From: Heptranchias perlo
Taxonomy: Eukaryota
Reading direction: 5' to 3'
Length of the DNA stretch: 64,000 nucleotides
NCBI RefSeq assembly: GCF_035084215.1
Contig: NC_090340.1
Span: 5,828,001-5,892,000, forward strand
Position 1 is the stretch's first letter. Each line of letters opens with the position of its first letter. A program made the translations under genes and the position numbers. The notes under the pieces were generated by a model. That model did no database searches and was not told the DNA's origin. It worked only from the letters and a program-made list of their open reading frames with translations. Of the stretch, positions 1-64,000 are shown in pieces.

Positions 1-330
1 ATAAAGGCACCTGTATGTTGTATGACAGTTTATAACCGATCTGTACCAAGAAGCCTTGAAAAGACATTATCAGTGCGACATTCCTACCTGATGGTTTACA
101 CACTGGGAGAAAATAAGAAAGTAAACAAATTTAAAGTGAGGTTTTGTATAACCATTGGAAATCTATTATGGATATGTTGAGACATTTGTTGTTTAGTTCA
201 ATTAAATATTGAAGAATTATTGACGCAGTTAACGTTGTTGTGTTGATTGGTCATGTCACCAGGAGCTGTTTTCCTTGATAAAGCTTAACGCACGAAGGTC
301 ACTATTTTTTGTATAAGTCAAAGCTTTCAG
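1..330. repeat. Non-transposon segment duplicated at ~39440-39762 (copy 1, upstream of the CEACAM-like pseudogene)
   Basis: Long shared runs with 39495-39762, e.g. AAGACATTATCAGTG, TTTACACACTGGGAGAAA, AAGAAAGTAAACAAATTTAAAGTGAGGTTTTGTA, GAGCTGTTTTCCTTGATA. Confidence 0.9.
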
Positions 331-573
331 CGGAAGGAGAAGGGTTGGATGGTAGGTTAAAATGTGAATAAGAATAGGTTTTGAATACTAAACATATTTC
401 AGAAGTTTTTAAGTTATAGGATCAAAGTGGGATAGGTGTACTGCAATCTTTCATTCAATAGCATATATTTTAAAATAGACAAAGCGACATATAACAGAAA
501 AAAGGAATGTATAACACAGCATACTGTAATTTTCCTCAACATTGATAGATGTGTAATAGGCTGTTATTGAATT

Positions 574-655
574 ATAGAATCATAGACTCATACAGCACAA
601 AAGGAGGCCGTTCAGCCCATTGTGCCGGCTCTTTGAAAGAACTATCGAATTAATA
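574..655 (-). mobile_element. CR1 LINE 3' tip
   Basis: ATAGAATCATAGA tail followed by ACAGCACA..GGAGGCC.TTCAGCCCAT, the reverse complement of the CR1 3' end seen elsewhere in the window. Confidence 0.75.
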
Positions 656-1642
656 CATGTACTTCAAACAATAAATCTTCTTGCATTCAATAAATGGACC
701 ACCAAACGGCACAAGAAATACAGAATGAGTATCATAACATATTAAATAACTTTCGTTACCTACAAAACCGTACTTCTCATTACCAAGGTTTTTATACACT
801 TGTGTCAAAGTTTTCCTATTTTAAATTCATATGTCCGCATTTATAATGGAAACTGCCCATGTAAGCTTGTCACTCTGTAACTGCACCTTCCTACTAATGG
901 TATTGCTACATTTCCAGAGTTTTGCTTTCCCCAGCTCCTCAGCCTATAGTTCAAGGGGTATATAATGCTGCCACCAACTTTACTTCTTTCTCAAATTGTG
1001 ATCAGTTTTGTTATTTAGCTATAAATAATTTCAATTCAAAGTTGCATAAAAATGAGCACTGAAAGTTGGCGAAAAATGAGGATTGAATTCAGTCTGAAGT
1101 ATTGGTCCAATTTAACCTCACGTTTTAACGCCACTTCAAACGAAGACCACATTTGGGCTTGACTCCCTATATGTGGTACTACGGGGAATGTTCTACTACT
1201 ATTGGAAAAACTTTACAAATTAAGTCAAATTTGGAAAAAGTGTACGAAGAAATTAAGGCAGCTTTTGAAAACTATAGCCAAATCTGCAGGGGCACTGTTG
1301 TAATTGTCCCAACAGATCATTATTTTAATCATTAATTACCATTCCTGCTGAATTTCTGATTGTGAAAGAGAACGTTTTGACCTTTTGGGTTCAGTAAGCA
1401 TACAGATTTACACTTCTACAATACCAAGGATAAATTGTTGTGAGTTTATTTACTTCAAGAAGTATACATGAATTAATTGCACTTTTTAGAGACAGGACTC
1501 GTAGTAAAATAATGTTCACTGATGGGTAGTGATGTCGATCTGGAGTATGCTCAATAAGACAGTTTGTGTTGCATATACACCTGTTCACTGACAAAAGCAT
1601 CTAAAATAAAATAACCCTTCAGGCTGCGCACACTATAGAGTT

Positions 1643-1703
1643 ATGATTCCCAGATGACACTGCCCATCACTATTCTGCTTAACACTGCTGGTTGTGATAC
1701 CAG
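1643..1703 (+). pseudogene. Leader exon of CEACAM-like pseudogene (in-frame TGA at codon 5)
   Basis: ATG ATT CCC AGA TGA CAC... reads MIPR*HCPSLFCLTLLVVIP, then a phase-1 donor CCAG|GTGACG; 61 nt, hydrophobic signal-peptide character. Confidence 0.6.
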
Positions 1704-3016
1704 GTGACGTAATCTATAAGAGCTAAAAGTAAATAGTGTCAGAATAGTTTTGCGTTACTTCAGTGGCAGTTTGGGAATAAATTGAAAGGATCAAAATGTA
1801 GTTTGATATTTCCCATGCAATTAACAATCATAAATAATTAAGTTTTAGATCCACAAAATGTGAAATTCAGATTTGTTTGGGAAAAGAAAATCACGATTGA
1901 GCAAAATAAAGTATAACTCTATAGAAATTGTATTTCAAAACAAAAAAATATTGATCTTACACTGGTGCAGTATCCGCACAATGCGTTTTTACAGTTCATT
2001 CATTTTAGGACACAATTGACAGTTAATCAAATTCCAGTCCATTAAAGGAAGCTGCCCATCCCTGAACTCCAAAAAATTCTCAACAAAAGTCGCTGTATAG
2101 AAACAGAAGCATGATTCTTTGGCGATTTTGCCACTTCCAACTCCAGTGCCACCATTCCTACCCTGGCTCAGCTCAGCTGGTTCGGTAAACACCAAAATCC
2201 TGAAATTGCTGGAGACACGCTGCACTGCCAGAAGTGTGTGGTGGTGATGGGGGTGGGAGGGGGATGGGGGTGGCGACGGTGCTGTCGGATATTCCAGCCG
2301 CCACCGTGACCTGGCACTGACTCCATCCCAAACCGGTGTGGTGTCCTTCTGCTCTATCAGCAGCTGTGGCCAAAGTAACACATTTTCCAAAATTATATTT
2401 GAAATGCTCCATTGTCACTTTTGTAATGCCAATTGATTGCTCTGCAGTCGATTACTACCGACAAACTGGATTTGGGACTCCACCGCTACATTGGAGCAGT
2501 ATTTAGACCTGCTTCATCCAGGTGTACTTTAAATTGGCGTCAGTAAATGCAGAACAGGCAGGATTTCTGGCAGAGGTTATCATCTCACCAGTCCTGTCTA
2601 AAAACGATGACAGGATAGTATTTCAAATCGATGGAGACGTGTCGGAAACAGGTTCCGCCCCAAACGACACTCTGATACCAGTTCCCACCCCAGGAATTTC
2701 TACGCCTGGAATCCAATTAGGGGCTTCTTTATTTTGTACGTCCCAGTAGCTCGTCGTGTATTTACATATCAAGGTCGGAAGGAGGTGGGCTAACTTTTCT
2801 TACAAAACGTAAGTAAACTGAAAGGCAGAAAACACAAATATGTGGAAGTTTTGACAGTAAATGTTGGTTCTTCAACTTACTTTAGCTTATATACCACTTG
2901 CATTAATGGTGTGTACAAAACACATGGGTGTGTAGTTTCCGTGGTGATGCTATCCTCTACGACAGATTTTCATGTTAGCATAGTTTTATTACGATACATT
3001 TGTGCGTTTAATTTAG

Positions 3017-3273
3017 ATAGGCCGGATCTCCCGAATATATCCATTAACTCTGAAATGCCGGTTTACATTTCTAGAAGAACCTTTACTTCTTCATGTTCCG
3101 CAGGTTCAAACCCACCTTCTGAATTTGAATGGAATATCAACAGAACTTCTCTTCAACCAAAAGGACAACAACTTAACATTCACAGCATTAGTTTGAATGG
3201 CATTCGAAAATATACATGTCAGACCTTTAACAATTGAAAGAAAGTAGCTCAACCAAGCAAATAGTTGTAATAA
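3017..3273 (+). pseudogene. CEACAM-like Ig C2-set exon, frameshifted near its 3' end
   Basis: Acceptor TTTAATTTAG|AT. Reads xRPDLPNISINSEMPVYISRRTFTSSCSAGSNPPSEFEWNINRTSLQPKGQQLNIHSISLNGIRKYTCQTFNN* (compare CEACAM YGPDxP, CxAxSNPP, YTC). Continues in a shifted frame as KESSSTKQIVVI to a phase-1 donor A|GTAGGT at 3274. Confidence 0.75.
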
Positions 3274-4077
3274 GTAGGTCATACATTTCTCAATTCTACG
3301 TGCTTAGTTTGATGTCCAATAGTGTCATGGTGATTCTGTCTAGAAGTTAATTCCACAAGCAGACTGAAGTTGAATAGAGCAAAGGCAATGCAGTTCATTT
3401 CACATGGTAGTTTTGTTGACGAAATTTGTAGATAGCATTGTGTAAATTGCAGTATGTAATATTTCCAAATAATCTTCATATGATACCCAATGATGTTATA
3501 AGCATCCAAATACGATGTAGTGTTAACCCTTGATATGTCTTCCCTCTTTCACATATGCTTTTCCAAATGAAGACTTCCACATTGAATACACCGACCAAAG
3601 AATAAACTGTGCACCTCACAGTTTTCATACGCTTTCATTTTAATCACACTGTAACGTTGTATCCAAAACATTATTTTTTAGTGTAGATTGGTTTACTTGA
3701 CAGGATCTGTACCTTCAAGTTAAGGGTAGCTTCCTCAAACACAATATAGGTGTGCATTTAATTTCAACGTTTGCATTGTTACAAAGTATTTGCTGCTTTA
3801 CAATAGTGTTAACTTTGCAGAATAATCTTGACATTAATCCCAAATTTTGCTGTGGAATTCCTAACGTGGAAAAGTGTTGTGTGAGTTAGGAGGAGAACAG
3901 TGAAAGAACGCAACAGGGCATGATTGGGTTACACTACTATCTATCCATCCACTTACAAACATACCTACCTATATTGTACAAAGAATTTTAAAATGCTACA
4001 TCTAAAAGTGTAAAACAAGCAAAGTGTGTATCACAGTTGCACTTGATTCACTCACATATACATCTTAATATCTTTGC

Positions 4078-7000
4078 AGGTACAGCTCAGGAGGAGGCAA
4101 TTCGACCCTGTGCCGGCTTTTTCAAAGAGCTATCCAATTAGTCCCATCTCTCTGGTCTTTCCCCAAAGCCCAGTAAATGATTTCGCTTCAAGTATTTATC
4201 CAATTCCCCTTTGAAAGTTAACATTGTATCTACTTCCACTACCCTTTCAGACAATGCATTCCAGATCATTACACCTCGCTGCCTAAAAAAATCCTCATGT
4301 CACCTCTGGCTCGTTTGCCGATCACCTTACATCTGTGTCCTTAGGTTACCAACACATCCGCCACTTGAAACAGTTTCTCTTTATTTATTCGATCAAAACT
4401 CTTAATGATCTTGAACACCTCTATCTGATCTCCCCTTGAACTTCTCTGTTCTAAGGAGAACAACCCCAGATTTTCCAAATTCTCCACATAATGAAGTCCC
4501 TCACCTCCGGCACCATTCTGGTAAATGTCTTATGTACCCGCTCTATGGCCTTGACATGCTTCCTAAAGTGTGCTGTCTAGAACTGAACACAATACTGACC
4601 AGTGTTTTATAAAAGTTTCGCATAAAGTCCTAGCTTTTGTACCCTACTCCTCTATCTATCAAGCTAACGACACAGTATGCCTTTTTTCGACAGCCACCTC
4701 AACTTGTCCTGCCACTTTCAAAGACTTGTGTAAGTGCGCCTCCAGGTCTCTCTGTTGCTGTACCCTCTTTAACATTGCACCGCTTAGTTTATATTGCAAC
4801 TCCTCATTCTTCCTAATAAAATGCATCATTTCACACTTCTTTATGTTAAATTTCATCTGCCATGTGTCTGCCCATTTCACCAGTCTGTCTATGTCCTCCT
4901 GAAGTCTGTTACAATCCGCCACATTGTTTACTACATTTCCGAGTTAATTGTCATCTGTAAACGTTGAAATTATACTACCTATACTCAAGTCCAGGTCGTT
5001 AATATATATCAAAAAGATCAGTGGTCCCAATACTGGACCCTGGGGAACACTTCTGTATACTTCCCTCCAGTCTGAAAAACAACTGTTCATTAGTACTTTC
5101 TGCTTTCTGTCCCCCAACCCATTTTGTATCTATGCTGCCACGGCCCATTTAATCGTTTGGATTTTAATTTTACTAACAAGTCTATTATCTGGTACTTTAT
5201 CAAATGCCCCTTGAAAGTCCATATATACAACATTAACTCCATTTCCTTCATCAACCCATTCAATTACTTTATTACGGAACTGAATCAAGTTAGTCAAGCA
5301 CGATTTTCCTTTAACAAATCCGTGCTGACTTTCATTTACTCGCCCATACTTTTCCAAGTGCAAATTAACTTTGTCCCGGATTATGGTCTCCAAAATTTCC
5401 CCACCACCGACTTTGGGCTGACTGGCCTGTAATTGTCGGGTTTACCCTTTTCCCTCTTTTGAACAGGGGTTTAACATTTGCAATCCTCCAGTCCTCTGGC
5501 ACCGTCCCCATATCTAAGGAGGATTAGAAGATTGTGGTCAGAGCCTGCGCAATTTCCACCCTTACATCGCTCAAAACCGAGGATGCAACCCATCTGGATG
5601 GGGTGATTTTTCTACTTAGAGTGCTGCTAATCTTTTAAGTGCCTCCTCTTTATCTATTTCTATCCTCTCCAGTGTCGATACTAACCCCTCCTTCATTGCT
5701 ACAATCGAAGCTTGTTTTTCTCTAGTGAAGATGGAGGTAAACTATTTGTTTAGTACCGCAGACATGCTCTCTGCCTCAAGATCTCTTTTTTTCCCCCAAT
5801 TGTTCCGACCCTTATTTTGACTACCCTTTTACTATTTATATGTTTATAAAAGAAACGTTTGGGTTCCTTTCTATGTTAGCCGCTAATCTATTGTCATGCT
5901 CTCTCCTTGCTCCTCTTATTCCCTTTATTAGATCTCCTCTGAACTTTCAGTGTTCAGCTTAGTTTTCTACTGTACTATGAATCTTACATTCGACATAAAC
6001 ATTATTTTTCTGTTTCATTTTAATTTCTATATCTTTAGTTATCCAGGGAGCTCCAGCTTTGAATGCCCTTTCTTCCCCCAACCTCCCCCACCACCACCCC
6101 CACCCCCACCACCACCACCTTTCGTAGGGTTGTGTCCATTCTGTACCTAAACCAACTCTTCCTTGAAGGACTCCTGTTGCTCAATTACTGTTTGGCCCAA
6201 CAATTTTTGATTCCAATTCTCCTGGGCAAGATCCCTTTTTAGCTCACTGAAATTTGACCTCCACCAGCTAAGCATTTTACGATTTGATTGTTCCTTGCCC
6301 TTTTCCATAATTATTCTAAACCTAATGATATTATGATCACTTTTCCCCAAATGTTCCCCCACTGAAACATGCTCCACCTGCCCCACTTCATTCCCCAGAA
6401 CTAGATCCAGCACTACTTCCTTCCTGGTTCAGCCGGCAACACATTGTTCCAGAAAGTGCTCTTGAACAAATTTCAGTAGTTCCGCTCGCTGTTTGCAATT
6501 TACACTGTTACTGTCCCATTCTATGTTGGGATAATTGAAGTTCACCATTATCACTACTCTATAGTTGGTGCATCTTTTTGTATTTTTCCTACAAATTTGC
6601 TCCTCTATCTGTTTCCTAATATTGGGTGAATTATATTATACACCCAGTAGTGTAATAGCGCCTCGATTGTTCCTTAATTCTAAACAAATAAATTATGTCT
6701 TTGTCCCCTCAACTACATCATCCCTTTACATTGCTCGGATAAATTATTTGATCAATACTGCCACTCCCCCTCCTATCTTTCCTGAATATCTTGTGGCCAC
6801 GAATATTAAATACACAATCCTCTGCTTCTTTGAGCCAGGTCTCTTTTACTGCCCCTATATCATAGTCCCATGTGGTGACTTCAGCCTGCAGCTCACCACA
6901 TTATTTACCATGCTACATGCATTTACGCACGTACACTCCAATCTCATCTTAGACTGCCTCGCATTTGCCTCTTAGTTCTGAACTATTCCTTACCCTCGTG

Positions 7001-7420
7001 CTACCTGTCCCTCCCAGTCCTATGTGCAACTTGTTTCTCCTCTCTAATGTTTCATCCTGGTACCCACCATCCTACCAAATTAGTTTAAACTCTCCCCACA
7101 GTACTAGCTAACCTCCCCTCGAGGACACTGATCCCAGCTCTGTTTAGGTGCAACCCGTCCATCTTAGATAGATCCCTTCTGCTCCAGAACTGGTCCCAAT
7201 GAATCAGAAGGCCTACCTCCTGCGCCATTGCTACAGCCAGTCTTATCCAACTATTCCTATATTCTCTAGCGCGTGAGACTAGGGGCATTACTACACTTGA
7301 GGTCCTGCTTTTTAACTTCCGCCGTTGCTCCAGAAACTTTGACTGCAGGACCATAATCATTTTCCTTCCTATATCATTGGTTGCCATGAGGACCACGACT
7401 TCTGGCTGTTCCCCATCCAT
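4078..7420 (-). mobile_element. Near full-length decayed CR1 LINE (ORF1 esterase remnant, ORF2 endonuclease/RT)
   Basis: Minus-strand ORFs contain QHGFVKGKSCLTNL, DFQGAFDKV, WADTWQMKFN and LDLVLGNE...SDHN; 7085-7420 GEQPEVVV..TNDIG...DGLHLN is the SGNH-esterase of CR1 ORF1. Confidence 0.95.
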
Positions 7421-7739
7421 GAATTCTATGATTCAATGGTAATAAAAATCGGGAGAGTTATAAAACGGGTTGCCGATTCTCTATCACCCGTTTTGCACTC
7501 TCGCACACATTCAAAATCTACTCCGCTGTCTCCAAAACCCTTTGATGCTTCTTAAATTGTATTAACCTGACAAGTCTTGCTTAATTGGCATTCCCCTACG
7601 AAAAGCTAACAACCTAATCTAAACGATGAGTTAGCCACTATCAGACAGAATACATTATGTTAATACAAAGTTATGAATACTGACTGCTGTGCTGAGTCGT
7701 AGCTTCGGTGTTAAATGGTTTCGCTTCACAGACACGAGC

Positions 7740-7985
7740 ACAAGAAGTGAAATGCAGCTGAATTCACATCAGCGCAGAACCTTACACTGGGTGGGAGCTG
7801 AATAAGTCTCCCTGGATGAGGCAGACTCCATTATGACTCATTTGCGGTCTCGGCACCCGATGCAAACTCCAGCTCAGGAGTCGTGGTTTCGTACGAATCC
7901 ACTGATGGAGTATGATTGGTTAGAGAGCAAGGGGAGTCAATCCTTTCCAGCATTTGCAAGCTGTGAAACTCTTCACTTCCCTTAG
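7740..7985. promoter_or_regulatory. Candidate immune-type enhancer (dense transcription-factor motif cluster)
   Basis: AAGAAGTGAAA (IRF/ETS-like) ~7742, E-box CAGCTG 7755, AP-1 TGACTCA 7834, RUNX TGCGGT 7843, GTGGTTT ~7883, ETS CACTTCC ~7974; non-repetitive sequence between two LINEs. Confidence 0.3.
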
Positions 7986-8354
7986 TATCCCCTTTCTCAC
8001 AAAATCTGCAGAATTTTAAAACAAAGTTTGAGCATACTTCATCACTACTGCTTGATTATACTCATCTTTCCTGTTTATCGTTTAAAACTTGGTGATGCCC
8101 TGAAGTTATGGCAGATTTACCCAAGTACTTCAATTGATAAGGGTGTATCAGCCCGTTTTGTGGTAAAATAAAGCAATTGTAGCTTGTCATGGATGTTAAA
8201 CTGACGGTGTAAATCCGGAGTCAGGCTGTGAACAAACTCGGGAACGAAGTGTAGTGAAAGTTCCTGGAGTTAGAGTCTCTTGCCCCTAGTGGCAATCGGG
8301 ACAATTCGTTTCTTCCACTGCTGTTTGTCCAGAGGACGATATTTGACTCCAATC

Positions 8355-9678
8355 GTAGTATCATAGAATCAGAAAAGGTTACAGCACGGAAGAACAATCC
8401 AGCTAGTCCCACTCCCCCGCCCTTTCCCCGTAGCCATGCATTTCTTTTCCTTTCAACTACTTATCCGGTTCCCTTTTGAAAGCCACGATTGAATCTGCGT
8501 CCACCCACCACCACCACCCCGAACCCTCCCTCCCCCTCCAACTGGCAGTGCAATCCAGATCCCAACTACTCGCTGCATAAAATAGATTTCATCATGTCAC
8601 CTTTGGTTCTTTTGCCAATCACCTTAAATCTATGTCCTTTGGTTCTTGACCTTTCCGCCAATGGGAACAGTTTATCTCCATCTATTATGTCGAGACTCTT
8701 CATGACTTAAAATACCTCTATCAAATCTCTTCTCAACCTGCTCTGTTCCAAGGAGAACAATCCGAGCTTCTCCAGTCTATCCGCGTAACTAAAGTCCCTC
8801 ATCCATGGAATCATTCTAGTAAATCTGTAAATGCAAACTCTCTAAGGTTGTCACATCTTTCCTAAAGTATGGTTCCCAGAACTGGACACAATACTCCAGT
8901 TGTGATCGAACCGGTGTTTTATAAAGATTCATCATGATTTCCTTGCATTTGTACTCTATGTTTCTATTCATAAAGCCCAGCATCCCGTATGCTTTTTTGA
9001 CCGCTTTCTCAACCTGCCCTACCACTCTCAACGATTTGTGCATATAAAACACCGGATCTCTCTGTTCCTGTATCCCTTTTATAATTGAGCCCCCTAGATT
9101 ATATTGTGTCTCCTCGCTCTTCTCACCGAAATGCATCACTTCGCATTTTTCAGTGTTAAATTTCATCTGCTGCGTGTCTGCCCATGCCACCAGCCTGTCT
9201 ATATCCTCTTGAATTCTATCACTATTCTCCTCGCTGTTTCCTACACTTCCAAGTTTTGTGTCACCTGCAAATTTTGAAATTGTGCCCTGTTCACCCAAGT
9301 CCAAGTCATTAATATGTATCAAGAAAATCAATGGTCCCAGCAGCGACCCCTGGGGAACACCACTGGACACCTCCCTCCAGTCCGAAAAACAACCGTTCAC
9401 CACTACTCCGTTTCCTCTCACTTAGCTAATTCTGTATCCGTGTTGCTATTGCTCCTTTTATTCCATGGGCTGCAATTTTGATGATAAACCCACCATGGGG
9501 CACTTTATCAAACGCCTTTTTAAAGTCCATACACACCACATCAAGTGCATTACCATTATCTACCCTCTCTGTTACCTCATCAAAAAACTCTATCAGGTTA
9601 GTTAAACCGATTTGCCTTTAACAAATCTGTGCTGGCTTTCCCTAATCAATCCACACTTGTCCAAGTGACTGTTAATTC
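8355..9678 (-). mobile_element. CR1 LINE, 5'-truncated
   Basis: ORF 8816-9421 has GVPQGSLLGPLIFLIHINDL...SKFAGDTKL...LEYCVQFW; ATCATAGAATC tail at the left end. Confidence 0.95.
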
Positions 9679-9689
9679 AGGAAAACATG

Positions 9690-9900
9690 GACTCCAAGCC
9701 AAGGGGAATATTAGGAGAAGTGACTAAAAGCTTGATCAAAGAATTGGGTTTTAAGTAAGGTCTTCTAAGAGGAGAGGGATGTGGACAGATGGAGAAATTT
9801 TGGGAGGAAACTCGAGAGTGTGGATCCTGGGTGCCTGGAGGCAAGGCTGCCGATGGTGCGGTGAAGACAAGGCGTGCACAACAAGTCGGACTCGCAGTGA
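9690..9900 (-). mobile_element. L2-type LINE 3' fragment
   Basis: AAAAGCTTGATCAAAG..GGTTTTAAG..GGTCTT is the reverse complement of the L2-like 3' end at ~47290-47545. Confidence 0.55.
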
Positions 9901-10039
9901 CAACGAGTTCAATCTGTCAATTTACGATTAATTGCTCGTTTGGCCATTGTGGTAGTTCACGACTTTGTGCGTTAGTGGAAAACGGGTGCTAACGAGTCGG
10001 CCCCCCTCTTAAACCTCTTCCGATTTGTATTTCCATTGA

Positions 10040-11995
10040 CTTCAAAACATGGTTTTAAATTTAAGTAAGGTAAATTTAGCAGAGATGAGAAATGAATTGA
10101 CGACAGTGAATTGGACTGATTGTTAATGGTTAAATCTACAGACAAACAGAGGGAACTATTCAAGGCAGTCGGTGGCATCATTAAAAACCAGTACACACCC
10201 CGAAAATGCAAAGGTTCCAATGTGCAGTTAAACAACCATGGTTAACGAACGAGTTAAGAAACAGTATTCAGTTAACAGGAAAGGCATACACAAATGTAAG
10301 GGAAAATTGAAATTCAGCCGCCTGGGAAAGGTATGAAAAGCAAAAAAAAATATATAATAAATTTAGTTATTGGTGCAAAAATGGAAAATGAAAAAATAGG
10401 AATATCAAAGCTAACAGCAAAAGTTTTGATCAATATATTAATGGAAGACGAGTGGTAGAAAGTGGGTCCATCAAAGACAAATGCAACCAAGACTATAATG
10501 GATAATAAGTAAAAGGCAGACTTGTTAAATTAATATATTGCCTCGATTTTCACTGTGGAGGAAGAAGATAAAATATCAGCGGTAAAAGGGAACCTACAAG
10601 TATGAAATGAAAATAAGTAAAAATTGTTAGTGGAGAAACTATTGGGACTTAATAGACAAATCTCCAGCACCTGATGATTTCCACTCCATGAAATTACATG
10701 AAGTAGGTGAGGAAATTGCCGACGTGGTGGTTACTATTTCCCAAAGCTCTACAGATTCAGGTGTTGCGCCTTTAGATTGTAAGGTTGCAAATGTTGCTCT
10801 ATTATTCTAGGTCACTGTGAGCACCAGAATTGTATATGGCCGCTGCAACCACTTTCTACATAAATGCAAGGTGAATCATAGTTCGATGTGTGACTGTGGA
10901 GATGCTATCTAAACCCTAGAACGTCTTTAATCCATTGCTCGCTAAATTCCTTCCCCGGGGAAATAGCTTCTTTTCATTCGGTATCACCAGAAGCCATAGA
11001 GTGGATTATCAACTTGGATGTCGACATTTAATATTGCTTTTCAAGGTGCCATACGAATTAAGAAGATTTAAGAAGGGAGAAAGAGAGAAACAAGTTAAAT
11101 ACAGAGTCAGTTTAACATCGGTTGTGGGGATGATACTGAAATTGATCGTCAGGGACAGGATGGCTGAGCACTGAGAAGAGTATGATCTGATTAAAGTGAG
11201 TCAGCGTGGATTAGTGAAGGTTAATTCAAGCTGGCTAATGCAGTTGAAAGTTTTGATGAGGTCACTGGCATGCTGGATAGGGAAGAATCTATTGATGTTG
11301 TATATATGGTTTTCCAGAAGGCTTTTGATAAGGTTCCACACAAGAAATTATTCGCAAAAATCGAAGTGCACGGATTTGGATATAACCTTGTCAGCTGGGT
11401 TGGTAATGGGTTGGGAGGTAGTCGCGATGAAGGGAACATTCGCTGATAGACAGCATGTGACACGTGGAGTTCCCCGGGGATATGTACTGGGCCTCAGCTT
11501 TTCACCATATATATTAGTAACTTGGATAAATGAACACAGAGTTGCATATCCAAGTTAACAGATGATACTAAATTCGGAGGCACAGTAAGTTGTGTAGGTG
11601 GGAGCAGGAATATACAAAGCGACATTGGCAGATTAAGTGAATGGGCAAAACTATGGCAGATGGAGTTGAGGGTGGCGAAGTGTGAGTTCATCCACTTTCA
11701 ATTCAAGAAAGACAAATCGGAATATTTTCTTAATAGTGAAACTAGGAACTTTGGTGGGGCAAAGGGATGTGGGTGTCCATATACACAAATCACTAAAAGC
11801 TAATGTACGAGAAAAAAGTAATCAAAAAGGCGAATGGAATTTATCACAGCTGGCATGAGGAAGTAATGGTTCAGTTATACCGAGCCTTGGTCACAACCTA
11901 TGTGGAAAACTGCCTTCAGTTTTGGACAACGAACCTCAGGAATGTTATATTGGCCTTGGGAAGGGGGAGGGCAGCGCAGATTCACCAGAATGAAA
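10040..11995 (+). mobile_element. Old CR1 LINE fragment interrupted by another LINE piece
   Basis: RT motifs in broken frames (RVSLTSVVGMILKLIVRD, GVPRG.VLG, DDTKFGG). Confidence 0.9.
10810..11066 (+). mobile_element. 3' end of a Vingi/Ingi-like LINE nested in CR1
   Basis: Reads RIVYGRCNHFLHKCK...MCDCGDAI*TLE, resembling a C-terminal zinc knuckle; it splits the CR1 motif CTCTATT/TTTAAGAAGGGAG. Confidence 0.55.
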
Positions 11996-13374
11996 CATAT
12001 CCTTTATGTGGATAATACAAAATGTGGCTACGTTTAGCTAACAATTAGCTGACACTGAATTATCATTGTTTTCGATTTTACTTCGAACGTTTCCTTCACA
12101 GATTTCATTATCCCCTACCATACTTACCGTCCAAATGATCATTATGGAACGACATTGGCAGGGTAGCGTCATTATATTGCTGATTTCTGGGCACCTTCGT
12201 GTACTGTAACTTATTTCCCTGGGATGCACCAACAGACAGAGGGATGGGATTTTGATCCCGTTATTTGGGGATGGGTTTGGACTAATATCCGAGTAACGAA
12301 AGAGTGGGGCATTTAACCACCGTGAAACTAGAACTTCCACACAATGTAATGCAGTTTCATGATGTTTCCTAGAAAATAAGGTTCAATGCACAAAAGAGTT
12401 ACAATAAAAATGCTTCCAGTTGATCGCAAACTGACACAGGTGTTTTCGAACGCAAAAAGCTACATCGCTTACTCTTCAAACAACGAGGGGAGAAATATTA
12501 AAATAAGTTTTACTCACTCGTTGAAAGCTCATTTGGTGAATGTACAGTGTGGTACTGAACCGTGCGGACAACGTAGGTGTGTTTTTCAAATCTATGATCT
12601 GTGCTGAATTAATTGATCGCGACTGCGCAGCGATTTGTGATTGTTCCGCAATTAGCACTACTGCCTTTATGATGCATTGGGGAAAATTCAGGTAGGGTCA
12701 CCGCCCCTGAACGGGATCCACTATGACCTGATGGGAAATACATCATCTGTGAATGTTGCATAGACCAGAATCCAGCTCTTGTCTGATATAACCAACGATT
12801 GATCAGTCTACCAAGTTTCACTGTCTAGGATCATGTATGGACAATGGTCACAAGGAGAAGGTGCCGAAGCTAACTTTGTGTCGCTGGAGTCGTGTTCATT
12901 AAAAGTTAGCATATTTAGGAAAGAAGGGAGGAGAAGGGAGGGGGAAATGAAAGGAGGGACAAAATACTTTGTCACATCGTTCAGCAACGTCTTTATAATT
13001 AAACATTCCAAAGCTCACATAGTAAAGATTTAAAGTGTCAACTCTTTACAATATAGACGTTTAAGATCCTTAGCTTACCATAAATTTCTGAAAATAGAAG
13101 TAACTGAACAGTATTCAAAAATATCAGGCTGGTTTCGGATATCAGTGTACGAAAGATTCGGATGTGTGACTGGATTTCATCCATATGTCAAGATGAATAT
13201 GATTCATGTTAATTGTCACGTTTTGGAAACCGCGATTTCTGTATTGCATACTGACCTCGTTTGTGGCCCAGTTCAAACTCACACTCTGGTTATCAGTTGC
13301 TTGTGTTTCCGCTCTTGTTGAATTGCCAATTGCCCTTTGTACTATCAATATAATGGCCACATGTTTGATTCAAG

Positions 13375-13760
13375 TTTGAAATGTATAAAATTCTTACAGA
13401 GCTTGATAGAGTATATGCTGAGACGCAGTCTCTCCTGGCTGGAGAGTCCAGAACTAGGGATCATAGTCTCAGGATAAGGGATCGGCCATTTAGGACTGAG
13501 ATGAGGAAAAATTTCTTCACTCAGAATGTTGTGAATCTTCAGAGCTCTCTACACCCAGAGTGCTGTGGATGCTGAGTTGTTGAGTATATTCAATATTGAG
13601 ATCTATAGATTTTTGGACACTAATGGAATCAAAGGATCTCGGAATAGGGCAAGAAAGTTGAGTTGAGGTCGAAGATCAGCCATGACCTTATTGAATGGCA
13701 GAGCAGTCTCGAGGGGCAGTATGGCCTAATGCTGCTCCTATTGTTTATGTCCTTATGTTT
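13375..13760 (+). mobile_element. CR1 3' end
   Basis: YKILTELDRV...SRTRDHSLRI...FFTQNVVNL followed by the CR1 3' UTR. Confidence 0.9.
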
Positions 13761-14210
13761 TATCCCTTGATACCTTTATCTAATAAAAATCTTCGATCAC
13801 AGTATTGAAAACTTCAATGGACCAAGCATCAACAACCTTTTGCAGGGAGAATCCCACACTGCCACGTTCCTCCTGATTGTGCCCCCTTGTTGCTTTCACT
13901 CATTGGAGGAAAGAGTTTCTCTGTATTTACCCTATCGAATCCCTTTATCATTTTAAATAGGTTCAATGAAATCACTCCTCAAATTTGATGAAATACAAGC
14001 GAAGTTAATCAACCTGTCCTCCTAAATTATTCCTATAGCCCCGGTATCAATTTAGTTAATCTGAGCTGCATCCCCTCTAAGGCCAATATATCCTTCCTGA
14101 GGTGGGGTGCCCAGAACTGAATGCAATATTCCACATGGGGTCCGACCTAGGCCCTTTACTGCTTAACCATAACTTCCTCTCCTTTATAGTCCAACCCTCT
14201 TGAGACAAAG
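13761..14210 (-). mobile_element. CR1 fragment, tail-to-tail with the previous element
   Basis: Reverse complement contains the ...GGAATATTGCATTCAGTTCTGGGCACCCC (EYCIQFWAP) region. Confidence 0.8.
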
Positions 14211-15250
14211 AGTTGCTGCCTTCAAAACTGGAGACATTGGAGTTAATATACAACCTCAGCGGAGGCGCAAAACAGGCGGTAGCTGATCGGCCGCCCGTTA
14301 TATACTCCCTAATTCTCCTTTCCACCTATATCATTTTCACGAACAGTTCCAAATACCTTACACATAGCGAGCTAAGCAATGCAACTCCTCCTCATTGTGA
14401 CACAGTGGGGGTGGAGTGAAATTGGTCTTCGGCAATAGCGTCAAACGGGCAATAGTGTGCGCCAGTTTTGCCCCACCACCAGAAGTCCAATTTCACTCCC
14501 CAAAAAGAAGAACTGTGTTTAAGGCTTCCACGCTCCTGTCACCGAGGTTAAGACGGAGTTGCTCGCGTATATGCTCTAGCTTCGATCTTCCTTTCCACCT
14601 TCTCTCGATGGGGATAGGTGAAAAGAACGGTCTGTTCCCCACTTTCAGCGATTAACGGAACGCATTTCTGGCTAATTCCTATGTCGCAGGACGTCTGAGG
14701 AAAGGCGCATAATGGAATGCAGAGAATAATTATTTCTGTGAAGTTAAATACAGATATCATAAGTTGACAATGGCCCACAAGATTGATAAGGTAGGCTTGC
14801 ATTTATTCAGGTAATATCTGGTGGCCCTGACATCTGAAAGCGTTTTACACATTAAATACAGTTAGTGCGGAATACCGGTTCTGCCGGCAAAGGTGATTGA
14901 CAATCTGGGATCGCAAGGTCCCACAAACAGCGGAGGGTGGGTGAGCAGTCAATTAGTTTGTACTGTTGTTGGCCGAGAGAACATTGTTGGCTACTACACA
15001 GAGAAAATAGCCTTATTGTCGGAAAGACAGGGCGATCCGCGCAACTATTACATTGTTTAAAGTTATGCATGTCCACTAACGCACACCTACAACAAATTGC
15101 CTGCATTGAATCTTTGCAACAGTTCATGAAACCCTTTCCGAGTAGCAACAGCAGATGTGGAAATAACCAACAGGGTGTCCTTTGAAATTAACATTTTCAG
15201 CAGTTATCATGCGTACTGCGGGTGGTTCAAGTTGCTTATGGTCATTGCAC

Positions 15251-15301
15251 AGATAGAAATCTTATCTATCACCTAAACTCACGTGTTGATACGCCCACGT
15301 G
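15251..15301 (+). promoter_or_regulatory. Proximal promoter motifs of the VJ-C1 gene
   Basis: GATA-type sites AGATAG (15251) and CTTATCT (15261); two CACGTG E-boxes (15280, 15296), 45-95 nt upstream of the ATG. Confidence 0.35.
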
Positions 15302-15344
15302 AAACCAGACATCCTCGGCTTATTCATTATTTATTTTAATCAAA

Positions 15345-15423
15345 ATGATCGCTTCAATTCAACCAGTCAAGATGCTGAGAGCCGTGCTTCAGTGCATGAT
15401 CTTTCTGAAGATCAGCTGCACCG
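15345..15423 (+). CDS. VJ-C1 receptor exon 1: signal peptide
   Basis: AAAATG; reads MIASIQPVKMLRAVLQCMIFLKISCT, then a phase-1 donor ACCG|GTAAAT (alternative in-frame ATG at 15372). Confidence 0.8.
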
Positions 15424-15642
15424 GTAAATTTATTTTTCAGCGCTCTTTCCTAATTATAAACGCCCTTTCATCTCCTTAATTGATTAATATTATTTACGGC
15501 GCTCATTCTGCGCTTTTTTATTATCCGTTTATTGCCAGTGTTTCTTTGCATTTCATAATTTCCTTTATTTTATTGAGCTTCCTTATTTCAATTTCTGCTT
15601 CTGTTTTAATGTTGCGTTTAAACCTTTGTTCGACCGTTGTTG

Positions 15643-15948
15643 GTAATCCTTCGCCAACCGTGAAACAAGCTCCTGATTCCGCAGTGAGGAGCGGCGGCGC
15701 CGTTACTCTATATTGTATATATCCCATCTTCACCGACAAGAGACCAGTGAAAGTGCATTGGTGGAGAGACGGGGAGGATGGATTCTTGGAGGAAAGTGCA
15801 GACAGCAGAATCCGGTTTTATTTCCTAAACAACGGGGGAGCTGCTTTTAAGCTGGTATCTGTGAGAGCCGAGGACGCGGGGCTCTATTACTGCAGAGTGA
15901 TACACCTGACGGTTCTAAATGGAACCGGCACAAAGCTTGATGTTTACG
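15643..15948 (+). CDS. VJ-C1 receptor exon 2: germline-joined VJ-type Ig V domain (NKp30/NCR3-like)
   Basis: GNPSPTVKQAPDSAVRSGGAVTLYCIYPIFTDKRPVKVHWWRDG...EDAGLYYCRVIHLTVLNGTGTKLDVY: B-strand Cys, C-strand Trp, DxGxYYC and a J-like GxGTKLxV; donor TACG|GTGAGT. The acceptor at the expected position reads TG, not AG. Confidence 0.92.
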
Positions 15949-17687
15949 GTGAGTGTCATGGTGATGGGCAATCGGAATCCGCCAACTTCGGTTTGGCATA
16001 TGGTAAATAATTTCAAAGCTCTGCCGCCAATACACTGCAGAATGACAGTCGATTTAATAACGCCTGACTGAGAAGATATAGAAAGCGTAAGGTTCAGAAC
16101 GATCATTCGCTCGCTGTGGCTCATGGTTTAAACAGTCATTTTGAAATGCGATCTTTGTTACTCTATGGTTTCGAATGATATTTTTAATTTTCTACTCCTG
16201 CTGCATAAGATTTCGCCCTTTATTTGAGTAGTTCTCTCAACAATAAACGTGAATGTAAATTTCAAATTAATTTTTCCAACTTTTACTCAAACATAAAAGT
16301 TCTACAATTAATTCATTGGATAACTATATATTTACAAAATAACCGGTAAATTATCAGAGATCACATTTTGAATGTTGCCCTGCTAACTTAATTTATGTGG
16401 ATGAAAATAATTGATATTGAATCAGAAAGGGAATTGAAAGAACATAAAGAGAAAACAATTTCAGTAAGCGTTGTTAGTCTGGATAAATCAGATTTCCGAG
16501 TTTCTTTGCTTCGTTCAAACAAGACCAGCCTAGTGTTAATCACTCGTTTTGATCTCTCATTGTAGCCTATTTTTGAAAGATGCCGCTCATTAAAATGAGC
16601 TCCGTGCCCTTGTAACCTGTGTCACTTTACAGATCGGGGATGTCACTTGTGACATTTACTCGATATGGGTATCACTCTTTTTACATATTGCGAAATATGA
16701 GAGCACCTTGATCTTAGACTCGAAAACAGAATCACACAATTAATATGTAACGATTAATGTGAGCTTTCAAAATGTCGAAAATGTATTTCCATACAACTAA
16801 TTATTTAAAAATATGGTCACTGTTGCTGAACCGGCAAACGCGTGGCTGTTTTTCCCACAGAAAGTTCCGACAAACAGCAAGCAAATGTCTTACTAGTCAG
16901 ACTAGTTTCGTGGTCTGAGAGAGTCACGATCGGCTGCGAGCTTGCTCCTCAGAGTCGCATAGCGCGATACGATCTTTAATGGCGATCAGATGGGGAAGAG
17001 AGGTACAGAATATAACCACATTGGAAAGAGGGCATATGTTACAATGCAGCAATCCATCGGGTAATGCATCATTGTCATAGATTTTGTGTCTAATTTTTGG
17101 ATTGGACCTTATATCCACGTTTGGCCGCCGCAAGGCCAGAGGATTATTGAAACAGATGGGATTACATTTACTCAGACTTGTAGATTGGACTTTGATTTAA
17201 TTTACAATCCATTGATTTTACTTTGATGAGTGCGAGCTCGGCAGAGTTTATTACATCTGGGTTAGATAATTGTGCGTTGGTGCTTCACTACTGGTTCAAT
17301 GTTACGTTGTCGGAGAGACCTTTCCATGGATGAGGCGCTAAGGACCCCACAGCCCACAATCATCCTTTAAAAAAATCTTTTTGATGAGCCAAACATCTCA
17401 TTGTTGCTTTGGACGGCACAACAATGAAGTAATACATGCATTAAGTACTTCGGAAAGTTTGGACAAGATGGTAAGACGCTGTAAGAACGTAGTTATTCTA
17501 TTTCGCAGATGAAACTTATGATAGTTGGCCGATGGAGGGGCTAAGGTATCATTTCATTTGATTCAGCCTCTGTGATGCGATATGCTAAAGGCCCTACATA
17601 AATGTAATCTGTTGTCCTTAGAAGTTTAAAAAAAATCTAACATTTGGCTTAGGAAATATTTACTGGTTCCCTTTCTTATTACATGGA

Positions 17688-17875
17688 GTGGAGATGCCGG
17701 TGATGGACTGGGGCTGACAATTGTAAACAATTTTACAACACCAAGTTATAGTCCAGCAATTTTATTTTAAATTCACAAGCTTTCGTTCACCTGACGAAGG
17801 AGGAACCCTCCGAAAGCTTGTGAATTTAAAATAAAATTGCTGGACTATAACTTGGTGTTGTAAAATTGTTTACAA
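17688..17875 (+). mobile_element. Penelope-type non-autonomous palindromic insertion with 12-bp TSD
   Basis: TTATTACATGGA at 17676-17687 and 17876-17887; perfect 67-bp inverted repeat at 17719-17785 / 17811-17877. Confidence 0.85.
17786..17824 (+). ncRNA. Minimal type I hammerhead ribozyme motif
   Basis: UUCAC (stem I) - CUGACGA - A - GGAGG AAC CCUCC (stem II) - GAAA - GC - UU - GUGAA (stem I'). The conserved core is intact; stem III is vestigial and palindromic (AGCU). Confidence 0.75.
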
Positions 17876-17889
17876 TTATTACATGGAAT

Positions 17890-18885
17890 TACAAAGAATG
17901 TATAGCACCGAAACATGCCATATGGCCTATCGGGTCCATGCTGGTGTTTATGCTCCACACGAGCCTCCTCCCACCCTTCTTCATCTAATCTCTTCAACAT
18001 ATCCTTCAATTACTTTCTCTATCATGTGTTTATCTAGCTTACCCTTCAATGCATCTATGCCTCAGCTACACCTTGTGGTAGCGTTTTCCACATTTTAACC
18101 ACTCTCTAGGTAAAGAAATTTCTCCTGAATTCCCTGTTGGATTTATAAGTGACTATCTTATAATTATGGTCCCTAACCTGGCCTCCCCCGAAAGTAGAAA
18201 CCTTTTCTCTAGATCAACCTATCGCACCCTTTCATAATCTTAAAAACTTCTATCAGGTCACCCTTCAGTCTTCTCTGTTCTAGAGAAAAGAACCCCAGCC
18301 TGTTCAATCGTTCCTGATACGTATAACCTCTCTGTTCTGATATCACCCTAGTAAAGCTGTTTTGCACCTTCTCCAGTGACTCTACGCCCTTTTTTTATAA
18401 TATGAAGATCAGAAATGTTCACAGTACCCCAAGTGTGGTCCAACTAAGGTTCTATAAAAGTTTAACATAACTTCTTTACTTTTCAATTCTAACACTCCAG
18501 GAATGAACCCCAGTGCTTTGTTACACTTTTTATGGCTTTATTAACCGGCGTGGCTAGTTTTAGAGTTTGTTGTAACTGTACCCCCAGATCTCACTGCTCT
18601 GTTACCCCATACAGGCACTTATTTTCCAAGGACTAATCGGCCTCCTTATTCTTCCTACCAAAATCTACCACTTCACACTTATCTATATTGAAATTAATTT
18701 GCCAATTACATGTTCTGCAGTCTTTATTAATGTATTCCTGGATTTTGTTGCATTCATCCTCAGAAATAACTATGCCCCCAATCTGGTGTCATCCGCCAAT
18801 TTTGAAATTGTACTTCCGATTCCGGAGTCCAAATCGTTTATGTAAATAGTGAACAATAATGGTCCCAACCTCGATTTTTCTGGAA
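17890..18885 (-). mobile_element. CR1 LINE, 5'-truncated (intron 2)
   Basis: Reverse complement shows TCAAAATTGGCGGATGACACC (SK.ADDT) and the CR1 3' UTR. Confidence 0.9.
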
Positions 18886-19089
18886 CACGCGCTAATTTGT
18901 ATTGTTCACTGACACTCATAAAATACAGCGAATACGCTTTTAAAACATGTTGAGCTGGTTATAATGTACGGCTGGGGGTCCATTGTGGTTTCATTAAGTC
19001 CTTTATCGGACTTGCAGCGGTGGAATTTGCTTCAGATTCGCGAAATCAATTCACGATGTAAAATCAAATGTTTGCTTCATTTTTTTCAG

Positions 19090-19395
19090 AGCCCCCGACA
19101 CCTCTTTGGATGGCCGCCAGGCGGATTGAAATTGGTTCAGCGCTTCCTCTGACTCTCGTGTGTAAAACAGCCGCGTTTTCCCCGGAGGATCTGAACATCA
19201 CTTGGTACAAAAATGGATCAGAATTTGTAACCGGAATTGAGCATTTCAAACGGCGCAACCCAGCGGGTCTATATGAGGTTACCAGCTACCTGAATGAGAC
19301 AGAGCCCGTGGATAACGGGATGGTTTATACCTGTCAGGTGTCTCATGTTTCCCTCCAGATTCCAGCCAATATCAGCTACACTTTCCATAATTTGG
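19090..19395 (+). CDS. VJ-C1 receptor exon 3: Ig C1-set domain
   Basis: Acceptor TTTTTTTCAG|AG. Reads EPPTPLW...LTLVCKTAAFSPEDLNITWYKNG...GLYEVTSYL...VYTCQVSHVSLQIPANISYTFHNL (C1 signatures LxCxxxxFxP, WxxNG, YxCxVxHxSL); donor TTGG|GTAAGA; phase 1-1, 306 nt. Confidence 0.95.
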
Positions 19396-19973
19396 GTAAG
19401 ATCAACCTATGAATTGTTAGTTTGCTTTAGCCATTTGAAAACGTGATTCTTATGTGCAATAGACATTACCTTAAACAGCTGTTTTAACAGTCTTCTGTTC
19501 AGCAATAGTTTGGGCCGTCACATTTTATGCAGCACAGCTTCGGGTTGCACTGAAGCACAGGTTCTGATTGCTTGACATGTCGTGAAAATATTGCATTGTC
19601 TAGAGGGAAAATAAACGGTAAATAACTAAATTCTAAATCTACCAATCCTGCAGGGAGGTCGGGAAACCTAAAGGGTCCCAGGCGTTACAAATTATTATTG
19701 AAAGTCTTTTAGTGGGTAGTATATTGCTTTCCAGTAAGCCAATGAGTTCATGATGTGAATCATTTCTAAAGGAACAAATTTGTAAAAAGTTCCGAATAAA
19801 AATCATAAAATCAAGATTAAATGTATCTAGAAAATGTCATTTGTTTGTTCCACGCTGAGAAACCTGAAAGCTTTGGCCACGGGCTTTCCTGGACTGTCAC
19901 TCTATCATTTGAAGGAAGATCTCAATACGTAATAGATTACAACTCGCAAAATGTCCAGAATCACTTAATGAGG

Positions 19974-21411
19974 CACTTTAAGGACAAAGTGATTTAGGTC
20001 AATTGAAAAGAAATTCGGGCGGAGTACAGAACGTCGGCCGATTCTCCATCGCCCGTTTTGCGCTACCGCCCAAGACCAATGTTCACCCTCAAGATCCTAA
20101 AATGAAACCAAGTTTCACGCCGCAAACTTGTCTTCAAGTCAAATGAACAGCACGATATTTTGAACTTGTTGGCCCGCTTAATAGACCAGGGTCTTTTAAT
20201 GATTGACGGTGACACTAACCATTCAGACTGCAATGTTTTTTTTTGATTGTAACCACCGCTCTCTCCTGTACGGATGGCAAAGCACTGGCGTCACAAGCGG
20301 GTGGGCTATTTCTATAATTGGAAAGTTATTGTTGTATTAAAGCACCAAAAACATAAACCATGACCTTTGGAACATTAACTGAAGCAACTGGGCCAGGAAG
20401 TTAACTATCTGCAGGCGGCTGTTTATTTATGTGGCACGTGTTTAGTAAAGCAGAAATCCGGGTATTTTCTGTTGCAGAAGGGATAATTTTACCCTCATTC
20501 ACCCGGTGGGCAGTGTGTAAAGCTAACGCTTCATCCTATCCCGTCAGTTTCTCGACAGGCTGGTAAGGTTAAAATTGCCCTCTTGGTCTCCACAGCCTTC
20601 TGTGGTATAGAATTCCACCGGTTCACCACTCTCTGAGTGAAGAAATTTTTCCTCATCTCAGTCCAACATGTCCTACCCCGTATCCGGAGACTGTACCCCT
20701 CATTCTAGATCACCCAGCCAGGGGAAATATCCTCTCTGCATCCAGTTTGTCTAGCACTGTCAGAATTTTATACATTTCAATGAGATAGCCACTTTAAGGA
20801 AAAGTGATTTAGGTCAATCGAAAAGAAAATCGGGCAGAATGCCTGTCCAGCGATTCTCCATCGCCCGTTTTGCGTAACTGCAAGACGAATTTTCACCCTA
20901 AAGATCTTAGAATGAAACCAAGTTTCAGGCCGCAAACCTGCCTTCAAGTCAAATGAACAGCACCATATTTTGAACTCGTTGGCCCGCTTACCACACCAAG
21001 ATTTTTAACGATTGACAGTGAGACCGGCCATTCAGACTGCAACGTTTTGTTGCTTGTTACCACTGCTCTCTTCTGGACGGATGGAAAAGCATTGGCGTCA
21101 CACGCAGGTGAGCTATTTTTGGAGTGGAAAGTTGTTATTTGTATCAAAGCGCCAAAAGCATAAAACATGTCTCTTGGAATATTAACTGAATCAACCGGGC
21201 CAGCAAGCTAACTACCTGCAGGAAGTTATTTATTTATATGGCACATGTTTAGTAAAGCAGCAATCTGTGTATTTTCTGATGCAGACGGAGCAATTTTACC
21301 CTAACTCACCCGGTGGGAAACCCAATTTAATGGAGATTAAAAACCGGCAGAGTGTGAAGCCAGCTGATCCCGTCAGTTTCCCGACCAGCAGTTTAAGTTA
21401 AAATTGCTCCC
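19974..21411. repeat. Diverged tandem duplication (~610 bp x2) in intron 3, copies separated by a CR1 fragment (~20582-20788)
   Basis: Copy 1 (~19974-20582) and copy 2 (~20790-21411) share CACTTTAAGGA..AAAGTGATTTAGGTCAAT, GATTCTCCATCGCCCGTTTTGCG, CTTCAAGTCAAATGAACAGCAC and CCCGTCAGTTTC. Confidence 0.9.
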
Positions 21412-22163
21412 ATTGTCTCGAAATTTGATCTGTAATTGAAAAACGTTTCCACTTTGCAACTGTCTCCTAAAGCACTGCTGGGGCAAAAAAAGAATAATAT
21501 TTTTACATGGTCCGAATCTGCAGTGAGTTCCCAGTAAGCTGGCCTTTTCCCGGGCCATTATGTCTCTGCATTTTACATACAGAGATGAATTAGGTTGCTT
21601 TGTGATGTGTGAAAAGGAGCAATTATTTATCTACCTACAGTCTCTAAGGAAACCGATTTCATAGTTATCAGGGTCCCACAAACAGAAATTAGATACTGGC
21701 CCGTTACTCTGCTTTTGGAGTTGTTCATTCGTTCTGTATTAGTTTTCTGTCCAACTCTGTGGTATATATTCTCCCACTGAAAGTAGTATACATATCAGAA
21801 AATATGTGTGTTTTTATAAAAAAGTAGACTTCCTAATGCCCGAAATGCACCAATTAAAATACCAAAATTTAACTTTTCTGAGGAAACATTGCCTCAACTG
21901 CTTCCAGAAAATAGATCTAATGGTTGATGTGCGGTACACCCATTTTAAATCCCCAGTGCAGCCCTGACTCGAAGAAATCAGACCATGTCAGCGGGTGAGA
22001 ATATAATCAGTCCCAACATTCAGGGCACAGTAAAATTATAGATCCTTAATTAACTGGAAAGATTCAGACTGATTATACAACTCACTCTCTCTCTCTCTCC
22101 TTTTGTCTCTTTGCTGTTTCTCATGAGAATCCTTAAATTTTTTCTTCTGTTGCTACCCACCAG

Positions 22164-22276
22164 GTTCTACTGACCGATTCAAAACCATCAACCTGCGCCG
22201 TTTATTATTGGGGTTAATGGTGATTCTGATGGGGTCCGCCGTCATCGTGGACCATTTGAATTCAGTCCCCTTTTAA
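22164..22276 (+). CDS. VJ-C1 receptor exon 4: connecting peptide, transmembrane segment and short tail
   Basis: Acceptor CTACCCACCAG|GT after a pyrimidine tract; reads GSTDRFKTINLRRLLLGLMVILMGSAVIVDHLNSVPF*; donor AG|GTAAGG at 22279. Confidence 0.85.
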
Positions 22277-22479
22277 AGGTAAGGCATTATTTTTTCGTTT
22301 CAGATTATCGCAGCAGAAATATAACAATAGAAGAAAGCAAGCAAAAAGAGATAGAATCCTTTATGTGAATTTAGCTGTCTGGGTGGATTGTCTTCCTACA
22401 TATTGGCTGCCCCTCATTCATTCCCAAATTTCTTATCCACCCGAGTATTCACAGCAGGAAAAGTAAATCATATTAAAGT

Positions 22480-22740
22480 GTGAATATGTCACTCGTTGTT
22501 ACGCACCCAACTTTCACTCGCTGTTATACACACAAACTCATCTCTCACTCGCTGTTACACACCCACGCCATATCTCATTTACTGTAAAATACACACAGCC
22601 AAGTCTTACTCACTTTGCTAACCCACACCGATCCGTCACTCACTATTACAACCCAAACACTTAACTCTCAATCACTTTACACACCCACACCCTTCTCTCA
22701 CTAACTCACACAAGTACAGCTACAACTCAATGTTTGTTAC
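22480..22740. repeat. Degenerate CA-rich minisatellite (CACTCGCTGTTACACAC-like units)
   Basis: Recurrent CACTCGCTGTTA(C/T)AC motif. Confidence 0.6.
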
Positions 22741-22939
22741 TGATCCTCGTTTATCACTGACTCAGAAACCATTCTCTATAATTTTCTGCATGTAATACAG
22801 CTGCAGAGCTTGAATTTTCACTCGTTTGCTCTTCTGGATATAATGACCCAACTTGTACACTTGATCACAGAACAGATAGCCGGACACCCTTCATTCTGTC
22901 TTTATACAGGGCCAGTAAAAACCACTAAGCGGCAAGAGC

Positions 22940-24970
22940 TCTACTTACCAAATAAAAAAGCCATGGTCGACAAAAGAGATGAGAGATAAATTAAAACTGA
23001 AGGAAAGAGCAAACAAAAGCGCAAAGAATATTATAGATCCAGGGGATTGGTAGAGATATAAAGAAAACCAAAGGAAGAAATAAAAGATAGAAAGGTCTGC
23101 AGAAACCCGGAAAAGAAACTTTCAAGGGATGTAAAGAATAACATAAACAGTTTTTTAAATTATGTTAAAAGTAAAAGAGTAATCTCGGGTAATGTGGGGC
23201 CCTTAAAAATGGAAACAGGCGATATTGCAAATGAAAATATGGAAATAACAGATTTGTTGAATAATACTTTGTGGTCAGTCTTCAGAGTGGAGGAAGAGGA
23301 TATTATACATGACATTCCAATTAAACTAATAATGAATCAAGATCTGGAACGCACTAAAGTTAACATAAGCAAGAAAACAGTATTAGAAAAAATAATGGCA
23401 CTAAAGACTGACAAATCCCCAGGATCTGATAGTTTCCACCCTCGGTTTTTAAAGGAAGTAGGTGAGGAAATTTCAGATGCTTTAGCCATAATCTTCCAAC
23501 GCTCTCTTGATTCAGTACTTGTTCCTTTTGATTGGAAGAGTGCAAATGTAACTCCATTAATTAAGCAAGGTGTGCGAGAGAAATCTGAAAATTTTAGACC
23601 TGTTAGTCCAACGCATGTTGTGGGGAAGATATTGGAATCTGTAATGGACAGCGTGACTGAGCACTTAGAGAAATTTAAGCTGATTAGAGAGAGCCAACTT
23701 TGATATGTAACGGGCGGGTCCTGTCTAACGAAACTAATTGAATTGTTTGAGGAATTAACCAAAGTAGTAGACAGGTGAATGTCTATGGATGTTGTTGAGA
23801 TGGACTTTCGCAAGGCATTTGACAAGGTTCTACATAAGATGCTGTCTGCAAAAAATTAAAGCTCATGGAATTGGAGGCAAATTATTGACCTGGTTAGCAG
23901 ATTGGTTAGGTGGTAGAACACAGAGAGTAGGGATAATGGCTATGTACTCGAATTGGAAGGAAGTGAGTAATGGTGTCCCACAACGATCTGTGTTGGGGCC
24001 TCAACTATTCACTACATATAATAATAACTTAGATAACACAATAGAGAGCCATATATCCAAGTTTACTGAATACACAACATTAGTGGCATAGTAAGTAGTG
24101 CAGACAGAATCATAGAATTACAAAGAGACATTGATAGATTCTGTAAGTGGGCACAACTGTGGCAGGTCGATTTCAATGCAGGTAAGTGTGAGGTCATCCA
24201 CCTTAGAGAGGGTAATGAATGGGAGCTCCGAGCATTTTTAAATGGTGAAAAGCCAGGAACAGTGGAGGTCCAAAGAGATTTAGTAGTCCCTGTACACAGA
24301 TTACTAAAATATAGTGGTCAGGTTCAAGAAATAATCAAAAAGGCTAATCGAATGCCAGCCTTTATATCTAGAGGGCTAAAATATAAAAGGGAGGATGTTT
24401 TTTCTTCTACAGCTGTCCAAAGCCCGTGTTAGACCATATCTGGAGTACTGTGCACAATTCTGGACGCGGCTCCTTAGAAAGGATATATTGGCCTTAGAAC
24501 GAGTGCAGCGTAGATTAGCCAGAATGTTACCAGCAGTCCAAGAGTTAAAATATGAGGCGAGATTACATAAACTAGGCTTGTATTCCCTGGAATATAGAAG
24601 GTTAAAGCGTGATTTCATTGACGTTTGTGGGATTTTGAATGGAACTGATAGGGTAAATAGAGGGGACATAGCCTTAAAATCAGAGCCAGGAGAGAAGTTA
24701 GGAAACATTTCTTCACGCTAAGGGTGGCAGAAGTGTGGAACTCTCACCCTCAAAAAGCAGTAGATTATAGCGCAATTAATAATTTAAATCTGAGATCGAT
24801 AGATTTCAGCAAGCCAACGTTATTAAACAATATGGAGCCAAGGAGTGTATATGGAGTTAGAATACAGGTCTGCCATGGCATCATTCAATGGCGGAACAGG
24901 TTCAAAGGGCTGAATGGCCTACTCCTGTTCTTAAGTTCTAATTGATACAGGGACATTCCTATGTTCCTAC
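22940..24970 (+). mobile_element. CR1 LINE ORF2 fragment with 3' end (intron 4)
   Basis: ORFs 23194-23703 (KSPGSDSFHPR, WKSANVTPL), 23789-24091 (GVPQRSVLGP) and 24395-24721 (LEYCAQFW). Confidence 0.95.
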
Positions 24971-25621
24971 ATGCGGTTTGAGATGCCTATATTACGTCGT
25001 GACGGTGCCAGATAATTAATTTATCTTTTGAAATGTTTATTTGTTTCTATTTATGAAGAGATTAAATCATGTCGAACACAACAGGATTACGTACGTGTGT
25101 GGTAGTGTATGTCTGTCCGTTTTCCCGTGTATAGTTTTGTGTGGTCTGTTTGTTTTTTTGTGTGTCTGTATGGTTGTGTGTCCGTCTGTTTTTCTGTGCA
25201 CGTGTGTGTGGTTTTGTGAGTATTTCCTACAATTCAACACAACTTGCCAACTGCTGCGGTCCTGCTCCAAGGCCCGTAAGGTACTGCCATCCCACGAAAT
25301 GGCCATTGTTCACGATAGAGCCCAGATAGGGAGGGTCCCAGGGCCAAGAACGCTTTTTATAATAAAGTCGAGCGACAACTGACCTCGCCCAAACTAAAGC
25401 ACATAAGTGGGCACAATTAGGGCCAGGGTCGCTAGCTGATCTTCCTCATCATGGGACACGATGACAATTTGTACAACTCCTGTCCCGGCTGAGGTCCGAT
25501 AACTCAGTACAACAAATATTCAATTTAGGACCTTCCTGTTTTCATGCCTCAATATCAAACGCGCCTTGCTATGCTCCAGATTTACTCCGGTTCATTAATA
25601 AATCTTCTTTCCTTTTAACAG

Positions 25622-25702
25622 CCAGACACCTGATGACACACTGTCATCGGCTGCTGCCGATTACACGAACTCCAGGAATGCAAGCGCATTAAGTTCAATA
25701 AA
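25622..25702 (+). other. VJ-C1 receptor terminal exon (3' UTR as read; possibly an ancestral cytoplasmic exon) with poly(A) signal
   Basis: Strong acceptor TCTTCTTTCCTTTTAACAG|; the phase-1 reading gives ARHLMTHCHRLLPITRTPGMQAH* (TAA 25690-25692); AATAAA at 25697-25702. Confidence 0.55.
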
Positions 25703-25894
25703 TCAGTGCAGGGGCTGTGCAAACGGGAATTGGAAAGTCGATTTGAAGATGTTCATTCTGCATTATATAGAACCAGGAGCCAATGTATTTTGAGTTTCAT
25801 CTGTACAAGGCGCTGTTCAACGATTTGTGATTGTCGAACACACGTTCGGTATCATTGATGGGGCAAAAATTTCGTTTAATGATGATGAATGTGA

Positions 25895-27045
25895 CAGGTC
25901 CGATAATGTAGGGTGATGGGAGCCCATATCAGGAATGTAGTGTGATGGGTGCCTATATCAGGAATGTGGTGTAATGGGGGTCCATATCCAGAATGAAGGG
26001 TGTTGAGGCCATCAGCAGGAAAAATGGCTTTGTGCGGATGCATGCCAGCAATATAGGGTGATAGGGGTCCATAATCGGAATATCGGGTGATGGGAGTTCG
26101 TAACAGAAATATATGGTGATGGGGCTCATAACAGGAACATAGGGCGATTGGGACTATATCAGCAATGTAGGATGATGGGAGCACATATCAGGACTGCATG
26201 GTGCTGCTGGCTCACAGTCGGGATTCAGTGCCATGGGACATTTATCAGGAACATAGAGTGATTGAGGCCCATATCAGGAGTGTAGGGTGACTGGGGGCGA
26301 TATTGGGAATATAGGGTGATGAGGGCCCATATCAGGAATATAGGGTGATGGGAGTCCATATCAGAAGCGTAGGGTAATTGGGGACCATATCAGGAATCTA
26401 GGGTGATGGGGGTCCTTATCACGAATATAGGCTGATTGGCATTCATATCAGGAGTATGGGATGATTGGAGCCCATATCAGGAATGCAGGGTGATGGAGGC
26501 TGACAGGCGGAATGCAGAGCGATTGGGCCAATATCGGGAAGGCAGGGTGATATGGGCATATCAGGAATGCAGAATGATTGGCGGCCATATCAGGAATGAA
26601 AGGGGATGGGAGCCCATATCAGGAATAGGCGGTGATGGGGGCCCATATCAGGAATGGACGGTGATGGGGGCCCAGATCAGAAATGTTGGTTGATGGAGCC
26701 CAAATCAGGAATGCAGGGTGATGGAGGCGAACAGCTGGAATGCAGAGCTATGTGGCCCATATTAGGACTGGAAGGTAATGGGGCACATGTCAGCAATGTA
26801 GTGTTATGGGGCTCCATATCCGGAATACAGGGTGATGGGGCCAATATCAGGAATATAGAGTGACGCGGATCCATATCAGGAATGTAGTGATGCGGGCCTA
26901 TATCAAGAATGCAGGGGTGATGGGGACCCATTTCATAAATGAACGGTGATAGAGCCACATATCAGGACTGTAAGGTGATGGGCGCTCACAGCCGTATGGC
27001 AGGGCGATGGAGCCCATATCAGGCATGTAAGTTGATGGGGGCCTC
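25895..27045. repeat. G-rich minisatellite, 29-bp unit, ~39-40 diverged copies
   Basis: Consensus approximately CCATATCAGGAATGTAGGGTGATGGGGGC, repeated head-to-tail without unique spacers. Confidence 0.95.
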
Positions 27046-28389
27046 ATCAATGACTCTGAATGCAAAACTCTTTACCCAATAATTGAAGCGGCATTTTTAG
27101 ACATAACCCCTGGATTGGAAGCACCTGACTGGGCTTGAAACACACTGTAACACATGACTGTTTGCTACCGGTTCTAAAAAGGATTAATTAAAGGCAGCAC
27201 ATTTCAGATTTGTCTTGTTTTAGATTGCATTTAAGGATTTTATTTCATTTAACATATCCGCGCATCAGACGTACAATAATAAAAATAATGAGCGATGAAA
27301 TATTAACAATAAGCGTGGAATGTGAGGCTGGGATCGGAGCAAAATGATAATGAGAGCCCGTGCAGGAGTTTTGTACCTGTTCAGATACAATGAGGGATTG
27401 GCAAAGCCTAAGCGAGGACTAGAATTAAACGGGCCCCGTCAGCGGGACGGTAGAAATCACTTTCACTCCCTGGGGTAAAACAACCAGATTTTAATCCCAG
27501 TCACATCATTACCTTGGGAACTAGTTCATAGAGCTTACTGTCAGTCTCAGTATGCGAACGATTCGGACATAGGGAGCAATCCTGGACTGTGCTGAACAGG
27601 GAGAGCTACCAGATGGGAACTGATCTCTGCGCTCACAGGTAATCGGGATCGATTTATACAATTATCTTTACTCATAGGATCCTGTGTTCGCAAGGTAGCG
27701 ACACACGGCCCTTTTAAAATCACGTGACTCTGTACTGGATACGGTACCATCAGTGTTGGAGGAACAGACTGGGACAGAGAGGGACAAGATTCAGACTGAG
27801 GAGGCGGGCTGTCCTTTACCCTGAAATCTACTCCACGTACTTCATTTACCGGCCCACAATCATAAATCGCCTCAGGGGCCCTGTCACTGAGAACGATTCT
27901 AACTGATACTTCCTGTTAACCTTCCAATAAATAGAGCAGTTTTTCTAAGGGACCTGGAATTTTACAGCACACCATGCACTAAATCTTTATCCGTTTGATC
28001 AGTAAATCTCTTCATTTGTATCCAGTGACATACCCCGAGTTCGTTATTTAACATCACCCTGGTTCCTTCTTTTTAGCTTGTTTCTTTTTTAAATTAGTTT
28101 ATTTCTCACTTTTGAGCGAATATTCCCTCTAATGATGTCCCATCTTGTTCCTATTCCCTAACCCATTCCTATTCGCTGTATGGAAGTTGGTTACCTCTGA
28201 GTGTTCCTATGCCTCTATCCTGCCGCATGCATCACCAGGACGGCCTGGTGGTAAATCCCCTGCTCTAAATCTAAATCAGGGGCTCACATCTGGTGTGCGC
28301 TGGATTGAGATGAATCCCGATTAAAATGTCTATTGACCTCATGGGGGAGACTCCCATCCACATGCGGGGCTGAATACAGATTCAGGTCC

Positions 28390-28465
28390 CAAGGGCAATG
28401 AGGGATGGGCAATACATGCTGGCCTTGCCAGCGACACCCACATCCCATGAACCAATAAAAAAAAA
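28390..28465 (+). mobile_element. Short 3' end of LINE family B
   Basis: AAGGGCAATGAGGGATGGGCAATACATGCTGGCCTTGCCAGCGAC..CACATCCCATGAA plus an A-tail; same end as ~34325-34397. Confidence 0.8.
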
Positions 28466-29784
28466 GTGAAAGGACACTGTGCTAACACACCGCCTTACCG
28501 ACACCTGGAGAGAGTTGGCAGTTTCACTTTCTAAATACGGGAGTTGCTTTTATCTAACCGACGTGTTGTCTCCTCTGTCTCGCGCGTAAATGTTTCCTCC
28601 CCTCGTGACCGTAACTCTGCTGGACGCAAAGATCAGTAAATGCGGCTTATATGCGTTAACTGTAAGAAATCGGGGTATGGGTCCTTGTGCTAAGTGATTC
28701 TCTGTAAATGATGTATTTCTGCTCCTGTATGTGAGCGGTTAAACTCAAACAACCCCACTTCTTCCACCGAATTCTAATCCGGTAAAAATCGATCTCTTCC
28801 GCTCACTGTTCACTATCCAGGATAATGTCTATGATTCAAGATATCCCACAATAATACAACATCGGCCTGGGATTGCTACTCCGCATTTTAGCATTGTTCA
28901 TTCAGAAAATCTGTTGGGAGGAATCAGCCCAACAAATGTGGGAAACCAAACGTCCGGGGAGATGGGGCCGAGAGATTTGTTTTTATAATCAGTGTACACT
29001 TTGCATGAGGCATCTGTGGCCTTTCTAATAAGGAGAGGACACTACCAGATTTTACATTGTTTGATAAATATGATATGTGAACATTCAGATATCCCTTCTA
29101 CGTCATCATGTACTTCCCGGTCAGTCCAGTCTGTGAGAGGCGGTTCGCCTAATGTGTGAATGTGTGAATGAAGGCCGATCGCTGCAACAGTTCAAGCGGC
29201 ATCTACATTCCTCGATTATGTGACGACCAAGAGCAGCGACTTTACTCCAAACCTCAATCGCCATCATTCTTCCTTATGGCTCTGATTTTCGATTGGGCGA
29301 CTGCCGATTTCCCGAACTTCGAATTGCACCGATATTTACGCCAGAGGAAACAAAGAATTGCACCCACCAATAGTCTGGAAAAAATGGTCGCAAGCATTGG
29401 CATAAGCCCGTGGAATATGCAGGGAAACACGAGTGCAGCTTTTTTTTAACAACTCGTTCTGGCTGAAGGTTGCAGCGATAGCATGGGAGAGCAGCGGGTA
29501 AGTGGGGGAATTTGCTTGGCTAGCTCGGTTGACGGTTAGCTTCCTTTACTGCATGTTTCATAGAATCATACTGCACTGAAAAAGGCCATTCAGCCCATCG
29601 TGCCTGGGCCGGTTCTTTGAAAAAGCTATTCAATTATTCCCACTCCCTTGCTCTTTCACCATAGATCTGCAAATATTTCCTTTTCCCGTATATAACTAAT
29701 TACGTCTTGCATGCATGTTTTCTGCTGCCGTTTTGTAAGACTGTGTAGCACAGGATCCGCTGGTGCAGGTATTACAGTACAGAG

Positions 29785-31883
29785 ACAGAGCAAAAGATGC
29801 CAAAGCTTCTGGGAAACTGAATGAACTCCGGGTGGGGGAATTTCAATGTCCATCACCAACAATGGCTCGGTAGCACCAATACTGACCGAGCTGGCCGAGT
29901 CCTGAAGGACATATCTGCCAAACTGGACCTGCGGTAGGTGTTGAGAGAGCCAACACAAGGAAATTACATATTTGACCTGATCCTCCCCAATCTACCTGTC
30001 ACAGATGCATCTGCCCATGAGAGTATTGGCAGGAGTACCCACTGCACACTCCTTGTGGAGACGAAGTCCCATCTTCACACTGAAGACACTGTCCAACGAG
30101 TTGTGTGGCACTACTACCGTGCTAAATGGGATAGATTCAGATAAGATCTAGCAGCTCAAATCTGGGCATCCATAAGGCGTTGTGGGCCATCAGCAGCAGC
30201 AGAATTGCATTCCACCATAATCTGTAACCTCATGGATCGGCAAATCCCGCAGTCTACCATTACCAACAAACCAGGGGATCAACCCTGGTTCAATGAGGAG
30301 TGTAGAAGAGCATGCCAGGAGCAGCACCAGGAGTACCTAAAAATGAGGTGCCGACCTGGTGAAGCTACAACACAGGACTACAAGCATGCTAAACGTCAGA
30401 AGCAACATGTTATTGACAGAGCTAAGCATCCCACAAACAACAGATCGGAACAAAGCTCTGCAGTTCTGCCACATCCAGTCGTGAATGGTGGTGGACATTT
30501 AAACAATTAACAGGAGAAGGAGGCTCCTGGAACATCCCTATCCTCAATGATGGCAGCGTCCAGCACGTGAGTGTAAAAGACAAGGCTGAAGCTTTTGCAA
30601 CCTTCTTCAGCCAAAAGTTCCGAGTGAATGATTTATCTCGGCCACCTCCTGAAATCCCCACCATTGCAGAAGCCAGCCTTCAGCCAATTCGATTCACTCC
30701 ATGTGATATCAAGAAACGGCTTGGTGTCGTGGATACAACAAAGGCTATGGGCCTCGACAACATCCCGGCTGTAGTGCTGAAGCCTTGTGCTGCAGAATTG
30801 ACAACGTCTCTAGCCAAGCTGTTCCAGTACAGTTAAAACACTGACATCTACCCAAAAAAGTGGAAAATTGCCCAGGTATGGTCTCTACACAAAATGCAGG
30901 ACGAATACAATCTGGCTAATTAGTGCCCCATCAGTCTACTCTTAATCATCAGCAAAGTGATGGAAGGTGTCGTCGACAGTGCTATCAAGTGGCAATTACT
31001 CACCAATAACATGCTCACTGATGCTCAGTTTGGGTTCCGTCAGGACCACTCGGCTCCAGACCTCATTAAAGCCTTGGTCCAATCATGGACAAAGGAGCTG
31101 AATTCCAGAGGTGAGATGAGAGTGGCTGCCCTTAACATCAAGGCAGCATTTGACCTAGTGTGGCATCAAGGAGCCCAAGTAAATTGAAGTCAATGTGGAA
31201 TCAGGGAGAAAACTCTCCAGTGGCTAGAATCATACGTAGCACAAAGGAAGAGATTAGTGGTTGTTGGAGGCCAATCATCTCAGCCCCAGGACATTGCTGC
31301 AGGAGTTCCAGATGGCAGTGTCTTCGGCCCAACCATCTTCAGCTGCTTCATCAATGATATTCCCTCCATCATATGGTTAGTCATGGCGATGTTCACTGAT
31401 GATTGCACAGTGTTCAGTTCCACTCACAACCCCTCAGATAATGAAGCATTCCATGCCCGCATGCAGCAAGACGTGGACAACATCCAGGCTTGGGCAGATA
31501 AGCGGCAAGTAGCATTCGCACCACTCAAGTGCCAGCAATGACCATCTCCAATAAAAGAGCGACTAACCACCTTTCCTTGACATTCAACGGCATTACCATC
31601 GCCGAATCCCCCATCATCAACATCCTGGATGTCAACATTAAACAGAAAGTAAACTACATACATACTGTGGCTATAAGAGCATTTCAGAGGCTGGTTATTC
31701 TGCGGCGAGTAACTCACCTCCTGAGTCGCCAAAGCCATTCCACGAATAACAAGGCACAGTCAGGAGAGTCATGGAATACTCTCCACTTGCCTGGATGAGT
31801 GCAGCTCCAACAGCACTCAAGAAGCTCGACACCATCCAGGACAAAGCAGCCCGCTTGATTGGCAGCCCATCCACCACCTCAAA
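29785..31883 (+). mobile_element. LINE family B (CR1/L2 group), 5' part
   Basis: FDLILPNL, PWFNEEC, QFGFRQDHSAPDL, GVPDGSVFGPTIFSCFIND, FTDD motifs. Confidence 0.92.
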
Positions 31884-34000
31884 AAGTTATTTTATAACAC
31901 GCAACAAAAATATATCCATGTGAGGAGGAAAGACTCCACAAAAATGATAAACCAACCATGGCTAACTAAGGAAGTCAAGGATGGTATCACGTTAAAAGAA
32001 AAAGCAAGCAACATGGCAAAGATTACTGGCAAGCCCGAAGAATGGGAAAACTTTAAAAACCAGCAAAGGATGATTAAAAGAATAATAAAGAGGGAGAAAA
32101 TAAATTATGAGAGTAAACTAGCAAGAAATATAAGAACAGGCAGCAAAAGCTTCTACAAGTATATAAAAAGGAAGAAGATATCTAACGTGAACATTGGTCC
32201 ATTAGAGGACGAGACTGGGGAAATAATAATGGAAAACAAGGAAATGGCAGAGGAATTGAACAGATATTTCGTGTCTATCTTCACAGTAGAATACACTAAT
32301 AACATACCAATAATAGCAGAAAATCTAGGGGCAAAGGGGAGGGAGGAACTAAAAGCAATCACTATCACGAGAGAAAAAGTACTAGGTAAACTAATGGGTC
32401 TAAAGGTTTACAAGTCCCCTGGACCTGATGGCTTGCATCCGAGGGTCTTAAAGGGAGTGGCTACAGAGAGAGTGGATGCATTGGTTGCGATCCTCCAGAA
32501 TTCGCTAGATTCTGGAAAGGTCCCAGCAGATTGGAAAACCGCAAACGTAACACCCCTATTTATGAAGGGAGTGAGACAGAAAGCAGGTGACTATGGACCA
32601 GTTAGCCTAACATCTGTCATTGAGAAAATGCTGGAATCCATTATTAAGAAAGTAGTAGCAGGATATTTGGAGACTCGTAATACAATCAAGGAGAGTCAAC
32701 ATGGCTTTATGAAGGAGAAATCATCTCTTACAAAATGAATTAGAGTTCTGTAAGGAAGGAACGGATAGGGTGGATAAAGGGGAACCAATGGATGCAATAT
32801 ATTTGGATTTCCAAAATGCATTCGATAAGGTGCCACATAAAAGATTACTGCATAAGATAAGAGCTCATGGTGTTGGGGTAATATAATGGCATGGATAGAG
32901 GATTGGCTAACTAACAGAAAACAATGTGTCGGGATGAAAGGGTCATTTTCAAAATGGCAATCTGTAACTGGTGGGGTGCCGCAGGGCTCAGTGATGGGGT
33001 CTCAACTATTTACAATATATATCAATGACTTGGATGAAGAAACAGAGTGTCTTGTGGCCAAATATGCTGATGATACAAAGATAGGTGGAAAAGCAAGTTG
33101 CGATGAGGACACAAAGTATCTGCAAAGGGATATGGACAAGTTAAGCGAATGGGCAAAAAATTGGCAGATGGAATATAATGTGGGAAAATGTGAAGTCATC
33201 CACTTTGGGAGGAAAAATAAAAAAGCAAGATACTCTTTGAATGGAGAAATGCTACAAAATGCTGCGGTACAGAGGGATGTAGTTGTCCTCGTACATGAAA
33301 CACAAAAATCAACACACACGTGCAGCAGGTAATCCGGAAGGCAAGTGGAATATTGGCCTTTATTTCTAGGGGGATGGAGCATAAAAGCAGGGAAGTCATG
33401 CTACAATTGTACAGGGTGCTAGTGAGACCACACCTGGAGTACAGCGTACAGTTCTGGTGCCCTTATTTAAGGATGGACATACTTGCATTGGAGGCAGTTC
33501 AGAGAAGGTTCATTAGCTTGATTCCGGGTATGGAAGGGCTGTCTTATGTGGAAAGTTTGAACAGTTTGGGTCTATACTCATTGGAGTTCAGAAGAATGAG
33601 AGGAGACCTTATTGAAACATACAAGATTCTGAGGGGACTCGATAGGGTAGATGCTGAAAGAATGTTGCCCCTCATGGGGGAATCTAAAACTCGGGGGCAT
33701 AGTCTCAGAATAAGGGGTCGCCCGTTTAAGACGGAAATAAGGAGGAATTGCTTCTCCCAGAGGGTCGTGAATCTTTGGAATTCTTTACCCCAAAAAGCTG
33801 TGGAGGCTGAGTCATTGAATACATTCAAGGATGAGTTAGACAATTTTATGATCAGCATGGGAGTCAAAGGATATGGGGAAAGGACGGGAAAGTGAAGTTG
33901 AGATAAAAATCACATCAGCCATGATCTCATTAAATGGCAGAGCAGGCTCGAGGGGCCGAATGGCCTACTCCCGCTTCTATCTCTTATGGCCTTATGATCT
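31884..34000 (+). mobile_element. CR1 family A element inserted into family B element
   Basis: ORFs 31920-32738, 32886-33332 (YADDTK) and 33320-33895; ends GGGCCGAATGGCCTACTCC...CTTATG. Confidence 0.95.
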
Positions 34001-34397
34001 ATTCACTCCCTCCACCACTGGCTCGCCGTGGCTGCAGTGTGTACCATCTACAGGATGCACTGCAGCAACCCGCCAAGGCTTCTTCGACAGCACCGCTCAA
34101 ACCCGTGAACTCTGCCACCTAGAAGGACAAGGACAGCAGGTGCATGGGAACACCAACACCTGTACGTTCCCTCCAAGTCACACATCATCCTGACTTGGAA
34201 ATATATCGCTGTTCCTTCATGGTCGCTGGATCAAAATCCTGGAACTCCCTACCTAAGAGCACCGTGGGAGAACCTTCACCGCACGGAATGCAGCGGTTGA
34301 AGAAAGTGACTCACCACCACCTTCTCAAGGGCAATTAGGGTTGGGTAATAAATTCTGGCGTTGCCACCGACGCCCACATGCCATGAATGACTTAAAA
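34001..34397 (+). mobile_element. LINE family B, 3' part (continuation of 29785-31883)
   Basis: Resumes with ATTCACTCCCTCCACCAC where the left part stopped (CCATCCACCACCTCAAA); ends in the family B tail plus an A-run. Confidence 0.9.
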
Positions 34398-34942
34398 AAA
34401 TGCAAAGCCCCTGGATGAAATTGGGCTCAGAAGAGACAGACTGGTGGGTCTCTGGTGCTGCGCAATCTGCCAAAAATGTCACTCGTTTCTTGGGGAGTGA
34501 GGTAGCATTCACCCTACGTGTCAACTCTCATCCCAAGGAGTGTTGACCAATGCCGCAAAATGATAAGAACCCGAACTCCAGTTTAGGCAGAATTAGCGCT
34601 CGATTTCGTATAAAGCTCCACAGCGACACTTCTGGCCAGTCGCAAAACTTGCAGCAGAAACTGTGTTCCTGAACAGTTTGTTCCTGCGTCAGTTTCGCAA
34701 TTAGTTTGTGAATGCCATTAACCGCGATCGCCATTAATATGTTAAAAAAAAACAGCAATATGCGCCGTAAAATAGTTACGACATGAGTTTCAATTCTTCG
34801 CAAATTGCTGGACGATTTGGCCGTTCCTCCAATAGCCTCGTCAAAGCCGATAAAAGTAACTTCTCGCAGGTACATTGATGGATTTACCGCGTTAATGCGA
34901 ATTATTCCCACCGTAGCCGTTAGGGCAGATGTTCTGAGCATC

Positions 34943-35204
34943 TTACAGGCTCGCGGTTTCCTGTATATTTCCATATTTCACACTCTTCATATTTAACATT
35001 GAGGAGGGACTCTTATGGAAATTGTTTCCATTCAGGTGAACAGCACTCGCTCCAATCTGCATTGAAGCTTTGTTCGATGACTCAATTGATCTGTTCTGTG
35101 CAACAGGAAGAGCTGCTCAGTCACTGAGTGTAACCGGGACAGGTGCTGTTCTCTCGAGGTGGTGAGACGGCCACTTACCGCGGTAGCAATTTGTTTATTT
35201 ATAT
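34943..35204 (-). pseudogene. Candidate orphan cytoplasmic-tail exons (35204-35179 and 35095-34943) with ITIM-like motif
   Basis: Minus strand: CCCGCAG|26-nt exon|GTAAGT, 83-nt intron, CTCTTCCTGTTGCACAG|NRSIESSNKASMQIGASAVHLNGNNFHKSPSSMLNMKSVKYGNIQETASL*. Confidence 0.4.
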
Positions 35205-38200
35205 CTGCGGGTGAGGATCACATTCTCATTTAATTTCTTTTAGCCCTTAGATAAACGTGACAGCAAGGGTTTTTCAGATAAAATCAGATTAAGATACAAG
35301 AGCTGGCGTTATTTGGAAAAGTATACATTCTATCGATTTTGACTGTTCTTCTTTACTTCTTTAATGCGATTTTCTTTCCTCAGTTTAGGCCTTAAATGTT
35401 ATTATCCATACAGAAAACAATCGGATAAATGTGAAAGTCGGAAGCAACGCATTTTTTTCAGTGCGGTTGTCAGTTGAGGCGACGATTGGGAACTGGGTCT
35501 TCGGAGAGACAAATATTGCTGTGCGGATCGGTACAATTGTTTGTATAAGTAACAAATTCACGACACGGAGTTATTCCTCCCTAAAGGATCATTCCTGATG
35601 AATTCAGTGACAGCTTGGGATAGTGGAAAGAACTCTGTTACCATGTTCCAAATATGGGCACTCGTGCAACAGCAACTATTACTCTGCATGTGTTTGGTAA
35701 TTGGAAACGTTTGCGGAGAGAAGGTTATGCATGAACTATTTTAATTGTATTCTTGTCACAATTCATTCCTCATCAGTTATATAAGCAGCATCTCGGTAAA
35801 ACTAAAATAATTCTACAACCAGCATCACTATCACCCTCGCATACCCAATCTAGCTGATAAGCTCTTTCTATTGATATGTCTTGCTAAGAATGCACAATAA
35901 AATATATTAGCCTCGGACATTCTTTATTATACAATAATACTTTACAGGAATGAAATTAGATCGCTGTCACCCGCAGTATTAGCCAGAAAATATATTTTTC
36001 CTCGTAACAGGAAGTGCTGGAAAAGCACAGTGGATCAATCAGAACTCGCTGATTCTAACGCGTTATTTGGTCCTTCCTCTCTCAGCAGCTGCAGCGTCGT
36101 ACACGGATACGGGGATTGGTACCGCTTGGAATTGGACTATTTTTAAACGTAATACATAAATATTATGATTTTGGCATTTTACTACCTTGTCTTAGACGAA
36201 CTACACTCCGTTCTTGAAATTTCATCTATTGTTATTTTGTCCTGGGCTTCTGTTAGATCCTAACCAATGCCCAACAAATACTCAGTGCAAAGTTCAGATT
36301 ATTTGCAGGACAATTATTTTTCTTATTATATAGTTCCTTGATTTGTTTATATTGTTTCTAATATGAACTACCTATCCTCCCAACCCTACATAATGTTTTT
36401 GTGAAAGCAATGTATGTTGGCTGGCTATAAGAGTTCACCGAGCCCGCTGCGATTCCGGTAACTCTGGACGCCCGTGGGATGTAAATTGCATTCAGTTTTA
36501 CATGTGAGTCAGCCACGTCAGAGGTTGTGGTGGCTTACTTTTATTGCCTGCTTTAAGATAACTTTCTTCATGGCTGGTGCAACAGGACCTTGAGGATGGG
36601 GAAGGCATTGCACTAGGAACAGTATCCTGACATATTTATCAAGGATCAAACGAATCTTTAACGGCTTGTCAAGAAATCATCTGAGTTTACCGCCCAGTTT
36701 AAGCCCCAGGAGTGAATGATGGCCAGCTTTAGTTCGTCGAATTGCCTTGCATCACACAGTTCTTATTGAATTTGGGGTCACCTTGCAAACCTCCAGTTAG
36801 GATACCCAGAAGTTGTTGAGCGAATTATCGAAGAAGAAGTTGGAGGACAAGTCATGCATTAACAATTGTTGAACTTCAAATTCATGAGTAACAACAACTA
36901 AACATTATGAAAATAATTAGTCGATAGGGTTAACCAACGCAATAAATTTCAGAGGTTATAGAGGCAGATCAGTTGTACCGTTATAACTTCGCATTAACCG
37001 ATTCTCTGATTATCAATTAGAGTTCGGATCATTTTCTGATATAAATTAGCGAAATTAATTTAGAATTACACTCCTTATATAGCTTACAAGTTAGTAGCAT
37101 TACACAGCCAGTCTATTTGGATAGATTAGAGTTTATGTACCGGTGGTTAACAATGTTCCTGCACTTAAACGTCCTCGGCCAATATCAGCTGCATGGTTGA
37201 GCAGGTTGCTTGCCTTCCTCTGGGAAGTTGATGTTTGCTTCTTGGGCGTCGAGGTAATGAGCCTACTTTTGTACGGGTGTTACCTGTTGCTCTGGAATCC
37301 TCCGCCCCAGTGAAAATCCACCTTATGCACTGGCAATAGCATGTGGACTGACTAGCTTAAATTTTGCCTTCCCCAATCTCAGGAAAACTTGCACATTTAA
37401 GTAACATTGTTACGTCTACATGCCATTGGCTGGTATAGTGCCAGCTGACTTTTGGAATCTCTCTCCCTTTGTAGTAGGTGAACTTTTGCTTTTTAGAGAC
37501 ACCCTTCCACACACACTAGGTTAAAACAAAGGAGGAAGCGAAGAGGCAATGAAAACCAAGAAAAGTATGTAACGCCTGAAGTTGTACCAATTCATCCACT
37601 GAAATACCCTTTACTTTTTCAAAAGAGCCCCTGGTCCATTACATTGATCAATCTTAGCCAAATATGCGTCAGAACAGTTTACCTCTTCTTGGTTTCAGTC
37701 ATCTCAAACAGCAATGTTATTAACCCTGGTAACCTCAGATTGCAGGTAACTGCAAAATCTAGGCACATTAGATGTTAATTCACTCCTTTAACTCCTCAGT
37801 CACTCAGTACAAAGAACTGAGGTGGTGTTTTCAGTTAGGTAGTCACGAGCTTATCGCCTCTACTGAACTATCTGTGGGCCTGCGGCCGTCATGGCGCATA
37901 CTTTTTAAAATTCTTTGGTCACAGATATTAACAGTTCTTAGCTGTTTAGTATCTCACAGTACCGTGTGTCTAATGACTCTATTTTGAAGATACGCTTAAA
38001 GCATTTGCAGGGCGTTGTTCTTCCAGTATCAGTCCCATAAAGTGATTATCTTCTTTCTCTGATCTCTTGGAGAACACCTGGCTTACCATACGAGCGCTTG
38101 TCACGTAGTCATGCTTTACAACTATATTATTGATATGCCTTTAATTCTCCATTATTATTTAATTAGCTTAATTTTTCTTAATTGAAGTTCACAGCGATTT

Positions 38201-38699
38201 TAACAGTTTAGTACCACTCCATTTTACGTTGGACGGGAGAGAGATAGACCAGATTGTTGACGCCAGGCGGTAAATAATATGGTGGGTTAGTCAGTAAGAT
38301 CTCCCAAAACCCTTCAGGAAACAACAGTTTACCTATAAACAGCTTAGCAAATTACTTGGCTTGTTTATGGATTTTTAAGGTTTAATGAAGGATTCACGTG
38401 TCATGTGTATGATTTTATTAATTGAAACACAAATAATCTGCAACATGTAAACATCAGTTGCAAGTGCCACAATAAATAATTTATTATTTATAGAATATTA
38501 TGAAGCTCAGTGATCTTGGGCTAGTCTATATTTTTCTTATTGGCTTATACAATATTTATTGTTTTTGCAACTTAAATAATGTATTAATTCTCTACTAGAT
38601 TACAGGTAAATGGTGTATACATTTCTGCAGTTTTATGCCGATTAGGTTTAGTATTACATGAGAAAGTGAACGAAGGGGAGTTGAAAGGTTCTGGTATAA

Positions 38700-39110
38700 G
38701 AAGCAAGAACTTGCATTTAATTAATGCTTTGCACAACCTCAGGATATCCCAAAGCGCCTCAAAACCATTGTAGTAATTTTGAAGTGTAGTAAGCGTTGTA
38801 ATGCATCAAATGCAGCAACCTTTTTTGCACTGAAATATACCACAAACAGCATTGAGATGAATCACCATATAATATATTTTCGTCATGTTTGTTGAGGGGT
38901 ACACGTTTGCCAGGGCACATGAAGATCTCCTCTGCTCTTCTTTAAATATTGTCATGGGATCTTTACGTGATCGAGCAGAAGGGACCTTGAATTATTGTCT
39001 CATCTGAAAAATGGTGCTTCGAACAGTCCAGCACTCCTTCAATACTGCACATATGTGTCAGCCTGGATTATGTGCCCAAATCTCTGGGTTGGTGCTTGAA
39101 CCCAGAGATC
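38700..39110 (-). mobile_element. DeuSINE-type SINE (SacSINE1-like)
   Basis: GTCTCATCTGAAAAATGG...CAGCACTCCTTCAATACTGCAC...TGTCAGCCTGGATT resembles the Deu domain; L2-like tail AACTTGCATTT at left and B-box-like CTTGAACCC at right. Confidence 0.7.
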
Positions 39111-39439
39111 TTCTAAGAATCTCTCTGGTCGCTCAAAGAACACATTTGTAATGTTACTGCTGCAAAACACACTCAAATTTAAATATTAGTTCACCCAACA
39201 AGTAATGTTGTTTTAACGAAGATTATATGAAGCACCCAAACGTGAATGTGTCTGTACTGTGAGAATAAAGGCAACGTAGAGTTGGTGGAAGCATTGTAAA
39301 CCCCCTGAATTATAGGCTGAGTAGCTGGGGGAAGCAAAACTGAGGTACTGTAGCAACACCACTGGTAGAAGGGTACAGTTACAGAGTGACAAATTTACAT
39401 AGACAGTTTCCATTATAAATGTGGAGATATGAATTTATA

Positions 39440-39762
39440 TTAGGAAAACGTATGAGAGTATGTTCTGGGACCGATTTGACCAAGAAGGTTTGAGAAGACA
39501 TTATCAGTGTTATATTCCTACCTGATAGTTTACACACTGGGAGAAAGTAAGAAAGTAAACAAATTTAAAGTGAGGTTTTGTACAAATATATGAAATCTTT
39601 TATGTATACGTTGAGACATTTGCTGCTTAGTTAAACTAAATCAGGAAGAATTATTGACGAAGTTAACTTTGTTGTGCTGATTGGTGACGTAACCAAGAGC
39701 TGTTTTCCTTGATAGCTTAACCCACTAAGCTCACTATTGTCCGTCTAAATCAAAGTTTTCAG
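39440..39762. repeat. Copy 2 of the segment at 1-330, cut off by a LINE
   Basis: Same orientation and colinear with 1-330; contains CTGATTGG (39677) directly followed by TGACGTAA (39685). Confidence 0.9.
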
Positions 39763-40218
39763 AGGGAGGGAAGGTCATTGATGAAGCAGCTGAAGATGGT
39801 TGGGCCTAGGACACTGTCCTGAGGAACTCCTGCAGCAATGCCCTGGGGCTGAGATGATTGGCCTCCAACAACCACTACCATCTTCCTTTGTGCTCGGTAT
39901 GACTCCAACCACTGGAGAGTTTTCCCCCTGATCGCCATTGACTTCAATTTTACTAGGGCTCCTTGGTGTCACACTCGGTCAAATGCTGCCTTGATGTCAA
40001 GGTCAGTCACTCTCATCTCACCTCTGGAATTCAGCACTTTTGTCCATGTTTGGATCAGAGCTGTAATGAGGTCTGGAGCCAAGTGGTCCTGGCGGAACCC
40101 AAACTGAGCATCGGTGAGCAGGTTATTGGTGAGTAAGTGCCGCTTGATAGCACTGTCGACGACACCTTCCACCTCTTTGCTGATGATTGAGAGTAGACTG
40201 ATGGGGCGGTAATTGGAT
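39763..40218 (-). mobile_element. LINE family B internal fragment
   Basis: GVPQDSVLGPTIFSCFINDL and QFGFRQDHLAPDL on the minus strand. Confidence 0.92.
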
Positions 40219-42048
40219 TAGATTAGCAGCCAACATAAAAATAATCCAAAAGCCTTCTACAGGCATGTAAACGGCAAACAGGTAGCAAGAGGAGGAGTGG
40301 GGCCGATTAGGTATCATAAAGAAGATCTACTCATTGAGGCAGAGGGGATGGCCGAGGTACTAGATGAGTACTTGGCATCTGTCTTTACCAAGGGAGAAGA
40401 TGCTGCCAGAGGCTCAGTAAAGGAAGATACAGTTGAGATACTGGATGGGATAAAAATTGATAGAGAAGAAGTACTTCAAAGGTTGGCTCTACTTAAAGTA
40501 GATAAATCACCTGGTCCGGATAAGATGCATCCTAGGTTGCTGAGGGAAATAAGGGTGGAAATTGCGACGATACTGGCCATAATCTTCCAAACATCCGTAG
40601 ATACGGGAGTGATGCCAGAGTGCTGGAGCATTGCCAATGTTACACCCTTGTTCAAAAAAATATGCAAGTGTAAACCCACCAACTATAGGCCAGTCATTTT
40701 AACCTTAATGGTGGGGAAACATTTAGAAAGGATAATCAGCGACAGAATTAACAATCACTTGGATGAGTGTGGATTGATTGGGGAAAGCCAGCACGGATTT
40801 GTTAAAGGCAAATTGTGTTTTACTAATCTGATAGTGTTTTTTGATGAGGTAACAGAGAGCAATGCAGTTGATGTGGTGTAATTGGACTTTCAAAAGGTGT
40901 TTGATATAGTGCTGCATGGTAGGCTTATCATCAAGATTGCGACCCATGGAATAAAGGGGGCGGTAGCAACATGGATATAGAATTGGCTAAGGGACAGGAA
41001 ACAGAGTAGTAGTGTACGGTTGTTTTTCGGAATTGGGGGAGGTGTACAGTGGTATTCCCCAAGGGTCTGTGCTGGGACCGCTGCTTTTCTTGAAATATAT
41101 TAATCACTTGGACTTGGGTGTACACGGCACAATTTCAAAATTTGCAGATGACACAAAACTCGGAAGGGTAGTAAACAGTGAGGAGGAGAGTGATAGACTT
41201 CAAGAGGATAGAGACAGTCTGGTGGCATGGGCGGACACGTGGCAGATGACATTTAACAGGAAAATGCGAAGTGATACATTTCGTTAGGAAGAATGAGGAG
41301 AGCCAAGATAAAGGGCACAACTCTAAAAGGTGTAGAGGAACAGAGAAATCTGGGGGTATATGTGCACAAATCGATGGAGGTGAAAGGGCTGGTTGAGAAA
41401 GCATTTAAAAAACATACGGGATCGTGGACTTTATAAATAGAGGCATAGGGTCACGATGAAACTTTATCAACCACTGATTCGGCCACAACTGGAGCATGGT
41501 ATCCAATTGTGGGCACCGCACTTTACGAAAGATGTGAAGGCTTTCGAGAGGGTGCAGAAGAGAATTATTAGAATCATTCCAGGAATGAGAGACTTTAGTT
41601 ACGTGGATAGACTGAAGAAGCTGGGATTGTTCGCCTTGGAACAGAGACGGTTGCGAGGAGATTTGATAGAGGTATTCAAAATCATGAAGGGTCTGGACAG
41701 GATAGATAGAGAGAAAGTGTTCCCATTGGCGGAAGGGTCAAGAATCAGAATACGTAGATTTAAGGTGTTTGGCAAAAGAACCAAAGGTGATCTGAGGAAA
41801 AACCTTTTTACACAGTGAGAAGTTAGGATCTGAAATGCACTGCTCGAGGGGGTGGTGGAGGCAGAATCAATCATGTCCTTCAAAACGGAACTGGATAAGT
41901 ACTTGAAAGGAAAAAAAATGCAGAGCTAAGTGGATAGGGCGGGGCAGTGGGACTAGCTAGATTGCTTTTGCGTAGAGCATGTGCGGCCTCGATGGGCCAA
42001 ATGGTCTGCTTCCGTGCTGTAACCATTCTATGATTCTATGATTCTATT
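40219..42048 (+). mobile_element. CR1 family A, 5'-truncated
   Basis: KSPGPDKMHPR, GIPQGSVLGP, FADDTKL; (ATTCTATG)n tail. Confidence 0.95.
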
Positions 42049-42049
42049 C

Positions 42050-42635
42050 TAAGATCTATCTAGCTAAAATATCTATCTAGCTATCTATCTATACACTATC
42101 TATCTATATAAATATATATATATATATATCTTCCAGCTATCATATATCTATTTATCTGTCATGAATCTCTCTTGTCACTCTCTCTCTCTCTCTTTAATCT
42201 CTCTATCATCTCTCTCTCCCTGTAATACCTCTCTTTTTCATTTCTCTGTCATCTCTCTGTCATTTCTCGCTCTCTCTATCATCTCCCTCTTTCTATCACC
42301 TCTCTCTCTATCATCTCTGTCTTTCTATCATCTGTCTCTCAATCATCTCTCTCGCTCTATCATCTCTTTTTCGATCATCTCTCTCTCTCCCGATAATCTC
42401 TTTCTTTTACATCTCTCTATCATCTCTCTCTCTCTGTCATTTCTCGCTCTCTCGATCATCTCCCTCTTTCTATCACCCCTCTCTCTATCATCTCTGTCTT
42501 TCTATCATCTATCTCTCAATCATCTCTCTCGCTCTATCACCTCTTTTTCTATCATCGCTCTCTATCATCTCTCTCGCTCATGCTATTATTTCTCTCTCTA
42601 TGATCTCTCTCTCTCATTCATCTCTCTAATCTACT
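42050..42635. repeat. Compound microsatellite/low-complexity tract ((ATCT)n, (TA)n, CT/ATC-rich) with an internal ~125-bp duplication
   Basis: ~42250-42380 is repeated at ~42430-42560. Confidence 0.9.
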
Positions 42636-43024
42636 TATCAGTTAACAAAATGAGGTGACAACTCAACAGCAGTCTTGTGTGATATATAATTTCACAATAT
42701 TACAAGGTATTAACGGATGTGAAAGACCATGAGACCCCTCTTCGTTCATCCGCCTGGGAATAGCCTAAAGCACTCCACTGCGGCATCTAATTGGTTGTTA
42801 ATGAATCCAGATTTTGTCCTCTATTGCTCTACCACGGACTCCTCTAGAGTGATCAATTGATAGAATGAAAATATTCCTGTTATCGGTTATCAATTTGTCT
42901 TTAACCCTTTGAATTTGTGCACTCTTGTCCTTCTCTCAATTTAGTTTGAAGTACTTTTCCAGATTTACCTTTTCCCTGCAATTAATTATTTTCTATATAT
43001 TATGAGATCACCTCATAGACATCT

Positions 43025-45210
43025 AGAGTAAAAATACATAATTGGAGGAGGGTCAATTTCAGTGGGTTGAGAACGGATCTGGCCCGTGTAAATTGGAGTC
43101 AAAGATTGGTAGGCAAAACTGTCACCGAACAATAGGCAGCCTTTAAAGAGAAGATGGTTTGGGTTCAGTCTAGGTGCATTCGCAAGAGGGGGTAAGGTAG
43201 GGCAACCAAAGCCAGAGCTCCCTGAATGAAGAAAGAGATAGAGAGCAAGATGAAGCAGAAAAAGGGAGCGTATGACAGATGTCAGGTTGATGATACAAGT
43301 GAGAACCAGGCTGAATATAGAACGTATAAAGGAGACGTGAAAAAGGAAATAAGAGGGGCAAAAAGAGAGTATGAGGATACACTGGCGGCTAGCAAAAAAG
43401 GGAACACAAATGTTTTCTATAGGCATACAAATGGTAAACCGGTAATAATAGGATGGATGGGGCAGCTTAGGGACCAAAATGGAGATCTACTCATTGAGGC
43501 AGAGGACATAGCTGAGGTAATAAATGAGTAATTTGTATCTGTCATTAACAAGGAAGAAGATGCTGCCAAAGTCACAGTAAGAGGGGAGGTAGTTGAGAAA
43601 CTGGCTGGGATGAAAAATCATAAGGAGGAGGTACCAGAAAGGCTGGTTGTGCTTCAAGTAGATGTCATCCGGTCTGGATGGGATGCATCCGAAGTTGCTG
43701 AGGAAAGTAAGAGTGGAAATTGCGGAGGTGCTGGCCAGAATCTTCCAATCCTCCTTAGATACGGGGGTGGTGCCAGAGGACGGGAGAATTTCAAATATTA
43801 AACCATTGTTCAAAACGGGGTTTAAGGATAAACCCGGCAAATGCAGGTCAGTCAATGTAACCTCGCTCGTGGGGAAGCTTTCAGAAAAGATAATCCGGGA
43901 CAAAATTAATGGTCACTTGATTAAGTTTGGGTTAATAAAGGAAAGATTTGTTAAAGGCAAATCGTGTTTAACTAACTTCATGAGTTTTTTGATGAGGTAA
44001 CAGAGAGATTTGATGAGGGCAAAACGTTTAATGTTGTGTACTTTCAAAAAGGCGTTTGATAAAGTGTCACATAATTGGCTTGTCAGCAAAATTTAAGCCC
44101 ATGGAATAAAAAGGGCAGTGGCAGCATGGATCGAAAGTGACTATGTGACAGGAAGCAGAGAGCAGTGGAGAACGGTTGTTTTTCGGACTGGAGGAAGGTT
44201 TACAATGGTGTTCCCCAGGGGTCGGTGGTAGGACCACTGCTTTTTTGGTATATATTATTGACTTGGACTTGGGTATAGAGGGCACAATTCCAAAATTTTT
44301 AGATGAAACAAAACTTGGAAGTGTGGTAAACAGTAAAGAGGATAGTAATAGACTTCACGAGGACATAGACAGGATTGTGCAATGGGCGGACACATGGCAG
44401 ATCAAATTTAATACAGAAAAGTGCGAAGTGATACATTTTGGCAGGAAGAATGAGTAGAGGCAATATAAACTAAATGGTACAATTCTATAAGGGCCTGCAG
44501 CTACATGAAGCCTTGAGGGTATATGTGCACAAATCTTTGAAGGTGGCAGAACAGGTTGAGAAAGTTGATAAAAAGTATGTGGAATAATGGGCTTTATCAA
44601 TGGAGCCATTGAGTACCAAAGCAAGGAAGTTATGTTGAATCCTCATAAAGCACTGGTTCTACCACACCTGGAGTATTGGGTCCAATTCTGGATACCATAC
44701 TTAAGGAAGGTGGTGAAGACGCAGAAAACATTTACTAGAATGGTTCCAGGGTTGAGGGACTTCAGTTACGTAGATAGACTGGAGAAGCTGGGGTTGTTCT
44801 TCTTAGAGCAGAGAAGGTTAAGAGGAGATTCGATAGAAGTGTTCAAAATCATGAAAGGTTTAGTTAATTAAATAAAGAGAAACGGTTCCCTTTAGCGGAC
44901 GGGTCGAGAACCAGAAGGCACAGATTTCATGTGATTGGCAAAAGAACCGAAAGCGAAGTGAGGACAAACTTTTTTTACGCAGCGAGTAGTTATAATCTGG
45001 AATGTATTACCTGAAAGGGTGATGGTGACAGATTCAATCTTGGCTTTAAAATGGAATTGCATCAATATTTGAAGGGAGAAATTTGCAGGACTACGGGGAG
45101 AGAGCAGGGGAATGGGCCCAACTGGATTGCTCTTCCAAAGAGCAGCACAGGCTCAATGGGCCGAATGGTCTCCTTCTGTGCTGTAACGATTTTATGATTC
45201 TATGATTCCA
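43025..45210 (+). mobile_element. CR1 family A, 5'-truncated
   Basis: GLDGMHPKLL, KFLDETKLG, LEYWVQFW; ATGATTCTATGATT tail. Confidence 0.95.
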
Positions 45211-45214
45211 TACT

Positions 45215-45860
45215 TTATTTTAAGGCTAAGAAGCGCACGCTTCTTCATTGTTTCTATCATTACTCAGGCCTATAATACTCATGCGTTATCCCTGCTCCGC
45301 CTCTCATAGTTGAATGCCTCCTCTGTTTCTCGAATGTTCAGAACTGCACATAATACTCAAGATGCAGTCTGACCAGCGCACTCCACCATTTGACCTTGAC
45401 TTTCTGTGAATTGTGCTCTATTGTTTTGACTATACAGTTCAACATTGTCTGAGCTTTTTGATTGCTGCTCTTCAATGGTTGGAGTATTAATTCTACTAGG
45501 ACTCCTCGACCTGTTTCAAATTTATCCTTAGCGATTTCGCCAGCGTTCATGCAGTATGTTACCCATTTTTCTTTCCTGCGTTCAGTGCTTTGCACTTTAT
45601 TTTTATATCCCATTTAATGATATCTGCCATTGTTCTAAGTTTCAGGCAGTTGTTTAGTCTTTCTAAAATTTTAACCTGAATTATCATATCCTTGATCTTA
45701 GCGAATTCTTTCCTGTGTAGAACCTTGTTTACTGTCTTTTGGAAGCCTATGTACACCACATAATTTGCCTTTTCACAATTTACTTCACGTGCAGCTTCCC
45801 CAACAAGATTGAGGAGTTTGGTCAATTAGGATTTCCCCCTTCTGAAACCATGAGTCAACC
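45215..45860 (-). mobile_element. Old CR1 fragment
   Basis: ALVRLHLEYYVQF and YIGFQKTVNKV on the minus strand. Confidence 0.8.
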
Positions 45861-47289
45861 ATGACTATTGTTTAGTAGGTTATTATTTACAAATAATTAC
45901 ATTTATTCCTGATTATTCAATGTTGATGTGGTACTGAAGCGAGACTACTGATTATATGAACTGCCTCTGACACCCACTGATGGATAGTTTACATTTATGT
46001 TGTATTTATGCAGGACCAAGTAACACTCAAGCACAATTGATATAGACATTGAAATACAACAAAAATACTTCACGTCCACACAGATTTAAAACAATAACAA
46101 CACATTTAAGCATGCAAATTATATGGAAATATTTGTTTGCAAGCACAATAGTTACCTGTGAAATGAGTAGATGCGTTAACTTAACCCATTTAAAATAATG
46201 TTGCATAAATAAATTTCATATGGATGCATCAAATTTTCATACACTAATACATCCTGGTGTAATGGGAAGGAAAATTAGAGTTGAGGTGAATATGCCTGAA
46301 GGACAATGCTCCTTTTATGAGTTTATTGTTTTCTCTTCATTTGGAATAAGTCCATTGCATATTTTTCTGTTGGCCTTTTACTGGAGTAGTAGATCGAGTC
46401 TGTAAGTGCAATTCACTAAGATAACTGTAGTTCTCAGCTTAGCATAACCCTAATCCAAACAAGGCATGCAGGTGCACTAAATCGCTTCCCACCCACTATC
46501 CTTCATGCAGTTCAATGGAAGCTCAACCCATGAACACTCATGACCTGTAATTGCACCAGACCAGCTCTTTTCATCTCATTATATACAGTTCGAGAACAGA
46601 AATCTTATCCCATCTATGACAATTCAATGAAACATGGATCAGGAAAATCGCTCCTCACTGTATCCCACAATAACAAATGTAAAGTTAGGTATGAATTTTT
46701 AATGGAAATATCCTAATCCATTAAAATAAGGTTCTTCCATGTACAGCATTTTTAATCCTCAATAGCCTGAAAATTGTCAGTTCAATAGATATCAGTCACA
46801 TTCAGCTACTTAACAACTTTTTACTAAAATAATTATGTTCTGTACAGTAACTCCTTTCAAATTTAGATTCAATTAGTACCCGAGGGACCAGGAGACAAGG
46901 TATCTATTTTAACAATGGTCAAATAATTTAATGCCCTCCTCCGCATTACTTCCTCTGTGTTCATTTCCAAATGATTTACTATTATCGAAAACAATGGCGG
47001 TCATGTCACAGATCATGTGGGGAGGTCCAAGTATTCTGAGAAGCAATAATTTACTGCCATTCGCTGCTTTCTATCCTTCAGCCATCGCCTAACTACTGCA
47101 GATTATCTTGATGAATCTCTTTTTTCAAAGTGCACATATCACTAGCACCATTTTGCTTTTATCGACTCCTAATTTCGTCTAAAGCACTTGATCGACTTAA
47201 TGTTTACACATCTGTCTTGATTGTCCTTGGATAGCCCTTTCTATGTGGTCAGCGATGCTACCTTTTATTATGGCCTTTAACAGTTTTGT

Positions 47290-47545
47290 CACTAATGGAG
47301 ACTGTGCCTTTCGCTTTCTAGGCCCTAAGCTCTGGAATTCCCTCCCTAAACCTCTAGCCGCTCCACCTCTCCTCCTTTCAGACCCTCTTTAACACTTACC
47401 TCTTTGACCAAGCTTTTGGTTAAAAGTCCTCTTGCCTCCTTCATTGGATTGATGTAATTTTTTGACAGATCACTCTCCTGTGAAGCAACTTTGGATGTTT
47501 TACTACGTTAAAGATGCGTTATGAATGCAAATTGTGGTTGTTATC
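47290..47545 (+). mobile_element. L2-type LINE 3' end
   Basis: GCCCTAAGCTCTGGAATTCCCTCCC...CTCTTTGACCAAGCTTTTGG...TGTGAAGC...ATGAATGCAAATTGTGGTTGTT. Confidence 0.75.
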
Positions 47546-48144
47546 GATGTGTAGCTAACTGGTCTACACATTCCCAGTTTGTGCACTGTCAGATTATGAA
47601 CAGGACTTCAACATTTTCCATCCTCTAGCCCTTTGGTACAATTCCTTTAGGGGGGAAAATAAAATGATGGTTAGTACTTCTGTTATTTCCTGACAGACTT
47701 CGATCAGTTTTCAGGAGTGTAGGTTGCCTAAATGTTATGACATTATTACATTTCACTATTATATCCTTTGTCGTATTTGTATGTAATTAATGTTCCTTCA
47801 CATCGGCCTCTGGCTCTCCTGGTGAACCTCGTTCGCACTCCTTTGGAAATATGGAGGCAAAATATTTATTAAAGGTCTCTGGCATTTGTTTATTTGCTAA
47901 TGGTAAATTGTCATCTGCCTCCCTTAGTGGTGCCCCTCTTTCTGTGGATTTCCCTTTGCTTTTCATGTATATGCTTAGACAAACCCCTGTTATTATCCAT
48001 TAAGCCGACCCCGAGTCTTCACTCACCGCCTTTCAAAGGCTTCTGAATCTTTTTGTATTGTCCTCCACGATTTTGGCATTGCCCATGGGATGTTTATTTA
48101 TTATTGCTTTTACCTGCATTTTGTGCCTCCTCATTAGACATCAT

Positions 48145-49325
48145 GGGGTAGATTTTCAACTTGCAGCCCGTGCTTAAAACTGGCGCTGCGTATCTGTCGC
48201 ACGTTGTAGAAATCACCTGATTTTTATTTCTATTAAATTCAATGGAAATTAAATTCTGCGGTTTATAAACGGGTGGCTGTTCTGCAACTCAGTTTTGTTG
48301 CTGAAGTAGCAAGTTGTAAATCTACCCCATTCATTTCAGGTGGCTCAATTTTGCCGGTCATTGCCCAGAAGCAGATATTGCACTGCCGCCTTCCTTTCTA
48401 AACTAGTAACAGCTAAATTCTATTAAAGTCATCAATACATTCTGCTGAAGCAGATGGCTTTGTGTTGCAATCCCTCCCTTTAATGGTCATTGTTTTCTGT
48501 TGAACAGTGAGGATAGGTGGGAAATATTTGGAAAATGTTAAAGTGTAAAACCGAATAAATTTCAATGATTTCAGTGGAAATGAAAAACGGGCAGTTTTTA
48601 TAACGATCGGCCAATCCGCAACACCAACTTTACACCCCTGCAGCAAGTTGAAAATCCCAGCTTATGTCTGCCGTCCAATATGAACGTGTTTATGTGCAGA
48701 TCTAAGGTTATTTTGAGGAACACAAGCGTAGACATTAACGCTGGTCGTATTAAATTGAGAAAGAGCTATAAAATTGTATGCCAAGTAACTCATGTGTCCC
48801 TTATCCATTTACAATTATTGCCAAATAGCTGGAAAAGTTGCGAGGTAGAGTTAAATTTCCCCCACTAGTTGCAAAACTGGGTAACAGATCAGTGGCCTGG
48901 TAAACGCCCCGCCCGAATTCCGTTGGAAATCAATGGACATGGATATCGGGTGGTTTCTATCACGGGCGGAGGAACGGTCAGGGCAGTTTTACACGAGTCA
49001 TGACGATTGGACAGCCCGTTTTACATTCTACCTGGTTTTCTTTTCCATTGGTAATAATTTTAACTTTGATAATAGTGTAAAACAGGTGATATCCGATGGA
49101 CTTCCATTATACACTTTTCCCCATTTTCCTTTCAGTAAATCGAGACGAATATCGGGAAAGATGTGTAACGGGCGGCTGAACCCATTAAGCCTTTCTCACC
49201 ATATTGCCGAAAGTTAGCTCCCTCCCCCATTGACTTCAATGCAATAGAAACTCGGACAAAGAGTAAAATAGGCCTATGATTCGCTATGGCCAGTTCTGAC
49301 GACCGCCCAAGACCAATTTAACCCA
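48145..49325. mobile_element. Cluster of ~4-5 short palindromic MITE-like elements
   Basis: Best copy 48145-48328 has termini GGGGTAGATTT...AAATCTACCCC and a central TTCAATGGAA; related units at ~48520-48660, ~48842-49033 and ~49050-49325 (CCATTGACTTCAATG core). Confidence 0.7.
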
Positions 49326-49389
49326 ATAGTTCGTTATTTTTGTAAAATGCACCAAATTGCTGGGCTCAGAGTATGAAACATACGTTGTA

Positions 49390-50875
49390 GCTGAGCCAAC
49401 ATATTAGTTTTGGAGATTGATAAGGAATATGATGCCTTTTGGAGATTCAGAATAAAACTTGGACATAATAAAGAAGGTCAGGAAAGAAATAGCAGAGTTA
49501 CTAATACATACATACAAAAATTCATTAGAAAAGGGAATATTGCCAGATGATTGGCGGACAGCCAACGTGATTGCTTTACTTAAAGCGGGGTGGGGTGGGG
49601 GGGGTGTGCTAGAACAAATCCAGGGAACCATAGACCAATTAGCTCAACGCAGTGGTAGGAAAGATAATGGAAACCTTACTCCAAAATGTAATAGAAAAAC
49701 ATCTCGAAACGTAAAACGTAATAAAGAATAGTCAGGACGGATTTCGAAAGGGAAGGTAATGCTTGACCAAACTTATTGGATTATTTGAAGAAATAACAGA
49801 AAGAGTAGGCAAGGGTAATATAGTATATGTAATAGATTTGCATTTTCAAAAGGCCTTCTATAAAGTACCGCATAGTAGACTCATGTCTAAGGTCAGAGCA
49901 TATGGAGGCAGTAGGCAAGTAGCAGAATGGATAGCAAGCATGCTACAAAACTGTAAAAAGATAGTAGGGGTTAAAGGTAGTCACTCAGACTGGCAAACTG
50001 TGGGAAGTGGTGTTCCACAAGGATCGGTGCTGGGATCATTATAGTTCAGCATTTACATAAATGATTTGGACTCAGGAATCAGAAGTACAATTTCAAAATT
50101 TGCAGGCACCAAATTGGGGGGCATATTTAATGTCGAGGAGGATTGCGACAAAATGCAGGAAGACATCAATAAACTTGCAGAATGGACGTGTAATTGGCAA
50201 ATGAATTTCAATAGAGATAAGTCTGAGGTGGTACTTTTTGGTAGGAAGAATAAGGCCGCCTCAAGCTCCTTGGAAAACAAGAGTCTAAATGGGGTAGAGG
50301 AGCAAAGGATCTGGGGGTACAGTTACACAATTATTAAAAGTAGCGATTCAGGTTAATCAGCAGGTAAAAAAGCAAAAAAACAAAAGCACTGAGGTTCATT
50401 TCTAGAGGGGTACCGGATCTGAGAGCTTAAACCTAACAGGAAGGATTGAACAGGCTGGAGCTCTTTTCCCTAGAAAAGAGAAGACTGAGCGGAGATCTGA
50501 AAGAATTATGATTTAAGATTATGAAAGGGTTTGACAGGGCAGATGTGGAGAAGATGTTTCCATTTGTGGGGAGACCAGAAATGGGGGCCATAAATATATG
50601 ATAGCCACTAATAAATCCAATAGGGAATTCAGGAGAATCTTCTTTACCAGAAAGGTACGAATGTGAAACTCGCTACTGCAAGGAGTAGCTGAGGCGACGA
50701 ACTTAGATGCATTTAAGGGGAAGATAGATAAATACATGAGAGGGAAAGGGATAGAAGGATATGTTCATGAGGTTAGATGAAGAAGGGTGGCAGGAGATTC
50801 GTGTAGACCATAAACACTGGCATGGACCCGTTGGGCCGAATGGCCTGTTTCTGTGCTGTACATTCTATGTAATTC
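49390..50875 (+). mobile_element. CR1 LINE, 5'-truncated
   Basis: WRTANVIAL, GVPQGSVLG, SKFAGTKLGG; 3' end GGGCCGAATGGCCTGTTTCTGTGCTGTA. Confidence 0.92.
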
Positions 50876-51451
50876 TTATAATATAAATCGATTTTTCTGT
50901 CAATTTCCGTTGGCATTAATAATGGTTCATGGATTATGGTTTCAATGCTGGTAAAATGTCGATAATCCGACAGACATCTGCTACATACCGTGAGAACTCA
51001 GCAGGGACCTATTAGAATATTCGAAGAAAGCAACAGGTTGGTACAGTTCTTTCAATATACTATCATATTGGTGAGCTCGGTAAACAAAATAGAATCTATG
51101 CTTGTCGAAAACCATCAAAGTCATTGTTCATGGACCACAAGTAAACTGGAGTCAAATATAAGGCAGATCGAATGGAGGTGTCCGGCTTCCTTGCCTGAAA
51201 ATATTAGTGGGCCAGTTGAGCTGAGTTTTTACAACAACTTCAAACTTTTCAAGGTGCTGGATAGAATATTGGGGTGTATTTTCACGTTTACCACTGAAAG
51301 GTAAATCGGGCAGTGTGCAAGTGACAATTCACCTCCTGGAATTTTATTTGGGGGATGTTAATTAAGGTCAGTTGTTCGAACTTTTAACACGGGCTATTAT
51401 TCTAATGATATTTAGTTCTGACGCAATTACATGGGAATCTTCATGTAACTT

Positions 51452-64000: not shown

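What the first reader, a model, noticed from the sequence alone, without database searches (positions are those of the whole stretch)
15345..25702. Non-rearranging, germline-joined VJ-C1-TM receptor: an antigen-receptor-like chain without RSS
Seen: four phase-1 exons splice into a 267-aa open frame of leader, V, C1 and TM/tail. The V exon contains both YYC and a J-like G strand (NGTGTKLDV), with no heptamer/nonamer between them. The next exon is a clear C1-set domain. Established: VJ plus C1 plus a charged TM is the layout of TCR chains (Ig L chains have VJ-C1 without a TM), whose V and J are split by RSS. NKp30/NCR3 has a joined VJ but no C1, and SIRPs are V-C1-C1. Non-rearranging VJ-C1 genes are rare and are discussed as models of the pre-RAG receptor (amphibian VJC1 genes, PRARP, shark UrIg). 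Differences from TCR/IgL: N replaces the F/W of the J motif (creating an NGT sequon), and there is no interchain Cys after C1. Inference: a possibly uncharacterised shark innate receptor family related to NKp30 and to the antigen-receptor ancestor.
Basis: partly seen in the sequence, partly recalled or inferred. Interest (0 to 1): 0.85.

Follow-up and report, generated by a model that had tools for sequence, protein, structure and literature searches.

The report
Shark short-tailed VJ-C1 paired receptor
This is one gene of a large shark-and-ray family of non-rearranging immune receptors with an antibody-like two-domain head; it is the short-tailed partner of neighbouring inhibitory genes, and this copy may be splice-damaged.

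Summary
The V, C1 and membrane exons are real and all junctions are phase 1. There is no RSS heptamer between YYC and the J-like strand.

An RNA-like contig joins 15423|15637, and there the window has CG, not AG.

The gene is not rare. It belongs to a family seen almost only in cartilaginous fish: 39 of 43 profile hits. RefSeq predicts members under automatic names such as SIRP-alpha-like, Ig-lambda-like, B7-H6-like and tapasin-related.

Its V is 99% and its C1 94% identical to Heptranchias perlo XP_067853506.1, which has a long tyrosine-motif tail. The window has no such tail exons. It carries instead a conserved R-x16-[D/E]-H anchor and an 8-residue tail. I read it as the activating-type or decoy partner of inhibitory neighbours.

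No contig matched this copy exactly and no protein entry exists for it, so a young pseudogene is about as likely.

This scan has already found the family in at least nine other windows of this chromosome. No paper on it was found in the held library. Kinlein 2021, on the shark NCR3 family, could not be read.

The parts
15345..15423 (+). Leader exon (ATG 15345; second in-frame ATG 15372 is the start used in the paralogue's model). It ends in phase 1 before GTAAAT.
   Evidence: 16 of 17 residues are identical to the start of P0001. Covered by the X1 contig.
15424..15636 (+). Leader intron of 213 nt, a 'split leader'. In this copy it reads GT..CG, not GT..AG.
   Evidence: Contig joint 15419>15633 with 4 ambiguous letters, i.e. 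15423|15637. AG positions are listed.
15637..15948 (+). VJ exon as joined in near-identical transcripts. An alternative in-frame start is 15670, after the first AG.
   Evidence: Pfam V-set and Ig_3. 99% identity to P0001 V. Contig piece 15633-15947 with 4 other letters.
15918..15944 (+). J-like G strand NGTGTKLDV with an NGT sequon, contiguous with YYC.
   Evidence: G113 is invariant and G115 nearly invariant in 37 family members.
19090..19395 (+). C1-set exon, phase 1 at both ends, with 4 N-glycan sequons.
   Evidence: C1-set 4e-12. 94% identity to P0001 C1. Joint 15948|19090 is GT..AG.
19396..19412 (+). Read-through past the C1 donor adds GKINL, then a stop. AATAAA follows at 19610 and 19795. 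This is a possible soluble isoform.
   Evidence: X1 contig 19474-19741 has 8 other letters and may come from a paralogue.
22164..22278 (+). Stalk, transmembrane and 8-residue tail exon. The stop, TAA 22274-76, lies 2 nt before the donor GTAAGG.
   Evidence: tblastn to P0015 gives E 0.004. BLASTP to P0182 gives 12/24 identities, E 7e-6.
22199..22255 (+). R-x16-D-H anchor motif.
   Evidence: Six database family members have the same spacing.
25622..25702 (+). Predicted 3' untranslated exon with a good acceptor and AATAAA at 25697-25702.
   Evidence: Sequence only. Not tested with reads.

Best explanation
The locus is the short-tailed member of a cluster of non-rearranging VJ-C1 receptors of the sharpnose sevengill shark. 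The family is large and, as far as my searches show, confined to cartilaginous fish.

Shown: the gene has a split leader, a germline VJ exon, one C1 exon, and a membrane exon with Arg at the outer end and Asp-His at the inner end of the hydrophobic stretch. Its ectodomain is nearly identical to that of a paralogue with a long tyrosine-motif tail.

Inferred: both gene products bind the same ligand. The ligand is probably a conserved self ligand, because this sub-lineage runs from chimaera to sharks at 53-71% identity. The long-tailed form would inhibit. This form would either couple through its outer Arg to an ITAM adaptor of the FcR-gamma/CD3-zeta type, or compete for ligand without signalling. 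The glycan sequon at the place of the J motif's F/W argues against an antibody-like V-V pair, so the head probably works as a single chain.

Open: in this assembly the V-exon acceptor is CG. A product needs either the next in-frame AG (15668-9), which costs 11 residues, or an allele with AG.
For: - Domains: Pfam V-set/Ig_3 and C1-set.
- Family: 318 proteins at E<=0.001. 39 of 43 profile hits at E<=1e-8 are cartilaginous fish. All 10 of 10 are too.
- Trees: window V with P0001, SH-aLRT 99. These sit inside a 6-row clade (89) with Heterodontus, Leucoraja, Mobula and Callorhinchus. The C1 tree gives the same picture.
- Anchor: the window has no match to P0001 residues 229-368, while its membrane exon matches P0015, P0168 and P0182. 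R-x16-[DE]-H occurs with the same spacing in 6 database members.
- This anchor needs at least 6 changes of state on the C1 tree among 45 classified rows, as expected if ectodomains are repeatedly shared between partners.
- Open frames are intact in all four coding exons, and 7 of 8 splice dinucleotides are canonical.
- The AlphaFold model of P0001 gives two Ig domains with pLDDT above 90.
Against: - The acceptor used in transcripts (15636|15637) is CG in the window.
- The only spliced contig differs from the window at 4 of 315 V positions. None of the four appears in the differences table, which I take to mean they lie near the piece's ends. That is where the paralogue's protein differs (AA for VV, V for D).
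- Every X1 contig over C1 differs from the window at 19271 and 19321.
- No protein of this gene turned up in two searches that would have caught it.
- The C1-to-membrane-exon junction is untested.
- Adaptor pairing and a shared ligand are inference only.
- The ectodomain exons are so close to the paralogue's that their open frames say little about selection.
Confidence: 0.5

Rival explanations
1. This is a young pseudogene. It would be a recent duplicate, or gene-conversion recipient, of the inhibitory neighbours that lost its V-exon acceptor. It is not translated into a receptor, and its open frames are intact only because too little time has passed.
For: - CG stands at the acceptor used by expressed sisters, and there is no other AG for 91 nt upstream.
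- No exact RNA contig was seen in 3 runs.
- No protein entry was returned.
- Met replaces the family-consensus Thr in the GTVYTC motif.
- Earlier notes of this scan report dead copies in sister clusters (not checked by me).
Against: - The membrane exon is only about 50% identical to the other R..DH anchors of this genome, yet it keeps the motif, the spacing and the frame. This argues for long-term function.
- A phase-compatible AG lies 33 nt downstream.
- Contigs drop rare variants, so absence from them is weak evidence (text).
- The protein collection also lacks other neighbouring copies.
Confidence: 0.4
2. It is mainly a secreted decoy. Transcripts would read through the C1 donor, add five residues, and end at the AATAAA signals at 19610 or 19795. 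The result would be a soluble VJ-C1 protein.
For: - An X1 contig covers 19474-19741 at depth 13.5, against about 31 over the C1 exon.
- Contigs also cover 19406 and 19473.
Against: - That contig has 8 other letters in 268, so it may belong to a paralogue.
- It may also be unspliced precursor RNA.
- Contig depth is no measure of expression level (text).
Confidence: 0.1
3. It is a germline-joined TCR or Ig light-chain gene, or the shark orthologue of NKp30 (NCR3).
For: - The VJ-C1 layout resembles a TCR or light chain. The best Foldseek matches are antibody light chains, E about 3e-16 at 20-23% identity.
- NKp30 is the best single-V structural match at 28% identity.
- One family isoform is auto-named NCR3-like.
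Against: - The gene nests inside a family of dozens of germline VJ-C1 genes with ITIM-type or R..DH anchors.
- It has no RSS, no interchain Cys, and N instead of F/W.
- NKp30 has no C domain.
- Notes of this scan place the MHC class III block on another piece of the assembly (unchecked).
Confidence: 0.03

Closest known systems
SIRP family (SIRP-alpha inhibitory, SIRP-beta activating, SIRP-gamma short-tailed)
   Same: - Both have a non-rearranging V with a J-like strand followed by a C1-set domain.
- Both are paired families in which near-identical ectodomains carry an inhibitory tail, an activating anchor or a short tail.
- The window C1 hits SIRP-gamma at 4.3e-12 and SIRP-alpha at 2.8e-10.
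- The family profile aligns V+C1 in one stretch to SIRP-alpha residues 3-206, E 3.3e-32.
- The nearest Atlas cluster is an SHPS1 fragment, score 0.95.
- RefSeq names many members SIRP-alpha-like.
   Different: - This gene has one C1, not two.
- Its anchor has Arg at the outer end and Asp-His at the inner end. SIRP-beta has a mid-membrane Lys (recalled).
- IgM, UrIg2 and MHC C domains score about as well as SIRP.
- The search with the paralogue's tail found nothing but itself, so tail homology to SIRP-alpha is not shown here.
- Orthology was not tested.
NKp30 / NCR3, including the nurse-shark NCR3 family (Kinlein et al. 2021; recalled, text not held)
   Same: - Both have a single-exon VJ domain with G-x-G and a glycan sequon in the J-like strand.
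- Both have an Arg at the start of the membrane span (recalled for NKp30).
- The paralogue's V aligns to human NKp30 (6yjp_A) at Z 13.7, rmsd 2.4 A, 99 residues and 28% identity. That is the best single V domain in the list.
   Different: - NKp30 has no C domain. This gene has a C1.
- NKp30 did not appear among the best 60 PDB sequence hits of the V exon or of the V profile.
- MHC linkage is not shown for this locus.
- I could not check whether the eight published shark NCR3 subtypes include these V-C1 genes.
UrIg / UrIg2 (non-rearranging shark VJ-C genes; PMC12227049, abstract and section 7 read)
   Same: - Both are shark genes with a split leader and a single-exon VJ followed by C1-type domains.
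- UrIg2 (9dmx) hits the window C1 at 1.4e-11.
- UrIg2 hits the family profile at 1.1e-37.
   Different: - Nurse shark UrIg2 has nine C domains, and UrIg also has several C domains. UrIg2 forms disulfide-linked dimers and is expressed in gill and liver.
- This gene has one C1, no interchain Cys and paired signalling anchors.
- The two-domain superposition is poor, rmsd 9.9 A.
B7 family, especially B7-H6 (NCR3LG1)
   Same: - Both are V + C ectodomains on a single-pass anchor.
- The best two-domain superpositions are to B7-type proteins. B7-H6 (4zso_E) gives Z 15.5, 191 residues aligned and 25% identity. Butyrophilin, PD-L1, PD-L2 and ICOS-L follow.
- RefSeq names several members NCR3LG1-like.
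   Different: - The C domain scores as C1-set at 4e-12, against 2e-4 for the CD80-like C2-set.
- The V has a J-like G-x-G strand.
- The Z values of all these rows lie within about 2 of each other, so the ranking is not decisive.
TCR chains and Ig light chains
   Same: Both have the order VJ - C1 (- TM), a split leader and phase-1 exons. The top Foldseek matches are light chains.
   Different: This gene has no RSS, no D or J segments, N instead of F/W before G-x-G, and no interchain Cys. It belongs to a germline multigene family.

Membership tests
Cartilaginous-fish VJ-C1 receptor family (unnamed; RefSeq 'SIRP-alpha-like', 'Ig lambda-1-like', 'NCR3LG1-like', 'tapasin-related-like') | V exon with W-W-[KR], YYC and an N-G-T-G-[ST]-x-L-x-V strand in one exon | tested here: met
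   (G113 invariant and G115 nearly invariant in 37 sequences).
Cartilaginous-fish VJ-C1 receptor family | C1 exon beginning PPTPL, with the family's conserved VYTCxVSH-type motif | tested here: met
Cartilaginous-fish VJ-C1 receptor family | Both domains nest inside the family tree | tested here: met
   V tree of 70 rows and C1 tree of 65 rows. The window pairs with P0001 at SH-aLRT 99 in both.
Cartilaginous-fish VJ-C1 receptor family, short-tail class | R-x16-[DE]-H membrane anchor with a short tail | tested here: met
   (6 database members plus the window).
SIRP | Three Ig domains, V-C1-C1 | tested here: not met
   The window holds one V and one C1 exon only.
SIRP | C1 domains closer to SIRP than to other C1 domains | tested here: inconclusive
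   SIRP-gamma scores 4.3e-12, but IgM scores 6.4e-16 and UrIg2 1.4e-11. The Atlas top cluster is SHPS1. Structural Z values are tied.
SIRP | SIRP-alpha-type four-tyrosine tail, or SIRP-beta-type mid-membrane Lys | tested here: not met
   The tail is 8 residues with no Tyr, and the membrane exon has no Lys within its hydrophobic stretch. The paralogue's tail found no SIRP.
SIRP | Binds CD47 | not testable with these tools
   Needs a binding assay.
NKp30 / NCR3 | A single VJ domain with no C domain | tested here: not met
   A C1 exon is joined to V.
NKp30 / NCR3 | V domain closest to NKp30 | tested here: inconclusive
   NKp30 is the best single-V structural match at 28% identity. It is absent from the top 60 sequence hits. 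No tree with references was made.
NKp30 / NCR3 | MHC linkage | not tested
   The window holds only this gene and transposon fragments. Unchecked notes put MHC blocks on other pieces.
TCR / Ig light chain | V and J separated by RSS and joined somatically | tested here: not met
   V to J is contiguous, and there is no heptamer within 1.2 kb.
TCR / Ig light chain | F/W-G-x-G J motif and a membrane-proximal interchain Cys | tested here: not met
   The strand reads N-G-T-G, and exon 4 has no Cys.
UrIg / UrIg2 | VJ followed by three or more C domains | tested here: not met
   There is one C1 exon.
B7 family | V plus a CD80-like C2-type (C1-like) domain, acting as ligand of CD28- or NKp30-type receptors | tested here: inconclusive
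   It gives the best two-domain superposition, but Pfam prefers C1-set by eight orders of magnitude.

The most novel reading that the evidence does not exclude
The family would be a surviving lineage of the pre-RAG VJ-C1 receptor, with this conserved chimaera-to-shark sub-lineage at its core. Its V is nearest NKp30, its V+C pair superposes best on B7-H6, and its C1 and paired signalling are SIRP-like. On this reading NKp30, the B7-H6 type and the SIRPs are reduced or expanded descendants of one receptor type that sharks still keep whole. The conserved glycan at the J position would mark the single-chain state that preceded V-V pairing in antigen receptors.
Probability: 0.12. Interest if true: 0.7.

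Novelty: new member of a known kind. Interest (0 to 1): 0.4.

Why it matters
Paired activating and inhibitory receptors with shared ectodomains are a hallmark of innate recognition in mammals (SIRP, KIR, LILR). Here the same logic appears in the oldest jawed vertebrates, on a chain laid out like half an antigen receptor.

The sub-lineage to which this gene belongs is conserved from chimaera to sharks. That points to a conserved ligand, which could be found with ectodomain-Fc probes.

For the debate on antigen-receptor origins, the family adds dozens of germline VJ-C1 genes beside UrIg, UrIg2 and NCR3. For this particular copy the gain is smaller. It shows the short-tailed partner sitting next to an inhibitory pair, and a likely recent loss of a splice site.

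Tried and rejected

2. Reading the key papers. Kinlein 2021 (DOI, PMC8273117), UrIg 2023 and Flajnik 2012 are not held. 'Not in print' therefore rests only on searches of the held library. Supplements were closed. Table S1 and figs S1-S2 of PMC12227049, and the gene tables of PMC10751288, may list such genes.

3. Placing V and C1 against NKp30, TCR, IgL, SIRP and UrIg in a tree. No tool returned reference sequences as usable ids. PDB sequence searches were swamped by antibodies and multi-Ig proteins, and structural Z values were tied.

4. Testing SIRP-alpha tail homology with the paralogue's tail. Only the query itself came back, so this neither supports nor refutes.

5. A germline-joined TCR or IgL gene was rejected.

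6. A second copy or further Ig exons in the window. None were found.

7. Rfam. Nothing reached gathering scores in the window. No hammerhead family reached E<=1 in 17500-18950.

8. Trees. Before building I dropped 11 isoform or duplicate rows (P0003, P0005, P0112, P0143, P0151, P0152, P0158, P0173, P0175, P0176, P0181). I also dropped rows under 35 bits or under 70-75 aligned positions. Both trees are 'quick' trees on about 100 columns, and many forks are unresolved.

9. In the count of anchor changes, 20 of 65 rows with truncated or unclear tails were left out.

Full report
ANATOMY. On the + strand there is a compact gene.

| Part | Coordinates | Notes |
|---|---|---|
| Leader exon | 15345-15423 | ATG at 15345, second in-frame ATG at 15372, donor GTAAAT |
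| V exon | ends 15948 | donor GTGAGT |
| C1 exon | 19090-19395 | tttttttcag\| ... \|gtaag |
| Stalk/transmembrane exon | from 22164 | after ccag; stop TAA at 22274-76, 2 nt before a consensus donor AG\|GTAAGG |
| Possible 3' exon | 25622-25702 | good acceptor; AATAAA at 25697-25702 |

- All junctions are phase 1.
- Pfam calls the V exon V-set (4.2e-6, 27.4 bits, cut-off 26) and Ig_3 (1.8e-9).
- Pfam calls the next exon C1-set (4e-12, 46.7 bits, cut-off 21). The membrane exon has no family.
- YYC and the strand NGTGTKLDV are contiguous.
- The nearest CACAGTG heptamers are at 14401 and 28475. The window has 10 against 7.7 expected.
- The window has no N, and no second V or C1 exon.
- The rest of the window is reverse-transcriptase debris.

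- The 267-aa frame needs the V exon to begin at 15643, behind TG. There is no AG between 15577 and 15667.
- In the one reads call I used runs X1-X3, which are Logan contigs from one sample. They are RNA-like: exons are covered and unique intron is not.
- One X1 contig of 415 nt joins 15423|15637 and 15948|19090. The first joint was reported as 15419>15633, with four letters (ACCG) fitting either side. The second is GT..AG.
- The first intron is GT..CG in the window.
- Starting at 15637 the frame has 269 codons. Starting at the first AG (15668-9, also phase 1) it has 258.
- In the AlphaFold model of the paralogue, the 11 lost residues hold only a two-residue A-strand bridge.
- The 'charged TM' is really R-x16-D-H. 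The charges flank a 16-residue hydrophobic core.

THE FAMILY.
- An exhaustive HMMER search with the V exon gave 318 proteins at E<=0.001, 69 at 1e-10 and 2 at 1e-30.
- The best hit is 99% identical: P0001 = XP_067853506.1 of Heptranchias perlo, 368 aa. It is named 'tyrosine-protein phosphatase non-receptor type substrate 1-like' and lies on a 66.5-Mb chromosome.
- The 55 single-chain hits that I read share several features. These are a leader, a V with W-W-[KR] and N-G-T-G-[ST]-x-L-x-V, usually a C1 beginning PPTPL, then an anchor. A few lack C1 and one has two.
- In a 37-member alignment W59, C103, G113, P124, C146, C203 and H207 are invariant.
- A profile search returned 43 proteins at E<=1e-8. 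Of these, 39 are from sharks, rays, skates or chimaera. The other four are teleost CEACAM- or pIgR-like proteins or unnamed, at 4e-14 or weaker.
- The search with P0001's ectodomain returned 10 of 10 cartilaginous-fish proteins.
- The names are automatic and inconsistent: SIRP-alpha-like, SIRP-beta-like, Ig lambda-1-like, NCR3LG1-like, tapasin-related-like, CD276, NCR3-like, 'H-2 class I'.
- No row for a protein encoded by the window itself appeared.

POSITION AND PARTNER.
- In the V tree (70 rows) and the C1 tree (65 rows) the window pairs with P0001 at SH-aLRT 99.
- Identity to P0001 is 99% over 102 V columns and 94% over 101 C1 columns.
- Both sit in a clade with Heterodontus, Chiloscyllium, skates and rays, and Callorhinchus (support 89 for V, 82 for C1). 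The order resembles the species tree.
- P0001's ectodomain is 71, 57, 55 and 53% identical to those proteins. This is slow evolution for an immune receptor.
- tblastn of 16 family proteins against the window found no match to P0001 residues 229-368, which hold its membrane span and its tail with several Y-x-x-[LVI] motifs.
- The window's membrane exon instead matched P0015 (E 0.004), P0168 and P0182. BLASTP to P0182 gave 12/24 identities, E 7e-6.
- Six database members (P0011, P0015, P0086, P0148, P0168, P0182) and the window share R-x16-[DE]-H-[VLFI] with identical spacing.
- I classified 45 rows on the C1 tree: 26 tyrosine-motif, 12 of a Cys-rich 'WWIY' type and 7 R..DH. Another 20 unclear rows were left out. 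The R..DH anchor needs at least 6 changes.
- So genes with this anchor are each closest in their ectodomain to genes with other anchors. That is the signature of paired receptors whose heads are exchanged or co-duplicated.

RNA EVIDENCE AND ITS LIMITS.
- The spliced X1 contig has 4 other letters in its 315-nt V piece. None of them appears in the differences table.
- I take this to mean they lie within about 30 nt of the piece's ends. That is where P0001's protein differs from the window (AA for VV at the 5' end, V for D at the 3' end).
- Over C1, X1 holds two variant contigs. One carries 19121, 19142, 19147 (Pro to His, as in P0001) and 19169. The other carries 19180 (Ser to Tyr).
- All X1 contigs carry 19271 and 19321 (Met to Thr, as in P0001). 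An X2 contig also carries 19255 (Arg to His, as in P0001).
- Thus at least three near-identical sequences are transcribed, and none is the window's own.
- Earlier notes of this scan place two expressed inhibitory genes 12-52 kb beyond the window's end (s1-882685). I could not check this.
- The junction 15948|19090 is therefore confirmed for the gene type, not for this copy.
- The junction 19395|22164 was outside the stretch laid.
- A contig at 19474-19741 (8 other letters) lies past the C1 donor. Read-through would add GKINL and stop at 19410-12. AATAAA follows at 19610 and 19795.

IS THIS COPY ALIVE?
For:
- Four intact coding exons.
- 7 of 8 canonical splice dinucleotides.
- An in-frame AG 33 nt beyond the lost acceptor.
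- A membrane exon that has diverged to about 50% from other R..DH anchors of the same genome, yet keeps motif, spacing and frame.

Against:
- CG at the acceptor.
- Three differences from the paralogue's inferred codons packed into 15635-15641.
- Met at a consensus Thr.
- No exact contig and no protein entry.

I put an intact product at about 45-50%.

HOW IT WOULD WORK (inference).
- Same head, different anchor. The long-tailed neighbours would recruit phosphatases through their tyrosine motifs.
- This chain has an 8-residue tail. It could pair through its outer Arg with an Asp-bearing ITAM adaptor, as NKp30, NKp46, OSCAR or GPVI do with FcR-gamma or CD3-zeta (recalled). Otherwise it would act as a non-signalling competitor, as SIRP-gamma does (recalled).
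- The sequon at the place of the J motif's F/W sits where light and heavy V domains touch (established knowledge). This argues for a single-chain head.
- There is no stalk Cys for a covalent dimer.

COMPARISON WITH THE KNOWN.

Sequence:
- The window C1 hits IgM constant domains (6.4e-16, several domains summed), SIRP-gamma (4.3e-12), UrIg2 9dmx (1.4e-11), SIRP-alpha (2.8e-10) and TAPBPR (3e-9).
- The V exon hits mainly antibody light-chain FR3-J stretches, and amphioxus IgVJ-C2 at 2.2e-5.
- The family profile gives a lambda-type V+C stretch (71 bits), UrIg2 (1.1e-37), SIRP-alpha (3.3e-32, one stretch over V+C1) and SIRP-gamma (3.4e-28).
- The Atlas gives 'SHPS1 fragment' for C1 and 'putative antigen receptor fragment' for V, both at 0.95.

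Structure (model of P0001: mean pLDDT 74.5, ectodomain mostly above 90):
- Foldseek puts antibody light chains first, at about 3e-16, 20-23% identity and rmsd about 8 A.
- The search against cluster representatives puts B7-type two-domain proteins first. B7-H6 gives Z 15.5, 191 residues aligned and 25% identity.
- NKp30 is the best single V: Z 13.7, rmsd 2.4 A, 28% identity.
- SIRP-gamma gives Z 13.4 and UrIg2 Z 14.2 with rmsd 9.9 A.
- These rows are nearly tied.

The gene fails defining features of SIRP (three domains, tail or Lys anchor), NKp30 (no C domain), TCR/IgL (RSS, F/W, Cys) and UrIg (several C domains). It therefore works like a SIRP-type paired receptor without being shown to be a SIRP.

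LITERATURE.
- I read the abstract and section 7 of PMC12227049 (UrIg2), plus passages from it, and passages of PMC10751288 (shark MHC). Both treat UrIg, UrIg2 and NCR3/NKp30 as the non-rearranging VJ genes of sharks. Neither mentions this family in the text I saw.
- Passages of PMC8455134 (whale shark genome) did not mention it either.
- Searches found no paper on it. 'NS344823' and 'VJC1' gave nothing relevant.
- Kinlein et al. 2021 is cited in PMC10450919. As I recall its abstract, it describes eight divergent nurse-shark NCR3 subtypes. It may overlap with this family but is not held.

EARLIER WORK OF THIS SCAN. Notes list the same family in at least nine other windows of this chromosome, and several follow-ups call it SIRP-like. 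My own tests agree on the family and on pairing. They do not establish SIRP membership.

VERDICT. It is a new member of a known kind, of moderate interest, lowered by doubt about this copy's function.

Noticed in passing
window 17706-17890 (intron 2): This is a long, near-perfect hairpin. Rfam gives only sub-threshold hits to generic miRNA-precursor models (best 89.9 bits against a gathering score of 249). No hammerhead family reaches E<=1 in 17500-18950.
   Followed up: partly
window 17530-18929 and 20530-20929: Summed contig depth runs from the thousands up to about 180,000 in all three RNA-like runs, with many joints and loose ends. These look like high-copy, transcribed repeats inside introns 2 and 3.
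   Followed up: no
window 19396-19820: Contigs continue past the C1 donor. Read-through would end the protein after five more residues, and two AATAAA signals follow. This is a possible soluble isoform of this gene or of its sisters.
   Followed up: partly
window 22270-22280: The stop codon sits in a T-run 2 nt before a consensus donor. The white-shark relative P0015 reads on past the matching residues for ten more residues, one of them before the presumed junction. The length of the T-run therefore decides whether the tail stops here or continues into the 25622 exon.
   Followed up: no
P0011 residues 1-127 versus window 4833-63634 (more than 10 places): The N-terminus of this database family member matches reverse-transcriptase-like repeat fragments scattered through the window. 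That gene model is probably a transposon-receptor chimaera.
   Followed up: no
window 15345-22278: Every exon is phase 1. Skipping the V exon, a common result of a lost acceptor, would still give an in-frame leader-C1-TM chain.
   Followed up: no
window 8816-9421 (-) and 40297-40881 (+): ORFs with Pfam RVT_1 matches (2.3e-9 and 9.4e-5). These are LINE-type debris. No other host gene was seen in the 64 kb.
   Followed up: partly
family proteins P0020, P0163, P0164, P0166 and others: This is a distinct, well-conserved sub-family. It has a 'PWWIY' membrane start, a Cys-rich juxtamembrane stretch and a basic tail without tyrosine motifs. It made up 12 of the 45 classified rows.
   Followed up: no

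Follow-up and report, generated by a model that had tools for sequence, protein, structure and literature searches.

A hammerhead-tipped hairpin in an intron of Heptranchias perlo is very probably a young insertion stub of a Penelope-like retrotransposon

An intron of an immunoglobulin-superfamily gene in Heptranchias perlo holds a perfect hairpin with a complete hammerhead ribozyme motif at its tip. Is this hairpin a mobile element in its own right, is it the remnant of something larger, and does it affect the gene in which it lies? We analyzed a 64,000-nt stretch of DNA, here called the window (GCF_035084215.1, contig NC_090340.1, positions 5,828,001-5,892,000, forward strand), and coordinates refer to the window unless they are numbered from the ATG of the element. 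A first-pass annotation, made from the sequence by itself, had proposed a very young, non-autonomous and possibly self-silencing Penelope derivative. We found that the insert is real, young and ordinary, and that it belongs to a type of inverted-pLTR stub that is already known.

The insert is 188 bp long and is bounded by an exact 12-bp target-site duplication (TSD). Its two arms (17719-17785 and 17811-17877) are 67 nt each, 100% complementary, and 25 nt apart. The right arm extends 2 nt inside the right TSD, and 65 bp fall entirely within the insert. These dimensions agree with the first-pass annotation and are supported both by the sequence and by a 200-nt gap in a paralogue of the gene (below). 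The RNA of the insert has a predicted folding energy of -115.5 kcal/mol (z -18.3), and none of 200 shuffled sequences folded equally well. The parts of the insert are:

17676..17687, no strand: left TSD, 12 bp; one copy only at the empty paralogous site
17688..17718, minus strand: 31-nt PLE 'tail' on the inverted copy, aligned to the intact unit L087; it stops 4 nt short of the element ATG
17719..17785, minus strand: left arm, an inverted pLTR piece (element -35 to -101), from alignment to the intact unit
17783..17785, no strand: 3-nt microhomology at the head-to-head junction; the match to the family copy L003 begins at 17783
17786..17875, plus strand: direct, untailed pLTR piece (element -126 to -37) that makes the loop and the right arm; 1 mismatch to L003
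17876..17887, no strand: right TSD, identical to the left; its initial 2 nt also fit the element

Numbered from the element ATG, the insert reads from -4 to -101 in inverted orientation and then from -126 to -37 in direct orientation. The 31 nt that precede the left arm (17688-17718) belong to the element as its tail and are not filler. The two pieces differ from the nearest long family copy, L003, at 1 and 2 sites, and the junction microhomology would be 5 nt if the template were a rarer upstream variant. An inverted 5'-truncated copy with a one-sided tail of 30-40 nt and a TSD is what we found, and two reports describe this layout (an inverted 5'-truncated pLTR with a one-sided 30-40-bp tail) for insertions of EN+ Penelope-like elements (PLEs) [PMC3846280, PMC8557442]. 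The insert very probably consists of two head-to-head pLTR pieces of an abundant, protein-coding Penelope-like retrotransposon, and likely arose in a single recent event. It is a dead end, with neither a TATA box nor any ORF start. There is no further piece of the parent family elsewhere in the 64-kb window. Another very high-copy repeat lies at 17933-18500, 45 nt from the insert; it is common to the paralogue and is therefore older than the insert.

The parent family is present in full-length form. We counted 62,115 exact genomic matches to a 32-mer from the arm (control, 0), 28,222 to the hammerhead motif and 9,130 to a second variant. Among the first 100 anchors, L062, L071, L084 and L087 belong to intact 3,081-bp units that are joined head to tail and have a 902-aa ORF, and the hammerhead sits in the 372-nt spacer of these tandem units, as in a tandem pLTR. 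The single ORF codes for a reverse transcriptase (RT; RVT_1, E 2.5e-10; DKG and YIDD motifs). The arm aligns to these units, so that the Penelope origin first proposed from the sequence holds, and the suggested searches for copy number and for an autonomous PLE both succeeded. The ORF also has a CX4CXXC motif at residue 753, which fits the CX2-5CxxC linker that PMC8557442 gives as common to Neptune and Nematis. By motif and look-alike only, it has a putative C-terminal GIY-YIG endonuclease: there is a GIY-YIG-type motif (VYLIRC...WYIGET) at 791, and GIY-YIG occurs in 13-23% of the members of its Atlas neighbours (at 0.96). Pfam gave no GIY-YIG match in the ORF. In L037 and L085, the pLTR subtype found in the window is joined to stop-free ORF pieces with 97-99% identity to the intact protein (two other rows of this comparison were left out as they scored a neighbouring element).

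Several loci of the family merit separate mention. The intact elements L084 and L087 are inserted into simple-repeat arrays, and in them neighbouring tandem units show 0 mismatches over 2,700 nt, which points to very recent activity. The loci L002/L009 (C1598) and L004/L010 (C5), on an unplaced contig and a chromosome, are near-identical and likely represent an assembly duplicate or a second haplotype. At 1647-2295 of L019 lies an array, set between pLTR pieces, of approximately 16 copies of a 41-42-nt unit that includes the hammerhead's 5' half; the array is retrozyme-like, yet each unit is without the cut site. In a search that left most subscription journals outside, we found no literature on Neptune-type Penelope elements in sharks or on Penelope hairpins with TSDs in cartilaginous fish.

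We found that hairpins of this kind are numerous. A hammerhead core lying no more than 30 nt from an inverted arm has 6,771 matches in the genome, corresponding to approximately 5,700 loci (scaled from a count by eye of ~85 loci for each 100 rows) with many different apices. In samples taken from one contig's first 28 Mb, 100 anchors gave 19 head-to-head neighbour pairs within 300 bp (17 distinct, as three were tandem duplicates of one) and no tail-to-tail pair. Scaled up from the 4.9 Mb around these anchors, the estimate is approximately 11,800 hairpins genome-wide. We compared 60 distinct hairpins (from L031-L229, chosen partly by hammerhead patterns). One arm was tailed and the other untailed in 59/60, and a TSD of 12-13 bp was present in 51/60. 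The 3' ends of family copies are bimodal, at -39 to -35 (42/100) and at -4 to +10 (47/100); the remainder extend into the ORF (5/100) or are intermediate (6/100). The one-tailed inverted layout is thus the norm for the parent family. In L050, L077, L159 and L166 the loops have 40-90 nt of non-element DNA, which is flank-like in L050 and L077.

The inner arms were identical in 44 of the 60 hairpins and differed in 16. Since mismatch-free arms are the family norm, arm identity says little about age; the 65 identical arm pairs of this insert bound its divergence only below ~4.5%.

Might the hairpin itself be a non-autonomous, MITE- or retrozyme-like mini-element whose transcripts re-insert whole, with one arm as an off switch for the ribozyme? 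Similar hairpins number in the thousands, and one apex does recur in subfamily A (a 10-nt gap, in several listed pairs). However, that apex coincides with a 3-nt microhomology, and apices are otherwise very diverse, so that ends and apex are not shared among copies as they would be in such an element. The apex of the insert itself was seen in none of 53 matches (30 read as loci). Apex and TSD vary from copy to copy, all pairs of tailed and untailed arms and their TSDs fit de novo formation, some hairpins combine arms of two family variants, tandem units like those of retrozymes are absent, and the parent is a coding family. We consider a mini-element most improbable, and the first-pass proposal of an element that copies itself as a hairpin is not upheld.

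The pairs of arms also bear on how a hairpin forms. A single cDNA might have folded back, primed itself and copied itself, rather than two nicks having primed two cDNAs. Fold-back has been put forward from junction palindromes (PMC3846280), and the identical arms, here and in most of the 60 hairpins, are what it would give. However, the inverted arm exceeds the supposed template strand by 31-33 nt at the 3' end. In addition, the arm differences fall on family-variable sites in approximately 7 of the 15 discordant loci listed, and these would need later gene conversion; in four loci (L132, L136, L170 and L172) the arms differ by C/G at N7. Such differences favour two separate syntheses, sometimes from two RNAs, over fold-back, which we regard as unlikely. 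Seven hairpins (L132, L136, L137, L143, L170, L172 and L067), mostly inside exact TSDs, have arms of different family variants, and these could possibly be two-RNA insertions.

We examined where copies end on their 5' side. The 5' ends of 43 of 93 distinct anchors lie between -141 and -120, a short way upstream of the hammerhead core (its C3 is at -121), and those of 27 lie beyond -200. There was no peak at the ribozyme cut site: 0/93 ended exactly there and 4/93 within -95 to -90. The sole clear near-cut case in the 93, L065 (G000:C1:2628670-2628785), is a perfect palindrome centred on the hammerhead AAGCTT, beside the cut site. We also took 229 hammerhead contexts: the end lay no more than 60 nt from C3 in 161 of them, and no more than 20 nt away in 140. 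The ribozyme lies at the tip of the hairpin because the 5' ends of copies cluster a little upstream of the ribozyme.

Arms with and without a tail share their end position: the median distance from C3 is -11 for both (n = 77 and 84, respectively; p 0.74). The end is therefore set by position on the template and not by length, and truncation limited by length is ruled out. In subfamily A, in which the TATA box lies 40 nt before C3, the ends peak at -10; in subfamily B, with the TATA box 46-47 nt before C3, they peak at -15 to -17. This shift of the mode with TATA spacing gave a Fisher p of 0.010 for all short copies and 0.015 for 32 solo copies; the bins were chosen once the data had been seen, and the samples cover the initial 28 Mb of a single contig. 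The ends thus cluster ~30 nt below the TATA box, which is the usual spacing for polymerase II. We infer that the cluster reflects run-off at the 5' end of the RNA. In Drosophila Penelope, the promoter is reported to be in the pLTR and is TATA-less there [PMC2377424]. In subfamily A, stalling of the RT at a stem-loop just upstream could instead set the 5' ends: the stem-loop is visible in the sequence directly upstream, and many subfamily A ends lie beyond -10.

The hammerhead is complete in sequence, as first annotated, with the core and stems I and II as then written and a predicted cut after 17819, preceded by a CUU triplet:

17786..17824, plus strand: minimal type I hammerhead; core, extra nucleotide 9.1, and palindromic AAGCUU replacing stem III
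17786-17790 / 17820-17824, plus strand: stem I, 5 bp
17799-17803 / 17807-17811, plus strand: stem II, 5 bp

The left arm contains just the 3' half of the motif, so the minus strand has no ribozyme. The Rfam scan suggested in the first-pass annotation did not recover the hammerhead: at E up to 10, none of 12 matches was a hammerhead, and those returned were sub-gathering models of miRNA-type hairpins and weak chance hits. The absence of stem III is a likely reason. On the minus strand, at 13542, a second string resembles a hammerhead but is without stem I or a cleavage context, and we took it as chance.

The motif is under selection in the parent family. In 72 copies selected without using the core, each of the 12 core positions had at most 1 variant. 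The 9 commonly varying sites of the 39 all lie outside the core (p ~0.02) and keep pairing except in loops; they are N7, loop II and mostly-paired stem positions, and the fifth pair of stem II occurs as G-C, G-U or A-U. AAGCUU was invariant (72/72), and as a palindrome that would permit dimers it forms a self-duplex of -6.5 kcal/mol. The flank downstream of the hammerhead is likewise conserved. Covariation, for which the first-pass annotation had also asked, was modest: in a sample whose selection fixed the core, 97% of cells were paired, 16 of 500 shuffles were as high, and only 1 of 10 pairs had changed on both sides.

Within the insert, the hammerhead is likely an inert, locked-out passenger. 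Alone, it is predicted to be within 0.9 kcal/mol of the best fold. Inside the insert, the hammerhead fold is 19.6 kcal/mol worse than the best and the probability of stem I is ~0, already so in growing transcripts when 17820 emerges (equilibrium calculations for RNA alone). These models agree with the earlier suggestion that the hairpin and ribozyme folds are mutually exclusive. We see no sign of design in this: the suggested self-silencing follows from the geometry of the inverted-pLTR layout, which is already known.

The host gene is on the plus strand:

15372..15423, plus strand: predicted leader exon of a V-C1 immunoglobulin-superfamily gene (hydrophobic ATG-GT exon; the paralogue has the same start)
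15637..15948, plus strand: V exon, with acceptor CG here and AG in the paralogue
19090..19395, plus strand: C1 exon of the V-C1 gene

Given the predicted leader exon, the insert is in intron 2 (15949-19089) in sense orientation, as first annotated, and is 1.2-1.7 kb from either exon. PDB matches were to generic V and C1 domains and did not give a name for the receptor, and we did not find a convincing transmembrane exon. The CG acceptor at 15635-15636 may mean that this gene copy is impaired, that it uses an in-frame AG at 15668-15669, or that the assembly is in error.

We found that the insertion site is empty in the paralogue. Apart from this locus, only one place in the assembly matches the left flank at length, an inverted paralogue ~75 kb away (G000:C18:5764000-5783800, minus strand; L230 and L231). 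Intron 2 differs from it at 155 of 2,936 aligned bases (~95% identity), and the only large gap in the alignment is 200 nt (188 + 12), at 17676-17875. A gap of exactly this length indicates that the TSD is real and that the insertion postdates the gene duplication. Between the two paralogues the V domain (identical at 101/102 residues) is better conserved than its surroundings (C1 95%, intron 95%).

The insertion is probably heterozygous in the sequenced animal, judging from contig geometry. In DNA runs from one sample, the contig across the left junction is continuous over 17628-17708 at approximately half the depth of the flank (8.6 vs 15.8; 6 vs 16). A second contig chain fits the insert locus with 1 difference, compared with 5 for the contig of the paralogue, and stops 18 nt beyond the TSD, the length expected of an empty allele with 31-mers. 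An unassembled third paralogue is an alternative explanation for this chain, and the read joint of an empty allele was absent among the joints listed. Runs from two other organisms left the unique flank without coverage, and two runs guessed to be RNA gave 0 contigs on the left flank. The empty paralogous site and the likely heterozygosity both agree with the very young age first proposed.

Could the insert affect its host, by cutting or altering the receptor pre-mRNA, or as an ADAR or Dicer substrate through which splicing is changed or the family silenced? It lies in sense orientation in an intron, a perfect duplex of 65-67 bp is predicted, and rotifer Penelope copies yield antisense small RNAs (PMC3846280). 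However, the cleavage site and stem I are buried in the predicted fold, and minimal hammerheads of the PLE type are inactive as monomers and weak as dimers [PMC4209133]. Cleavage of host pre-mRNA by the insert is therefore unlikely on these models. Moreover, the insert is more than a kilobase from the nearest exons, it is missing from the paralogue and likely from one haplotype, and this gene copy has the CG acceptor. The long dsRNA to which the first-pass annotation drew attention is indeed predicted, but it is no special feature, being one of thousands alike. With so many such hairpins genome-wide, we consider an effect on the host very unlikely.

The features observed (parent family, one-tailed inverted layout, TSD, empty paralogous site, two classes of 3' end and a 5'-end cluster) likely arose as follows. 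The element enzyme would cut both DNA strands, 12 nt apart, and each nick would prime one short cDNA on pLTR RNA. One cDNA would begin at element -37 and the other at about -4, and these two RT start sites would leave the 'tail'. Both would run toward the 5' end of the RNA, likely ~30 nt below the pLTR TATA box and 10-17 nt upstream of the core. The template would not have been cut by its own ribozyme, because the cDNA reads through the cut site. The cDNA ends would then be trimmed and joined at the 3-nt microhomology. According to PMC11167929, a purified PLE protein cleaves and extends both strands, two internal start sites bound the tail, the protein is a predicted dimer, and uncut RNA is used with no need for ribozyme cleavage; these in-vitro data are for a lizard Poseidon element, a different family.

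A fuller reading, whose chances we judge to be about even, is that the stubs record PLE insertion as it happens in vivo. The enzyme, as a dimer, would prime both nicks of a 12-nt staggered cut, with one subunit per RT start site; on uncut RNA it would run off at the capped 5' end (TATA + 30, shifting with subfamily), sometimes using two RNAs; the family would still be inserting, and this copy would be polymorphic. If this is true, PLE insertion is open to testing on living material. The stubs bear on how Penelope-like elements insert and on what their hammerhead does, and their ends suggest that cDNA was primed from both nicks, on RNA left uncut and beginning a short way upstream of the ribozyme. 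The locus itself matters little, as one among thousands of dead-end stubs. As a clean stub, with an empty paralogue and likely heterozygosity, it is usable as a marker and as a case in which to test an intronic hairpin for allele-specific effects. New here are the empty paralogue, the likely heterozygosity, the shift of 5' ends with TATA spacing between subfamilies, and the arm pairs of mixed variants.

These findings can be set beside known systems. Insertions of the EN+ element Pen2a_Av of Adineta likewise have head-to-head inverted pLTRs, a one-sided 31-bp tail, a TSD and junction microhomology [PMC3846280, PMC8557442]. The present insert differs in having no ORF between the repeats, which makes it the shortest form, and in its TSD (12-13 bp here, 8-10 bp in Adineta). 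The hammerhead resembles those of metazoan PLEs in its core, the extra nucleotide between 9 and 10.1, G10.1-C11.1, the 5-bp stem I and the palindromic 15.2-16.2; it differs in its 5-bp stem II, its U at position 17 and the antisense arm that covers it [PMC4209133]. The same report describes pairs of motifs 100-700 bp apart on opposite strands. The Anolis element PAc (Poseidon) likewise has two RT start sites bounding the tail, cutting and extension of both strands, and an uncut RNA template; its start sites and cut site lie inside the ORF, whereas both precede the ATG in the present family [PMC11167929]. Unlike PAc, the present ORF has the CX2-5CxxC linker of Neptune and Nematis. Finally, non-LTR retrozymes are likewise short, non-coding and pLTR-related, with a type I hammerhead [bioRxiv 10.64898/2026.07.22.740005]. 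Retrozymes consist of direct repeats in tandem, each unit having its own ribozyme, an arrangement that the insert does not have; in contrast, it is a single inverted pair with one complete core.
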